From NCBI RefSeq assembly GCF_032444005.1, contig NC_091288.1, positions 214,706,001 to 214,770,000 on the forward strand: a stretch of DNA of 64,000 nt. The letters run 5' to 3'. Shown here one piece after another: positions 1-64,000 of this stretch. The notes below the pieces were generated by a model. That model worked only from the letters and a program-made list of their open reading frames with translations. It was not told the DNA's origin and searched no databases. The position numbers were made by a program, and so were the translations under genes. Within the stretch, counting starts at the first letter, position 1. Every line of letters starts with the position of its first letter. Origin of the DNA: Ranitomeya imitator (lineage: Eukaryota).

Positions 1-108
1 TTCTGGATTTGTTTTCTCATTTTGACTCTCATAGTTGTGGTCTACTCATCTTTTTAAGTGGGAGAACTTGCACAATTGGTGGCTGACTAAATACTTTCTT
101 CCCCACTG
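1..108. mobile_element. Tc1/mariner terminal inverted repeat, cut by the window edge
   Basis: Ends ...GGCTGACTAAATACTTTCTTCCCCACTG followed by TA, a typical Tc1 TIR plus TA target. Confidence 0.8.

Positions 109-176
<68 letters not shown>
109..176. repeat. (TAGA)n microsatellite, about 17 units
   Basis: Directly visible perfect tetranucleotide run. Confidence 0.98.
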
Positions 177-1299
177 GCACACATTGATATGAATACACCG
201 TGACATGATATTTGCATCAGTAAAAGCAAAGTTCTGGAAACAAAGCCCGTGTCGTAGCGGGAGAGATGATTAAAACCTCCAGTGACCTAATCTAATGCAA
301 TTGCAGGGAAATCAGAGATGAAATCTCCACTGACATCAATTAATTTACTGAAGATAAACAAAGTGATAAAAGCTTAACAAGCGATTCACAAGGGAATAAT
401 ATCTGCTTCACCTGCGGGATCTCGGAGGAGCAATTACTAAGAATCTCTGTGTTTCTGTTACCGGTTTTACCTTCTCGGTAAATGTATTGAGCTAATGAAA
501 AGTTTATACAATAGTGGATCAGACATGTTGGGTCTTAAATAAAAGAAAAGTTGTCATATTATATGATTTAGACACTAAAATAAAACTGTGAATATCTGTA
601 TGTTGATAGGTGACATCTTACATATTAATCAAAAAGCCAGATTCTGAGATGGTGGTCGCTGGGACTTCCTCTAAACACTCATTTGCAGGTCTGTTTGTTT
701 AAAACAAAAATTTGATGGTTACAATTCTTATGTGAGGCCCAAGAACTTGTCAGAATATAACTAGATTGGTCTTTAGAATACCACAGATACAACTCCCTCC
801 ATGACGCCGCCATTAGCTCCATGGGGACCTCTGGGTTGCACATGGTTCAACCAAACTGCCTGCTAGTCCATTTCAGGCTAATGTCCCACATAAACCATCC
901 AGGACCTAGCTATAGTCTATAGTGATAACGCTCACCAAACTGGTCTCTTGAGGAATTCATAACGACCGCCTCTGCAGCCTCTCCTCAGGCCATGTATCAG
1001 GTTCTCCTTTTTCCACATCACCAGTGCTGCTCTGGTGGACAAGCTAACTCTAGTCTCAATGTCACCAATGCTCCTCTGAAGACCAGGCCTTCTGGGCTCT
1101 AAGTCACCAATGCTCTGTTGACAGACAGGCCCACTTTGGCCTTCTTATCACCAACGCTTCTCCATTGGACAGGCCCACTCTGGCTCCAAATAATCAATGC
1201 TGCAGTAATGGACAGGCTTACTCTGGGTCTAAGTCATTAATACTCCTTTGGTGAACAGGTCTATTGGGCTCTAAGTCACCAATTCTCTGATGATGGACA

Positions 1300-2200
1300 G
1301 GCCCACGCTGTGTCTAAGTCACCAATGATCTGATGATGGACAGGCCCACGCTGTGTCTAAGTCACCAATGCTCAGGTAATGGACAGGCCTACAAGGATCT
1401 ACGTCATCAATGATCTGATGAAGGACAGTCCCACTTTAGGTCTAAGTCACCAATGCTCAGGTAACGGACAAGCCTACTAGGATCTACGTCACCAATGATC
1501 TGATGATGGACAGGCCCACTCTGTGTCTAAGTCACCAATGCTCAGGTAATGGACAGGCCTACTTCGATCTACGTCACCAATGATCTGATGAAGGACAGGC
1601 CCACTCTGTGTCTCAGTCACCAATGCTCAGGTAATGGACAAGCCTACTAGGATCTACGTCACCAATGATCTGATGATGGACAGGCCCACTCTGTGTCTAA
1701 GTCACCAATGCTCAGGTAATGGACAGGCCTACTACGATCTACATCACCAATGATCTGATGAAGGACAGGCCCACTCTGTGTCTCAGTCACCAATGCTCAG
1801 GTAATGGACAAGCCTACTAGGATCTACGTCACCAATGATCTGATGAAGGACAGGCCCACTCTGTGTCTAAGTCACCAATGCTTAGGTAATGGACAGGACT
1901 ACTAGGATCTATGTCACCAGTGATCTGATGAAGGACAGGCCCACTTTGGGTCTAAGTCACCAATGCTTAGGTAATGGACAGGACTACTAGGATCTATGTC
2001 ACCATTGATTTGATGAAGGGCATGCCCACTCTGAGTCTAAGTCACGAATGCACAGGTAATGGACAGGCCTACTAGGATCTACGTCACCATTGATTTGATG
2101 AAGGACATGCCCACTCTGAGTCTAAGTCACCAATGCTCAGGTAATGGACAGGCCTACTAGGATCTATGTCACCATGATCTGATAAAGGACAGGCCCACTT
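1300..2200. repeat. 85-bp higher-order minisatellite (42+43 bp subunits), about 10 copies; degenerate monomers extend about 1020-2480
   Basis: GTCACCAATGCTCAGG recurs at 1446, 1531 and 1616 (period 85); both subunits start GTCACCAATG and share GGACAGGCC. Confidence 0.9.
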
Positions 2201-5099
2201 TTGGCCTTGATATCACCAACGTTCCTCCAAAGGACATGTCTACTCTAGCTCCAAGTCACCAACACTCCAATAATGATGAGGCCCACTCCTTCCTTCATAA
2301 AATCCATCGTTTCACCAATGGACAGGCCTACTCTAGCTCTTTTATTAACCAATGCTCTAGTCATGGACAGGCCCATTTTCAGATCATCAACACTTTACTG
2401 ATGGACTAGTCCTCTCTGGCCTTTATGTCACTAGTGTCCTCCAATAGATAGGCTCCCTCTGGCCTACAGGTCACATACCTCCTCAGATGGACAACTCCAA
2501 GGCATAAGTTTGCAAGGCCAACTTGAAATCACATGCAACCACTCCTTTCCCCAGTGATCAGTGGTAATCTCAGTGTTTGATTTCTCTGCAGTGACACCAC
2601 AGCTCCTATTTAAATCAATGGCCTATCCATATAATGCACAGACATGCCAGGTCCGTTAGCGGAGCGATGCATTATGTAGCTGCTCTCACATTAGGTAGGG
2701 TGATGACTGAGCTGATGATTCCTCCACCACTGCCACAACCACCAGCTGTAATAATGCAGATTTACCTAGTGGGGGGTTGGAGGTGATCATATTTTCATAT
2801 CTTACTTCCTTTTACCTGCAGCCTTACACCTTCCCCCTGCTGCATCTCATCCATCGCTCTATGGGTTGTAACTGGTTAAAACTTCACCGGGTGTCATGTA
2901 ATTCAGTTATAAAAACAGCCAACGTGAACAGATATAAGGTAGTAAAGCTCACCAACAAGTAGGGTCCACAAATTGTTTGTGATGTGGATTATAAGCCCCA
3001 TCATGAGCTGGGTCATAAAAGGGAATTGAGCAGCTGGAAGCAATGAACACTAGTCTTCTTCCAATCATCAGCCAATGCAGTTTTCCCTCTGATGAGAATG
3101 GCATCCATCAGCAAATAGGATTTTCTAGTTGTTTGTCAGCGGTTCTCTTTCTCTTGAACCCTACTATCCCTTGACTATGTATTTGGTTACTGTTCCCTCC
3201 TCTCTGGTTCTGATCCGGCTTGTGCTCAATTTTCCTTCAATTTGCTCCACTGACCAGAAGCTACTCTATGGACACCACCCAGGGGCCCCACACAGTAAGG
3301 CCCAGATCTCTGTATAGATCTCACAGGGGAGCTCCTGGCTTGTGCAAAGTCTGTTTTTGGGTAACTTCTGAGTATTGGACATCCTAACTCTCAGGACTAT
3401 GTTCTTTCACAGGAACCACACAAGCACTGTGTTACTTCACAGTCTCCCACCATGAATTCAGTCCCAATTATCAATCTCTCACGCACTTTAAACTATGGGC
3501 TAATCAGGGCACACTCCACATTCCCTCACACTGACAGTAGGGCTTTCTTCTCACCTTGGTCTAGACAAGGTCGCCCACCCATCCCTAGGACATAGTACAA
3601 CTGGGCCCTACTTAGGCCTTGAGGCCAACCAGTCCTCACTTTACATTTCTACTGTTTCTCAGGGACATGGCTCTTCTTCAGACCCGAACAGGAACTAACT
3701 ATGGCCTACCACCATTACACTCCTTTACCCGGTTATCAATTCCCACAACCCCATCAGACAATCATCCATTAGACAATACTCTAAACTGACCAACAAAAGT
3801 GTGAATTTAGGCAAACACCATCAAAGTGGATGTTCTTGGGATTCAGGTTATTTCTGGGATGGGGCTTAAAAGTCTCGACTTTGACAACTAAAATGTTGGG
3901 AAGTATATAGACAGAACACTTGAAGGCCTCTTGCTTATGGCCCAATATCTGACCCACAAAATAACACAAAGACATATATACATGGTATAACTACATACTT
4001 GCCAACGATTGGCATTTGGAAGGTGGGCTTTAGCCAAAATTATTTTCTGGAATCCACTCCCCCTCCACGCCCATTCCCTACCAAGTCTCCTCCTCCAGAA
4101 ACAACAATCCTTCCTGAATCACTGACATTCTCGATGTTTCCAGTGGTTTCGTCAACACCCTTGAGATCTACCAACTCTTCCAGGAAGAACAGTTGAGTGG
4201 CCACCTCAATAACATCTTGAACTTAAAGGATCGGGCAATGGGCATTATACTGGATTCAAATAGTGGGCCCACGGTTAACCCACGGTCAAGCCAGGCCTCT
4301 CCAACAGCAGTATCAGATAACTGGCCCCTTGTTACAATGTCCATTGGAGTTTACACCCAGGTGATTACTTTTACACAATGCTGCCCCCTAATGTCATTCC
4401 AGTGTCAGTTTTCACTGAAGTCCTGGGATTCTATTTACAAACCAGCAGAAATGGAGCAATATATCTGGGTCAGGTCAGGAAGGCAGTTGTTTATAATGAT
4501 GCCTCCCTGCATGGCCTTGTAGGAGGGAGGGTTCTAAATCACATCTGCTGCCAGGTACTATGGCCTCTGGGACAATCTCTATTATTATTATTGGTGAAAT
4601 GATTGCACAAAAAGAAACAAGAACATTCCTGGAGGTCAGAGATCAAGGAAGGAGCGTGTGACCGGTGCGCAGATATCTCAGCAATTAGGTTGTAAAATAT
4701 CTGGAAATATCACAGCGAGTTAAATATTATACAGATCAGACTCGCCGCTCCGGGGGAGGGGCCGTACATTTACATCATTCTGAAGAATGGCGCCTGCCGA
4801 AGAACTGGAAGAAAGGGGAACGGGACAATGGCTATGATAGGCTTGTGGGGTGTGACCTGCAATAAGGGCCCTCACCCACCATGTGACCTTTATATGACTG
4901 GGCTGTGGTATCTTTGTCCCACTTAGGAATCAGCGGTCGCCCACTGACATTTTTCCGCACCCTAGTTCCTATATTTTTGTGGATAGCTGATTTGCTTGGC
5001 CTTTTTGCCATGTAGACGTTCTGGGGATTTTTAGCAACAGCTGTTCCATATAGGCGACTTCTCTAAACAGTAGATGGGCGTAGCTGGGTCCCACTGGTT

Positions 5100-5815
5100 G
5101 CTGCCAGTTCCGAGCTGATGGCACAGATGGACATCTTCCAATTTAGAAAATAAATAAGCAGGATGTTTCCTTGGCCGACCACTTCATCTACAGTCCTCAA
5201 TATTGCCGATTTCTTGGTGCTTCTTCACAAGACCTTGACCAGCATATCTGGAAACCCCAGTCTGCTCTGAAATCTTTGTCTAGGACAGACCTTGCTGATG
5301 CAGTATAACTACCTTGTGTCTTGATGTTGTGTTCAGTCTTGCCATGGTGGCTATTTATTGCTTGCGTTGAGAAACACGTGATGGTGTCTCCCGCAGCTTT
5401 TCTACATGCATTTGCCATGGTGTATGACCTGAGACATAAATCTGTCTTCCACAAGCTCACCCTTGTAGCAGAGTTTGTCTGTTCCTCACCCAGTTTTAAG
5501 CCTCCAACAGAGCTGTTTCTGTCTAAGTTAGTGATGAAGTTTCAACATAGATATGAAAATGATGATCATTATCACCTACTGTATCTGGTATACCTGATGA
5601 CTTGTACGCCTGACTATATTTCTACAATGTATCTACAACTGATGAAGGCGAAGGGGCAGTCACCAAATATCGAAATGCTTTATATTTCCGTTTTCTTCAT
5701 TCACTTTATTTTTAGCAACTAACAAAAGTACAAACTGTTAACACTTCTATCTGTAAAACCGTTTGCACATTGCAGCATTTTTTCCACACCTGCCTAAAAC
5801 TTTTGCACAGTACTG
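5100..5815 (-). mobile_element. Degenerate Tc1 fragment (TIR plus transposase N-terminus)
   Basis: Minus strand starts TA|CAGTACTGTGCAAAAGTTTTAGGCAGGTG; remnant translation KKHQEIGNIEDCR*SGRPRK matches the Tc1 paired-like region. Left limit approximate. Confidence 0.75.
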
Positions 5816-5971
5816 TATATCTATCTAATTTCTTTATTTATCTACTTATCTATCTGGCCATTTATGTATCTAACTCAGGGGGCATTATGAGATATGTTAA
5901 AGCAATTTGGACATTATTAGTTGCTATGTAAAAATAAGTGGGCAATAAAGAGCAGTGGCATAACTAGAGTC

Positions 5972-7148
5972 TGTGAAGACACGGAGGTCAGTGGGTGATT
6001 TAGTCCGCTGTCTCGAGACCGTATGAACCAGGGATCATTTCACTGAACGCCCACTCTCCTTTGACCGTGGGCATAATACTACTCAGACAACTCAAGGTGA
6101 GGGTAAAACAGCGTGGCTATACTTTACTGAACCACAAAACAGGCAAATAACACATAGAACAATCCCAGCAAAATACCCAAGACGGTGGAAAATGACAGAG
6201 TCTCACCCTTCCGCTAACTCTCTGGGATAAGAGCAGCTGTGCCTTCAGAGCTTCCATGGCTGACTAGGTCCACCTATGGCACGCACGGAAGGAGGTAATG
6301 GCGAGCTTAAAAAGCTGACAGTCCATTGAGGTACAAGGCCAGGTGACCAGAGGGTCACAACCTCGCTTCTCCAAACATCTCCATGGATCCAGGTGACCGG
6401 TTGGTCCCAATCCTAGCTTTCACAAACTTATTTATGGGGTTCAGGTGATTGGTGGGTCCAAATCCCGACTACCACAAACATATTCATGGGTTCAGTGATG
6501 GTCAATGGAGCTGATCTGTATTCTTTCAGCTGGGGCCATGGTCCCCTATACTGGCATCCTGTAATCGTATTCCCCATCATGGGCCCCTTCTTGTAATAAT
6601 ATCCTCCGTCCTGGCCTGTACGACATGTCCTTAATGCTGGCTCCTAATGCTGGGTTCCTTCCTATCATAATATCACCATCCTGGGGTAAAGCCTGTAAGA
6701 AATATCCCTCGTTTAGGCCGCAACCTGCAGGATATGTAACCCATACTGGGATTCTCCCTATTATAGTGTTTGCCGTTCTGCTGCTGATTTCAACACATTT
6801 TAAAAAGATAAACAATTCTTCTCCCGTTCCACTGCTCCATGCAGTGAGAGGCTGGCACTGGCGACACATGAGGCCAATGCCATGAGCAGCCTGTGAAGGG
6901 CTCACCGACATCAACTGCCAGCCTCTGATTGGCCGGCGGCAAGTATTGCAGTGCAGGGACCAGGCCGGTCTCTGCGCCACAATAACTTTCAGCTGAATGT
7001 GCGTCCTCAGACGCACATCCAGTTGAAGTAGGCTGAAGTCATCATGCCCCTGATTAACAGACATTACTAAATTACGTTATTGTTTTGCCCCCTCAATGTT
7101 GAACCATTAGCTATGCCTCTGAGCCGTACACTTGGGTTTGCACACTAC
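5972..7148. mobile_element. Possible LTR-like fragment
   Basis: Begins TG and ends CA, composition like frog LTRs, but no matching TSD found. Confidence 0.25.
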
Positions 7149-7439
7149 ATCGATAGGTTTTATCGTTTTGCTTTCTTCTTTCCACATTTACGCTATCTTT
7201 GCACTTTCATACATTTCCTCTTTTATTTCTGCTCTTAGAGCAGCTAATATTTTTAAAGAATTTGGAAGAAGAAGTGAGAAGTTACTGGGAGAAGGATCAT
7301 CTGATATGAGACATGGAGCTGACAGACAAGAATGTTAAGAGATAAGGAGAGAATCTTGGCAGAATGTGACCTCCAATAAGGAAGAATCTCGTCTTGCCCA
7401 GATTAATACCGAGTGAACTTTTCCACGTTTCTTCACGTT

Positions 7440-8420
7440 ACACCCACGAACTTAAATGTATTTTACTGGGATTTTATGTGATATCAATACAAATCAACAA
7501 GTATTTGTAAAGTGTAAAGGAAATTATTCCAGGTTTTCTAAATATTTTAAAAATATAAATCTGAAAATTGTGCTGTGCATTTGTATTCAGCTCCCCGAGT
7601 CAATACTTTGTAGGACCACTTTTCGCTGCTATTACTGCTGCAGTCTTTTCCGGTCTGTGTCTCCAGCTTTGCACATCTAAAGGTGACATTTTTGCCCCTT
7701 CTTCTTTGCACACTCGCTCTCAGATTGGATGGAGGCGTCTGTGATCGGCAATTTTCAAGTCTTTCCATAGATTTTTAATAGGATTTTGGTCTGGACTGTG
7801 ACTTAGCTATTCACATGCAAGAATAGGATTTGAGCTAAATCATCCATAGTAGCTCTAACATGAAGATTTAGGGTCGTCTCATGCCTTTTGCAGCGTCCAT
7901 CAAGTTTTCCACCAGGATCGCCCTGTGTTTAGCTCTATACATCTTCCCATGAACTCTGACGAGTTTCCCTGCCCCTGCTAAAGAAAAACATCTCCACAGG
8001 ATGATGCTGCCACCACCATGTTTAACAGTGGGGATGGTGTTTTCAGGGTAATGTGCAATGTTAGTTTTTAGCCACACATAACGTTTTCCAGTTAGCCAAA
8101 AAAGATCTCGTTTGGTCTCTTCTGACCTGAGCAGCTTCTTCCATATGCTCACTTTTCCCCTTACATGGCTTTTGCAAACAAGACTTCTTATGGTGTTCTT
8201 TCATAAATTGCTTTCTTCCTGCCACTCTTCCATAAAGGCCAGATTTGTGGAGTATAAGACTAATAATGGTCTTGTGGCCAGATTCTCCCAGATGAGTTGT
8301 GGATCTCTTCAGCTCCTCCACAGTGACCATGGACCTCTTGGCAGCTTCTCTAATTTGTGCTCTCCTTGCTTGGGATGTCAGTTTAGGTGGACAGCCATGT
8401 GTTGGTAGGTTTGCAGTTGT
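7440..8420 (-). mobile_element. Degenerate Tc1 transposon with frameshifted transposase
   Basis: Minus-strand ORFs contain GCPPKLT..AQIREAAKR, GLYGRVAGRK and [17 protein letters not shown] (Tc1 motifs); boundaries approximate. Confidence 0.9.
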
Positions 8421-8559
8421 CCTTCTAACCCTGCCTAGGAGCTGCAGCTCTAGAAGTCGAAGCCTGAGTCCCTCTGCGCTGACCATAGCTATCTAAGGAG
8501 TCACAAGGAGGAGTGACTGAATTTGTGGAGAATCATAATGGCAGGTCTGTTTTAGCATT

Positions 8560-8808
8560 TAGTAGCATGATAAAAAAATAACTGTGGAATTGCACTTTTT
8601 GCAATTTCACCGCACTTGGATTTTTTTTACCATTTTCCAGGACACGATATGTTAAAACCAATGATGTTGTTCAAATGTACAACTCTTCCCGCAAAAAAAC
8701 AAGCCCTCACATGGCCATATTGACCAAAAAATAAAAAAAGTTATCACTCTAGGAAGAAGGGGAGCGAAAAACGAAAATGCAAAAACAAAAATGGTCGTTA
8801 AGGGGTAA
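8560..8808. mobile_element. Non-autonomous DNA transposon end (TTAA-type terminus)
   Basis: Terminates ...GGTCGTTAAGGGGT; resemblance to common frog MITE ends recognised by eye. Confidence 0.45.
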
Positions 8809-9568
8809 TAAACACTCTTTTGGGGTGCTACTCTTTTTTTTTTTTTACTTTATGAATTATTCATTGTGGATTACTGACCAGGATCCTAAGGTGTTCTTGG
8901 AGACAATTTCATGAATTTGGCGCAAAGATAAAAAGTGGATTATTTTTTTTCCTGTCTTGTACTGGTTTATGTAACCTTTACCAATAAAAGTCTCAAAATT
9001 TGCACCAAAATGTTGACACACTCAAAAATACAGCCAGGAGGGGGAGGAAATCGAAGAGAAGTTGAGCAAAATTAGGGACTTTTCCAAAAGTTTTAATTGA
9101 AGAATTAACGTATGGAATTGCTAAGCGTCACCTTCAAAGCAGAAAAAAAAAAAGAAAATAGGCGAGCACATTTAAAATAAAAAACTTTAAAAAAGGCGCA
9201 AATAGAATAATGAAATGGATGCAAACAAAAAAAGGCACAAAGGAAACAGTGAATCGAAGCTTTAGTTTTGTAGATAGATTGATATAGAATAGATAACCTA
9301 TAGGAGAGATTCGATTTACAGGAATGTGTAATAACGTTGGGCAGTAAATCTCCATCTATAATGATAGGATTTGGACTCTGTTCTCCACGTGATTCAGTAG
9401 GTGTAAAACTTGTAAATTATAAACTCTAGTTACCATAACATTTCCATAATTACGTGCTCATAACATAAGCCAGCGCTATCCTCTCTCGGAGCTCTTCACA
9501 TTGTGACCACTACCCCTGATCACGGCTGTTCTCTGCAAACTTCTCTTTCCTCTTGCCTGTTGTGTACG

Positions 9569-10924
9569 ATGGCATCACCTAAATCTGGGAAAGCTGACGA
9601 GATCTGCTGCAGCTACTGCGTCCAGTCCTCGGTGCCCGCCGCCAAAACGTGTGTGCACTGTGCAGCTTCAATGTGTGAAGAACACACCAAGGTCCACAAT
9701 AAGGCTGCCGAGCACATCCTGATGGACCCCACGTCTTCCATCAAGGACATGAAGTGTCCCATCCATGATAAGGTCATTGAGTTTTGCTGCTCCAAAGATG
9801 GAGCCTGTATCTGTGCGTCATGTTGTATCATTGGAGAACATCGCGGTCACAAGGTGGATTCACTCAAAGATGCCCTTGAGAAGAGAAAGGCTGGTTTTAA
9901 AGATACCATGGATGCTTTGGCTTTAGAGAGTGAAGAGAATGAGAAAAACCTTGAGAGACTATTAAACAAACGCGACAACATGAACATAGAGCTTACAGGG
10001 GTCACTGAAAGGGTGACTGCCCTTTTTCGAGATATGAATGAACAACTGGCGGCTCTGCAGGCCAGGGCGATGAGTGAGGTTGCCAGGCAGGAGAAGCAAG
10101 TAATGGTTCGGGTCAATGGTTTGGTTCAACAACTTGAGAAGAAGAAAGATGAACTCTCAAAAAAGATGAAGCACATCGAAGAGCTACAAAATATGACCAA
10201 CCCATTAACGGTGCTGAGAGGAACGACTCAAGAAGAGGTCAAGAAGCGCCGAGGCTCTCGAAAAGGCAGCGAATGTGACAATGACATCAAAGTTTCCTCG
10301 AGTATAGATGAGGGTCCCATCTCTCTCATCCTACACATAGGGCTCCTAAACTTTGCCGAGTGTCTACAAGACCTGAAAGCTTTACGTCAGTTTACAGATG
10401 TGAAGAAAACAAGCATCACGTTGGATGTGAACACAGCTCAAAGTAAAATCATCATATCCAGCGACCTTAAAACCGCTTCCCACTCTGCGGTATCTCAGAA
10501 GTATCCAGAGACCCCCGAGAGGTTTAAGTCATGTCAAGTCTTGAGCACCAATGCATTTACCTCTGGGCAACATTACTGGGAAGTGGACGTGAGTGAAGCC
10601 CCGAGGTGGATCATTGGGGTGGCATTGAAGAGCATCGCGAGGAAGGTCGCCGGGAATGACTCATTTCTTGGATACAACAACAAGTCATGGACTTTATTTT
10701 TCCAAAAGTTTCTTGGAGTCTCTCACAACAATGTGCAAAACGCAGTGGTCTCTGATTTTCCGGTGCAAGGCGTTGGGATTTACCTGGACTATGATGCCGG
10801 ATACATGTCCTTCTACCAGCTGAACCCTACCAAACACTTGCACACCTTCACCGCCACTTTCCACGAGCCTCTTCACGCCGCGTTCTACATATTTGACAAC
10901 AGTTGCATTAAAATGAAGTGTTAG
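9569..10924 (+). CDS. Intronless RING-less TRIM-like protein (B-box1, B-box2, coiled coil, PRY-SPRY), 451 aa
   Basis: Open ORF from ATG 9569; CSYC..CVHC..CEEH..H, CPIH..CCSKD..CASC..EHRGH, LDVNTAQ, GQHYWEVD..WIIGV, GIYLDYDAGYMSFY motifs. Confidence 0.93.
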   Translation: MASPKSGKADEICCSYCVQSSVPAAKTCVHCAASMCEEHTKVHNKAAEHILMDPTSSIKDMKCPIHDKVIEFCCSKDGACICASCCIIGEHRGHKVDSLKDALEKRKAGFKDTMDALALESEENEKNLERLLNKRDNMNIELTGVTERVTALFRDMNEQLAALQARAMSEVARQEKQVMVRVNGLVQQLEKKKDELSKKMKHIEELQNMTNPLTVLRGTTQEEVKKRRGSRKGSECDNDIKVSSSIDEGPISLILHIGLLNFAECLQDLKALRQFTDVKKTSITLDVNTAQSKIIISSDLKTASHSAVSQKYPETPERFKSCQVLSTNAFTSGQHYWEVDVSEAPRWIIGVALKSIARKVAGNDSFLGYNNKSWTLFFQKFLGVSHNNVQNAVVSDFPVQGVGIYLDYDAGYMSFYQLNPTKHLHTFTATFHEPLHAAFYIFDNSCIKMKC

Positions 10925-12539
10925 AAGAACATATTGGAACATTTTTTTTTGGACTGGGACGGATCTTTTCACTTCATCTATTTGTGTCTTGTAATTCTCA
11001 AAAACACCTGCAAGGTTTTCGGCAGCACCGAAGGACTATGGTATAAGTATTTACCACTGATAGGTAGGGTATGCTCGATTTAATTAGATACTTCAGAGGT
11101 TTCTGCTCATGGGACTTTCCATCCCTTTTCTGAATATTTTTTTAAAAACTTATCTATAGTTCTGTAGGTTTTTTTTTACAATGATTGTATAGTTGTGGAA
11201 TGGAACTTACTAGACCTACCATACGAGGTTTGGAGGTGTTTTTATACAACCTCTTTATGCGGTGCAGGGCTTATCATGACCTGTCAGTAACTTTCCAACA
11301 GGAGCAGATCAAGGTCCATGGAAGACCTAAAAGTCTTCAAGACTTCCACATTTTTTATTTAGGATTGTTAGGATATGTTCACAAAGTTTTTTTTTATGTT
11401 TTATTTAGCAGAAAATACTTTCCAAATCCATCTCTTTCTATTAATTTCAATGGGAAATCCACTTTCTGGCTCATATGAGGAGTCTTTTTGAGCACTTTTT
11501 TTCCCGAAACAGGTTTTGAAAAAACACCTGATTAGAAAAAAAAGTGCATATCACTTTTTTTTAGTAATTTCTAATGGAATTTGCTCCTAAACAGATGCAG
11601 TCCAATGAAAAAAATGTAAAAAAAAAAATGCTTCGGGAAAAAAAAATCTTCCCAAACTTTCCTGAAACAGTCATTTTTGTAAGCAAAAAAAAAAAAAAAA
11701 CTCCATGTGAACATAGTCTTGAAGGGTGGGCGTAAAGGTATTCCATACGCAAGACAGGCAAAGCAAATAACACAGACATACGTACAACACGCACAAAAAC
11801 AAAATACAAACAACAAACACATAAAACAACCACAAGCTCAGGGATGGAAAAAAATAAAATAAAAAATGAGCAACACACAAAAAAGCGAAGTATATGACAG
11901 ACAAAACAATGCCAAGAAGTTCTAGGGTGCCCATGTGGGATGCAGAAAAGTTGGGTCCCATCATCCTTCCTTAATTAGGGGCCCTTTTACCATAAAAAGT
12001 GGTGGTGACATTCTCCGATCCGATTTGATTTTTTTTCTCTGAGCTTCAGAATCCTCAAAATGTGTTGTAACTTTTTTTGTGAATCAAAAAATTTGAAAAT
12101 GTCAAAAAAAATAATTGAATCAAATGATCCAAAAACTAAAAGCAAACAGAATGTGAAATGTTAGAGTTACAGAATGTAATATCCGATGTAATGATTGATG
12201 TGACGATCTCATGAATGTCGTGATTTATCAGTGTATTATACACGGCTGTGACAAACGCTTTGTGCTTTTATTTCTTTTCGTCCTGTGAATGCTTGTGCGA
12301 TTTGTGCTGCACACACTGTACGTGACAAAACATAACATAAAAGATATAATCCGCGCCCTGCAACATAAATACCAGAAATACTTGTTATTATAAAGTCAGG
12401 TACATTGTGGGAAAATTCCCAGCAACAATAAACCCTACATTTTCCCTGTGAAAACATGATAGACCAGAACGTTCTCCTGCCAGATGGTGCACACTTCACA
12501 TAATGCGACGCTACCTAGTGATGAAGATACTGTGCATTA

Positions 12540-14571
12540 AAACCTTTCAAACGAGAAAAAAATCACATTGTATAAATTATATAAAGTTATTTGCATTTTG
12601 TAGTGAGAAATAAGTAGTGAGAAAGACTTAATACTTGGTGGCAAAACCCTTGTTGGCAAGCACAGCAGTCAGACATTTTTGTAGTTGATGATGAGGTTTG
12701 CGCACATGTCAGGAGGAAGTTTGCTCCACTCTTCTGGTGGCAAAACCCTTGTTGGCAAGCACAGCAGTCAGACTTTTCTGTAGTTGATGATGAGGTTTGC
12801 ACACATGTCAGGAGGAATTTTGCTCCACTCTGGTGGCAAAACCCTTGTTGGCAAGCACAGCAGTCAGACGTTTTTGTAGTTGATGATGAGGTTTGTGCAC
12901 ATATCAGGAGGAATTTTGGTCCACTCCTCTGGTAGCAAAACCCTTGTTGGCAAGCACAGCAGTCAGACTTTTCTGTAGTTGATGATGAGGTTTACACACA
13001 TGTCAGGAGGAATTTTGGTCCACTCCTCTGGTGGCAAAACCCTTGTTGGCAAGCACAGCAGTCAGACCTTTTTGTAGTTGATGATGAGGTTTGCGCACAT
13101 GTCAGAAGGAATTTTGGTCCACTCCTCTGGTGGCAAAACCCTTGTTGGCAAGCACAGCAGTCAGACCTTTTTGTAGTTGATGATGAGGTTTGCGCACATG
13201 TCAGGAGGAATTTTGGTCCACTCCTCTGGTGGCAAAACCCTTGTTGGCAAGCACAGCAGTCAGACTTTTTTGTAGTTGATGATGAGGTTTGCGCACATGT
13301 CAGGAGGAATTTTGCTCCACTCTTCTGGTGGCAAAACCCTTGTTGGCAAGCACAGCAGTCAGACTTTTCTGTAGTTGATGATGAGGTTTGCGCACATGTC
13401 AGGAGGAATTTTGCTCCACTCTGGTGGCAAAACCCTTGTTGGCAAGCACAGCAGTCAGACGCTTTTGTAGTTGATGATGAGGTTTGCGCACATGTCAGGA
13501 GGAATTTTGCTCCACTCCTGTCTGCAGATCATCTCTAAATTATTAAGATTTTGAGTCTGTCACTTGGCAACTCGGAGCTTCTACTCCCTCCATAAGTTTT
13601 CTATGGGATTAAGGTCTGGAAACTGGCTAGGCCAGTCACTCCTTTGTTGCCTTGGCTGTATGTTTTGGGTCATTGTCTTGCTGGAAGACCCCGCCATGAC
13701 ATATTTTTAATGTCCTGGAGGAGGGAAGGAGGTTGTCACTCAGGATTTTATGGTACATGGCTCCATCCATTCTCCCACTGATGTGGTGAAGTACTCCTGT
13801 GCCCTTAGCAGAGAAACACCTCCAAAACATAATATTTCCACACCCATGCTTGACAGTGGGGATGGTGTTCTTTGGGTCATAGGCAGCATTTCTCTTCCTC
13901 CAAACATGGCGAGTTGAGTTAATGCCAAAGACCTCAGTTTTTATCTCCTCTTATCACAGCACCTTCTCTCGATCACTCACAGAATCATCCAGGTGTTCAT
14001 TGGTAAACTTCAGATGGTCCTGCAGTTGTGCCTTCTTGAGCAGGGGGACCTTGCGGGCACTGCAGGATTTGAAACCTTTACAGCGTAATGTCTTACCAAT
14101 GGTTTTCTTGGTGACTGCCTTGAGATAATTAACAAGTTCCTTCGTGTAGTTTTAGGCTGATCTCTTACCTTCCTCATGATCAAGGATACCCCACGAGGTG
14201 AGATATGGCATGGTGCCCCAGATCGATGTCGATTGACAGTCATTTTTTATTTCTTCCATTTTCCTACCATTGCACCAACAGTTGTCTCCTTCCCACCCAG
14301 AGTCTTACTTATGGTTTTGTAGCCCATTCCAGCTTTGTGCAGGTCTATGATCTTGTCCTTGACATCATCATAAAGCTCTTCGGTCTTGCCCATGTTGTAG
14401 AGGTTATAGTCTGACTGATTGAGTCTGTGGACAGGAGTCTTTTATAAAGGTGACTATGTAAGACAGCTGTCTGTAATGCAGGTAACGAGTTGATTAGGAG
14501 CGTCTAACTGGTCTGTAGGAGCCAGAACGCTTAATGGTTGGTAGGGGATCAAATACTTATTTCTCCCACTG
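12540..14571 (-). mobile_element. Degenerate Tc1 element carrying an internal tandem amplification
   Basis: Transposase remnants [32 protein letters not shown] (13636-13830); TIR ends ...AAATACTTATTTCTCCCACTG|TA at 14571. Left limit approximate. Confidence 0.9.
12637..13519. repeat. 9 tandem copies of a 96-99 bp unit derived from the Tc1 sub-terminal region
   Basis: GGTGGCAAAACCC (one copy GGTAGC) starts at 12637, 12736, 12832, 12931, 13030, 13129, 13228, 13327 and 13423. Confidence 0.93.
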
Positions 14572-14805
14572 TAGATGATAGATAATAGACACTAGATAGA
14601 TGTGATATACGGGACTGACCATTCTGAATCCACACACAGTACATATTCCACATTCCCGACAATAAGAACCTTCTCTTCTGCCAAACACAAGTGGAGAACA
14701 TCCAAGATTCCCGCCCTGAACTCGGCCACTGTGATGATTCTGGAGGAGGATTTTCTGCTCCAGATGTTGGGTGTCTCACAACACATTAATAGAACCAAGA
14801 AAACA

Positions 14806-14872
14806 ATGGAAGGAAGGCGACGACTCATTGCTATGATCCTCCTGCTCCGGGCAGTGATCGGCGCCATTTCAG
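14806..14872 (+). CDS. CD163/SCART-like SRCR gene exon 1 (signal peptide)
   Basis: MEGRRRLIAMILLLRAVIGAIS, then phase-1 donor G|GTGAGT, compatible with the downstream SRCR exons. Confidence 0.8.
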
Positions 14873-15120
14873 GTGAGTGCCGGCACTGTAAGGTCTACAC
14901 TGCTTGCATCGCACACAGTTCCATCCCCATCACACGGAACTTTCTATAGATGTATGGAGATTTCTAGAATGGGCAACGCCAGTGCTTCTTTGGTCTTTGC
15001 GGACCTATGACCTTGCTCTGTGGGGGAGGGTATAATGACTTAGCCCCGCCCCTGCTTATCTTCTTGCTCTTCAGATTCTCAAACATGGATTATGACATTT
15101 CTCCGATTGTCTCATCCTAG

Positions 15121-15441
15121 ATGACATAGAAGAAGTGAGACTGGTGGGGGGATTGGACCCCTGTGAAGGGAGAGTGGAGGTGAATATTGGAGGAGAGTGG
15201 AGCACAATATGTGAGGATGACTGGGATATGAAGAACACAGAGGTGGTTTGTAGACAGATGGGGTGCCTCCGAACACCAGGACGCGATGCCCGGGTGTCCT
15301 CATTTGGTGCTGGAAATGGGACAGTATGGTTGACCGGTGTGACCTGTAATGGCCAAGAGGAAACTCTGAATCACTGCAAATATACCATTGAATCAGGAGA
15401 CATCTGTCACCACAAGAAAGACATCGGAGTCATCTGTGCAG
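15121..15441 (+). CDS. SRCR gene exon 2 (SRCR domain 1)
   Basis: Acceptor CATCCTAG|; VRLVGG..CEGRVEV..WSTIC..W..VVCRQMGC with 8 Cys; donor CAG|GCGAGT (GC). Confidence 0.92.
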
Positions 15442-15459
15442 GCGAGTATACAAGCATCA

Positions 15460-18400
15460 TACAAGGAGCTCCCCCTAGTGGTGGCTGCAGACAAAATATA
15501 TCTCTGTATACAGGGAGATCCCCCTAGTGGTGACTGCAGACAGGATCTTATCATGTATCTCTGTATACAGGGAGCTCCCCCTAGTGGTGGCTGCAGACTG
15601 GATCTTATCATGTATCTCTGTATACAGGGAGCTCCCCCTAGTGGTGACTGCAGACAGGATCTTATCATGTATCTCTGTATACAGGGAGCTCCCCCTAGTG
15701 GTGGCTGCAGACTGGATCTTATCATGTATCTCTGTATACAGGGAGCTCCCCTGTTATGACCTGGTGGTCAGGACAATAATGGACCTGGTGGTTAATAGCA
15801 CACGGAATGACCTGATAGTTACTGATAATATAGGACGAGCTCTGGGACGTGGGAACTCTGCTGACCGCAATCCCTAATCCTATCACGCACACTAGAAATA
15901 GCCGTGGATTGCTCCTAATGCTCCCTATGCAACACGGCACAGCCAAAGAACTAGCTAGCCCTGAAGATAGAAAAATTAAGCCTACCTTGCCTCAGAGAAA
16001 TTCCCCAAAGGAAAAGGCAGCCCCCCACATATAATGACTGTGAGTAAAGATGAAAATACAAACACAGAGATGAAATAGATTAAGCAAAGTGAGGCCCGAT
16101 TTACTGAACAGACTGAGGATAGGAAAGGTAGCTTTGCAGTCAGCACAAAAACCTACAAAAAGACCACGCAGAGGGCGCAAAAAGACCCTCCGTACCGACT
16201 CACGGTGCGGAGGCGCTCCCTCTGCGTCCCAGAGCTTCCAGCAAGCAAGACAACAATCAAAATAGCAAGCTGGACAGAAAAATAGCAAACCAGAGAAATA
16301 CAAGCAGGCACTTAGCTTCTGCTGGGAAGACAGGTCACAAGAACGATCCAGGAGTGAACTAGACCAATACTGGAACATTGACAGGTGGCATGGAGCAAAG
16401 ATCTAAGTGGAGTTAAATAGAGCAGCCAGCTAACGAATTAACCTGGTCACCTGTAGAAGGAAACTCAGAAACACCCACAGCCACCAGAGAAAGTCCATGG
16501 ACAGAACCAGCCAAAGTACCATTTATGACCACAGGAGGGAGCCCGACAACAGAATTCACAACACTCCCACTAGTGGTGACTGCAGACAGGATCTTATCAT
16601 GTATCTCTGTATACAGGGAGCTCCCCCTAGTGGTGGCTGCAGACAGGATCTTATCATATATCTCTGTATACAGGGAGCTCCCCCTAGTGGTGGCTGCAGA
16701 CAGGATCTTATCATGTATCTCTATATAGAGGGAGCTCACCCTAGTGGTGGCTGCAGACAGAATATTATCATGTATCTCTGTATACAGGGAGCTCCCCCTA
16801 GTCGTGGCTGCAGACAGGATCTTATCATATATCTCTGTATACAGGGAGCTCCCCCTAGTGGTGACTGCAGACAGGATCTTATCATGTATCTCTGTATACA
16901 GGGAGCTCCCCCTAGTGGTGACTGCAGACAGGATCTTATCATGTATCTCTGTATACAGGGCGCTCCCCCTTGTGGTGGCTGCAGACAGGATCTTATCATG
17001 TATCTCTGTATACAGGGAGCTCCCCCTAGTGGTGGCTGCAAACAGGATCTTATCATGTATCTCTGTATACAGGGCGCTCCCCCTAGTGGTGGCTGCAGAC
17101 AGAATATTATCATGTATCTCTGTATACAGGGAGCTCCCCCTAGTGGTGGCTGCAGACAGGATCTTATCATGTATCTCTGTATACAGGGAGCTCCCCCTAG
17201 TGGTGGCTGCAGACAGAATATTATAATGTATCTCTGTATACAGGGAGCTCCCCCTAGTGGTGGCTGCAGACAGGATCTTATCATGTATCTCTGTATACAG
17301 GGAGCTCCCCCTAGTGGTGACTGCAGACAGGATCTTATCATGTATCTCTGTATACAGGGCGCTCCCCCTTGTGGTGGCTGCAGACAGGATCTTATCATAT
17401 ATCTCTGTATACAGGGAGCTCCCCCTAGTGGTGGCTGCAGACAGGATCTTATCATGTATCTCTGTATACAGGGCGCTCCCCCTAGTGGTGACTGCAGACA
17501 GGATCTTATCATGTATCTCTGTATACAGGGAGCTCCCCCTAGTGGTGGCTGCAGACAGGATCTTATCATGTATCTCTGTATAGAGGGAGCTCCCCCTAGT
17601 GGTGGCTGCCGACAGAATATTGTCATGTATCTCTGTAGACAGGGAGCTTCCCCTAGTGGTGACTACAGACAGGATCTTATCATGTATCTCTGTATACAGG
17701 GAGCTCCCCCTAGTGGTGACTGCAGACAGGATGTTATCATGTATCTCTGTATACAGGGAGCTCCCCCTAGTGGTGGCTGCAGGCAGGATCTTATCACGTA
17801 TCTCTGTATACAGGGAGCTCCCCCTAGTGGTGACTGCAGACAGGATGTTATCATGTATCTCTGTATACAGGGAGCTCCCCCTAGTGGTGACTGCAGACAG
17901 GATCTTATCACGTATCTCTGTATACAGGGAGCTCCCCCTAGTGGTGGCTGCAGACAGGATCTTATCATGTATCTCTGTATGCAGGGAGCTCCCCCTAGTG
18001 GTGGCTGCAGACAGGATCTTATCATGTATCTCTGTATACAGGGAGCTCCCCCTAGTGGTGACTGCAGACAGAATCTTATCATGTACCTCTGTATACAGGG
18101 AGCACCCCCTAGTGGTGGCTGCAGACAGGATCTTATCATGTATCTCTGTATACAGGGAGCTCCCCCTAGTGGTGGCTGCAGGCACAATCTTATAATGTAT
18201 CTCGGTATGCAGGGAGCTCCCCCTAGTGGTGGCTGCAGGCACAATCTTATAATGTATCTCGGTATGCAGGGAGCTCCCCCTAGTGGTGGCTGCAGGCACA
18301 ATCTTATCATGTATCTCTGTATACAGGGAGCTCCCCCTAGTGGTGGCTGCAGACAGAATCTTATCATGTACCTCTGTATACAGGGAGCACCCCCTAGTGG

Positions 18401-19410
18401 TGGCTGCAGACAGGATCTTATCATGTATCTCTGTATACAGGGAGCTCCCCCTAGTGGTGGCTGCAGGCACAATCTTATAATGTATCTCGGTATGCAGGGA
18501 GCTCCCCCTAGTGGTGGCTGCAGGCACAATCTTATCATGTATCTCTGTATACAGGGAGCTCCCCCTAGTGGTGGCTGCAGACAGAATCTTATCATGTATC
18601 TCTGTATACAGGGCGCTCCCCCTAGTGGTGGCTGCAGGCAGGATCTTATCATGTATCTCGGTATGCAGGGAGCTCCCCCTAGTGGTGGCTGCAGACAGGA
18701 TCTTATCATGTATCTCTGTATACAGGGAGCTCCCCCTAGTGGTGGCTGCAGGCACAATCTTATAATGTATCTCGGTATGCAGGGAGCTCCCCCTAGTGGT
18801 GGCTGCAGGCACAATCTTATCATGTATCTCTGTATACAGGGAGCTCCCCCTAGTGGTGGCTGCAGACAGAATCTTATCATGTATCTCTGTATACAGGGCG
18901 CTCCCCCTAGTGGTGGCTGCAGGCAGGATCTTATCATGTATCTCGGTATACAGGGAGCACCCCCTAGTGGTGGCTGCAGACAGGATCTTATCATGTATCT
19001 CTGTATACAGGGAGCTCCCCCTAGTGGTGGCTGCAGGCACAATCTTATAATGTATCTCGGTATGCAGGGAGCTCCCCCTAGTGGTGGCTGCAGGCACAAT
19101 CTTATCATGTATCTCTGTATACAGGGAGCTCCCCCTAGTGGTGGCTGCAGACAGAATCTTATCATGTATCTCTGTATACAGGGCGCTCCCCCTAGTGGTG
19201 GCTGCAGGCAGGATCTTATCATGTATCTCGGTATGCAGGGAGCTCCCCCTAGTGGTGGCTGCAGGCACGATCTTATCATGTATCTCGGTATGCAGGGAGC
19301 TCCCCCTAGTGGTGGCTGCAGGCACAATCTTATCATGTATCTCTGTATACAGGGAGCTCCCCCTAGTGGTGGCTGCAGGCACGATCTTATCATGTGTCTC
19401 GGTATGCAGT
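15460..19410. repeat. 57-bp minisatellite (about 55 copies) filling SRCR intron 2, split by a solo LTR
   Basis: Unit CAGGGAGCTCCCCCTAGTGGTGGCTGCAGACAGGATCTTATCATGTATCTCTGTATA; 19-aa periodicity in the spurious ORFs. Confidence 0.97.
15752..16563 (-). mobile_element. Solo LTR (812 bp), probably Gypsy type
   Basis: TG...CA termini (TGTTATGA...TCACAACA); flanks CTCCCC / CTCCCA form a 6-bp duplication with one mismatch inside a repeat unit; no internal gag/pol. Orientation and family are inferred. Confidence 0.8.
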
Positions 19411-19493
19411 ATCCCTTATGGTTTTTATTATAAATGTGTTGAGTATATTTTACAACTATTACCATCTGGTGAATGTATTCCATTTGTCTACAG

Positions 19494-19814
19494 GTGAAAT
19501 GGAGGAGATACGTCTGGCTGGTGGGGACAATGAGTGTGAAGGACGAGTGGAGGTGAAGCACCGAGGACAGTGGGGCACCATGTGTGGTCTGGACTGGTAC
19601 ACCAGTAACGCCATCGTAGTCTGTAGACAGCTGGGCTGCAACATCACCAATGAGCTGCAAGTTAAAGCGGCTTCATTTGGAGCTGGAAAAGGCAAAGTCT
19701 GGCTCAGCAATGTGAAGTGTGTGGGGGATGAGGCAGCGGTGTGGGACTGTAAGCATCGAATGTGGGGAAGCAGCTCATGTAAACATCCATACGACGCTGG
19801 AGTAATCTGCTCAG
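19494..19814 (+). CDS. SRCR gene exon 3 (SRCR domain 2)
   Basis: TTTGTCTACAG| acceptor, IRLAGGDNECEGRVEV..WGTMC, 8 Cys, phase-1 donor G|GTATAA. Confidence 0.95.
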
Positions 19815-19829
19815 GTATAAAATGACTTA

Positions 19830-22800
19830 GGTTATACCAGCCATACATATATAATTATATACAGGAGATGCCCAGGTTATACCAGCTGTACATATATAAT
19901 TATATACAGGAGATGCCCAGGTTATACCAGCTGGATATATATAATTATATACAGGAGATGCCCAGGTTATACCAGCTGGATATATATAATTATATACAGG
20001 AGATGCCCAGGTTATACCAGCCGTACATATATAATTATATACAGGAGATACCCAGGTTATACCAGCTGTACATATATAATTATATACAGGAGATGCCCAG
20101 GTTATACCAGCTGGATATATATAATTATATACAGGAGATGCCCAGGTTATACCAGCCGTACATATATAATTATATACAGGAGATACCCAGGTTATACCAG
20201 CCGTACATATATAATTATATACAGGAGATGCCCAGGTTATACCAGCTGGATATATATAATTATATACAGGAGATGCCCAGGTTATACCAGCCATACATAT
20301 ATAATTATATACAGGAGATACCCAGGTTATACCAGCTGTACATATATAATTATATACAGGAGATGCCCAGGTTATACCAGCTGGATATATATAATTATAT
20401 ACAGGAGATGCCCAGGTTATACCAGCCGTACATATATAATTATATACAGGAGATACCCAGGTTATACCGGCCGTACATATATAATTATATACAGGAGATG
20501 CCCAGGTTATACCGGCTGGACATATATAATTATATACAGGAGATGCCCAGGTTATACCGGCTGTACATATATAATTATATACAGGAGATGCCCAGGTTAT
20601 ACCGGCTGTACATATATAATTATATACAGGAGGTGCCCAGGTTATACCGGCTGTACATATATAATTATATACAGGAGGTGCCCAGGTTATACCGGCTGTA
20701 CATATATAATTATATACAGGAGATGCCCAGGTTATACCGGCTGTACATATATAATTATATACAGGAGGTGCCCAGGTTATACCGGCTGTACATATATAAT
20801 TATATACAGGAGGTGCCCAGGTTATACCGGCTGTACATATATAATTATATACAGGAGGTGCCCAGGTTATACCGGCTGTACATATATAATTATATACAGG
20901 AGGTGCCCAAGTTATACCGGCTGTACATATATAATTATATACAGGAGATGCCCAGGTTATACCGGCTGTACATATATAATTATATACAGGAGGTGCCCAG
21001 GTTATACCGGCTGTACATATATAATTATATACAGGAGATACCCAGGTTATACCAGCTGTACATATATAATTATATACAGGAGATGCCCAGGTTATACCAG
21101 CTGGATATATATAATTATATACAGGAGATGCCCAGGTTATACCAGCCATACATATATAATTATATACAGGAGATACCCAGGTTATACCAGCCGTACATAT
21201 ATAATTATATACAGGAGATGCCCAGGTTATACCGGCTGGACGTATATAATTATATACAGGAGATGCCCAGGTTATACCGGCTGTACGTATATAATTATAT
21301 ACAGGAGATGCCCAGGTTATACCGGCTGTACATATATAATTATATACAGGAGATGCCCAGGTTATACCGGCTGTACATATATAATTATATACAGGAGGTG
21401 CCCAGGTTATACCGGCTGTACATATATAATTATATACAGGAGGTGCCCAGGTTATACCGGCTGTACATATATAATTATATACAGGAGGTGCCCAAGTTAT
21501 ACCGGCTGTACATATATAATTATATACAGGAGGTGCCCAGGTTATACCGGCTGTACATATATAATTATATACAGGAGGTGCCCAGGTTATACCGGCTGTA
21601 CATATATAATTATATACAGGAGATGCCCAGGTTATACCGGCTGTACATATATAATTATATACAGGAGGTTCCCAGGTTATACCGGCTGTACATATATAAT
21701 TATATACAGGAGATGCCCAGGTTATACCGGCTGTACATATATAATTATATACAGGAGATGCCCAGGTTATACCGGCTGTACATATATAATTAGATACAGG
21801 AGGAGATGCCCAGGTTATACCGGCTGTACATATATAATTATATACAGGAGATGCCCAGGTTATACCGGCTGTACATATATAATTATATACAGGAGGTGCC
21901 CAGGTTATACCGGCTGTACATATATAATTATATACAGGAGGTGCCCAGGTTATACCGGCTGTACATATATAATTATATACAGGAGGTGCCCAAGTTATAC
22001 CGGCTGTACATATATAATTATATACAGGAGATGCCCAGGTTATACCGGCTGTACATATATAATTATATACAGGAGGTGCCCAGGTTATACCGGCTGTACA
22101 TATATAATTATATACAGGAGATGCCCAGGTTATACCGGCTGTACATATATAATTATATACAGGAGGTTCCCAGGTTATACCGGCTGTACATATATAATTA
22201 TATACAGGAGATGCCCAGGTTATACCGGCTGTACATATATAATTATATACAGGAGGAGATGCCCAGGTTATACCGGCTGTACATATATAATTATATACAG
22301 GAGGAGATGCCCAGGTTATACCGGCTGTACATGTATAATTATATACAGGAGATGCCCAGGTTATACCGGCTGTACATATATAATTATATACAGGAGGTTC
22401 CCAGGTTATACCAGCTGTACATGTATAATTATATAAAGGAGATGCCCAGGTTATACCAGCTGTACATATATAATTATATACAGGAGATGCCCAGGTTATA
22501 CCAGCTGTACATGTATAATTATATACAGGAGATGCCCAGGTTATACCGGCTGTACATGTATAATTATATACAGGAGATGCCCAGGTTATACCGGCTGTAC
22601 ATATATAATTATATACAGGAGGTGCCCAGGTTATACCGGCTGTACATATATAATTATATACAGGAGATGCCCAGGTTATACCGGCTGTACATATATAATT
22701 ATATACAGGAGATGCCCAGGTTATACCAGCTGTACATATATAATTATATATAAGAGATGCCCAGGTTATACTAGCTGTACATATATAATTATATACAGGA

Positions 22801-23185
22801 GATGCCCAGGTTATACCGGCTGTACATATATAATTATATACAGGAGATGCCCAGGTTATACCAGCTGTACATATATAATTATATATAAGAGATGCCCAGG
22901 TTATACCAGCTGTACATATATAATTATATACAGGAGATGCCCAGGTTATACCGGCTGTACATATATAATTATATACAGGAGATGCCCAGGTTATACCAGC
23001 TGTACATGTATAATTATATACAGGAGATGCCCAGGTTATACCAGCTGTACATGTATAATTATATACAGGAGATGCCCAGGTTATACCGGCTGTACATATA
23101 TAATTATATACAGGAGATGCCCAGGTTATACCAGCTGTACATGTATAATTATATATAGGCGATGCCCAGGTTATACCAGCTGTAT
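19830..23185. repeat. 45-bp minisatellite (about 75 copies) filling SRCR intron 3
   Basis: Unit CAGGAGATGCCCAGGTTATACCGGCTGTACATATATAATTATATA; 15-aa periodicity. Confidence 0.98.
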
Positions 23186-23221
23186 GACCATGATAGATTT
23201 ATACACATTGGTTTCCTATAG

Positions 23222-23539
23222 GTGGTCCTCAGGAGCTGAGACTCGTGGGAGGATCCAGTGCGTGTGAGGGGAGGCTGGAGGTCCGTCACCAGGGGGAGTG
23301 GGGCACGGTCTGCGGTGACTATTGGAACGAGAAGGATGCCGCAGTTGTTTGCCGCCAGTTAGGCTGTGACGCCTCCAGTGCTGAAATCAAGGCGACATCA
23401 TTCGGGGCTGGAGCCGGGAAGGTTTTGTTCAGTAATGTCGTCTGCACTGGAGAAGAGGCAAATGTGTGGCAATGTCAGCACCAGATGTGGGGGCTTCCGT
23501 TCTGTGACCACGAGCAAGACGTTGGGGTCACGTGTGCAG
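23222..23539 (+). CDS. SRCR gene exon 4 (SRCR domain 3)
   Basis: TTTCCTATAG| acceptor, LRLVGGSSACEGRLEV..WGTVC, 8 Cys, donor G|GTAACA. Confidence 0.95.
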
Positions 23540-24249
23540 GTAACAGGCCATTATTAATACTCCGGGCAAAATTGAGGCCTGAGGAAGGGCCACCAGTCCA
23601 GCTTCTGGGAAGGCTATGGTCGTCATGCTAGATGGTGAGCAGATCACCTTTTCTTAAAGGGGAATGCGCATGAAAATGTCCCGATGTTTGGGCTTACTGC
23701 CATGTTATATGTCTTCTTTAGGCCTCGTGCATCTTTCTCTGTGTTGGACATTGTGCAACTCCTGGAATTCAAGCAGGAGAGTGATAAAACAAGAAAATTG
23801 CTTACAGTTTTTCATTAGGTAGAGCAGCAGTTTGTGCTCCAGAGCTGCTCTTCCAAAAATGTTATTGTTGGATTCAGCACTCTGCATAGACAGCAATCGA
23901 GATGGCAAAGTTCACTTCATTAGACTGAGAGCTTTGTCACCTGTCACCCAATGTGCAAAGCAAGGCAGCCGATGGCAAAGTCATCTCAACTGCTGCGCTC
24001 TGCATAGGCAACAGCAGGCGGTCACTCACTACACTGCTCCAATAAAAAGCGGAATCTGCCAACGTCACTCATCTCATAAGCAGGGATGGGGGGAGGGTGA
24101 TAAAATTCTACGCAACCACCCTTGTGCCCTCCACACACGACACCACGGACCTATGGTGATCTCAATTCTCTCGACCACCTCTTCTTAGACCTTCATTTGC
24201 TTCCATGATGACCCAACTGGTCATCCAATCATCTCATGTATGTTCACAG

Positions 24250-24588
24250 GTGAACCAGAGGAGGTCAAGCTTGTCGATGGGAAGAATGAGTGTGAGGGAC
24301 GGCTGATGGTCCGTCATCAAGGACAATGGGGCACGGTGTGTGGCTATTACTGGGGTGTCACCGAGGCCACCGTGGTTTGTAACCAACTCGGATGTGGTGG
24401 CCTCCATGAAGATGACCTACAAGCCAAGTCGGTCAACTTTGGAGCTGGAACCGGAAAGATTTGGTTGAGTCACGTCAAATGTTTTGGAGAAGAGTCGGTT
24501 ATATGGGAATGTAATCACCCGATGTGGGGAATTAATCGATGTGGACATAAAAATGACGTCGGGGTCATCTGTGAGAATAGCAGGACAG
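24250..24588 (+). CDS. SRCR gene exon 5 (SRCR domain 4)
   Basis: TTCACAG| acceptor, VKLVDGKNECEGRL..WGTVC, 8 Cys, short ENSRT extension, donor G|GTGAGT. Confidence 0.95.
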
Positions 24589-24963
24589 GTGAGTGAATTA
24601 AACGACAACTGGACAATAAAAATTCCCAGTTTTTTTATTCAAAGTTCCACAATTTCCTCAGAGTCTAATGATAAAATTCTTATTGCTTGTACCCACCACT
24701 AGTGGGAGCTCAGGAGCTTAACGCATACTGACTATCCATTGACCGCCAAAATAAAGCTCTATCCATGAGCTCTATCCGTGATTTTTATCTTTCGGGGTTT
24801 GGAGCTCTATAGAATAAAAATTTGAGATTCAACTGTACAAATCTGACATTTTTTTTGGTGGATTCATTCACATTTGACTGTGGGTGGAAACTCAGTTGGT
24901 CCAGTTGAAAATTTCTTTTTGATGTATCATTCTCATCTCTTCACGTTCTTCATTTCTTCACAG

Positions 24964-25278
24964 GTCTGAGCAGTGACTTCAGGTTAACTAACAATAGTCA
25001 GACATGTTCAGGAAGAGTAGAGATGATGGTTGCCGGTAAGTGGGGCGCTCTGTGCCGCGCGTTCTGGGACCTCCAAGCTGCCAATGTTCTTTGCAGACAA
25101 TTACAGTGCGGCAGCGCAGTATCAATCCCTGACGAGATTCATCTTGGAAAAAGTGATCTGATTTGGACAGATGAGTTTCGTTGTAAAGGTACTGAGTCCA
25201 ACCTCAGAGAATGTACCAACACAGCACTTGGGAAAAGTTTATGTCCAGACCAGGCCGCGGCAAGCATAATATGTTCAG
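24964..25278 (+). CDS. SRCR gene exon 6 (SRCR domain 5, CD163 c-type-like)
   Basis: TTCTTCACAG| acceptor; ends TALGKSLCPDQAAASIICS, like CD163 domain 6 (TALGASLCP..ASVICS); donor G|GTAGAT. Confidence 0.93.
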
Positions 25279-25373
25279 GTAGATACAAGTCATGGTACCA
25301 GACTCATTATTAATCATGAACAAGCTGGTAGAACCAATACTGACCATAAGAACCTCATTGATTTATCCAACAG

Positions 25374-25691
25374 GCATCATGGAATCTCTACGTCTGGTAG
25401 ATGGGACAAGCCACTGTGATGGAAGAGTGGAGGTCCTGCAGAACGATACCTGGGGCAGAGTGACAGACCATCAATGGGACATCAAAGATGCGCAAGTTGT
25501 GTGTACACAGCTACACTGCGGAGAAGCCATTGATTCGTTTACTATAGAAGGGCCAGCGCATGGAATGATACAATGGGACAGCATCATATGTCAAGGAAGT
25601 GAGAGTGACATAACAGAGTGCTTGAAGACCCAACCGAAGGCTTCAGATGCCTACACAGACATCAGGAGAGATGCAGGAGTCATCTGCTCAG
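25374..25691 (+). CDS. SRCR gene exon 7 (SRCR domain 6, 6 Cys)
   Basis: CCAACAG| acceptor, LRLVDGTSHCDGRVEV..DAQVVCTQLHC..DAGVICS, donor G|GTTGGA. Confidence 0.92.
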
Positions 25692-26012
25692 GTTGGACAT
25701 TTTCCCTCTTTTTTCCAATGTGGCAATATGAACCCAGTCTAGCGATGAGCAAAAATATCCGCAGGACCACGAAGACATCACTGTGAACCTCCTTTTATCT
25801 ACTGGCATACTCGGCACTTTTTCTGACTGGTGAGACAGGCACGACGTCATTGTCACGACGTTGTGTTGAACCTACTAATCAGAAGAAGAATAAGGTTCAC
25901 ATGGTTCTTGTCTGCCAGCCATGGACTACTATTATAGCTGCTGGAACTTGGTCCTGCAGATCTTTTTTGTACAATACGAACCCTGGCATATAATTCCTTT
26001 TTACCAATGCAG

Positions 26013-26321
26013 AGAGTCGAAGTGTTCAGCTGGTGGACGGCCCTGGACATTGTGCTGGGACGGTGCAGGTATATCACAGAGGACAAAGGTCCATGGTCAG
26101 TGGTGACTCGTGGACCACGACCGAAGCTGATGTCGTCTGCAAAGAGCTGAAATGCGGACGTGCCATTAATGCCACTACTGTGGTGAAGAACAGAGTCGGG
26201 AACGTATGGCTGAAGGATGTAAGATGTGCAGGACATGAAAGCAAATTACAGGAATGTCCTTCAAACTCATGGAGACAGGTGGAGTCTGGAGAAATGGAAG
26301 TTGCAAGACTTGTGTGTTCAG
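26013..26321 (+). CDS. SRCR gene exon 8 (SRCR domain 7, 6 Cys)
   Basis: AATGCAG| acceptor, VQLVDGPGHCAGTVQV..ADVVCKELKC..ARLVCS, donor G|GTAAGA. Confidence 0.92.
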
Positions 26322-27032
26322 GTAAGATGGGGAGTCCTTCTATACAGTCCTGAAGCCTAAACCAGTCCATAAGGGTTCATCTTTGAAGCCTAAAATGTGG
26401 AAATTGTCCCTGAAGGACTTATACCTTCGTGGCAAAGAGCTGAAATCAAACACCTCCTAATCTGGGTATGGACAGGGAACTATAGGATGGACTTGTCTCC
26501 TCCTCAGTGGTGGGACCATGGTTTATCTTGAGTACAGCCACGTCTTTATCCATTCCTTATCATCATTGTGAGATTTTACATTTTTGCACTCTCTCTGGTG
26601 CTATTCAAAAAAAGACGAGACCAATAAAATTAACTGTTAGAACTTGTATTATGCTCCAGAGCTGCATTCACAATTCTGCCAGTTGTTAGTTGAAACAGTC
26701 AGCAAGCGGGTCACAAGGCCTACCTCCAGCTTAGCTCAATTTCAGTAATAAATGACGGACAGAAAATTTTTCAAACAACCTGTAACTTCACGGAACGCAA
26801 TCCAACGAGAACAAGTCAGAAACGTGTAATCAGACAACCCTCACAGCTTCATTGACCTTATATAATGCAATTTTGGGGGGAATTTTTTTTACGATGTAGA
26901 AAAAAACTAAGAGAATTTATCTAGAATGTGAATCACCGGACCCCAAATAAGCAGGAATGCTGAGAGATTTCAGCTCTGAAGCAGAATGTTGGTGAAAATA
27001 ACGTCTTATGGTTTTGATTTATTTTTCGGCAG

Positions 27033-27758
27033 AGTTCCTAGACGTCCGGCTGCAGGGAGGAGATAACAGATGCAAAGGACAACTGGAAATTTACAATAAT
27101 GGAAGCTGGGGATGGGTTTGTAACAACATGATGACAACTCATGGCAAAAAAGAAAAAGTAGGCGCGCACTTACCCTGTTGCGGTGAATATCACTTTATTA
27201 GGACATATAAACAAACGGATAGCAGGGAGGGATAGGGTCAGCCACGGACAACGATCGTTTCGTGCTCTACGGCACTTCAACGGGTAGGACCGTAGAGTTT
27301 ATATGTCCTAATAAAGTGATATTCACCGCAACAGGGTAAGTGCGCGCCTACTTTTTCTTTTTTGCCATTTGGATTCTGCACACATTTTTCCTGGCAGCAG
27401 CACCCCGTTGATTCAGGTGTAAAGGATTCATACAGCCAGTATCACTTTCTGTGGTGCTAGACCGATATTATAATACGGTCACTGAGTTGGACCTTTGAGC
27501 AGTGCGGATGTGTGTTTTCTCTACTATTGGATGATGACAACTCATACCGTCTCTCTCATATGTAAGCAGCTAGGGTGCGGATCAACCGGGATATACCAGG
27601 AAGGGGCCGTTACACCTGATGAGGATGCTGCCCACTTCTGGATGGAATTTATTAAGTGTAGACATCGTGACCAATTCCTCAAGGAGTGTCCTTCAGCTGC
27701 CTGGGGCAAGAAGAAGTGCGATACTAAGGCTCAGATCCAGTGCACACTATCGACTTGA
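27033..27758 (+). CDS. SRCR gene exon 9 (SRCR domain 8, e-type-like), interrupted by an insertion
   Basis: 27033-27142 joined to 27546-27758 gives EFLDVRLQGGDNRCKGQLEIYNNGSWGWVCNNMMTTHTVSLICKQLGC...IQCTLST*. With the insertion removed, exons 1-9 total 2631 nt (877 codons); with it, the frame stops at 27235. Confidence 0.85.
27143..27530. mobile_element. Penelope-like retroelement terminal fragment (388 bp) with 15-bp TSD
   Basis: ATGATGACAACTCAT at 27128-27142 and 27531-27545; inverted repeat 27141-27212 / 27297-27368; hammerhead-like motif in the loop. Family assignment is inferred. Confidence 0.8.
27240..27296 (-). ncRNA. Degenerate minimal type-I hammerhead ribozyme motif
   Basis: Minus strand: CTACGG-tcct-AC CCGTTGA a GTGC cgtaga GCAC GAAA CGATCG TT GT-CCGTGG; stem II pairs and stem III has a palindromic loop, but the core differs from CUGANGA at two positions. 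Confidence 0.55.
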
Positions 27759-27781
27759 CATAATGCGGAAATCATATAAAG

Positions 27782-27967
27782 CAGTATGCCCCAACTTCCA
27801 TCCTCAAGGGCCACCAAGAGGTCATGTTTTCAGGATATCCTTAGTATTGCTCAGGTGATAATTGCATCACCTGGACCAGCAAGAATTCCATCACCTGTGC
27901 AATACTAAGGAAATCCTAAAAACATGACGTGTTGTTGGCTCTTGAGGGCTGGAGTTGGGAAACACTG
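27782..27967. mobile_element. Palindromic MITE (hAT-like)
   Basis: Imperfect inverted arms CAGT..CCCAACT.C..CCTCAAG / CTTGAGG.CTGGAGTTGGG..CACTG; same family as 46511-46672. Confidence 0.8.
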
Positions 27968-28212
27968 ATATAAAGAGTCCGGAATCTTAACGGGCAAGTG
28001 ATGGAGCTTACGTTTCACCATGGCCTGAGGCACACGAGCAGAACTAGGATCAAAAATTCTGATCTCCAACTACAGATATTACATCAAAAATTTATTACAC
28101 ACCAAAAACAAGTAGCATGTGTGATTCTATGTGAGGTCCACATAATGTTTACATGTATTGAGCATAAATAAATATATGCAGAAGATAACCAGATTATATG
28201 CACATATATAAT

Positions 28213-29988
28213 TACACACATGGACAAAATTGTTGGTACCTTCAATATCAGTAATGAGAATCAGACTTTGCTTTTTGAATTTTGGCTCAACAGAAAAATA
28301 ATAAACGAATGACTCCGGCCTGGACAAAAATGGTGGACCCTTTAACTTAATATTTTGTTGTCCAACCTTTTGAGACAATCACTGCAATCAAACGATTTCT
28401 GCAACTATCGATGAGACTTCAGCACCTCTCCACAGGTATTTTTGTATACTCCTCATGAGCAGACTCCTCCAGCTAAGATTTTAAGGGTGGCATCTCCAGA
28501 CTGAAGGTCTTAGCTCCTTCCACAGATGTTCTGTAGGGTTTAGATCAGGGCTCCTAGAATCCACTGTAGGACAGTCCAAAACTTTGCTCTTACCCATTCT
28601 TGGATGGTTTTAGCTGTGTTTTGGGTCATTATTCTGCTGACCTACAACTCAGACCGAGCTTTGTGACACAGCGGCCGGAAAGCAGAGGGGTGACGTCACC
28701 GCTCTGCTTTCCGGCTGACCGACGCTCACAGCCAGAGCAGGAGGAGTGCAGAGCACAGCGCTGGAGGACAGACAGCTGTAGGTAAGTATGTAGTGTTTGT
28801 TTTTTTTACTTTTAGGATGGTAACCAGGGTAAACATCGGGTTACTAAGCGCGACCCTGCGCTTAGTTACCCGATGTTTACCCTGGTTACCAGTGAAGACA
28901 TCGCTGAATCGGTGTCACACACGCCGATTCAGCGATGTCTGCGGGGAGTCCAGCGACCAAATAAAGTTCTGGACTTTCTTCCCCGACCAGCGACAGCACA
29001 GCAGGATCCTGATCGCTGCTGCCTGTCACACTGGACGATATCGCTAGCGAGGACGCTCAACGTCACGGATCGCTAGCGATATCGTCTAGTGTGACGGTAC
29101 CTTAAGTGTGACGGTACCTTAAGTCTGGTGTTCTTTTCTTTGTAGGTTTCATATTTGTTTCTGTAAATATAGAGCTGATGTGAGGTCGAAAAGCTCCAGG
29201 TTTGTCCCATCTGTCCAAAGGACATTTTCCCAGAAATGTTGTGGCTTGTCAACATGAATTTTGGCAATTTCCAGTTTTACTTTCTTTACGATTTTCTTTC
29301 TTGGTTTCTTCCTCGGTTGTCTTCCATGAAGTCCACTTGGCCAAGACAGCAATAGATGATGCGACCTGACAGCGATGGACCTTGACCTTGGAGTTCACCT
29401 CTAATCTCTCTTGCAATTGTTCTGGGATCCTGGGGTACCATTCATATTGTCCGTTTCTTCAATTTGTCATCAATTTTTCTCTTGGGGGACACATCCAGGT
29501 TGGTCGGTTACAGCCCCATAGACCTTAAAACTTCTGAATAAGATGTACAACTGTAGTAACGGGAACATCACGTTATTTGAAGAAGTCTTATAGCCTTTAC
29601 CCTTAACATGTTTGTCTATAATTTTCTCTCTCTCTCTGGCTTTCTTTGCTCCATGTTTAGTGTCGTAATCACAATGATACCAAACAGCACAGTAACTACT
29701 TTTCACCCTGTAAATAGGCAACGGACTGATTACAAGTTTATAGACATCCGTTCTGCTAATTGCAGGACACACGTTAGTTTTACATGTCCCTACAGTAAAA
29801 TTATTTTCAATCTGTCCTAGGGGCACCATCAATTTTGTCCAGGCCAATTTCAATAGTTTTGTTTTTTTTTTCTGTTGAACCATACTTCAAAAACAAACTT
29901 TGATTCTCATTATTGATATTCAGTAAATTTTAATCGAAAATTACTTTTGTGAGTTATTTCAGCAACAATTCTTTTTTTCCTTACTGTA
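28213..29988 (-). mobile_element. Degenerate Tc1 element with both sub-terminal inverted repeats
   Basis: About 28240-28340 is the inverted match of about 29820-29930; transposase remnants HVDKPQHFWENVLWTDGTNLELF. Ends approximate. Confidence 0.85.
28665..29122. mobile_element. TTAA-ended MITE fragment nested in the Tc1, terminus duplicated
   Basis: Internal palindromic segments (GTAACCAGGGTAAACATCGGG..CCCGATGTTTACCCTGGTTAC); ends with GTGTGACGGTACCTTAA twice. Confidence 0.75.
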
Positions 29989-30429
29989 CCATAATAGTAC
30001 CAACTACTGTATCCATGAGGGTTCATACAGAAAATACCCAGGTTATACCCGTGTTGTCCATATTACTGGATGCTGGAGATGCAGAGGTTATAGCAGTATG
30101 ATATACTGTACAGTATGACGTATATACAGGGTTTATTAGAATAGAATATCTGTTGCGCTATGATTACAGCTGTGAGGGAGCGATGAGGTTGATAAGAGTC
30201 GTATAGTAAATTTCTTGGTATAAATACTTGACTTTACCCTCTATCTGAACAAATATAGATAACACACACCTCAGCCACAGCAATAAATCATGGCTCATCT
30301 CATAACTACGGTGCTTGTAAAGGGCAGAATATATTATTATCAGCAAGGAAACCATCAGTTCTCAGAGTTGATGCACTAGAAAACAGGAAAAATGGGTAAT
30401 TGTAAGGATCAGGGCAACTGTAAAAGAGG

Positions 30430-31810
30430 ACAGATATATGGCGGGTCTTGAGGGGCGTTCCCATGCACACGGCAGATTTTGTAAGATGTTCCCAGTTCAC
30501 AGCAGCTCTCATGGGTTATTCCCAGTATACAGCAGCTCTTATGGAGTGTTCCAGAGTGTCTTCTTGGGTGGTCCTTGCAGTGGGTCTCATGGGATTTCTT
30601 GATATGACAGGTCTCATTAGGTGTTCCCGCCACATCTTGTGAAATGCTCCCAGTATATGGTGGGTCCTGTAAGGGTGTTCCTGGAATACGGCGGGTCTTG
30701 TAAGATAATTCCAGTATACACTGAGTCAAAGAGGGACGTTCCCGGTATACCCCGGGACTTGTGGGGTATTTCCAGTATATGGTGGTTCTTGTGAGATGTT
30801 CCCAGTATATGACAGATCTTGTATAAGTGTTCCAAGTTTTTGGCGAGTCTTGTGGGATGTTTCCTAATCATGGCAGGTCTTATGAGGTGTTCCAAGCTTA
30901 CCGAAGGTCTTTTGGGGTGTTCCGAGCTTACGGCAGGTCTTCTGGGGTGTTCCGAGCTTACGGCAGATCTTCTGGGGTGTTCCGAGCTTACGGCAAGTCT
31001 TGTGAGGAGTTTTGAGCTTATGGCGGGCCTTGTGGAATGTTCCCTAATTACGCCGGGTCTTGTGGGGTGTTCCAAGCTTACGGCAGGTCTTCTGGGGTGT
31101 TCCGAGCTTACGTCAGGTCTCATGAGGAGTTTTGAGCTTATGGCGGGCCTTGTGGAAAGTCCCCTACTTACGCTGGGTCTTCTGGGATGTTCCGAGCTTA
31201 CGGCAGGTCTTCTGGGGTGTTCCGAGCTTACGGCAGGTCTTGTGAGGAGTTTTGAGCTTATGGCGGGCCTTGTGGAATGTTCCCTACTTACGCCAGGTCT
31301 TCTGGGGTGTTCCGAGCTTACGGCAGGTCTCGTGGGGAGTTTTGAGCTTATGGCGGGCCTTGTGGAATGTTCCCTACTTACGCCGGGTCTTCTGGGGTGT
31401 TCCGAGCTTACGGCAGGTCTCATGGGGAGTTTTGAGCTTATGGCGGGCCTTGTGGAATGTTCCCTAATTACGCCGGGTCTTCTGGGGTGTTCCGAGCTTA
31501 CGGCAGGTCATGTGGGGAGTTTTGAGCTTATGGCGGGCCTTGTGGAATGTTCCCTACTTATGCCGGGTCTTCTGGGGTGTTCCGAGCTTACGGCAGGTCT
31601 TGTGGGGAGTTTTGAGCTTATGGCGGGCCTTGTGGATTGTTCCTTACTTACGCCGGGTCTTCTGAGCTTACATCAAGTCTCGTGAGGAGTTCTGAGCTTA
31701 TGTTAGGCCTTGTGGAATGTTCCCTAATTACGCTGGGTCTTGTGGGGTGTTCCAAGCTTACAGCAGGTCATGTGAGGAGTTTCGAGCTTATGGCAGGTCT
31801 TGTGGGGTTG
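30430..31810. repeat. 30-bp minisatellite with 90-bp higher-order structure
   Basis: Spurious ORF repeats GLVECSLLTP-GLLGCSELTA-GLVGSFELMA. Confidence 0.9.
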
Positions 31811-32579
31811 CTCCCAGTAGCTTGCTGTGCATAGGGAAGACTGGTAAGACTGCAGATGAATTAATGTGGCAGATACCACAGGACACAATATTTTATGGCA
31901 TCCATGCCTCAACCAGTTACAGCAGGAAGGGACAGACACATTATTAGGCAGCCAGCCTTAATGTTATGGCTGATCAATGAACATATCCTGCTCTCCTATC
32001 AGGCTGCAAAAGCAATAATATGGAAAGATGTGCAATTACTACATGGAGACTCGAAACCTCTGAAATACTCTGTGCTTCTGAGAAACGCAGCTGTACTCCA
32101 CTATTTGTAGAATCAAAATCGCTTCTAATGAAACACTGAAAGCCTAAAAGTCTGAGCATCTGCCACTTCCCTTGGATGAAAAGAAGAATGCCATGACCCA
32201 TAGGCATGCTGAGGGTTGTAGTTCCTCAACAGTTGCAGATCCCTGTTCAAAAGAAAAATTCCAGCTATTATGTCAAGCGTCCATTATATATCAAGGAACC
32301 TAAACTTCAAAGTCAGAAAGCAGGAAAGGAAAGAAAAAAAAAAAGTTCCAATGCAACAACAACACACTATATAATCTGGAATGTAAGTGGCAAAACATCT
32401 CATCTCACCTCCACAGTAATGAGGAAGTCGGGGAAAATCCCAGGGAATAAAACAAAAACACAACCGAGACGAACAAAAACTACAAGAAGAGTCCAACAAG
32501 AATGTGTAAGATTAGAGCAGCGAAACTAGATACACAGACACAAACACTGTAATACAACTCCATGTAACCACACAGATGC

Positions 32580-32917
32580 TATAATACTGCCCCTATGTAC
32601 AAGAATATAACTAGTATAATACTGCCCCTATGTACAAGAATATAACTACTATAATACTGCCCCTATGTACAAGAATATAACTAGTATAATACTGCTCCTA
32701 TGTACAAGAATATAACTACTATAATACTGCCCCTATGTACAAGAATATAACTACTATAATACTGCCCCTATGTACAAGAATATATCTACTATAATACTGC
32801 TCCTATGTACAAGAATATAACTACTATAATACTGCCCCTATGTACAAGAATATAACTACTATAATACTGCTCCTATGTACAAGAATATAACTACTATAAT
32901 ACTGCTCCTATGTACAA
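32580..32917. repeat. 35-bp AT-rich minisatellite, about 10 copies
   Basis: Unit TATGTACAAGAATATAACTACTATAATACTGCCCC. Confidence 0.97.
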
Positions 32918-32919
32918 TA

Positions 32920-34457
32920 GGGAATGAGCTGACATGTTGCATCTGCCTGGACCTTTACACAGGACCGGTGACCCTCTCATATGGACGCAGTTTCTGCATG
33001 GAATGCATTCGAGACACATTCGAAACCCAGGAGGGTTATGGACTCTACTCCTGTCCCGAGTGCAGAGCAAACTTCGAAACACGGCCATTCCTACAAAAGA
33101 GCTTACGGCTCAGTAACATTGTGGAGACTCTCCGGATGACCAAGGCAGAGAACAGCAGAGCCATTCACTGTAGCCACTGCGTCCACTCCATTGTGCCGGC
33201 CATAAAGACCTGCCTGAACTGTGAGGTTTCCCTATGTGCTGTCCATGTAAAGGTCCACAACACTTCACTAGACCATGTGTTGATGGAGCCCACCACCTTC
33301 TCCAAAGACAGAAAGTGCTCGAAACACAAGAAGGTCCTGGAGTATTATTGCACAGACGATGCCATCTGTATCTGTGTGTCATGCCGGCTGGATGGCGACC
33401 ACAGAGGACACTTGGTGGAGACCATACAAGAGGCTTCAGAGAAGAAAAGGGATGGGGAACTGAGACCCATCTTGGAGAAGTTGTCCTCCAGAAGGAAACT
33501 AATGGAGAAGATCCAGGCTCTGAGGGAACACAAGCAAGAAATACACGACAAAGCAGTCAACTTGACGGAGAGGACGCGCGGGCTCTTCAGCCAGATCACA
33601 GAGCAAGTGAAGGCTCTGGAGAAAGAGGTTCTCGGAGAGATCGCCAAACAAAACAAGTTGCTGTCGCTGTCAGTCTCGGATCTGATTCATCAGGTTGAGA
33701 TCCAGAAGGAGACGCTGTCGGCGCAGATTCTGGAGGTCGAACAGTTTTGTTCTCATGCCGATCCATTAACCGTTCTAAGGGAGAAAACCCCATACTACGA
33801 CCTCACTGCTGGAAACTATCCTCAACCGCACGTGAGAAACCTGGACGAGGGTCCCGTATCTTTGATCTTGCACAGAGGTCTCGGACATGTTGCTAATGTC
33901 TTGTTTGAAGGAGCCAAGAGACAAATTCCCCGGACGATAGAGACGTGTAATGTCATGTTGGACCTCCACACCGCTCACCATAAAATCCTCCTCTCCGGCG
34001 ACCGTACATGTGCCTCTTCTTCTCCTCCTATCTCCTTGAACTATGCGGATCATCCGGAAAGGTTTAGTTCACGGCAGGTGTTAAGCTCCTCCAGATTCTC
34101 CTCAGGTAAACACTACTGGCAGGTGGACTTGAGCAAGGCGCAGAGATGGATTATTCGGGGTGGCCTATGGCAGCATCGAGAGGAAGGTTGACGTTGACAA
34201 GTCGTACATTGGCTATAATGTGAAATCCTGGGGATTGACTTTTCGGAGGTACCTCTCGGCTGTGTACAACAAAACCCACCGGAAGATCGATCGGGAGGCT
34301 CCGCCACAGTCAGTGGGAATCTACCTGGACTTTGACGCCGGACGTCTGTCCTTCTATGACCTCCAGCCGATGAGACACTTGCACACATTCTTTCACCGAG
34401 CCACTCTATGCCGCTTTCTACGTATTTGAGGATTCCCGTATTAGGATTATGAGTTAA
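32920..34457 (+). pseudogene. Intronless TRIM pseudogene (degenerate RING, B-box1, B-box2, coiled coil, frameshifted PRY-SPRY)
   Basis: RING reads CCIC..LSYGRSFCMEC..CPEC; +1 base at about 34156 (WII[c]GVAYG) and an 8-bp deletion after 34390 relative to the paralog at 9569; restored frame ends FTEPLYAAFYVFEDSRIRIMS* at 34457. Confidence 0.88.
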
Positions 34458-34883
34458 CTACAAGCACCAGCAAGACTTTCCAGTCTTTAGCTTCTTAATT
34501 CCACAGTAGGTATGAAAAAAAGTAATGGCACGTCACTTACATAGACCATCGGCAAAAGGGGTTAGACCTCTAGATCCTGATGATCGGAGGTCAGGGTTCC
34601 GATTCATTCTTTCCCAGGGGGAAAATTAAAAAAGCATTGGTTCTTCATCCTTAGGATCAGTTCCTGGTCTCAGAGAGCAGATCGTAAAGTGATGGCGTAT
34701 CCTAGCTATACGCCCTTATAAAAGACACTGCCATACAAATAACATACTGCTTGGAGATCTATTATGTTACATACGAGTCTTAACCTGTCGGATGTGAGAA
34801 CGTTCTGTCCTGTAATAAGTTTATATAATGGACCAGAATTAAATACTCCATGTGTTTTATTTTCGGTGTTGTTTCTATACTGA

Positions 34884-34897
34884 CCACTAGATGGCGC
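34884..34897 (+). promoter_or_regulatory. Candidate CTCF site
   Basis: CCACTAGATGGCGC matches the CCASYAGRKGGCRS core at 14/14. Confidence 0.5.
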
Positions 34898-35884
34898 CGT
34901 AGGTGTATAATAAATTGCAGTCTGCCGCCACAGCGTGTAACAGTGCGGAGGCGTTATTAAGGGGTTAATACATAGTTTGGGTGGGGAGGGGGACACTGTG
35001 CTTATCTTTAGTCCCGAAACAGAATTTTTGTGTCAAGTCTCCAGGAAAACTACCACCGTTGTGTGAAGTCATCGACATAAGTAAAAATCCCCAAAGAAGT
35101 GTGAGTTTTCTGTATGCCGGGTCTAGATCTACCTATATATACAGTGATTGATACAGAAATATGCCTGATCTAACATTGCACCCAAGTGTCGTCGCTACAT
35201 CGATGACGTTCCAGAGAACAGATACAGATCAGACACATTATCGGAGGGGAGTGGTACAAAATGCCGGCAGGCTTTAATAAATACACGCACAATCTAAAAC
35301 GTCGCGCCTTCCACAAACGGCGGCTGAGTCACCGCGAGGTAATCGGTGAAAAGTAAATAAAATATGGGTCCTTGGTAGAGAAGCGACAAGGATTGTACCC
35401 GACGTCATAAGGCAAAGAAGACTGAGGACATACTTTCTATATTGTTTCCTCGCACTGTTAAGATCTCTGCTTGCTGTCATAAGGTGAGCGGGGACGGTCA
35501 CTGTTTACTCTCAGAGGAATAACAGTTCTGGTCATTAGTCAGACATACGTGCACAGCTCGCTGCAGCACATTTATCGATGTGTGTCAGGAGATGGGCAGC
35601 AGTGCGACTGTCACTTGGCCAGGGAGCAATAAATGAAGGGTCTTATTCACTCACATCAAGCAGAGATCTCATGAGGAATCGACATAGAGAGTTTTTAGGA
35701 ACATTGTATCATTTTTCAACGTATAATGAATACCTTTTACTTGGTAAAAGGGTACTATCCCTTTAAAAGGCCGCTCAGATCTCACGGCTAATTCGGTAAC
35801 AGGAACGTGCAGGAAACAGAAGGAGCAACGTCAAATCTAACAGCCAAAAGGAGAGCAAAGAGAAAAAAATGGTCTGTAAGCTGA

Positions 35885-36850
35885 GAAGGAAGGAGGTGGG
35901 GGGAAGAAAGGGGAATGATAGAGGAGAGGAAGACGGAGGGGAGCGGGAGAAGAAGACGGAAGGGAACGGGAGACGGAAGGGAGAGGGAGAGGAGGACGGA
36001 AGGGAGCGGGAGACGGAAGGGAGAGGGAGAGGAAGATGGAAGGGAGCGGGAGAGGAGGACAGAAGGGAGCGGGAGAAGAAGAAGGAAGGGAGCGGGAGAC
36101 GGAAGGGAGCGGGAGAGGAAGACAGAAGAAAGCGGGAGAGGAAGACGGAAGGGAGCAGGAGAAGAATACGGAAGGGAGAGGAAGACGGAAGAAAGCGGGA
36201 GAGGAAGACGGAAGGGAGCGGGATAGGAAGACGGAAGGGATAGGAAGATGGAAGGGAGAGGGAGTCGGAAGGGAGAGGGAGAGGAAGACAGAAGAAAGCG
36301 GGAGAGGAAGACGGAAGGGAGCGGGAGAGGAAGACGGAAGGGAGCGGGAGAGGAGGACGGAAGGGAGAGGGAGTCGGAAGGGAGAGGGAGTCGGAAGGGA
36401 GAGGGAGTCGGAAGGGAGAGGGAGACGGAAGGGAGAGGGAGACGGAAGGGAGAGGGAGACGGAAGGGAGAGGGAGACGGAAGGGAGAGGGAGACGGAAGG
36501 GAGAGGGAGACGGAAGGGAGAGGGAGACGGAAGGGAGAGGGAGACGGAAGGGAGAGGGAGACGGAAGGGAGAGGGAGACGGAAGGGAGAGGGAGACGGAA
36601 GGGAGAGGGAGACGGAAGGGAGAGGGAGACGGAAGGGAGAGGGAGACGGAAGGGAGAGGGAGACGAAAGGGAGCGGGAGAGAAAGATGGAAGGGAGAGGG
36701 AGAGGAAGGGAGTGGGAAAGGAAGACGGAAGGGAGCGGGAGAGGAAGATGGAAGGGAGAGGAAGACGGAAGGGAGAGGAAGACGGAAGAGAGCGGGAGAG
36801 GAGGATGGAAGGGAGCGAGAGAGGAAGATGGAAGAATAAGCGAAAGAGTG
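35885..36850. repeat. Purine-rich GA repeat with a 17-bp core unit
   Basis: GGGAGAGGGAGACGGAA near-perfect at about 36400-36665, degenerate on both flanks. Confidence 0.92.
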
Positions 36851-37496
36851 AGCAGTGAGTGAGAGGGAAAGTGAGAGTGAGAAAAAAAAAGCAAGAGAGA
36901 TTATTGAGATAGAAAGCAAGCAAAAAAAAGCAAGCCAGGAAGAAAGAGAAAAATGGTGTGAAAAGATAGAAGCGGGTGAAGGTGAGTGTGAGAAAGGGAG
37001 ACAAATCAATGGAAACAGAGGCATGAAGAGAAGGCGCCGCTGCCTCAGTGCACAGGGACTCAGGTTCATACACTGCAGGCGCCGTGTGCCACTACAGGAT
37101 GCAGCAGGGAACAAAAAACATAAAATAGATGAATGCAAACAGAAAACATAAAGATATACTGGATGAAACCGCAATTTAAAGGGAATGTCTAGCTGAGGAC
37201 TCCGCTTTGGTTGGTGCTTCGAGCAACCACCAATCCACAGTGGTCGCCCAGAACTTCAGAAAAAAAGTCCACATCACTCACATGACTGGCAAACATGCCG
37301 GTGGGTAATACCTTTATGTCAGGATGGGGGCAGAACATCGGAGGCCTCTGTGCCTTTAAATACAAACTGGTATTTACAGGGGAAAGCCGATCTTCAGGTT
37401 AGACGAGGGGAGGCAGGACGTACCAATGCGGGATTCTTCTACATGGAGGGTGGGAAGAGATGGTGCAGAGGGCGCGTCGGGGCCTCAGCGTACAGA

Positions 37497-37665
37497 TCAG
37501 CTGTATTCACAGAGGTGGCCGCAGCCGGCCGGGCAGTGGGAGTTTACCCGCATCCAGTTCATAATGTGCTGAAGATGGCCGCCGTGCCCGCAGCCCTGGC
37601 ACCAGACAAAGAGGCCTTTCACCACGTGGTGGCACACAGCGCACATACTGGCACACTGCCGGCAT
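37497..37665 (-). CDS. WDR24: WDR24 exon 9 (C-terminal RING-like zinc finger, stop)
   Basis: [49 protein letters not shown]. Confidence 0.97.
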
Positions 37666-37755
37666 CTGGGGAGGAAGACCAAGAAGCAAGTCTGCACCAT
37701 TGTAGTGATGGCAGTATGGCGCCCCCCGCCTGCAGCACGCAGAATTACCACTCAC

Positions 37756-37940
37756 CGGTCGCAGATCCAGCCCTTGTTGCTCATGGGTCGCTTGCAGTTG
37801 CTGCAGTTGATGTGGAGGGTGGTGGACGCCTGGTTCAGGCAGTTGATGGCGCTGCACGTGCTCAGTTTGATCACTTGGTTGGAGACGTTCCACAGCTTGA
37901 AGCGCTGGAGCAGGTCGATGTAGGAGGTGAACCAGTGCTC
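37756..37940 (-). CDS. WDR24: WDR24 exon 8
   Basis: [33 protein letters not shown]; AG/GT boundaries in phase. Confidence 0.97.
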
Positions 37941-38044
37941 CTGCGGGAAAGACCGGGCAAAGACTAAGAGGCGGCTACCCAACGCCCACCCAATACTCAA
38001 CACAAGGGGCAGCGTGGGGAATCAGGCAAGGTAGGGCTTATAAA

Positions 38045-40640
38045 TATATATCGAGGCACAGAGGGACATTATTACTATACGGAGGCACAGAGGGGGCATT
38101 ATTACTATACGGAGGCACAGAGGGGCATTATTACTATACGGAGGCACAGAGGGGGCATTATTACTATACGGAGGCACAAAAGGGGCATTATTACTATACG
38201 GAGGCACAGAGGGGGCATTATTACTATATGGAGGCACAGAGGGGGCATTATTACTATATGGAGGCACAGAGGGGGCATTATTACTATATGGAGGCACAGA
38301 GGGGGCATTATTACTATATGGAGGCACAGAGGGGGCATTATTACTATATGGAGGCACAGAGGGGGCATTATTACTATACGGAGGCACAGAGGGGCATTAT
38401 TACTATACGGAGGCACAGAGGGGGCATTATTACTATACGGAGGCACAAAAGGGGCATTATTACTATACGGAGGCACAGAGGGGCATTATTACTATATGGA
38501 GGCACAGAGGGGGCATTATTACTATATGGAGGCACAGAGGGGGCATTATTACTATATGGAGGCACAGAGGGGGCATTATTACTATACGGAGGCACAGAGG
38601 GGGCATTATTACTATACGGAGGCACAGAGGGGGCATTATTACTATACGGAGGCACAGAGGGGGCATTATTACTATACGGAGGCACAGAGGGGGCATTATT
38701 ACTATATGGAGGCACAGAGGGGGCATTATTACTATACGGAGGCACAGAGGGGACATTATTACTAGACGGAGGCACAGAGGGGGCATTATTACTATACGGA
38801 GGCACAGAGGGGACATTATTACTAGACGGAGGCACAGAGGGGGCATTATTACTATACGGAGGCACAGAGGGGGCATTATTACTATACGGAGGCACAGAGG
38901 GGGCATTATTACTATACGGAGGCACAGAGGGGGCATTATTACTATACAGAGGCACAGAGGGGGCATTATTACTATACGGAGGCACAGAGGGGGCATTATT
39001 ACATATGGAGGCACAGAGGGGCATTATTACTATACGGAGGCACAGAGGAGACATTATTACTATATGCAGGCACAGAGGGGGCATTATTACTATATGGAGG
39101 CACAGAGGGGCATTATTACTATACGGAGGCACAGAGGAGACATTATTACTATATGCAGGCACAGAGGGGGCATTATTACTATATGGAGGCACAGAGGGGG
39201 CATTATTACTATATTGAGGCACAGAGGGGCCACTATTACTATATGGAGGCACAGAGGGGGCATTATTACTATATGGAGGCACAGAGGAGACAGGCGGCCA
39301 GGACCAATCAGAGACGCGGGATTTCTACGTCGATGCTGTGCCGGTCTCTGATTGGTCGAGGCCTGGCGGCCTCGACCAATCAGAGACGCGGGATTTCCAG
39401 GACAGACAGACAGACAGAAAGACAGACAGATGGAAAAACCCTTAGACAATTATATATATAGTTGGAGGCACAGAGGGAGCATTATTACTATACGGAGGCA
39501 CAGAGGGGGCATTATTACTATACGGAGGCACAGAGGGGGCATTATTACTATACGGAGGCACAGAGGGGGCATTATTACTATACGGAGGAACAGAGGGGGC
39601 ATTATTACTATACGGAGGAACAGAGGGGGCATTATTACTATATGGAGGCACAGAGGGGCCATTATTACTATATGGAGGCACAGAGGGGGCATTATTACTA
39701 TATGGAGGCACAGAGGGGGCATTATTACTATATGGAGGCACAGAGGAGACATTATTACTATATGCAGGCACAGAGGGGGCATTATTACTATATGGAGGCA
39801 CAGAGGGGGCATTATTACTATATTGAGGCACAGAGGGGCCACTATTACTATATGGAGGCACAGAGGGGGCATTATTACTATATGGAGGCACAGAGGAGAC
39901 AGGCGGCCAGGACCAATCAGAGACGCGGGATTTCTACGTCGATGCTGTGCCGGTCTCTGATTGGTCGAGGCCTGGCGGCCTCGACCAATCAGAGACGCGG
40001 GATTTCCAGGACAGACAGACAGACAGAAAGACAGACAGATGGAAAAACCCTTAGACAATTATATATATAGTTGGAGGCACAGAGGGAGCATTATTACTAT
40101 ACGGAGGCACAGAGGGGGCATTATTACTATACGGAGGCACAGAGGGGGCATTATTACTATACGGAGGCACAGAGGGGGCATTATTACTATACGGAGGCAC
40201 AGAGGGGGCATTATTACTATACGGAGGAACAGAGGGGGCATTATTACTATATGGAGGCACAGAGGGGGCATTATTACTATATGGAGGCACAGAGGGGGCA
40301 TTATTACTATATGGAGGCACAGAGGGGGCATTATTACTATATGGAGGCACAGAGGGAGCATTATTACTATATGGAGGCACAGAGGGGGCATTATTACTAT
40401 ATGGAGGCACAGAGGGGGCATTATTACTATATGGAGGCACAGAGGGGGCATTATTACTATATGGAGGCACAGAGGGAGCATTATTACTATATGGAGGCAC
40501 AGAGGGGGCATTATTACTATATGGAGGCACAGAGGGGGCATTATTACTATATGGAGGCACAGAGGGCCTTTATTACTATACGGAGGCACTGAGGGGGAAT
40601 TATTACTATATGGAGGCACTGAGGGGGCATTATTACTATA
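38045..40640. repeat. 30-bp minisatellite in WDR24 intron 7
   Basis: Unit GGAGGCACAGAGGGGGCATTATTACTATAY; interrupted twice by the same 171-bp segment. Confidence 0.97.
39291..39461 (-). mobile_element. Helitron-like 5' terminal fragment (second copy at 39900-40070)
   Basis: Minus strand begins CTATATATATAATTGTCTAAGGG..(CTGT)n, resembling frog Helitron 5' ends; recognised by eye only. Confidence 0.45.
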
Positions 40641-41116
40641 TGGAGGCACTGAGGGGGCATCACTAATGTGTGCAGTATATGGTGTTTCTTTAGCAATGGG
40701 GACACATTATCCTGACTGTATGTGCCAAACTAACGACTATGGTGAGAGAGTTCAGTGGTGAGACCCCAGATATATGTGCACCCTACATACATACAGTTAG
40801 GTCCATATATATTTGGACAGAGATCCAAATCCCCTCAAATGAAAGCTGAAAGTCTGAACTTCAACTGCATCTGAATTGTTTTGTTTAAAATTCATTGTGG
40901 CAATGTCTATAACCAAAATTAGAAAAATGTTCTCTCTGTCCAAATATATATGGACCTAACTGTATATGGCCTGTGGAGCGTCTGTATACAGCTGCTATCT
41001 ACCACTAAATGGTTGCCTGATCAATCAGACGTGGGGTCTGCAGGTGAAACACTTGTTCTACTAGAAAATCCAGCAACTGCTCAGCACTGAATCATCGGCC
41101 ACGTCAGCAGACTCAC

Positions 41117-41454
41117 CTGCATCTGCTCGTCTACCTCCTTACGGATCCGATCTCCCAGCACAATGAGCACCGAGGCCGCCATCTGCACGTCTCCCTGCTC
41201 CGCGTAGTAGCACAGCAGGTCCCGCACGATAGGGTTGAAGAAGTCAGCGGGCAGCCTGTTCTCATACAAGGCATGGGAGATGGAGATGAGGCAGAAAGAC
41301 TCCACCGGGGTCAGGGACACGGTCTCAGCCTCATTGCCGCTCACATGGGGAGAGTCCGACTTATCCTGGAGGTGGTCCGGAGCCGAGGGGGTGTCTGTGA
41401 TCTCATGACGCAGAGGAAAACCCTCCTGGGGAAGGATGTACTCCTGATCCTCAG
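41117..41454 (-). CDS. WDR24: WDR24 exon 7
   Basis: [45 protein letters not shown]; phases fit. Confidence 0.97.
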
Positions 41455-41519
41455 CTGTAAGGAGAAAACCCACTATAAGTCCAAGAAAAAAAGCAGAATC
41501 CTACAGAACACACCAACTT

Positions 41520-44500
41520 CTGTATTATACCCCAGAGCTGCTCTCACTATTCTGCTGGTGCAGTCACTGTGTACATACATTACATTACTGATCCGGAGTT
41601 ACCTCCTGTATTATACCCCAGAGCTGCACTCACTATTCTGCTGGTGCTGTCACTGTGTACATACATTACATTACTGATCCTGAGTTACATCCTGTATTAT
41701 ACTCCAGAGCTGCACTCACTATTCTGCTGGTGCAGTCACTGTGTACATACATTACATTACTGATCCTGAGTTACATCCTGTATTATACTCCAGAGCTGCA
41801 CTCACTATTCTGCTGGTGCAGTCACTGTGTACATACATTACATTACTGATCCTGAGTTACCTCCTGTATTATACTCCAGAGCTGCACTCACTATTCTGCT
41901 GGTGCAGTCACTGTGTACATACATTACATTACTGATCCTGAGTTACATCCTGTATTATACTCCAGAGCTGCACTCACTATTCTGCTGGTGCAGTCACTGT
42001 GTACATACATTACATTACTGATCCTGAGTTACATCCTGTATTATACCCCAGAGCTGCACTCACTATTCTGCTGGTGCAGTCACTGTGTACATACATTACA
42101 TTACTGATCCTGAGTTACATCCTGTATTATACCCCAGAGCTGCACTCACTATTCTGCTGGTGCAGTCACTGTGTACATACATTACATTACTGATCCTGAG
42201 TTACATCCTGTATTATACCCCAGAGCTGCACTCACTATTCTGCTGGTGCAGTCACTGTGTACATACATTACATTACTGATCCTGAGTTACATCCTGTATT
42301 ATACTCCAGAGCTGCACTCACTATTCTGCTGGTGCAGTCACTGTGTACATACATTACATTACTGATCCTGAGTTACATCCTGTATTATACCCCAGAGCTG
42401 CTCTCACTATTCTGCTGGTGCAGTCACTGTGTACATACATTACATTACTGATCCGGAGTTACCTCCTGTATTATACTCCAGAGCTGCACTCACTATTCTG
42501 CTGGTGCAGTCACTGTGTACATACGTTACATTACTGATCCTGAGTTACATCCTGTATTATACTCCAGAGCTGCACTCACTATTCTGCTGGTGCAGTCACT
42601 GTGTACATACATTACATTACTGATCCCGAGTTACATCCTGTATTATACTCCAGAGCTGCACTCACTATTCTGCTGGTGCAGTCACTGTGTACATACATTA
42701 CATTACTGATCCTGAGTTACATCCTGTATTATACCCCAGAGCTGCACTCACTATTCTGCTGGTGCAGTCACTGTGTACATACATTACATTACTGATCCTG
42801 AGTTACATCCTGTATTATACCCCAGAGCTGCACTCACTATTCTGCTGGTGCAGTCACTGTGTACATACATTACATTACTGATCCTGAGTTACATCCTGTA
42901 TTATACTCCAGAGCTGCACTCACTATTCTGCTGGTGCAGTCACTGTGTACATACATTACATTACTGATCCTGAGTTACATCCTGTATTATACCCCAGAGC
43001 TGCTCTCACTATTCTGCTGGTGCAGTCACTGTGTACATACATTACATTACTGATCCGGAGTTACCTCCTGTATTATACTCCAGAGCTGCACTCACTATTC
43101 TGCTGGTGCAGTCACTGTGTACATACGTTACATTACTGATCCTGAGTTACATCCTGTATTATACTCCAGAGCTGCACTCACTATTCTGCTGGTGCAGTCA
43201 CTGTGTACATACATTACATTACTGATCCCGAGTTACATCCTGTATTATACTCCAGAGCTGCACTCACTATTCTGCTGGTGCAGTCACTGTGTACATACAT
43301 TACATTACTGATCCTGAGTTACATCCTGTATTATACTCCAGAGCTGCACTCACTATTCTGCTGGTGCAGTCACTGTGTACATACATTACTGATCCTGAGT
43401 TACCTCCTGTATTATACCCCAGAGCTGCTCTCACTATTCTGCTGGTGCAGTCACTGTGTACATACATTACATTACTAATCCTGAGTTACATCCTGTATTA
43501 TACTCCAGAGCTGCACTCACTATTCTGCTGGTGCAGTCACTGTGTACATACGTTACATTACTGATCCTGAGTTACATCCTGTATTATACTCCAGAGCTGC
43601 ACTCACTATTCTGCTGGTGCAGTCACTGTGTACATACATTACATTACTGATCCTGAGATACATCCTGTATTATACCCCAGAGCTGCACTCACTATTCTGC
43701 TGGTGCAGTCACTGTGTACATACGTTACATTACTGATCCTGAGTTACATCCTGTATTATACTCCAGAGCTGCTCTCACTATTCTGCTGGTGCAGTCACTG
43801 TGTACATACGTTACATTACTGATCCTGAGTTACCTCCTGTATTATACCCCAGAGCTGCTCTCACTATTCTGCTGGTGCAGTCACTGTGTACATACATTAC
43901 ATTACTGATCCTGAGTTACATCCTGTATTATACCCCAGAGCTGCACTCACTATTCTGCTGGTGCAGTCACTGTGTACATACATTACATTACTGATCCTGA
44001 GTTACCTCCTGTATTATACCCCAGAGCTGCACTCACTATTCTGCTGGTGCAGTCACTGTGTACATACATTACTGATCCTGAGTTACATCCTGTATTATAC
44101 TCCAGAGCTGCACTCACTATTCTGCTGGTGCAGTTACTGTGTACATACATTACATTACTGATCCTGAGTTACATCCTGTATTATACCCCAGAGCTGCACT
44201 CACTATTCTGCTGGTGCAGTCACTGTGTACATACATTACATTACTGATCCTGAGTTACATCCTGTATTATACCCCAGAGCTGCACTCACTATTCTGCTGG
44301 TGCAGTCACTGTGTACATACATTACATTACTGATCCTGAGTTACATCCTGTATTATACTCCAGAGCTGCTCTCACTATTCTGCTGGTGCAGTCACTGTGT
44401 ACATACATTACATTACTGATCCTGAGTTACATCCTGTATTATACTCCAGAGCTGCACTCACTATTCTGCTGGTGTAGTCACGGTGTACATACATTACATT

Positions 44501-44555
44501 ACTGATCCTGAGTTACATCCTGTATTATACTCCAGAGCTGCACTCACTATTCTGC
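41520..44555. repeat. 86-bp minisatellite (about 35 copies) filling WDR24 intron 6
   Basis: Unit GTACATACATTACATTACTGATCCTGAGTTACATCCTGTATTATACTCCAGAGCTGCACTCACTATTCTGCTGGTGCAGTCACTGT; ORF track repeats every 86 bp. Confidence 0.98.
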
Positions 44556-44646
44556 TTGCTGACTGTTTCCAGCAGTATTATGAGTGCTGAGATACGTAGC
44601 AGCAGCGTCTGTCATGCAGGTTGCACGGTGTGGCGGTATTACTCAC

Positions 44647-44751
44647 GGTGCGGATGCTCGGAGTCCATCAGATACAGCTCGTCCTCATCGACCTCCACGT
44701 CCCCCAGGAGGTAGTCGGCAGGAACGTCGCTGCCCTCCGTCTCCTCGTTCT
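44647..44751 (-). CDS. WDR24: WDR24 exon 6
   Basis: [35 protein letters not shown]. Confidence 0.95.
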
Positions 44752-44827
44752 CTGCACAGTGAATAGAAGCAATGAAACGTGTTGTACAGACGATGCTCAG
44801 CCACGAGCGCGGCCCCTGCGTCCTCAC

Positions 44828-44943
44828 CATCGTTATTAATGGTGGCGGCGTCCAGCAGAGTGCTGTCGGCCCGGCTGTCCCCCTTGCTGAGCTCCAGCCG
44901 TGGGTCACTGCCCATCCCGGGTGTCAGATCCTTCATGTTATAG
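44828..44943 (-). CDS. WDR24: WDR24 exon 5
   Basis: [38 protein letters not shown]; donor G|GTGAGG. Confidence 0.92.
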
Positions 44944-45014
44944 CTGCACAGAGACGGGCAGAGTTACAGGTGGTCTGAGGAGGCACAGAGGACACGAGGG
45001 TGCGGGGGTCTCAC

Positions 45015-45130
45015 CTGTTCAGGAGGGGCAGGGAGCTGCCGCTTTTGCCCAGGCTGTGGTTGAGATTGGCGGGGGGGACCGTGCCGGCGCTGCAGTAGAT
45101 GATCCCCAGCATCGCCCACGTCTGCGCCAC
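45015..45130 (-). CDS. WDR24: WDR24 exon 4
   Basis: [38 protein letters not shown]. Confidence 0.93.
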
Positions 45131-45729
45131 CTGGAGGGAAGACCCCAGAAATCTGGTGAAGGAGGTCGGTCCCGAAACAGCTCAGACACCGCAATGCAGT
45201 TCCGCAGCAGCAGCCTCTGACCTAAGGTACTAGAGCCGATGGGGAACTACATCTCCCAGCATGCCCAGATAAAAAGTTGTTGTTTTTACAAGGGGGTCAA
45301 AAGGTGGGGGGGGGGGGGGGGGGGGAGTCCCCAAAAAACATTGAACCCATTCCCTTGCGTGAAAATTACCGCAAGTTTGTAAAAGTGTCTTAAAAAAAAA
45401 AAAAAGAATTTCCCAATTTTTTTTTTTAATTTTTTCCTATGGTGTTGATTAAATCGGGGGTTAATTCATATTTTATTTTGACAGATTTTGACTTTTATGG
45501 ATGCGGCAACACCGAAAAGACATTTTTTAAAATTATTTAATTATTTTAATTTTATTTTTTCATTATTCTTTTATTTTTTTTTTCCTATGGTGTTGATTGA
45601 ATCGGGGTGAAGTGGCAACACCGAAAATGGACATTTTTTTAATTCTTTAATTTTAATTTTTTTTTTTTAAGTCCCCATAGGGGACTGGTTTTGCCGTGTG
45701 CGGCGGCCATGCCCGCTCCCGGTTCTCAC

Positions 45730-46402
45730 CTGCCATCTGTTCAGCTCTCGGGCCACTTTGGCGTTGTGGTCACACAGTTCGGCCAGAGGTTTCCCGGCCA
45801 GGACGTACTTCTCGGCTGTGGCCACGAAGCAGTCCATGTCCGCTCCGCCCGCCTCGAACACCATCAGGCCGCTGGAGATGTTCTCGAACTGCTCCATGGG
45901 GTCCTGCTTCCTCAGGAAGAAGATGGGATGTCGCCGGTCGTAGGGTTTCCTATTGGAGTCCTGTGAGGAGGTGGAGGAGGAGATCAGACTTTCCTTGGCG
46001 GCAAACGCCAGGTCGCCAAACAGCCCGTAGCAGAGGCCTTCCGGGTTGGCGCGGTCTATGGGCCGCCGGGCGTCTCTGAAGATGTGCTGGTACAGGGTGC
46101 TGTCCTTAGATCCCGAGAGCATGAAGTACGGGTCGTGCAAGTGGCGCCAAACGATGCCAGTCGTCACGTCCTTGTGCTCTTCGAAAGTGGCGAAAGGTAT
46201 GAACGGCCGGCGCACGTCCCACACGTAGATGTTGTGGTCCACCATCATGGAACATGTCCCTATGTGGTACTTCCTCTCCGGGCGCCACTTCACCCGGGCG
46301 ACTGAGGCGATGGTCTGCACGCAGTAGATTTCTTTGGCCCGGTTGGTGTTCATGTCCCACACTTTTACCATCTTGTCCCGACCGCCGGTGGCCAGCCATC
46401 CT
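45730..46402 (-). CDS. WDR24: WDR24 exon 3 (WD40 repeats)
   Basis: [39 protein letters not shown]; 673 bp. Confidence 0.98.
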
Positions 46403-46510
46403 CTACGGGGAACAGATCCAAGAGTGAGAAAGGTGGGAGATACTAAACCCCCCCATCGCCGTGACCCCGAATAAGGTAGCAGAGGTAAGTGACATTTTCG
46501 TGCTCTAGTT

Positions 46511-46672
46511 CAGGGGTCCCCAACTCCAGTCCTCAAGGCCCACCAACAGGTCATGTTTTCAGGATTTCCTTTGCATTGCACAGGTGATGCAATTATTACC
46601 TGGGCAAGACTAAGGAAATCCTGAAAACATGACATGTTGGTGGGCCTTGAGGACTGGAGTTGGGGACCCCTG
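46511..46672. mobile_element. Palindromic hAT-like MITE in WDR24 intron 2
   Basis: CAGGGGTCCCCAACTCCAGTCCTCAAGGCCCACCAACA...TGTTGGTGGGCCTTGAGGACTGGAGTTGGGGACCCCTG, TCTAG-containing flanks. Confidence 0.88.
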
Positions 46673-46906
46673 CGTCTAGTTGACCTCGAAAAGTCAGTGT
46701 AATGTGAGGAGGAGGAGGAGGGGGATGCAGCTGCAGTCTGGACGCATTGGGAAAGCTGTGATTTGCCCCTCAGAAGACAATGTGACAGTAAAGATCAGGG
46801 TATACGGAGGTAATATACAGGGGGCACTACTATTTCCCATTTGTGGGAGCTGCGGCCTAACCTGACGAAGGGCTCAAACAGGACCGTGATTTTCGGCCGT
46901 ACATAC

Positions 46907-47084
46907 CGATCCTCCGGGTGCCAGTCGCAGCAGAAGACCGGGCCGTTGTGGGCGGTGAACATACGCTCAAACCGGTCCGGCCTCCGGATGTCCCAAAGTT
47001 GGACGTTTCCGTTCTCAAACGTGGCGGCGAAGGTGAAGTAGTCGCGGATGCTGAACTGGACGTCTCTCACGCTCTCCGACTGAC
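46907..47084 (-). CDS. WDR24: WDR24 exon 2
   Basis: [46 protein letters not shown]; 178 bp. Confidence 0.98.
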
Positions 47085-47393
47085 CTGGGAAGAGGAGGAC
47101 ATGGGGCGTGAACGAGACGTACAACCATACCCGTACCCTCCGCGGTCTGGTAACCTGGGGGAGACATAGGGCTACCTCTGTAGGAGTAGTCCACCATCAT
47201 GGAGAATGTCTGCAGAACTGAGGGCTTGTCCAATGATAACTAATGAAGAGAGAGAGATGCAAACTACAGGGAGGCCCCACAGCCCCGCTGACGTCCGCTT
47301 GACCCCGGACAGTTTGCATCGTCCTCAATCCACTTGTCAGGTCATTGATCGGCACTGGCTGCGCTACGCCGCGCGCGTCGAGACCCAAATCAC

Positions 47394-47865
47394 CTGAGAA
47401 GGTGCTGACCGAGTCCTTCTTGCGGAGGTCGAAGCACTTCATGAATCCGTCCTGGGAGCCGCTGAGCAGCATGTAGACCTCGGTGGGGTGGAAGCAGACC
47501 TTGTTCACCGTCCTCTTGTGCTCCGTGAAGAGCTGGTCCTGCTTATTCCGGGAGGGTTTGCCCAGGTTCCAGGTCACCACCACCCCATTGGTGGCGGCCG
47601 TGGCCAGCAGGTTCTCATCCATCTGGTGCCACACCACATCGGCGCAGCTGAAATTCAGCGACGGCTTCCGGCCCACCCTCAGGTTCAACTTCTCCGCGAA
47701 GTGGTCGTCCTCCAAGGAGTAGATCTTAAAGATGTTACGTCCGGCCACCACCACCTGGGTGGCGTCGCGGCAGACGCTTATGGCATTGGCAGGGGCATCG
47801 AGGTGGCAGAACATGGTGCGACCTGTCAGGGTGTTACCGCCTAGGGCCGTGGTCACCCGCGCCAT
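47394..47865 (-). CDS. WDR24: WDR24 first coding exon
   Basis: [43 protein letters not shown]; the nine exons total 2352 nt = 783 aa + stop. Confidence 0.96.
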
Positions 47866-48199
47866 CTTCTCTATGGCAGGTCCACGGCCGCTGGCCCCCT
47901 TCCACACGCCGCTGAGGGTCTCCACAAGAGCGGTTCTACAGACCAACGCAGAGAAAGAGCATGCTCCTCCGGGAACACGAGGGAAGGCGCAGGGCGGACG
48001 GGGTCCGCCAGGAAAAGGGTCCGGTGTGGTGATATACAGCCAAAAAATCTGCAAAACACGAGAGCAAAGGATTCTGGGATCAGAAGGGGGTGAGGGGAAT
48101 ATGGAGACAACAAACGGGGTCCCCTAACAAGAAGCCCCCAGAGAATAAAACCTCGGGGGTGGGCCAGACACCCGGCTACCTAATAACAAAATGTGGAGA

Positions 48200-49302
48200 A
48201 CTACAACTCCCAGGCACATACAAGAGTACTACAACTCCCATGTTATCATATAGGAGAACTACAACTCCCAGGCAATCAGAGACAAGAACTACAACTCCCA
48301 GGCAATCAGAGACAAGAGAACTACAACTCCCAGGCAATCAGAGACAAGAGAACTACAACTCCCAGGCAATCAGAGACAAGAACTACAACTCCCAGGCAAT
48401 GAGATACAAAAGAACTACAACTCCCAGGCAATCAGATACAAGAGAACTACAACTCCCAGGCAATCAGAGACAAGAACTACAACTCCCAGGCAATCAGAGA
48501 CAAGAGAACTACAACTCCCAGGCAATCAGAGACAAAAGAACTACAACTCCCAGGCAATCAGATACAAAAGAACTACAACTCCCAGGCAATCAGATACAAG
48601 AGAACTACAACTCCCAGGCAATCAGATACAAGAGAACTACAACTCCCAGGCAATCAGAGACAAGAGAACCACAACTCCCAGGCAATCAGAGACAAGAGAA
48701 CTACAACTCCCAGGCAATCAGAGACAAGAGAACCACAACTCCCAGGCAATCAGAGACAAGAGAACTACAACTCCCAGGCAATCAGAGACAAGAGAACTAC
48801 AACTCCCAGGCAATCAGAGACAAGAGAACTACAACTCCCAGGCAATCAGAGACAAGAGTACTACAACTCCCAGGCAATCAGAGACAAGAGAACTACAACT
48901 CCCAGGCAATCAGATACAAGAGAACTACAACTCCCAGGCAATCAGATACAAGAGAACTACAACTCCCAGGCAATCAGAGACAAGAACTACAACTCCCAGG
49001 CAATGAGATACAAAAGAACTACAACTCCCAGGCAATCAGATACAAGAGAACTACAACTCCCAGGCAATCAGAGACAAGAGAACTACAACTCCCAGGCAAT
49101 CAGAGACAAGAGAACTACAACTCCCAGGCAATCAGAGACAAGAGAACTACAACTCCCAGGCAATCAGAGACAAGAGAACTACAACTCCCAGGTTATCATA
49201 TAGAACTACAACTCCCAGGCAATCAGAGACAAGAGAACCACAACTCCCAGGTTATCATATAGAACTACAACTCCCAGGTTATCATATAGAACTACAACTC
49301 CC
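48200..49302. repeat. 32-34 bp minisatellite (about 33 copies) upstream of the WDR24 coding region
   Basis: Unit GAACTACAACTCCCAGGCAATCAGAGACAAGA. Confidence 0.96.
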
Positions 49303-50032
49303 ATGTAATCCTTCTCTCCATCCACCTTCAGGAGAACCACAAGTTGCAGGAAGTCCGCCGCTCCACTAAGAGTAACGAAGAAGACGCCACCTGCTCCTGT
49401 AAACAATGACAAAGTATCCGGGGAAGCAGAATGCTGGTGCACCTGCAGTGTCCGGCCACCAACCTCACCCACCCGTCTGCCCACAGTCACCCGCGGCACC
49501 CGGGCACTCACCGGCTCACTCGTGACACCGGAAACAGCGTAGACTGTAAATGGTCCGACGCTTATTTTCATCCCCATGTGCTCAGTAATCCCAGAATAAA
49601 GGTTCCGTCTGGTGTGTGACAGTGGCCTGACCTGTGTGTGTGTGAGGCGGCGGGGCCGGACATGGGCAGCACTCAGTGACCCCGGGACTGTCCCTGTGCC
49701 CCCATAGCGATGTCTGCTGTTAGACCCCCATAAACAGGATAACTCGGGGTCGTCTATCAGTTTTGGGCTGGTTTTTGTTGCAGGCGACTTGTTCTCCTCC
49801 GTTCGGTGTTCCCGCCGCCCCGGTCCGTGTTTCCTCGCTGCTCGCTCTTCGCTTTCCAGGTCTCCTTCTCGCCTTCCAAGTGCTGCACAGTGAGGAGTCA
49901 GTGGTGTCCGGATGTTTGATGATATTTGTTTTTTTTATTACTTTTTGGGGAGGAAAAGTGACCAGAAAAAAATCCATTCTTCCTCCTCGTTCTTTTCCCG
50001 TCTCGGCATTCAGTGTATAGCTTGCTGCCTCC

Positions 50033-53000
50033 GGTGACCTCTGTTACCCGCCTGTGACCTCTGTTACCCGCCTGTGACCTCTGTTACCCGCCTGTGACCT
50101 CTGTTACCCGCCTGTGACCTCTGTTACCCGCCTGTGACCTCTGTTACCCGCCTGTGACCTCTGTTACCCGCCTGTGACCTCTGTTACCCGCCTGTGACCT
50201 CTGTTACCCACCTGCAGTCTCCGGTGACCTCTGTTACCCGCCTGTGACCTCTGTTACCCGCCTGTGACCTCTGTTACCCGCCTGTGACCTCTGTTACCCA
50301 CCTGTGACCTCTGTTACCCACCTGCAGTCTCCGGTGACCTCTGTTACCCACCTGTGACCTCTGTTACCCGCCTGTGACCTCTGTTACCCGCCTGTGACCT
50401 CTGTTACCCGCCTGTGACCTCTGTTACCCGCCTGTGACCTCTGTTACCCACCTGCAGTCTCCGGTGACCTCTGTTACCCGCCTGTGACCTCTGTTACCCG
50501 CCTGTGACCTCTGTTACCCGCCTGTGACCTCTGTTACCCACCTGTGACCTCTGTTACCCACCTGCAGTCTCCGGTGACCTCTGTTACCCACCTGTGACCT
50601 CTGTTACCCGCCTGTGACCTCTGTTACCCACCTGTGGTTTCTGGTGACCTCTGTTACCCACCTGCGGTCTCCGGTGACCTCTGTTACCCACCTGTGACCT
50701 CTGTTACCCACCTGTGACCTCTGTTACCCGCCTGTGACCTCTGTTACCCGCCTGTGACCTCTGTTACCCACCTGCGGTCTCCGGTGACCTCTGTTACCCG
50801 CCTGTGACCTCTGTTACCCGCCTGTGACCTCTGTTACCCACCTGCGGTCTCCGGTGACCTCTGTTACCCACCTGTGACCTCTGTTACCCACCTGTGACCT
50901 CTGTTACCCACCTGTGACCTCTGTTACCCACCTGCAGTCTCCGGTGACCTCTGTTACCCACCTGTGACCTCTGTTACCCGCCTGTGACCTCTGTTACCCA
51001 CCTGTGGTTTCTGGTGACCTCTGTTACCCACCTGCGGTCTCCGGTGACCTCTGTTACCCACCTGTGACCTCTGTTACCCGCCTGTGACCTCTGTTACCCG
51101 CCTGTGACCTCTGTTACCCACCTGCGGTCTCCGGTGACCTCTGTTACCCACCTGTGACCTCTGTTACCCACCTGTGACCTCTGTTACCCACCTGTGACCT
51201 CTGTTACCCACCTGTGACCTCTGTTACCCACCTGTGACCTCTGTTACCCACCTGTGACCTCTGTTACCCACCTGCAGTCTCCGGTGACCTCTGTTACCCA
51301 CCTGTGACCTCTGTTACCCACCTGTGACCTCTGTTACCCACCTGTGACCTCTGTTACCCACCTGTAGTCTCCGGTGACCTCTGTTACCCACCTGTGACCT
51401 CTGTTACCCACCTGTGACCTCTGTTACCCACCTGCACTCTCCGGTGACCTCTGTTACCCACCTGTGACCTCTGTTACCCGCCTGTGACCTCTGTTACCCA
51501 CCTGTGGTTTCTGGTGACCTCTGTTACCCACCTGCGGTCTCCGGTGACCTCTGTTACCCGCCTGTGACCTCTGTTACCCGCCTGTGACCTCTGTTACCCA
51601 CCTGCGGTCTCCGGTGACCTCTGTTACCCGCCTGTGACCTCTGTTACCCACCTGCGGTCTCCAGTGACCTCTGTTACCCACCTGTGACCTCTGTTACCCA
51701 CCTGTGACCTCTGTTACCCGCCTGTGACCTCTGTTACCCGCCTGTGACCTCTGTTACCCACCTGTGACCTCTGTTACCCACCTGCGGTCTCCGGTGACCT
51801 CTGTTACCCACCTGTGACCTCTGTTACCCACCTGTGACCTCTGTTACCCACCTGTGACCTCTGTTACCCACCTGCAGTCTCCGGTGACCTCTGTTACCCA
51901 CCTGTGACCTCTGTTACCCACCTGTGACCTCTGTTACCCACCTGCAGTCTCCGGTGACCTCTGTTACCCACCTGTGACCTCTGTTACCCACCTGTGACCT
52001 CTGTTACCCACCTGCAGTCTCCGGTGACCTCTGTTACCCACCTGTGACCTCTGTTACCCGCCTGTGACCTCTGTTACCCACCTGTGGTTTCTGGTGACCT
52101 CTGTTACCCACCTGCGGTCTCCGGTGACCTCTGTTACCCACCTGTGACCTCTGTTACCCGCCTGTGACCTCTGTTACCCGCCTGTGACCTCTGTTACCCA
52201 CTTGCGGTCTCCGGTGACCTCTGTTACCCGCCTGTGACCTCTGTTACCCGCCTGTGACCTCTGTTACCCACCTGCGGTCTCCGGTGACCTCTGTTACCCA
52301 CCTGTGACCTCTGTTACCCACCTGTGACCTCTGTTACCCACCTGTGACCTCTGTTACCCACCTGTGACCTCTGTTACCCGCCTGTGACCTCTGTTACCCG
52401 CCTGTGACCTCTGTTACCCACCTGTGACCTCTGTTACCCACCTGTGACCTCTGTTACCCACCTGTGACCTCTGTTACCCACCTGTGACCTCTGTTACCCA
52501 CCTGTGACCTCTGTTACCCACCTGTGACCTCTGTTACCCACCTGTGACCTCTGTTACCCACCTGTGGTCTCCGGTGACCTCTGTTACCCACCTGTGACCT
52601 CTGTTACCCACCTGCAGTCTCCGGTGACCTCTGTTACCCACCTGTGACCTCTGTTACCCACCTGTGACCTCTGTTACCCACCTGCAGTCTCCGGTGACCT
52701 CTGTTACCCACCTGTGACCTCTGTTACCCGCCTGTGACCTCTGTTACCCACCTGTGGTTTCTGGTGACCTCTGTTACCCACCTGCGGTCTCCGGTGACCT
52801 CTGTTACCCGCCTGTGACCTCTGTTACCCGCCTGTGACCTCTGTTACCCACCTGCGGTCTCCGGTGACCTCTGTTACCCGCCTGTGACCTCTGTTACCCA
52901 CCTGCGGTCTCCAGTGACCTCTGTTACCCGCCTGTGACCTCTGTTACCCACCTGTGACCTCTGTTACCCACCTGTGACCTCTGTTACCCACCTGTGACCT

Positions 53001-55880
53001 CTGTTACCCGCCTGTGACCTCTGTTACCCGCCTGTGACCTCTGTTACCCACCTGCGGTCTCCGGTGACCTCTGTTACCCACCTGTGACCTCTGTTACCCA
53101 CCTGTGACCTCTGTTACCCACCTGTGACCTCTGTTACCCACCTGTGACCTCTGTTACCCACCTGCAGTCTCCGGTGACCTCTGTTACCCACCTGTGACCT
53201 CTGTTACCCACCTGTGACCTCTGTTACCCACCTGCAGTCTCCGGTGACCTCTGTTACCCACCTGTGACCTCTGTTACCCACCTGTGACCTCTGTTACCCA
53301 CCTGCAGTCTCCGGTGACCTCTGTTACCCACCTGTGACCTCTGTTACCCGCCTGTGACCTCTGTTACCCACCTGTGGTTTCTGGTGACCTCTGTTACCCA
53401 CCTGTGACCTCTGTTACCCGCCTGTGACCTCTTACCCGCCTGTGACCTCTGTTACCCACCTGCGGTCTCCGGTGACCTCTGTTACCCGCCTGTGACCTCT
53501 GTTACCCGCCTGTGACCTCTGTTACCCACCTGCGGTCTCCGGTGACCTCTGTTACCCACCTGTGACCTCTGTTACCCACCTGTGACCTCTGTTACCCACC
53601 TGTGACCTCTGTTACCCACCTGTGACCTCTGTTACCCGCCTGTGACCTCTGTTACCCGCCTGTGACCTCTGTTACCCACCTGTGACCTCTGTTACCCACC
53701 TGCGGTCTCCGGTGACCTCTGTTACCCACCTGTGACCTCTGTTACCCACCTGTGACCTCTGTTACCCACCTGTGACCTCTGTTACCCACCTGTGACCTCT
53801 GTTACCCACCTGCAGTCTCCGGTGACCTCTGTTACCCACCTGTGACCTCTGTTACCCACCTGTGACCTCTGTTACCCACCTGTGACCTCTGTTACCCACC
53901 TGTGACCTCTGTTACCCACCTGCAGTCTCCGGTGACCTCTGTTACCCACCTGTGACCTCTGTTACCCACCTGTGACCTCTGTTACCCACCTGCAGTCTCC
54001 GGTGACCTCTGTTACCCACCTGTGACCTCTGTTACCCGCCTGTGACCTCTGTTACCCACCTGTGGTTTCTGGTGACCTCTGTTACCCACCTGCGGTCTCC
54101 GGTGACCTCTGTTACCCACCTGTGACCTCTGTTACCCGCCTGTGACCTCTGTTACCCGCCTGTGACCTCTGTTACCCACCTGCGGTCTCCGGTGACCTCT
54201 GTTACCCGCCTGTGACCTCTGTTACCCGCCTGTGACCTCTGTTACCCACCTGCGGTCTCCGGTGACCTCTGTTACCCACCTGTGACCTCTGTTACCCACC
54301 TGTGACCTCTGTTACCCGCCTGTGACCTCTGTTACCCGCCTGTGACCTCTGTTACCCACCTGTGACCTCTGTTACCCACCTGCGGTCTCCGGTGACCTCT
54401 GTTACCCACCTGTGACCTCTGTTACCCACCTGTGACCTCTGTTACCCACCTGTGACCTCTGTTACCCACCTGTGACCTCTGTTACCCACCTGTGACCTCT
54501 GTTACCCACCTGCAGTCTCCGGTGACCTCTGTTACCCACCTGTGACCTCTGTTACCCACCTGTGACCTCTGTTACCCACCTGCAGTCTCCGGTGACCTCT
54601 GTTACCCACCTGTGACCTCTGTTACCCACCTGTGACCTCTGTTACCCACCTGCAGTCTCCGGTGACCTCTGTTACCCACCTGTGACCTCTGTTACCCGCC
54701 TGTGACCTCTGTTACCCACCTGTGGTTTCTGGTGACCTCTGTTACCCACCTGCGGTCTCCGGTGACCTCTGTTACCCACCTGTGACCTCTGTTACCCGCC
54801 TGTGACCTCTGTTACCCGCCTGTGACCTCTGTTACCCACCTGCGGTCTCCGGTGACCTCTGTTACCCGCCTGTGACCTCTGTTACCCGCCTGTGACCTCT
54901 GTTACCCACCTGCGGTCTCCGGTGACCTCTGTTACCCACCTGTGACCTCTGTTACCCACCTGTGACCTCTGTTACCCACCTGTGACCTCTGTTACCCACC
55001 TGTGACCTCTGTTACCCGCCTGTGACCTCTGTTACCCACCTGTGACCTCTGTTACCCACCTGCGGTCTCCGGTGACCTCTGTTACCCACCTGTGACCTCT
55101 GTTACCCACCTGTGACCTCTGTTACCCACCTGTGACCTCTGTTACCCACCTGTGACCTCTGTTACCCGCCTGTGACCTCTGTTACCCGCCTGTGACCTCT
55201 GTTACCCGCCTGTGACCTCTGTTACCCACCTGCGGTCTCCGGTGACCTCTGTTACCCACCTGTGACCTCTGTTACCCACCTGTGACCTCTGTTACCCACC
55301 TGTGACCTCTGTTACCCACCTGTGACCTCTGTTACCCACCTGTGACCTCTGTTACCCACCTGCAGTCTCCGGTGACCTCTGTTACCCACCTGTGACCTCT
55401 GTTACCCACCTGTGACCTCTGTTACCCACCTGCAGTCTCCGGTGACCTCTGTTACCCACCTGTGACCTCTGTTACCCGCCTGTGACCTCTGTTACCCACC
55501 TGTGGTTTCTGGTGACCTATGTTACCCACCTGCGGTCTCCGGTGACCTCTGTTACCCACCTGCGGTCTCCGGTGACCTCTGTTACCCGCCTGTGACCTCT
55601 GTTACCCGCCTGTGACCTCTGTTACCCACCTGTGGTTTCTGGTGACCTCTGTTACCCACCTGTGACCTCTGTTACCCGCCTGTGACCTCTGTTACCCGCC
55701 TGTGACCTCTGTTACCCACCTGTGACCTCTGTTACCCACCTGCGGTCTCCGGTGACTTCTGTTACCCAGCTGTGACCTCTGTTACCCGCCTGTGACCTCT
55801 GTTACCCACCTGTGGTTTCTGGTGACCTCTGTTACCCACCTGTGACCTCTGTTACCCGCCTGTGGTCTCCGGTGACCTCT
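50033..55880. repeat. 20-bp satellite with interspersed longer variant units
   Basis: GTGACCTCTGTTACCCRCCT, periodically extended by GCAGTCTCCG / GCGGTCTCCG / GTGGTTTCTG. Confidence 0.98.
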
Positions 55881-56960
55881 GTTACCCACCTGTGGTCTCC
55901 GGTGACCTCTGCTGCCTATCTGCGGTCTCCGGTGACCTCTGCTGCCCGCCTGCGGTCTCCGGTGACCTCTGCTGCCCGCCTGCTGCCTCCGGTGACCTCT
56001 GCTGCCTACCTGCGGTCTCCGGTGACCTCTGCGGTCTCCGGTGACCTCTGCTGCCTGCCTGCGGTCTCCGGTGACCTCTGCTGCCTGCCTGCGGTCTCCG
56101 GTGACCTCTGTTGCCTGCCTGCGGTCTCCGGTGACCTCTGCTATCTGCCTGTGGTCTCCGCTTACCTCTGCTATCTGCCTGCGGTCTCCGGTGACCTCTG
56201 CTACCTGCCTGCTGTCTTCGGTGACCTCTTTTGCCCGCCTGCGGTCTCCGGTGACCTCTGCTATCTGCCTGTGGTCTCCGCTTACCTCTGCTGCCTGCCT
56301 GCGGTCTCCGGTGACCTCTGCTGCCTGCCTGCGGTCTCCGGTGACCTCTGTTGCCTGCCTGCGGTCTCCGGTGACCTCTGCTATCTGCCTGCGGTCTCCG
56401 GTGACCTCTGCTATCTGCCTGCGGTCTCCGCTTACCTCTGCTATCTGCCTGCGGTCTCCGCTTACCTCTGCTATCTGCCTGCGGTCTCCGGTGACCTCTG
56501 CTATCTGCCTGCGGTCTCCGGTGACCTCTGCTATCTGCCTGCGGTCTCCGCTTACCTCTGCTATCTGCCTGCGGTCTCCGGTGACCTCTGCTGCCTGCCT
56601 GCGGTCTCCGGTGACCTCTGTTGCCTGCCTGCGGTCTCCGGTGACCTCTGCTATCTGCCTGCGGTCTCCGGTGACCTCTGCTATCTGCCTGCGGTCTCCG
56701 GTGACCTCTGCTATCTGCCTGCGGTCTCCGCTTACCTCTGCTATCTGCCTGCGGTCTCCGGTGACCTCTGCTATCTGCCTGCGGTCTCCGGTGACCTCTG
56801 CTATCTGCCTGCGGTCTCCGGTGACCTCTGCTATCTGCCTGCGGTCTCCGCTTACCTCTGCTATCTGCCTGCGGTCTCCGGTGACCTCTGCTACCTGCCT
56901 GCTGTCTTCGGTGACCTCTTTTGCCCGCCTGCGGTCTCCTGTGACCTCTGCTGCCTGCCT
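55880..56960. repeat. 30-bp derivative satellite continuous with the 20-mer array
   Basis: GTGACCTCTGCTATCTGCCTGCGGTCTCCG; 10-aa periodicity. Confidence 0.95.
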
Positions 56961-57179
56961 GCGGTCTTCTGTGACCCACCAGGACCTTGGTCTTTGAGGA
57001 TCCATCTTCCCAGGTGAGACTAGCCTGTTTATCGGATCGATCTTTCTAGCCTTCATATTGCACCCACAGTCCCGTCCGATACGGATTGTTAGCTCGCCAT
57101 CGGACAGGGAGCTGGTGTAAAATGCCCCCCATGATGGCTGTCTGAGGGGGCTACACACCGAGTAATGACACTGGCAGTT

Positions 57180-57310
57180 CTAGCATCTGGTAAAATAGTT
57201 CTTTATTTTAAGTCCATTAAAAATGTTAAAAAATTACCAAGATTGCATAGACAGGACAAGGGAGCACGACGCGTTTCGAATGCTCACTTGCGTTCTTTAT
57301 CACAGCTGTT
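57180..57310 (-). mobile_element. Penelope-like LTR relic with eroded hammerhead motif
   Basis: GACGCGTTTCG..stem..ATCACAG preceded by a TTCTTTATT tract; family call is inferred. Confidence 0.5.
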
Positions 57311-57499
57311 TTTTCCTTGTCCGGTGGCAGAGGTGCAGCGGCAGAGGAGGCGCAGTAAGCGGGGTCCCTTTCTCCGGTGAGGTGATGCAGCAGCCCGGTA
57401 TGCAGCAGAGCCGGGTGAATCCTGTTGTTATCGGTGGGCGCGGCCATTTTCCTGAGGCCGCGCGTGCGCAGATGAAGCGCTCTGCTTCCCGGGGCTGCG

Positions 57500-57783
57500 C
57501 TAACGGACTGCGCTAACACAATGTGCAAAAAGGGATTGCGTTTAGTGATCCCGCTAGCGCAGATGCCCGATCTGCGCTAGCGAGAAACGGACCTAGAACG
57601 CTGCAAGCAGCGTCCGAGGTCCGTCCGAAACTAACGGGACATCACTAACGCATGACAAAAATGGCATGCGTTAGCGGTGTTCAATACATTGCGGTCAATG
57701 CGGATTCTTTACATAGCGTTAATTGCGCCATGTAACGGATTCCGTCAGCGGACACCCACTAACGCAATGTGAACCCAGCCTAA
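57500..57783. mobile_element. MITE fragment (PIF/Harbinger-like end)
   Basis: Ends AACGCAATGTGAACCCAGCC|TAA; internal short palindromes (CGCTAGCGCAGAT..ATCTGCGCTAGCG). Confidence 0.55.
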
Positions 57784-58164
57784 CACTTTAGATATCCGTT
57801 TCAGTCGCTGACAGCGGCCTTCAGGCGGATCCGTCGCATCGGTGCCCAGTGGGGACGGAGCCCGGGCAGCCGACCCATCACAGCCTGGCGGAAGAAATAA
57901 GAAATGATTTTATAGATCTTATAAATATATACAGTTTTCTATCGCCCCGACGCCTATTCCCAGGGCAAAAATAAAGACAAATACCTTCCCTCCCCCGGTA
58001 TTTCCACAGCTGCAAAACGCCAGAATTGTAGGTTTCCATCACCGCATTTCACCTAAAAACGCAACAAACAGTCGTCCGTCGTCTGCAGCGGTCACTGAAG
58101 TCAGAGGTCCGAGAGCGTCAAAGTACAACTGTATATCTGTAATGTGTGATACGAGGGACAGACA

Positions 58165-61100
58165 CAGCTATGTATCCCTCTGTCTCGCACGCTCTCTCTT
58201 CCTCTGTCTCGCACGCTCTCTCTTCCTCTGTCTCGCACGCTCTCTTCCTCTGTCTCGCACGCTCTCTCTTCCTCTGTCTCGCACGCTCTCTCTTCCTGTC
58301 TCGCACGCTCTCTTCCTCTGTCGCGCGCTCTCTCTTCCTCTGTCGCGCGCTCTCTCTTCCTCTGTCGCGCGCTCTCTCTTCCTCTGTCGCGCGCGCTCTC
58401 TTCCTCTGTCTCGCGCTCTCTTCCTCTGTCTCGCGCTCTCTTCCTCTGTCTCGCGCTCTCTTCCTCTGTCTCGCGCTCTCTTCCTCTGTCTCGCGCTCTC
58501 TTCCTCTGTCTCGCGCTCTCTTCCTCTGTCTCGCGCTCTCTTCCTCTGTCTCGCGCTCTCTTCCTCTGTCTCGCGCTCTCTTCCTCTGTCTCGCGCTCTC
58601 TTCCTCTGTCTCGCGCTCTCTTCCTCTGTCTCGCGCTCTCTTCCTGTCTCGCGCTCTCTTCCTCTGTCTCGCGCTCTCTTCCTCTGTCTCGCGCTCTCTT
58701 CCTCTGTCTCGCGCTCTCTTCCTCTGTCTCGCGCTCTCTTCCTCTGTCTCGCGCTCTCTTCCTCTGTCTCGCGCTCTCTTCCTGTCTCGCGCTCTCTTCC
58801 TCTGTCTCGCTCGCGCTCTCTTCCTCTGTCTCGCGCTCTCTTCCTCTGTCTCGCGCTCTCTTCCTCTGTCTCGCGCTCTCTTCCTCTGTCTCGCGCTCTC
58901 TTCCTCTGTCTCGCGCTCTCTTCCTCTGTCTCGCGCTCTCTTCCTCTGTCTCGCGCTCTCTTCCTCTCTCGCGCTCTCTTCCTCTCTCGCGCTCTCTTCC
59001 TCTGTCTCGCGCTCTCTCTTCCTCTGTCGCGCTCTCTCTCTTCCTCTGTCTCGCGCTCTTTCTCTTCCTCTGTCGCGCTCTCTCTCTTCCTCTGTCGCGC
59101 GCTCTCTCTTCCTCTGTCGCGCGCTCTCTCTTCCTCTGTCGCGCGCTCTCTCTTCCTCTGTCGCGCGCTCTCTCTTCCTCTGTCGCGCGCTCTCTCTTCC
59201 TCTGTCGCGCGCTCTCTTCCTCTGTCGCGCTCTCTCTCTTCCTCTGTCGCGCTCTCTCTTCCTCTGTCGCGCTCTCTCTCTTCCTCTGTCGCGCTCTCTC
59301 TCTTCCTCTGTCGCGCTCTCTCTCTTCCTCTGTCGCGCTCTCTCTCTTCCTCTGTCGCGCTCTCTCTCTTCCTCTGTCGCGCTCTCTCTCTTCCTCTGTC
59401 GCGCTCTCTCTCTTCCTCTGTCGCGCTCTCTCTCTTCCTCTGTCGCGCTCTCTCTCTTCCTCTGTCGCGCTCTCTCTCTTCCTCTGTCGCGCTCTCTCTC
59501 TTCCTCTGTCGCGCTCTCTCTCTTCCTCTGTCGCGCTCTCTCTCTTCCTCTGTCGCGCGCTCTCTCTTCCTCTGTCGCGCTCTCTCTCTCTTCCTCTGTC
59601 GCGCTCTCTCTCTCTTCCTCTGTCGCGCGCTCTCTCTTCCTGTCGCGCTCTCTCTCTCTTCCTCTGTCGCGCTCTCTCTCTCTTCCTCTGTCGCGCTCTC
59701 TCTCTCTTCCTCTGTCGCGCTCTCTCTCTCTTCCTCTGTCGCGCTCTCTCTCTCTTCCTCTGTCGCGCTCTCTCTCTCTTCCTCTGTCGCGCTCTCTCTC
59801 TCTTCCTCTGTCGCGCTCTCTCTCTCTTCCTCTGTCGCGCTCTCTCTCTCTTCCTCTGTCGCGCTCTCTCTCTCTTCCTCTGTCGCGCTCTCTCTCTCTT
59901 CCTCTGTCGCGCTCTCTCTCTCTTCCTCTGTCGCGCTCTCTCTCTCTTCCTCTGTCGCGCTCTCTCTCTTCCTCTGTCGCGCTCTCTCTCTTCCTCTGTC
60001 GCGCTCTCTCTCTCTCTTCCTCTGTCGCGCTCTCTCTCTCTCTTCCTCTGTCGCGCTCTCTCTCTCTCTTCCTCTGTCGCGCTCTCTCTCTCTCTTCCTC
60101 TGTCGCGCTCTCTCTCTCTCTTCCTCTGTCGCGCTCTCTCTCTCTCTTCCTCTGTCGCGCTCTCTCTCTCTCTTCCTCTGTCGCGCTCTCTCTCTCTCTT
60201 CCTCTGTCGCGCTCTCTCTTCCTCTGTCGCGCTCTCTCTTCCTCTGTCGCGCTCTCTCTTCCTCTGTCGCGCTCTCTCTTCCTCTGTCGCGCTCTCTCTT
60301 CCTCTGTCGCGCTCTCTCTTCCTCTGTCGCGCTCTCTCTTCCTCTGTCGCGCTCTCTCTTCCTCTGTCGCGCTCTCTCTTCCTCTGTCGCGCTCTCTCTT
60401 CCTCTGTCGCGCTCTCTCTTCCTCTGTCGCGCTCTCTCTTCCTCTGTCGCGCTCTCTCTTCCTCTGTCGCGCTCTCTCTTCCTCTGTCGCGCTCTCTCTT
60501 CCTCTGTCGCGCTCTCTCTTCCTCTGTCGCGCTCTCTCTTCCTCTGTCGCGCTCTCTCTTCCTCTGTCGCGCTCTCTCTTCCTCTGTCGCGCTCTCTCTT
60601 CCTCTGTCGCGCTCTCTCTTCCTCTGTCGCGCTCTCTCTTCCTCTGTCGCGCTCTCTCTTCCTCTGTCGCGCTCTCTCTTCCTCTGTCGCGCTCTCTCTT
60701 CCTCTGTCGCGCGCGCTCTCTCTTCCTCTGTCGCGCGCGCTCTCTCTTCCTCTGTCGCGCGCGCTCTCTCTTCCTCTGTCGCGCGCGCTCTCTCTTCCTC
60801 TGTCGCGCGCGCTCTCTCTTCCTCTGTCGCGCGCGCTCTCTCTTCCTCTGTCGCGCGCGCTCTCTCTTCCTCTGTCGCGCTCTCTCTCTCTTCCTCTGTC
60901 GCGCTCTCTCTCTCTTCCTCTGTCGCGCTCTCTCTTCCTCTGTCGCGCTCTCTCTTCCTCTGTCGCGCTCTCTCTTCCTGTCGCGCTCTCTCTTCCTCTG
61001 TCGCGCTCTCTCTCTTCCTCTGTCGCGCTCTCTCTCTTCCTCTGTCGCGCTCTCTCTCTTCCTCTGTCGCGCTCTCTCTCTTCCTCTGTCGCGCTCTCTC

Positions 61101-63965
61101 TTCCTCTGTCGCGCTCTCTCTCTCTTCCTCTGTCGCGCTCTCTCTCTCTTCCTCTGTCGCGCTCTCTCTCTCTTCCTCTGTCGCGCTCTCTCTCTCTTCC
61201 TCTGTCGCGCGCTCTCTCTCTTCCTCTGTCGCGCGCTCTCTCTCTCTTCCTCTGTCGCGCTCTCTCTCTCTCTTCCTCTGTCGCGCTCTCTCTCTCTCTT
61301 CCTCTGTCGCGCTCTCTCTCTCTCTTCCTCTGTCGCGCTCTCTCTCTCTCTTCCTCTGTCGCGCTCTCTCTCTCTTCCTCTGTCGCGCTCTCTCTCTCTC
61401 TTCCTCTGTCGCGCTCTCTCTCTCTCTTCCTCTGTCGCGCTCTCTCTCTCTCTTCCTCTGTCGCGCTCTCTCTCTCTCTTCCTCTGTCGCGCTCTCTCTC
61501 TCTCTTCCTCTGTCGCGCTCTCTCTCTCTCTTCCTCTGTCGCGCTCTCTCTCTCTCTTCCTCTGTCGCGCTCTCTCTCTCTCTTCCTCTGTCGCGCTCTC
61601 TCTCTCTCTTCCTCTGTCGCGCTCTCTCTCTCTCTTCCTCTGTCGCGCTCTCTCTCTCTCTTCCTCTGTCGCGCTCTCTCTCTCTCTTCCTCTGTCGCGC
61701 TCTCTCTCTCTCTTCCTCTGTCGCGCTCTCTCTCTCTCTTCCTCTGTCGCGCTCTCTCTCTCTCTTCCTCTGTCGCGCTCTCTCTCTCTCTTCCTCTGTC
61801 GCGCTCTCTCTCTCTCTTCCTCTGTCGCGCTCTCTCTCTCTCTTCCTCTGTCGCGCTCTCTCTCTCTTCCTCTGTCGCGCACTTTCTTTATCTGTCGCGT
61901 GCGCTCTCTGTCACGCTCTTTGTCGCGCTCTCTTTCTCTGTCACGCACTCTGTCACGCGTTCTCTTCCTGTCTCACGCTCTCTTCCTGTTGCGCGCTCTC
62001 TTTATCGCACTCTGTCAGGCGCTCTCTTTCTCCGTCGCGAGCTCTCTTTCTGTCATGCGCTCTTTCTTTCTCTGTCACGCGCTCTCTTCCTCGGTCTAGC
62101 TCGCGCTCTCTTCCTCGGTCTAGCTCGCGCTCTCTTCCTCTGTCTCGCTTGCGCTCTCTTCCTCTGTCTCGCTTGCGCTCTCTTCCTCTGTCTCGCTTGC
62201 GCTCTCTTCCTCTGTCTCGCTTGCGCTCTCTTCCTCTGTCTCGCTCGCGCTCTCTTCCTCTGTCTCGCTCGCGCTCTCTTCCTCTGTCTCGCTCGCGCTC
62301 TCTTCCTCTGTCTCGCTCGCGCTCTCTTCCTCTGTCTCGCGCTCTCTTCCTCTGTCTCGCGCTCTCTTCCTCTGTCTCGCGCTCTCTTCCTCTGTCGCGC
62401 GCTCTCTCTTCCTCTGTCGCGCGCTCTCTCTTCCTGTCGCGCTCTCTCTCTTCCTCTGTCGCGCTCTCTCTCTCTTCCTCTGTCGCGCTCTCTCTCTCTT
62501 CCTCTGTCGCGCGCTCTCTCTTCCTGTCGCGCTCTCTCTCTCTTCCTCTGTCGCGCTCTCTCTCTCTTCCTCTGTCGCGCTCTCTCTCTCTTCCTCTGTC
62601 GCGCTCTCTCTCTCTTCCTCTGTCGCGCTCTCTCTCTCTTCCTCTGTCGCGCTCTCTCTCTCTTCCTCTGTCGCGCTCTCTCTCTCTTCCTCTGTCGCGC
62701 TCTCTCTCTCTTCCTCTGTCGCGCTCTCTCTCTCTTCCTCTGTCGCGCTCTCTCTCTCTTCCTCTGTCGCGCTCTCTCTCTCTTCCTCTGTCGCGCTCTC
62801 TCTCTCTTCCTCTGTCGCGCTCTCTCTCTCTTCCCCTGTCGCGCTCTCTCTCTCTTCCCCTGTCGCGCTCTCTCTCTCTTCCCCTGTCGCGCTCTCTCTC
62901 TCTTCCCCTGTCGCGCTCTCTCTCTTCCCCTGTCGCGCTCTCTCTCTCTTCCCCTGTCGCGCTCTCTCTCTCTTCCCCTGTCGCGCTCTCTCTCTCTTCC
63001 CCTGTCGCGCTCTCTCTCTCTTCCCCTGTCGCGCTCTCTCTCTCTTCCCCTGTCGCGCTCTCTCTCTCTTCCCCTGTCGCGCTCTCTCTCTCTTCCCCTG
63101 TCGCGCTCTCTCTCTCTTCCCCTGTCGCGCTCTCTCTCTCTTCCCCTGTCGCGCTCTCTCTCTCTTCCCCTGTCGCGCTCTCTCTCTCTTCCCCTGTCGC
63201 GCTCTCTCTCTCTTCCCCTGTCGCGCTCTCTCTCTCTTCCCCTGTCGCGCTCTCTCTCTCTTCCCCTGTCGCGCTCTCTCTCTCTTCCCCTGTCGCGCTC
63301 TCTCTCTCTTCCCCTGTCGCGCTCTCTCTCTCTTCCCCTGTCGCGCTCTCTCTCTCTTCCCCTGTCGCGCTCTCTCTCTCTTCCCCTGTCGCGCTCTCTC
63401 TCTCTTCCTCTGTCGCGCACTTTATCTGTCGCATGCGCTCTATCACGCTCTGTCGCGCTCTTCCTCTGTCTCGCGCGCTCTCTTCCTCTGTCACGTGCTC
63501 TCTTTGTCGCGCGCTCTGTTTCTCTGCCGCGCGCTCTGTTTCTCTGCCGCGCGCTCTGTTTCTCTGCCGCGCGCTCTGTTTCTCTGCCGCGCGCTCTGTT
63601 TCTCTGCCGCGCGCTCTGTTTCTCTGCCGCGCGCTCTGTTTCTCTGCCGCGCGCTCTGTTTCTCTGCCGCGCGCTCTGTTTCTCTGCCGCGCGCTCTGTT
63701 TCTCTGCCGCGCGCTCTTTCTCTGTCGCGCGCTCTGTTTCTCTGTCGCGCGCTCTGTTTCTCTGCCGCGCGCTCTGTTTCTCTGCCGCGCGCTCTGTTTC
63801 TCTGCCGCGCGCTCTGTTTCTCTGCCGCGCGCTCTGTTTCTCTGCCGCGCGCTCTGTTTCTCTGCCGCGCGCTCTGTTTCTCTGCCGCGCGCTCTGTTTC
63901 TCTGCCGCGCGCTCTGTTTCTCTGCCGCGCGCTCTGTTTCTCTGCCGCGCCCTCCGTTTCTCTGC
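58165..63965. repeat. CT-rich, CpG-rich satellite with about 20-26 bp variable units
   Basis: TCGCGC(TC)nTTCCTCTG units; terminal block of the 20-mer GCGCTCTGTTTCTCTGCCGC. Confidence 0.97.
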
Positions 63966-64000
63966 CGCGCGTGTATATGACATGTGGGGTATCGCCGCGC

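What the first reader, a model, noticed from the sequence alone, without database searches (positions are those of the whole stretch)
27033..27545. Young retroelement insertion with a perfect 15-bp TSD breaks the last SRCR exon
ATGATGACAACTCAT flanks a 388-bp insert, and removing the insert plus one TSD restores an 8-Cys SRCR domain in frame. With the insert, translation adds GKKEKVGAHLPCCGEYHFIRTYKQTDSREG and stops at 27235. Perfect TSDs and a perfect 72-bp inverted repeat imply recency, possibly a segregating allele. If this is the last exon, the mRNA would be expected to escape NMD and carry a strong hairpin.
Basis: partly seen in the sequence, partly recalled or inferred. Interest (0 to 1): 0.7.

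Follow-up and report, generated by a model that had tools for sequence, protein, structure and literature searches.

The report
Young Penelope insertion truncates frog gene
A 388-base stub of a recently multiplying jumping gene sits in the last coding exon of a poison frog's scavenger-receptor-type gene and is predicted to cut off the protein's last domain, while other frogs carry the intact gene, so it is a real but likely rare and ordinary knockout-type allele.

Summary
Observation confirmed: perfect 15-bp TSD, 388-bp insert, 72-bp inverted repeat, new stop at 27233-27235. The insert is two head-to-head pieces of the pseudo-LTR of an endonuclease-bearing Penelope-like element (Neptune-type linker). 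Both pieces are 100% identical to full-length copies, which differ by 0-5 of 3831 bases. TSD length and both outer ends are the family's usual ones. The host is a single-copy, otherwise open 9-exon gene for a predicted secreted 8-SRCR protein of a Ranitomeya frog (876 aa empty; 836 aa filled). The empty site stands in 7 of 8 sequencing runs laid: one DNA run, six spliced contigs, one from a second species. No listed contig bridges a filled junction. So the allele is segregating or private, not fixed and not merely spliced out. NMD escape is plausible but untested: no filled transcript was seen, and the insert brings a splice donor 100 nt behind the stop and an AATAAA, both predicted buried in the hairpin. 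The scan has noted such Penelope stubs in shark and ray genomes. Side points: this family's one-sided tail is about 165 nt (30-40 reported), and its hammerhead-like motif has two core changes.

The parts
14806..14872 (+). Exon 1 of the host gene (start codon, hydrophobic signal-peptide-like stretch)
   Evidence: gapless match to P0001
15121..15441 (+). Exon 2, SRCR1 (GC-AG donor)
19494..19814 (+). Exon 3, SRCR2
23222..23539 (+). Exon 4, SRCR3
24250..24588 (+). Exon 5, SRCR4
   Evidence: splice joint 24584-24960 in X3, X5
24964..25278 (+). Exon 6, SRCR5
   Evidence: joints
25374..25691 (+). Exon 7, SRCR6 (6 Cys)
26013..26321 (+). Exon 8, SRCR7 (6 Cys)
   Evidence: joint 26318-27030 in X3, X5
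27033..27142 (+). 5' part of exon 9 (last coding exon): first 36 residues of SRCR8, with Cys1 and Cys2
27128..27142 (.). Left copy of the 15-bp target-site duplication
27143..27285 (-). Inverted arm: parent pseudo-LTR +4..+146 (short 3' end class), 143 nt, 100% identical
27233..27235 (+). New stop codon TAG after 30 insert-coded residues
27245..27285 (-). Hammerhead-like motif of the element, antisense to the host mRNA, stem I shortened
   Evidence: no Rfam match
27286..27296 (+). 11-nt junction: pseudo-LTR start +1..+6 and +19..+23, i.e. the direct arm with two internal deletions at 1-2-nt microhomologies; removes the sense hammerhead copy
   Evidence: read by eye
27297..27530 (+). Direct arm: parent +77..+310 (long 3' end class, includes the ~165-nt tail), 234 nt, 100% identical
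27310..27315 (+). AATAAA carried by the element, predicted paired in the hairpin
27333..27341 (+). Consensus 5' splice donor carried by the element (GT at 27336), 100 nt behind the new stop, predicted paired in the hairpin
27531..27545 (.). Right copy of the target-site duplication
27546..27758 (+). Rest of SRCR8 (70 codons, 6 Cys) and normal stop; 3' UTR in the filled allele
28167..28172 (+). First host AATAAA behind the normal stop (candidate poly(A) signal)

Best explanation
The 388-base insert is a head-to-head stub of the terminal repeat of a recently multiplying Penelope-like retroelement, flanked by a 15-base target duplication and absent from the same site in seven other sequencing runs; it puts a stop into the last coding exon of a single-copy 8-SRCR gene and is predicted to give a 7-domain protein with a likely misfolded tail from an mRNA that would likely escape nonsense-mediated decay. 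Shown: identity to the family, TSD, end positions, open host frame, empty allele. Inferred mechanism: the element's RT-endonuclease nicked both strands 15 bases apart; each 3' end primed reverse transcription at one of two fixed start sites in the element RNA (about +146 and +310), helped by 2-nt and 1-nt matches to the target; both copies ran to the RNA's 5' end (+1, 25-31 nt behind a TATA box) and were joined head to head, the long arm losing two short pieces. Inferred consequence: 806 native residues plus 30 new ones; SRCR8 keeps 2 of 8 cysteines without partners and gains 2 more. The allele is most likely a rare, mildly harmful or neutral variant on one haplotype.
For: Family: 31 other places 100% identical over insert 155-388 among 40 candidates scored of 788; 242 exact copies of a 42-nt motif, reversed control 0; four 3831-bp units differ by 0, 2, 3, 5 bases from L031; ORF2 797 aa, RT whose best solved match is telomerase RT (E 2.8e-4), VVY..CxC..YIG and CxxCxxC motifs. 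TSD 14-18 bp in 17 of 22 loci, window included; 13-18 bp in 10 of 20 further loci. In those 20 loci 11 inverted insertions have both outer ends resolved: 10 pair a +143..+157 end with a +302..+330 end, 1 pairs +71 with +306, none long-long or short-short; 7 of 20 are 370-480-bp double stubs. Empty allele: X1 (DNA, depth 9.9 against 9.3 in the flank), X3, X5, X4, X7, X9, X15; X11 does not cover the site. Single copy: 1 DNA match; next protein matches 36-41%. Other 8 exons open, orthologues 68-97% identical. PMC11167929 (parts 1-2 of 4 read): a Penelope protein cleaves and extends both strands and starts internally at two sites that define the tail.
Against: The filled allele was seen only in the assembly; no read set of that animal was identified, so zygosity and frequency are unknown, and contigs drop rare variants. 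No filled transcript or protein was observed. Pfam RVT_1 is below its cut-off (22.3 against 29.6 bits) and Pfam finds no GIY-YIG domain: the endonuclease call rests on motifs. BLAST end positions are uncertain by several bases. The sample was picked by likeness to the insert and the sample by an intact 5' motif, so both are biased. 9 of 20 loci gave no credible TSD. PMC11167929 saw no difference in start site between the two strands in vitro, which does not explain the strict long-short pairing.
Confidence: 0.85

Rival explanations
1. Same insertion, different fate of the RNA: the element's own donor (27336) splices to a downstream AG and leaves an exon junction 100 nt behind the stop, triggering NMD; or its AATAAA ends the mRNA early; or the 72-bp duplex is edited, retained or diced. 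The allele is then a null or hypomorph, not a truncated protein.
For: Donor and AATAAA lie in host-sense orientation; candidate AG acceptors follow at parent positions equal to window 27397 and 27416; Penelope introns are spliced in Drosophila (PMC2377424, passages). The 50-55-nt NMD rule is recalled knowledge.
Against: Both signals are paired with probability 1.0 in the predicted hairpin, and the left arm is transcribed first. No joint starting at 27336 is among the 2 joints listed, and element-derived contigs of X4 and X7 run unspliced over 27340-27531 and 27316-27531; these come from other copies.
Confidence: 0.3
2. The filled allele is an assembly artefact or a somatic event in the sequenced animal.
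For: 0 of 8 laid runs list a contig bridging a filled junction (the piece tables are cut).
Against: TSD length, both end positions and terminal microhomologies match the family's habits; the 11-nt junction matches none of the other loci mapped; a mis-join would not create these. The assembly haplotype also differs from all seven empty contigs at 27692 (synonymous) and from X1, X3, X5 at three 3' UTR sites, as a distinct haplotype would.
Confidence: 0.05
3. The truncation is useful: a 7-domain secreted form, or one with free cysteines for cross-linking, kept by selection.
For: Seven whole domains remain; SRCR number varies among orthologue models (P0005 lacks one internal domain).
Against: SRCR8 is kept with 8 Cys in 6 of 6 orthologues covering it; none of 7 informative runs shows the allele; the tail is antisense element sequence without change from the parent.
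Confidence: 0.04
4. A LINE-1-type twin-primed insertion or a MITE.
For: 15-bp TSD and a 5' inversion resemble L1 (recalled); a long inverted repeat resembles a MITE.
Against: No poly(A) tail; the inverted repeat is not terminal on the right; every base traces to the pseudo-LTR of the tandem RT/GIY-YIG element.
Confidence: 0.01

Closest known systems
Inverted-pLTR insertions of endonuclease-bearing Penelope-like elements (Pen2a_Av, D. virilis Penelope; PMC3846280, PMC8557442, passages read)
   Same: Tandem units with pseudo-LTRs, head-to-head inverted 5'-truncated copy, tail on one end only, TSD, TATA box near the pLTR start, microhomology deletions.
   Different: Tail about 165 nt instead of 30-40; TSD mostly 14-18 bp instead of 8-10 in the rotifer examples; the stub holds no ORF sequence beyond the tail; it lies in a coding exon of an otherwise open gene.
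Neptune/Nematis-type PLEs (PMC8557442, passages)
   Same: C-terminal GIY-YIG-like domain with CxC between the two motifs, CX2CxxC linker, separate upstream ORF1 overlapping ORF2 in the -1 frame with slippery heptamers.
   Different: No RT tree was built, so the clade is assigned by motif only; no (TA)n target bias in most TSDs printed.
PAc (Poseidon of Anolis), in-vitro study PMC11167929 (parts 1-2 of 4)
   Same: Two fixed internal start sites defining the tail; both strands primed; hammerhead not needed for insertion.
   Different: Start sites are adjacent in PAc and about 165 nt apart here; PAc's hammerhead keeps a working core, this one reads C3-C4-G5-U6.
Group B SRCR proteins (CD163/M130, WC1, DMBT1, SSC4D/SSC5D; features recalled)
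   Same: One exon per domain, phase-1 introns, 8 Cys in six of eight domains; databases label the orthologues 'M130-like'.
   Different: Eight domains, no transmembrane segment (highest hydropathy 1.07 outside the signal stretch), so not CD163 proper; function not found in print.

Membership tests
EN+ Penelope-like elements | Telomerase-related reverse transcriptase in the parent ORF | tested here: met
   Best PDB match telomerase RT, E 2.8e-4; Pfam RVT_1 E 1.2e-4, below cut-off
EN+ Penelope-like elements | C-terminal GIY-YIG endonuclease with CCHH motif (two Cys between GIY and YIG) | tested here: inconclusive
   Motifs VVY..CPC..YIG, later R..EH and H seen by eye; no Pfam match
EN+ Penelope-like elements | Tandem or partial-tandem units forming pseudo-LTRs | tested here: met
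   Period 3831 in 4 of 4 long loci
EN+ Penelope-like elements | Inverted 5'-truncated copy joined head to head | tested here: met
   Window insert; 18 of 22 loci (biased sample); 11 fully resolved of 20
EN+ Penelope-like elements | Tail on one end only | tested here: met
   11 of 11 resolved inverted insertions carry the long end on one side only
EN+ Penelope-like elements | Tail length 30-40 bp (typical, not strictly defining) | tested here: not met
   Ends cluster at +142..+157 and +302..+330, about 165 nt apart
EN+ Penelope-like elements | Hammerhead motif in the pseudo-LTR | tested here: inconclusive
   Stems I and II, GAAAC box, extra base before stem II and palindromic stem III present; two copies cofold through the palindrome; the older copy L008 swaps the palindrome centre and keeps it palindromic. 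But core U4 and A6 are C and U, Rfam gives nothing, monomer fold z -0.3; cleavage untested
EN+ Penelope-like elements | Spliceosomal intron near the pLTR, retained in copies | tested here: inconclusive
   Consensus donor present; acceptor not fixed; no spliced joint listed
Neptune/Nematis clades | CX2-5CxxC linker between RT and EN | tested here: met
   CGGCNFC motif in ORF2; definition from PMC8557442
Neptune/Nematis clades | Placement in an RT tree | not tested
   No named reference RTs were fetched
Group B SRCR domain | 8 Cys, one exon | tested here: met
   Empty allele: 8 Cys in exon 9; filled allele keeps 2
CD163 proper | Nine SRCR domains, transmembrane segment, cytoplasmic tail (recalled) | tested here: not met
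   Eight domains, no TM, orthologues end after SRCR8
Polymorphic retroelement insertion | Empty site with one TSD copy in other individuals | tested here: met
   7 of 8 runs
Polymorphic retroelement insertion | Filled site seen in a second individual or in raw reads | tested here: inconclusive
   Only contigs were served; none listed bridges a filled junction

The most novel reading that the evidence does not exclude
This stub marks a Penelope family that is still jumping in poison frogs and knocking out genes, and that works differently from the described ones: it primes the two target strands from two fixed RNA sites 165 nt apart, always one of each, and has let its hammerhead core decay in all young copies. 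It would be a ready vertebrate model for asymmetric double priming and for ribozyme-free Penelope transposition, with a natural loss-of-domain allele of an unstudied secreted SRCR protein as a by-product.
Probability: 0.35. Interest if true: 0.5.

Novelty: new member of a known kind. Interest (0 to 1): 0.3.

Why it matters
It is direct evidence (filled and empty alleles, intact parent copies at 99.9% identity) that a Penelope-like family is a current mutagen in a 6-Gb frog genome. It warns that the reference carries a broken allele of a gene that is intact and spliced in other animals, which can mislead annotation: one database model (P0007) skips this exon and ends in repeat-derived sequence. 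Exonic retroelement insertions are a well-known kind of event. The family's long tail, fixed 14-15-bp stagger and altered hammerhead core are the parts a Penelope specialist could use.

Tried and rejected
Rfam scan of 27000-27700 at E up to 10: no match. Canonical-core hammerhead pattern with this family's palindrome: 1 match in the genome, not followed up. Monomer fold of the motif no better than shuffles. ESM Atlas gave no result for ORF2. Pfam: nothing for ORF1 or the endonuclease region. Run search: no RNA holder listed on record; spliced contigs were nevertheless found in six runs on laying. X11 has no cover at the site: uninformative. 8 of 24 listed runs were laid; X2 (same sample as X1) and the small-share runs were not. 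A paralogue as the source of the empty contigs was rejected. Precise splicing as their source was rejected: the skip stands in a DNA run and has AT..GG ends. The second 15-nt repeat at 26139/26432 as a degenerate exon copy: not supported. The idea that stubs stop at the hammerhead cut site (predicted after +40): only L005 (both arms) and perhaps L003 of 17 stubs; 13 of 17 have an arm ending at -2..+5 (biased sample). One search had two exon boundaries off by one; repeated. Paper searches for a Penelope insertion in a vertebrate exon, for Neptune tail and TSD lengths and for a secreted frog SRCR/CD163-like protein listed nothing on point; only listings were seen, and subscription journals are not covered. 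Supplementary figures of PMC4209133, which show amphibian hammerhead variants, were not opened and may already hold this core.

Full report
Observation. The 15-nt repeat at 27128-27142 and 27531-27545 is exact, the insert is 388 bp, and the inverted repeat 27141-27212 / 27297-27368 is 72 nt at 100%. With the insert the frame stops at 27233-27235 after 30 new residues; without it the exon codes for a whole SRCR domain with 8 cysteines. One other exact 15-mer pair lies in the same 3 kb and looks like chance, so the TSD needed outside proof.

Host gene. Eight SRCR exons and a signal-type exon lie at 14806-27758. All nine join in frame: 876 aa empty, 836 aa filled (806 shared, 30 new, 70 lost), no transmembrane segment. 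A search with SRCR7 gave 7 proteins among 28 candidates, all from frogs; the best is 97% identical over 875 residues and is named from a Ranitomeya species. Six of the seven cover SRCR8, keep its cysteines and end right after it; the seventh (P0007) is a partial model that skips this exon and ends in repeat sequence matching window 28816-29044. The locus is single-copy in G000. The 'M130-like' label is automatic; the protein lacks the membrane anchor of CD163 (recalled).

Empty allele. Of 24 runs listed I laid 8. Seven show a contig that skips exactly 403 bases with 15 letters fitting both sides: X1 (DNA), X3, X4, X9, X5, X7 and X15, the last from a second organism; X11 does not cover the site. 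In the six non-DNA runs the same contig is joined to exon 8, so the empty allele is transcribed and spliced. The skip stands in DNA and has AT..GG ends, so it is not splicing. No listed piece bridges a filled junction, but contigs drop rare variants and the piece tables are cut. All seven carry C at 27692 where the assembly has T, so the filled allele sits on its own haplotype. RNA contigs run on unspliced past the normal stop (X3 to 27850), which supports 'last exon'.

The element. The insert matched 31 other places at 100% over bases 155-388 among 40 candidates scored of 788. Long loci show tandem units of 3831 bp with an ORF1 of 330 aa and an ORF2 of 797 aa; four units differ from L031 by 0-5 bases, and a 42-nt piece occurs 242 times exactly. 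At 1-3e-9 substitutions per site per year (rate quoted in PMC12822217, passages) that spread means under about 0.7 million years; this is my estimate. ORF2's best solved relative is telomerase RT. It has CxC between GIY-like and YIG motifs and a CxxCxxC linker, the marks of Neptune/Nematis types in PMC8557442 (passages); Pfam support is weak and no tree was built.

Anatomy of the stub. Counting from the pseudo-LTR start (+1 = L031 2035, 25-31 nt behind a TATA box), the insert is +146..+4 inverted, an 11-nt junction made of +1..+6 and +19..+23, then +77..+310 direct; both arms are letter-identical to the parent. This is the family's routine product. TSDs are 14-18 bp in 17 of 22 loci (22 of the 34 element loci then held, picked because both ends could lie within the fetched flank) and 13-18 bp in 10 of 20 more (further chromosome-1 hits from the list, 9 without a credible TSD). 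In the second set 7 of 20 are 370-480-bp double stubs, and all 11 inverted insertions with two resolved ends have one long end (+302..+330) and one shorter end (10 at +143..+157, 1 at +71). Head-to-head arms, one-sided tail and TSD are described for Penelope elements (PMC3846280, PMC8557442, passages), with tails of 30-40 bp; here the tail is about 165 nt.

Mechanism. Inferred, after PMC11167929 (parts 1-2 of 4 read): nicks on both strands 15 bp apart, each end priming at one of two fixed internal sites with 1-2 nt of microhomology, copying to the RNA's 5' end, head-to-head joining with short template jumps. The pseudo-LTR holds a hammerhead-like motif with the traits listed in PMC4209133 (parts 1-2 of 4 read: extra base before stem II, palindromic stem III, dimer fold), but with C and U at core positions 4 and 6; Rfam misses it. 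In the host mRNA only its antisense copy remains, so it should not cut the message.

Consequence. The pre-mRNA is predicted to fold a 72-bp stem (z -15.3, 0 of 100 shuffles). The stop lies in the loop of the last exon, so NMD escape is the default expectation (rule recalled). The element adds a sense donor 100 nt behind the stop and a sense AATAAA, both paired at probability 1.0 in the model. If either is used the allele becomes a null or a shortened mRNA. If translated, SRCR8 keeps 2 of 8 cysteines and gains 2, which likely misfolds and may hold the protein in the ER (inference). None of this was observed.

Comparison and verdict. Earlier notes of this scan describe similar stubs in shark and ray introns and one pseudogene exon (none by sequence). 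What differs here is a coding hit in a live gene with the empty allele shown and intact parents at hand. Searches (listings only) showed no report of this insertion, family or gene. Of bioRxiv 10.64898/2026.07.22.740005 I read part 1 of 5 (abstract, introduction, start of methods); of PMC2377424, passages. Verdict: real, young, polymorphic or private; a new member of a known kind; interest 0.3.

Noticed in passing
L031:2036-2078 (window 27245-27285, - strand): Hammerhead-like motif with two core changes (U4 to C, A6 to U) fixed in 242 exact copies; the older copy L008 has a palindrome-preserving double change in stem III. Either a decayed ribozyme in an active family or an undescribed variant.
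   Followed up: partly
L031:2309-3301 and 3166-5676: ORF1 (330 aa, no Pfam match) overlaps ORF2 in the -1 frame with in-frame slippery heptamers at 3208 and 3262: candidate ribosomal frameshift.
   Followed up: partly
L031:2150 to about 2440: Both reverse-transcription start sites (+146, +310) would lie inside the element's putative 5' intron if the acceptor is the AG at 2410 or 2439 before the ATG at 2462; then only unspliced RNA could be copied, a simple reason for intron retention. Acceptor not determined.
   Followed up: no
window 27777-27972: MITE-like element with 83-nt arms in the gene's 3' UTR, at very high copy (summed contig depth about 250,000 in X1); gives a second hairpin in the same mRNA.
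   Followed up: no
window 28674-29044: Repeat with three short hairpins; database model P0007 splices into it instead of the true last exon.
   Followed up: partly
window 9569-10924 (+): Single open frame of 451 codons with B-box, coiled coil, PRY and SPRY domains (TRIM-like), 4 kb upstream of the SRCR gene; no RING seen in this frame.
   Followed up: partly
window 15441/15442: Exon 2 of the host gene ends at a GC-AG intron donor.
   Followed up: no
window 15499-19409, 19829-23184, 35923-63971: Long minisatellite arrays (57-, 45-, 30-, 86-, 20/70/90- and 24-bp units) fill two introns and most of the 3' half of the window.
   Followed up: no
L042 (G000:C2:85736003): Single place with a canonical hammerhead core next to the same stem-III palindrome; possibly another Penelope family.
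   Followed up: no
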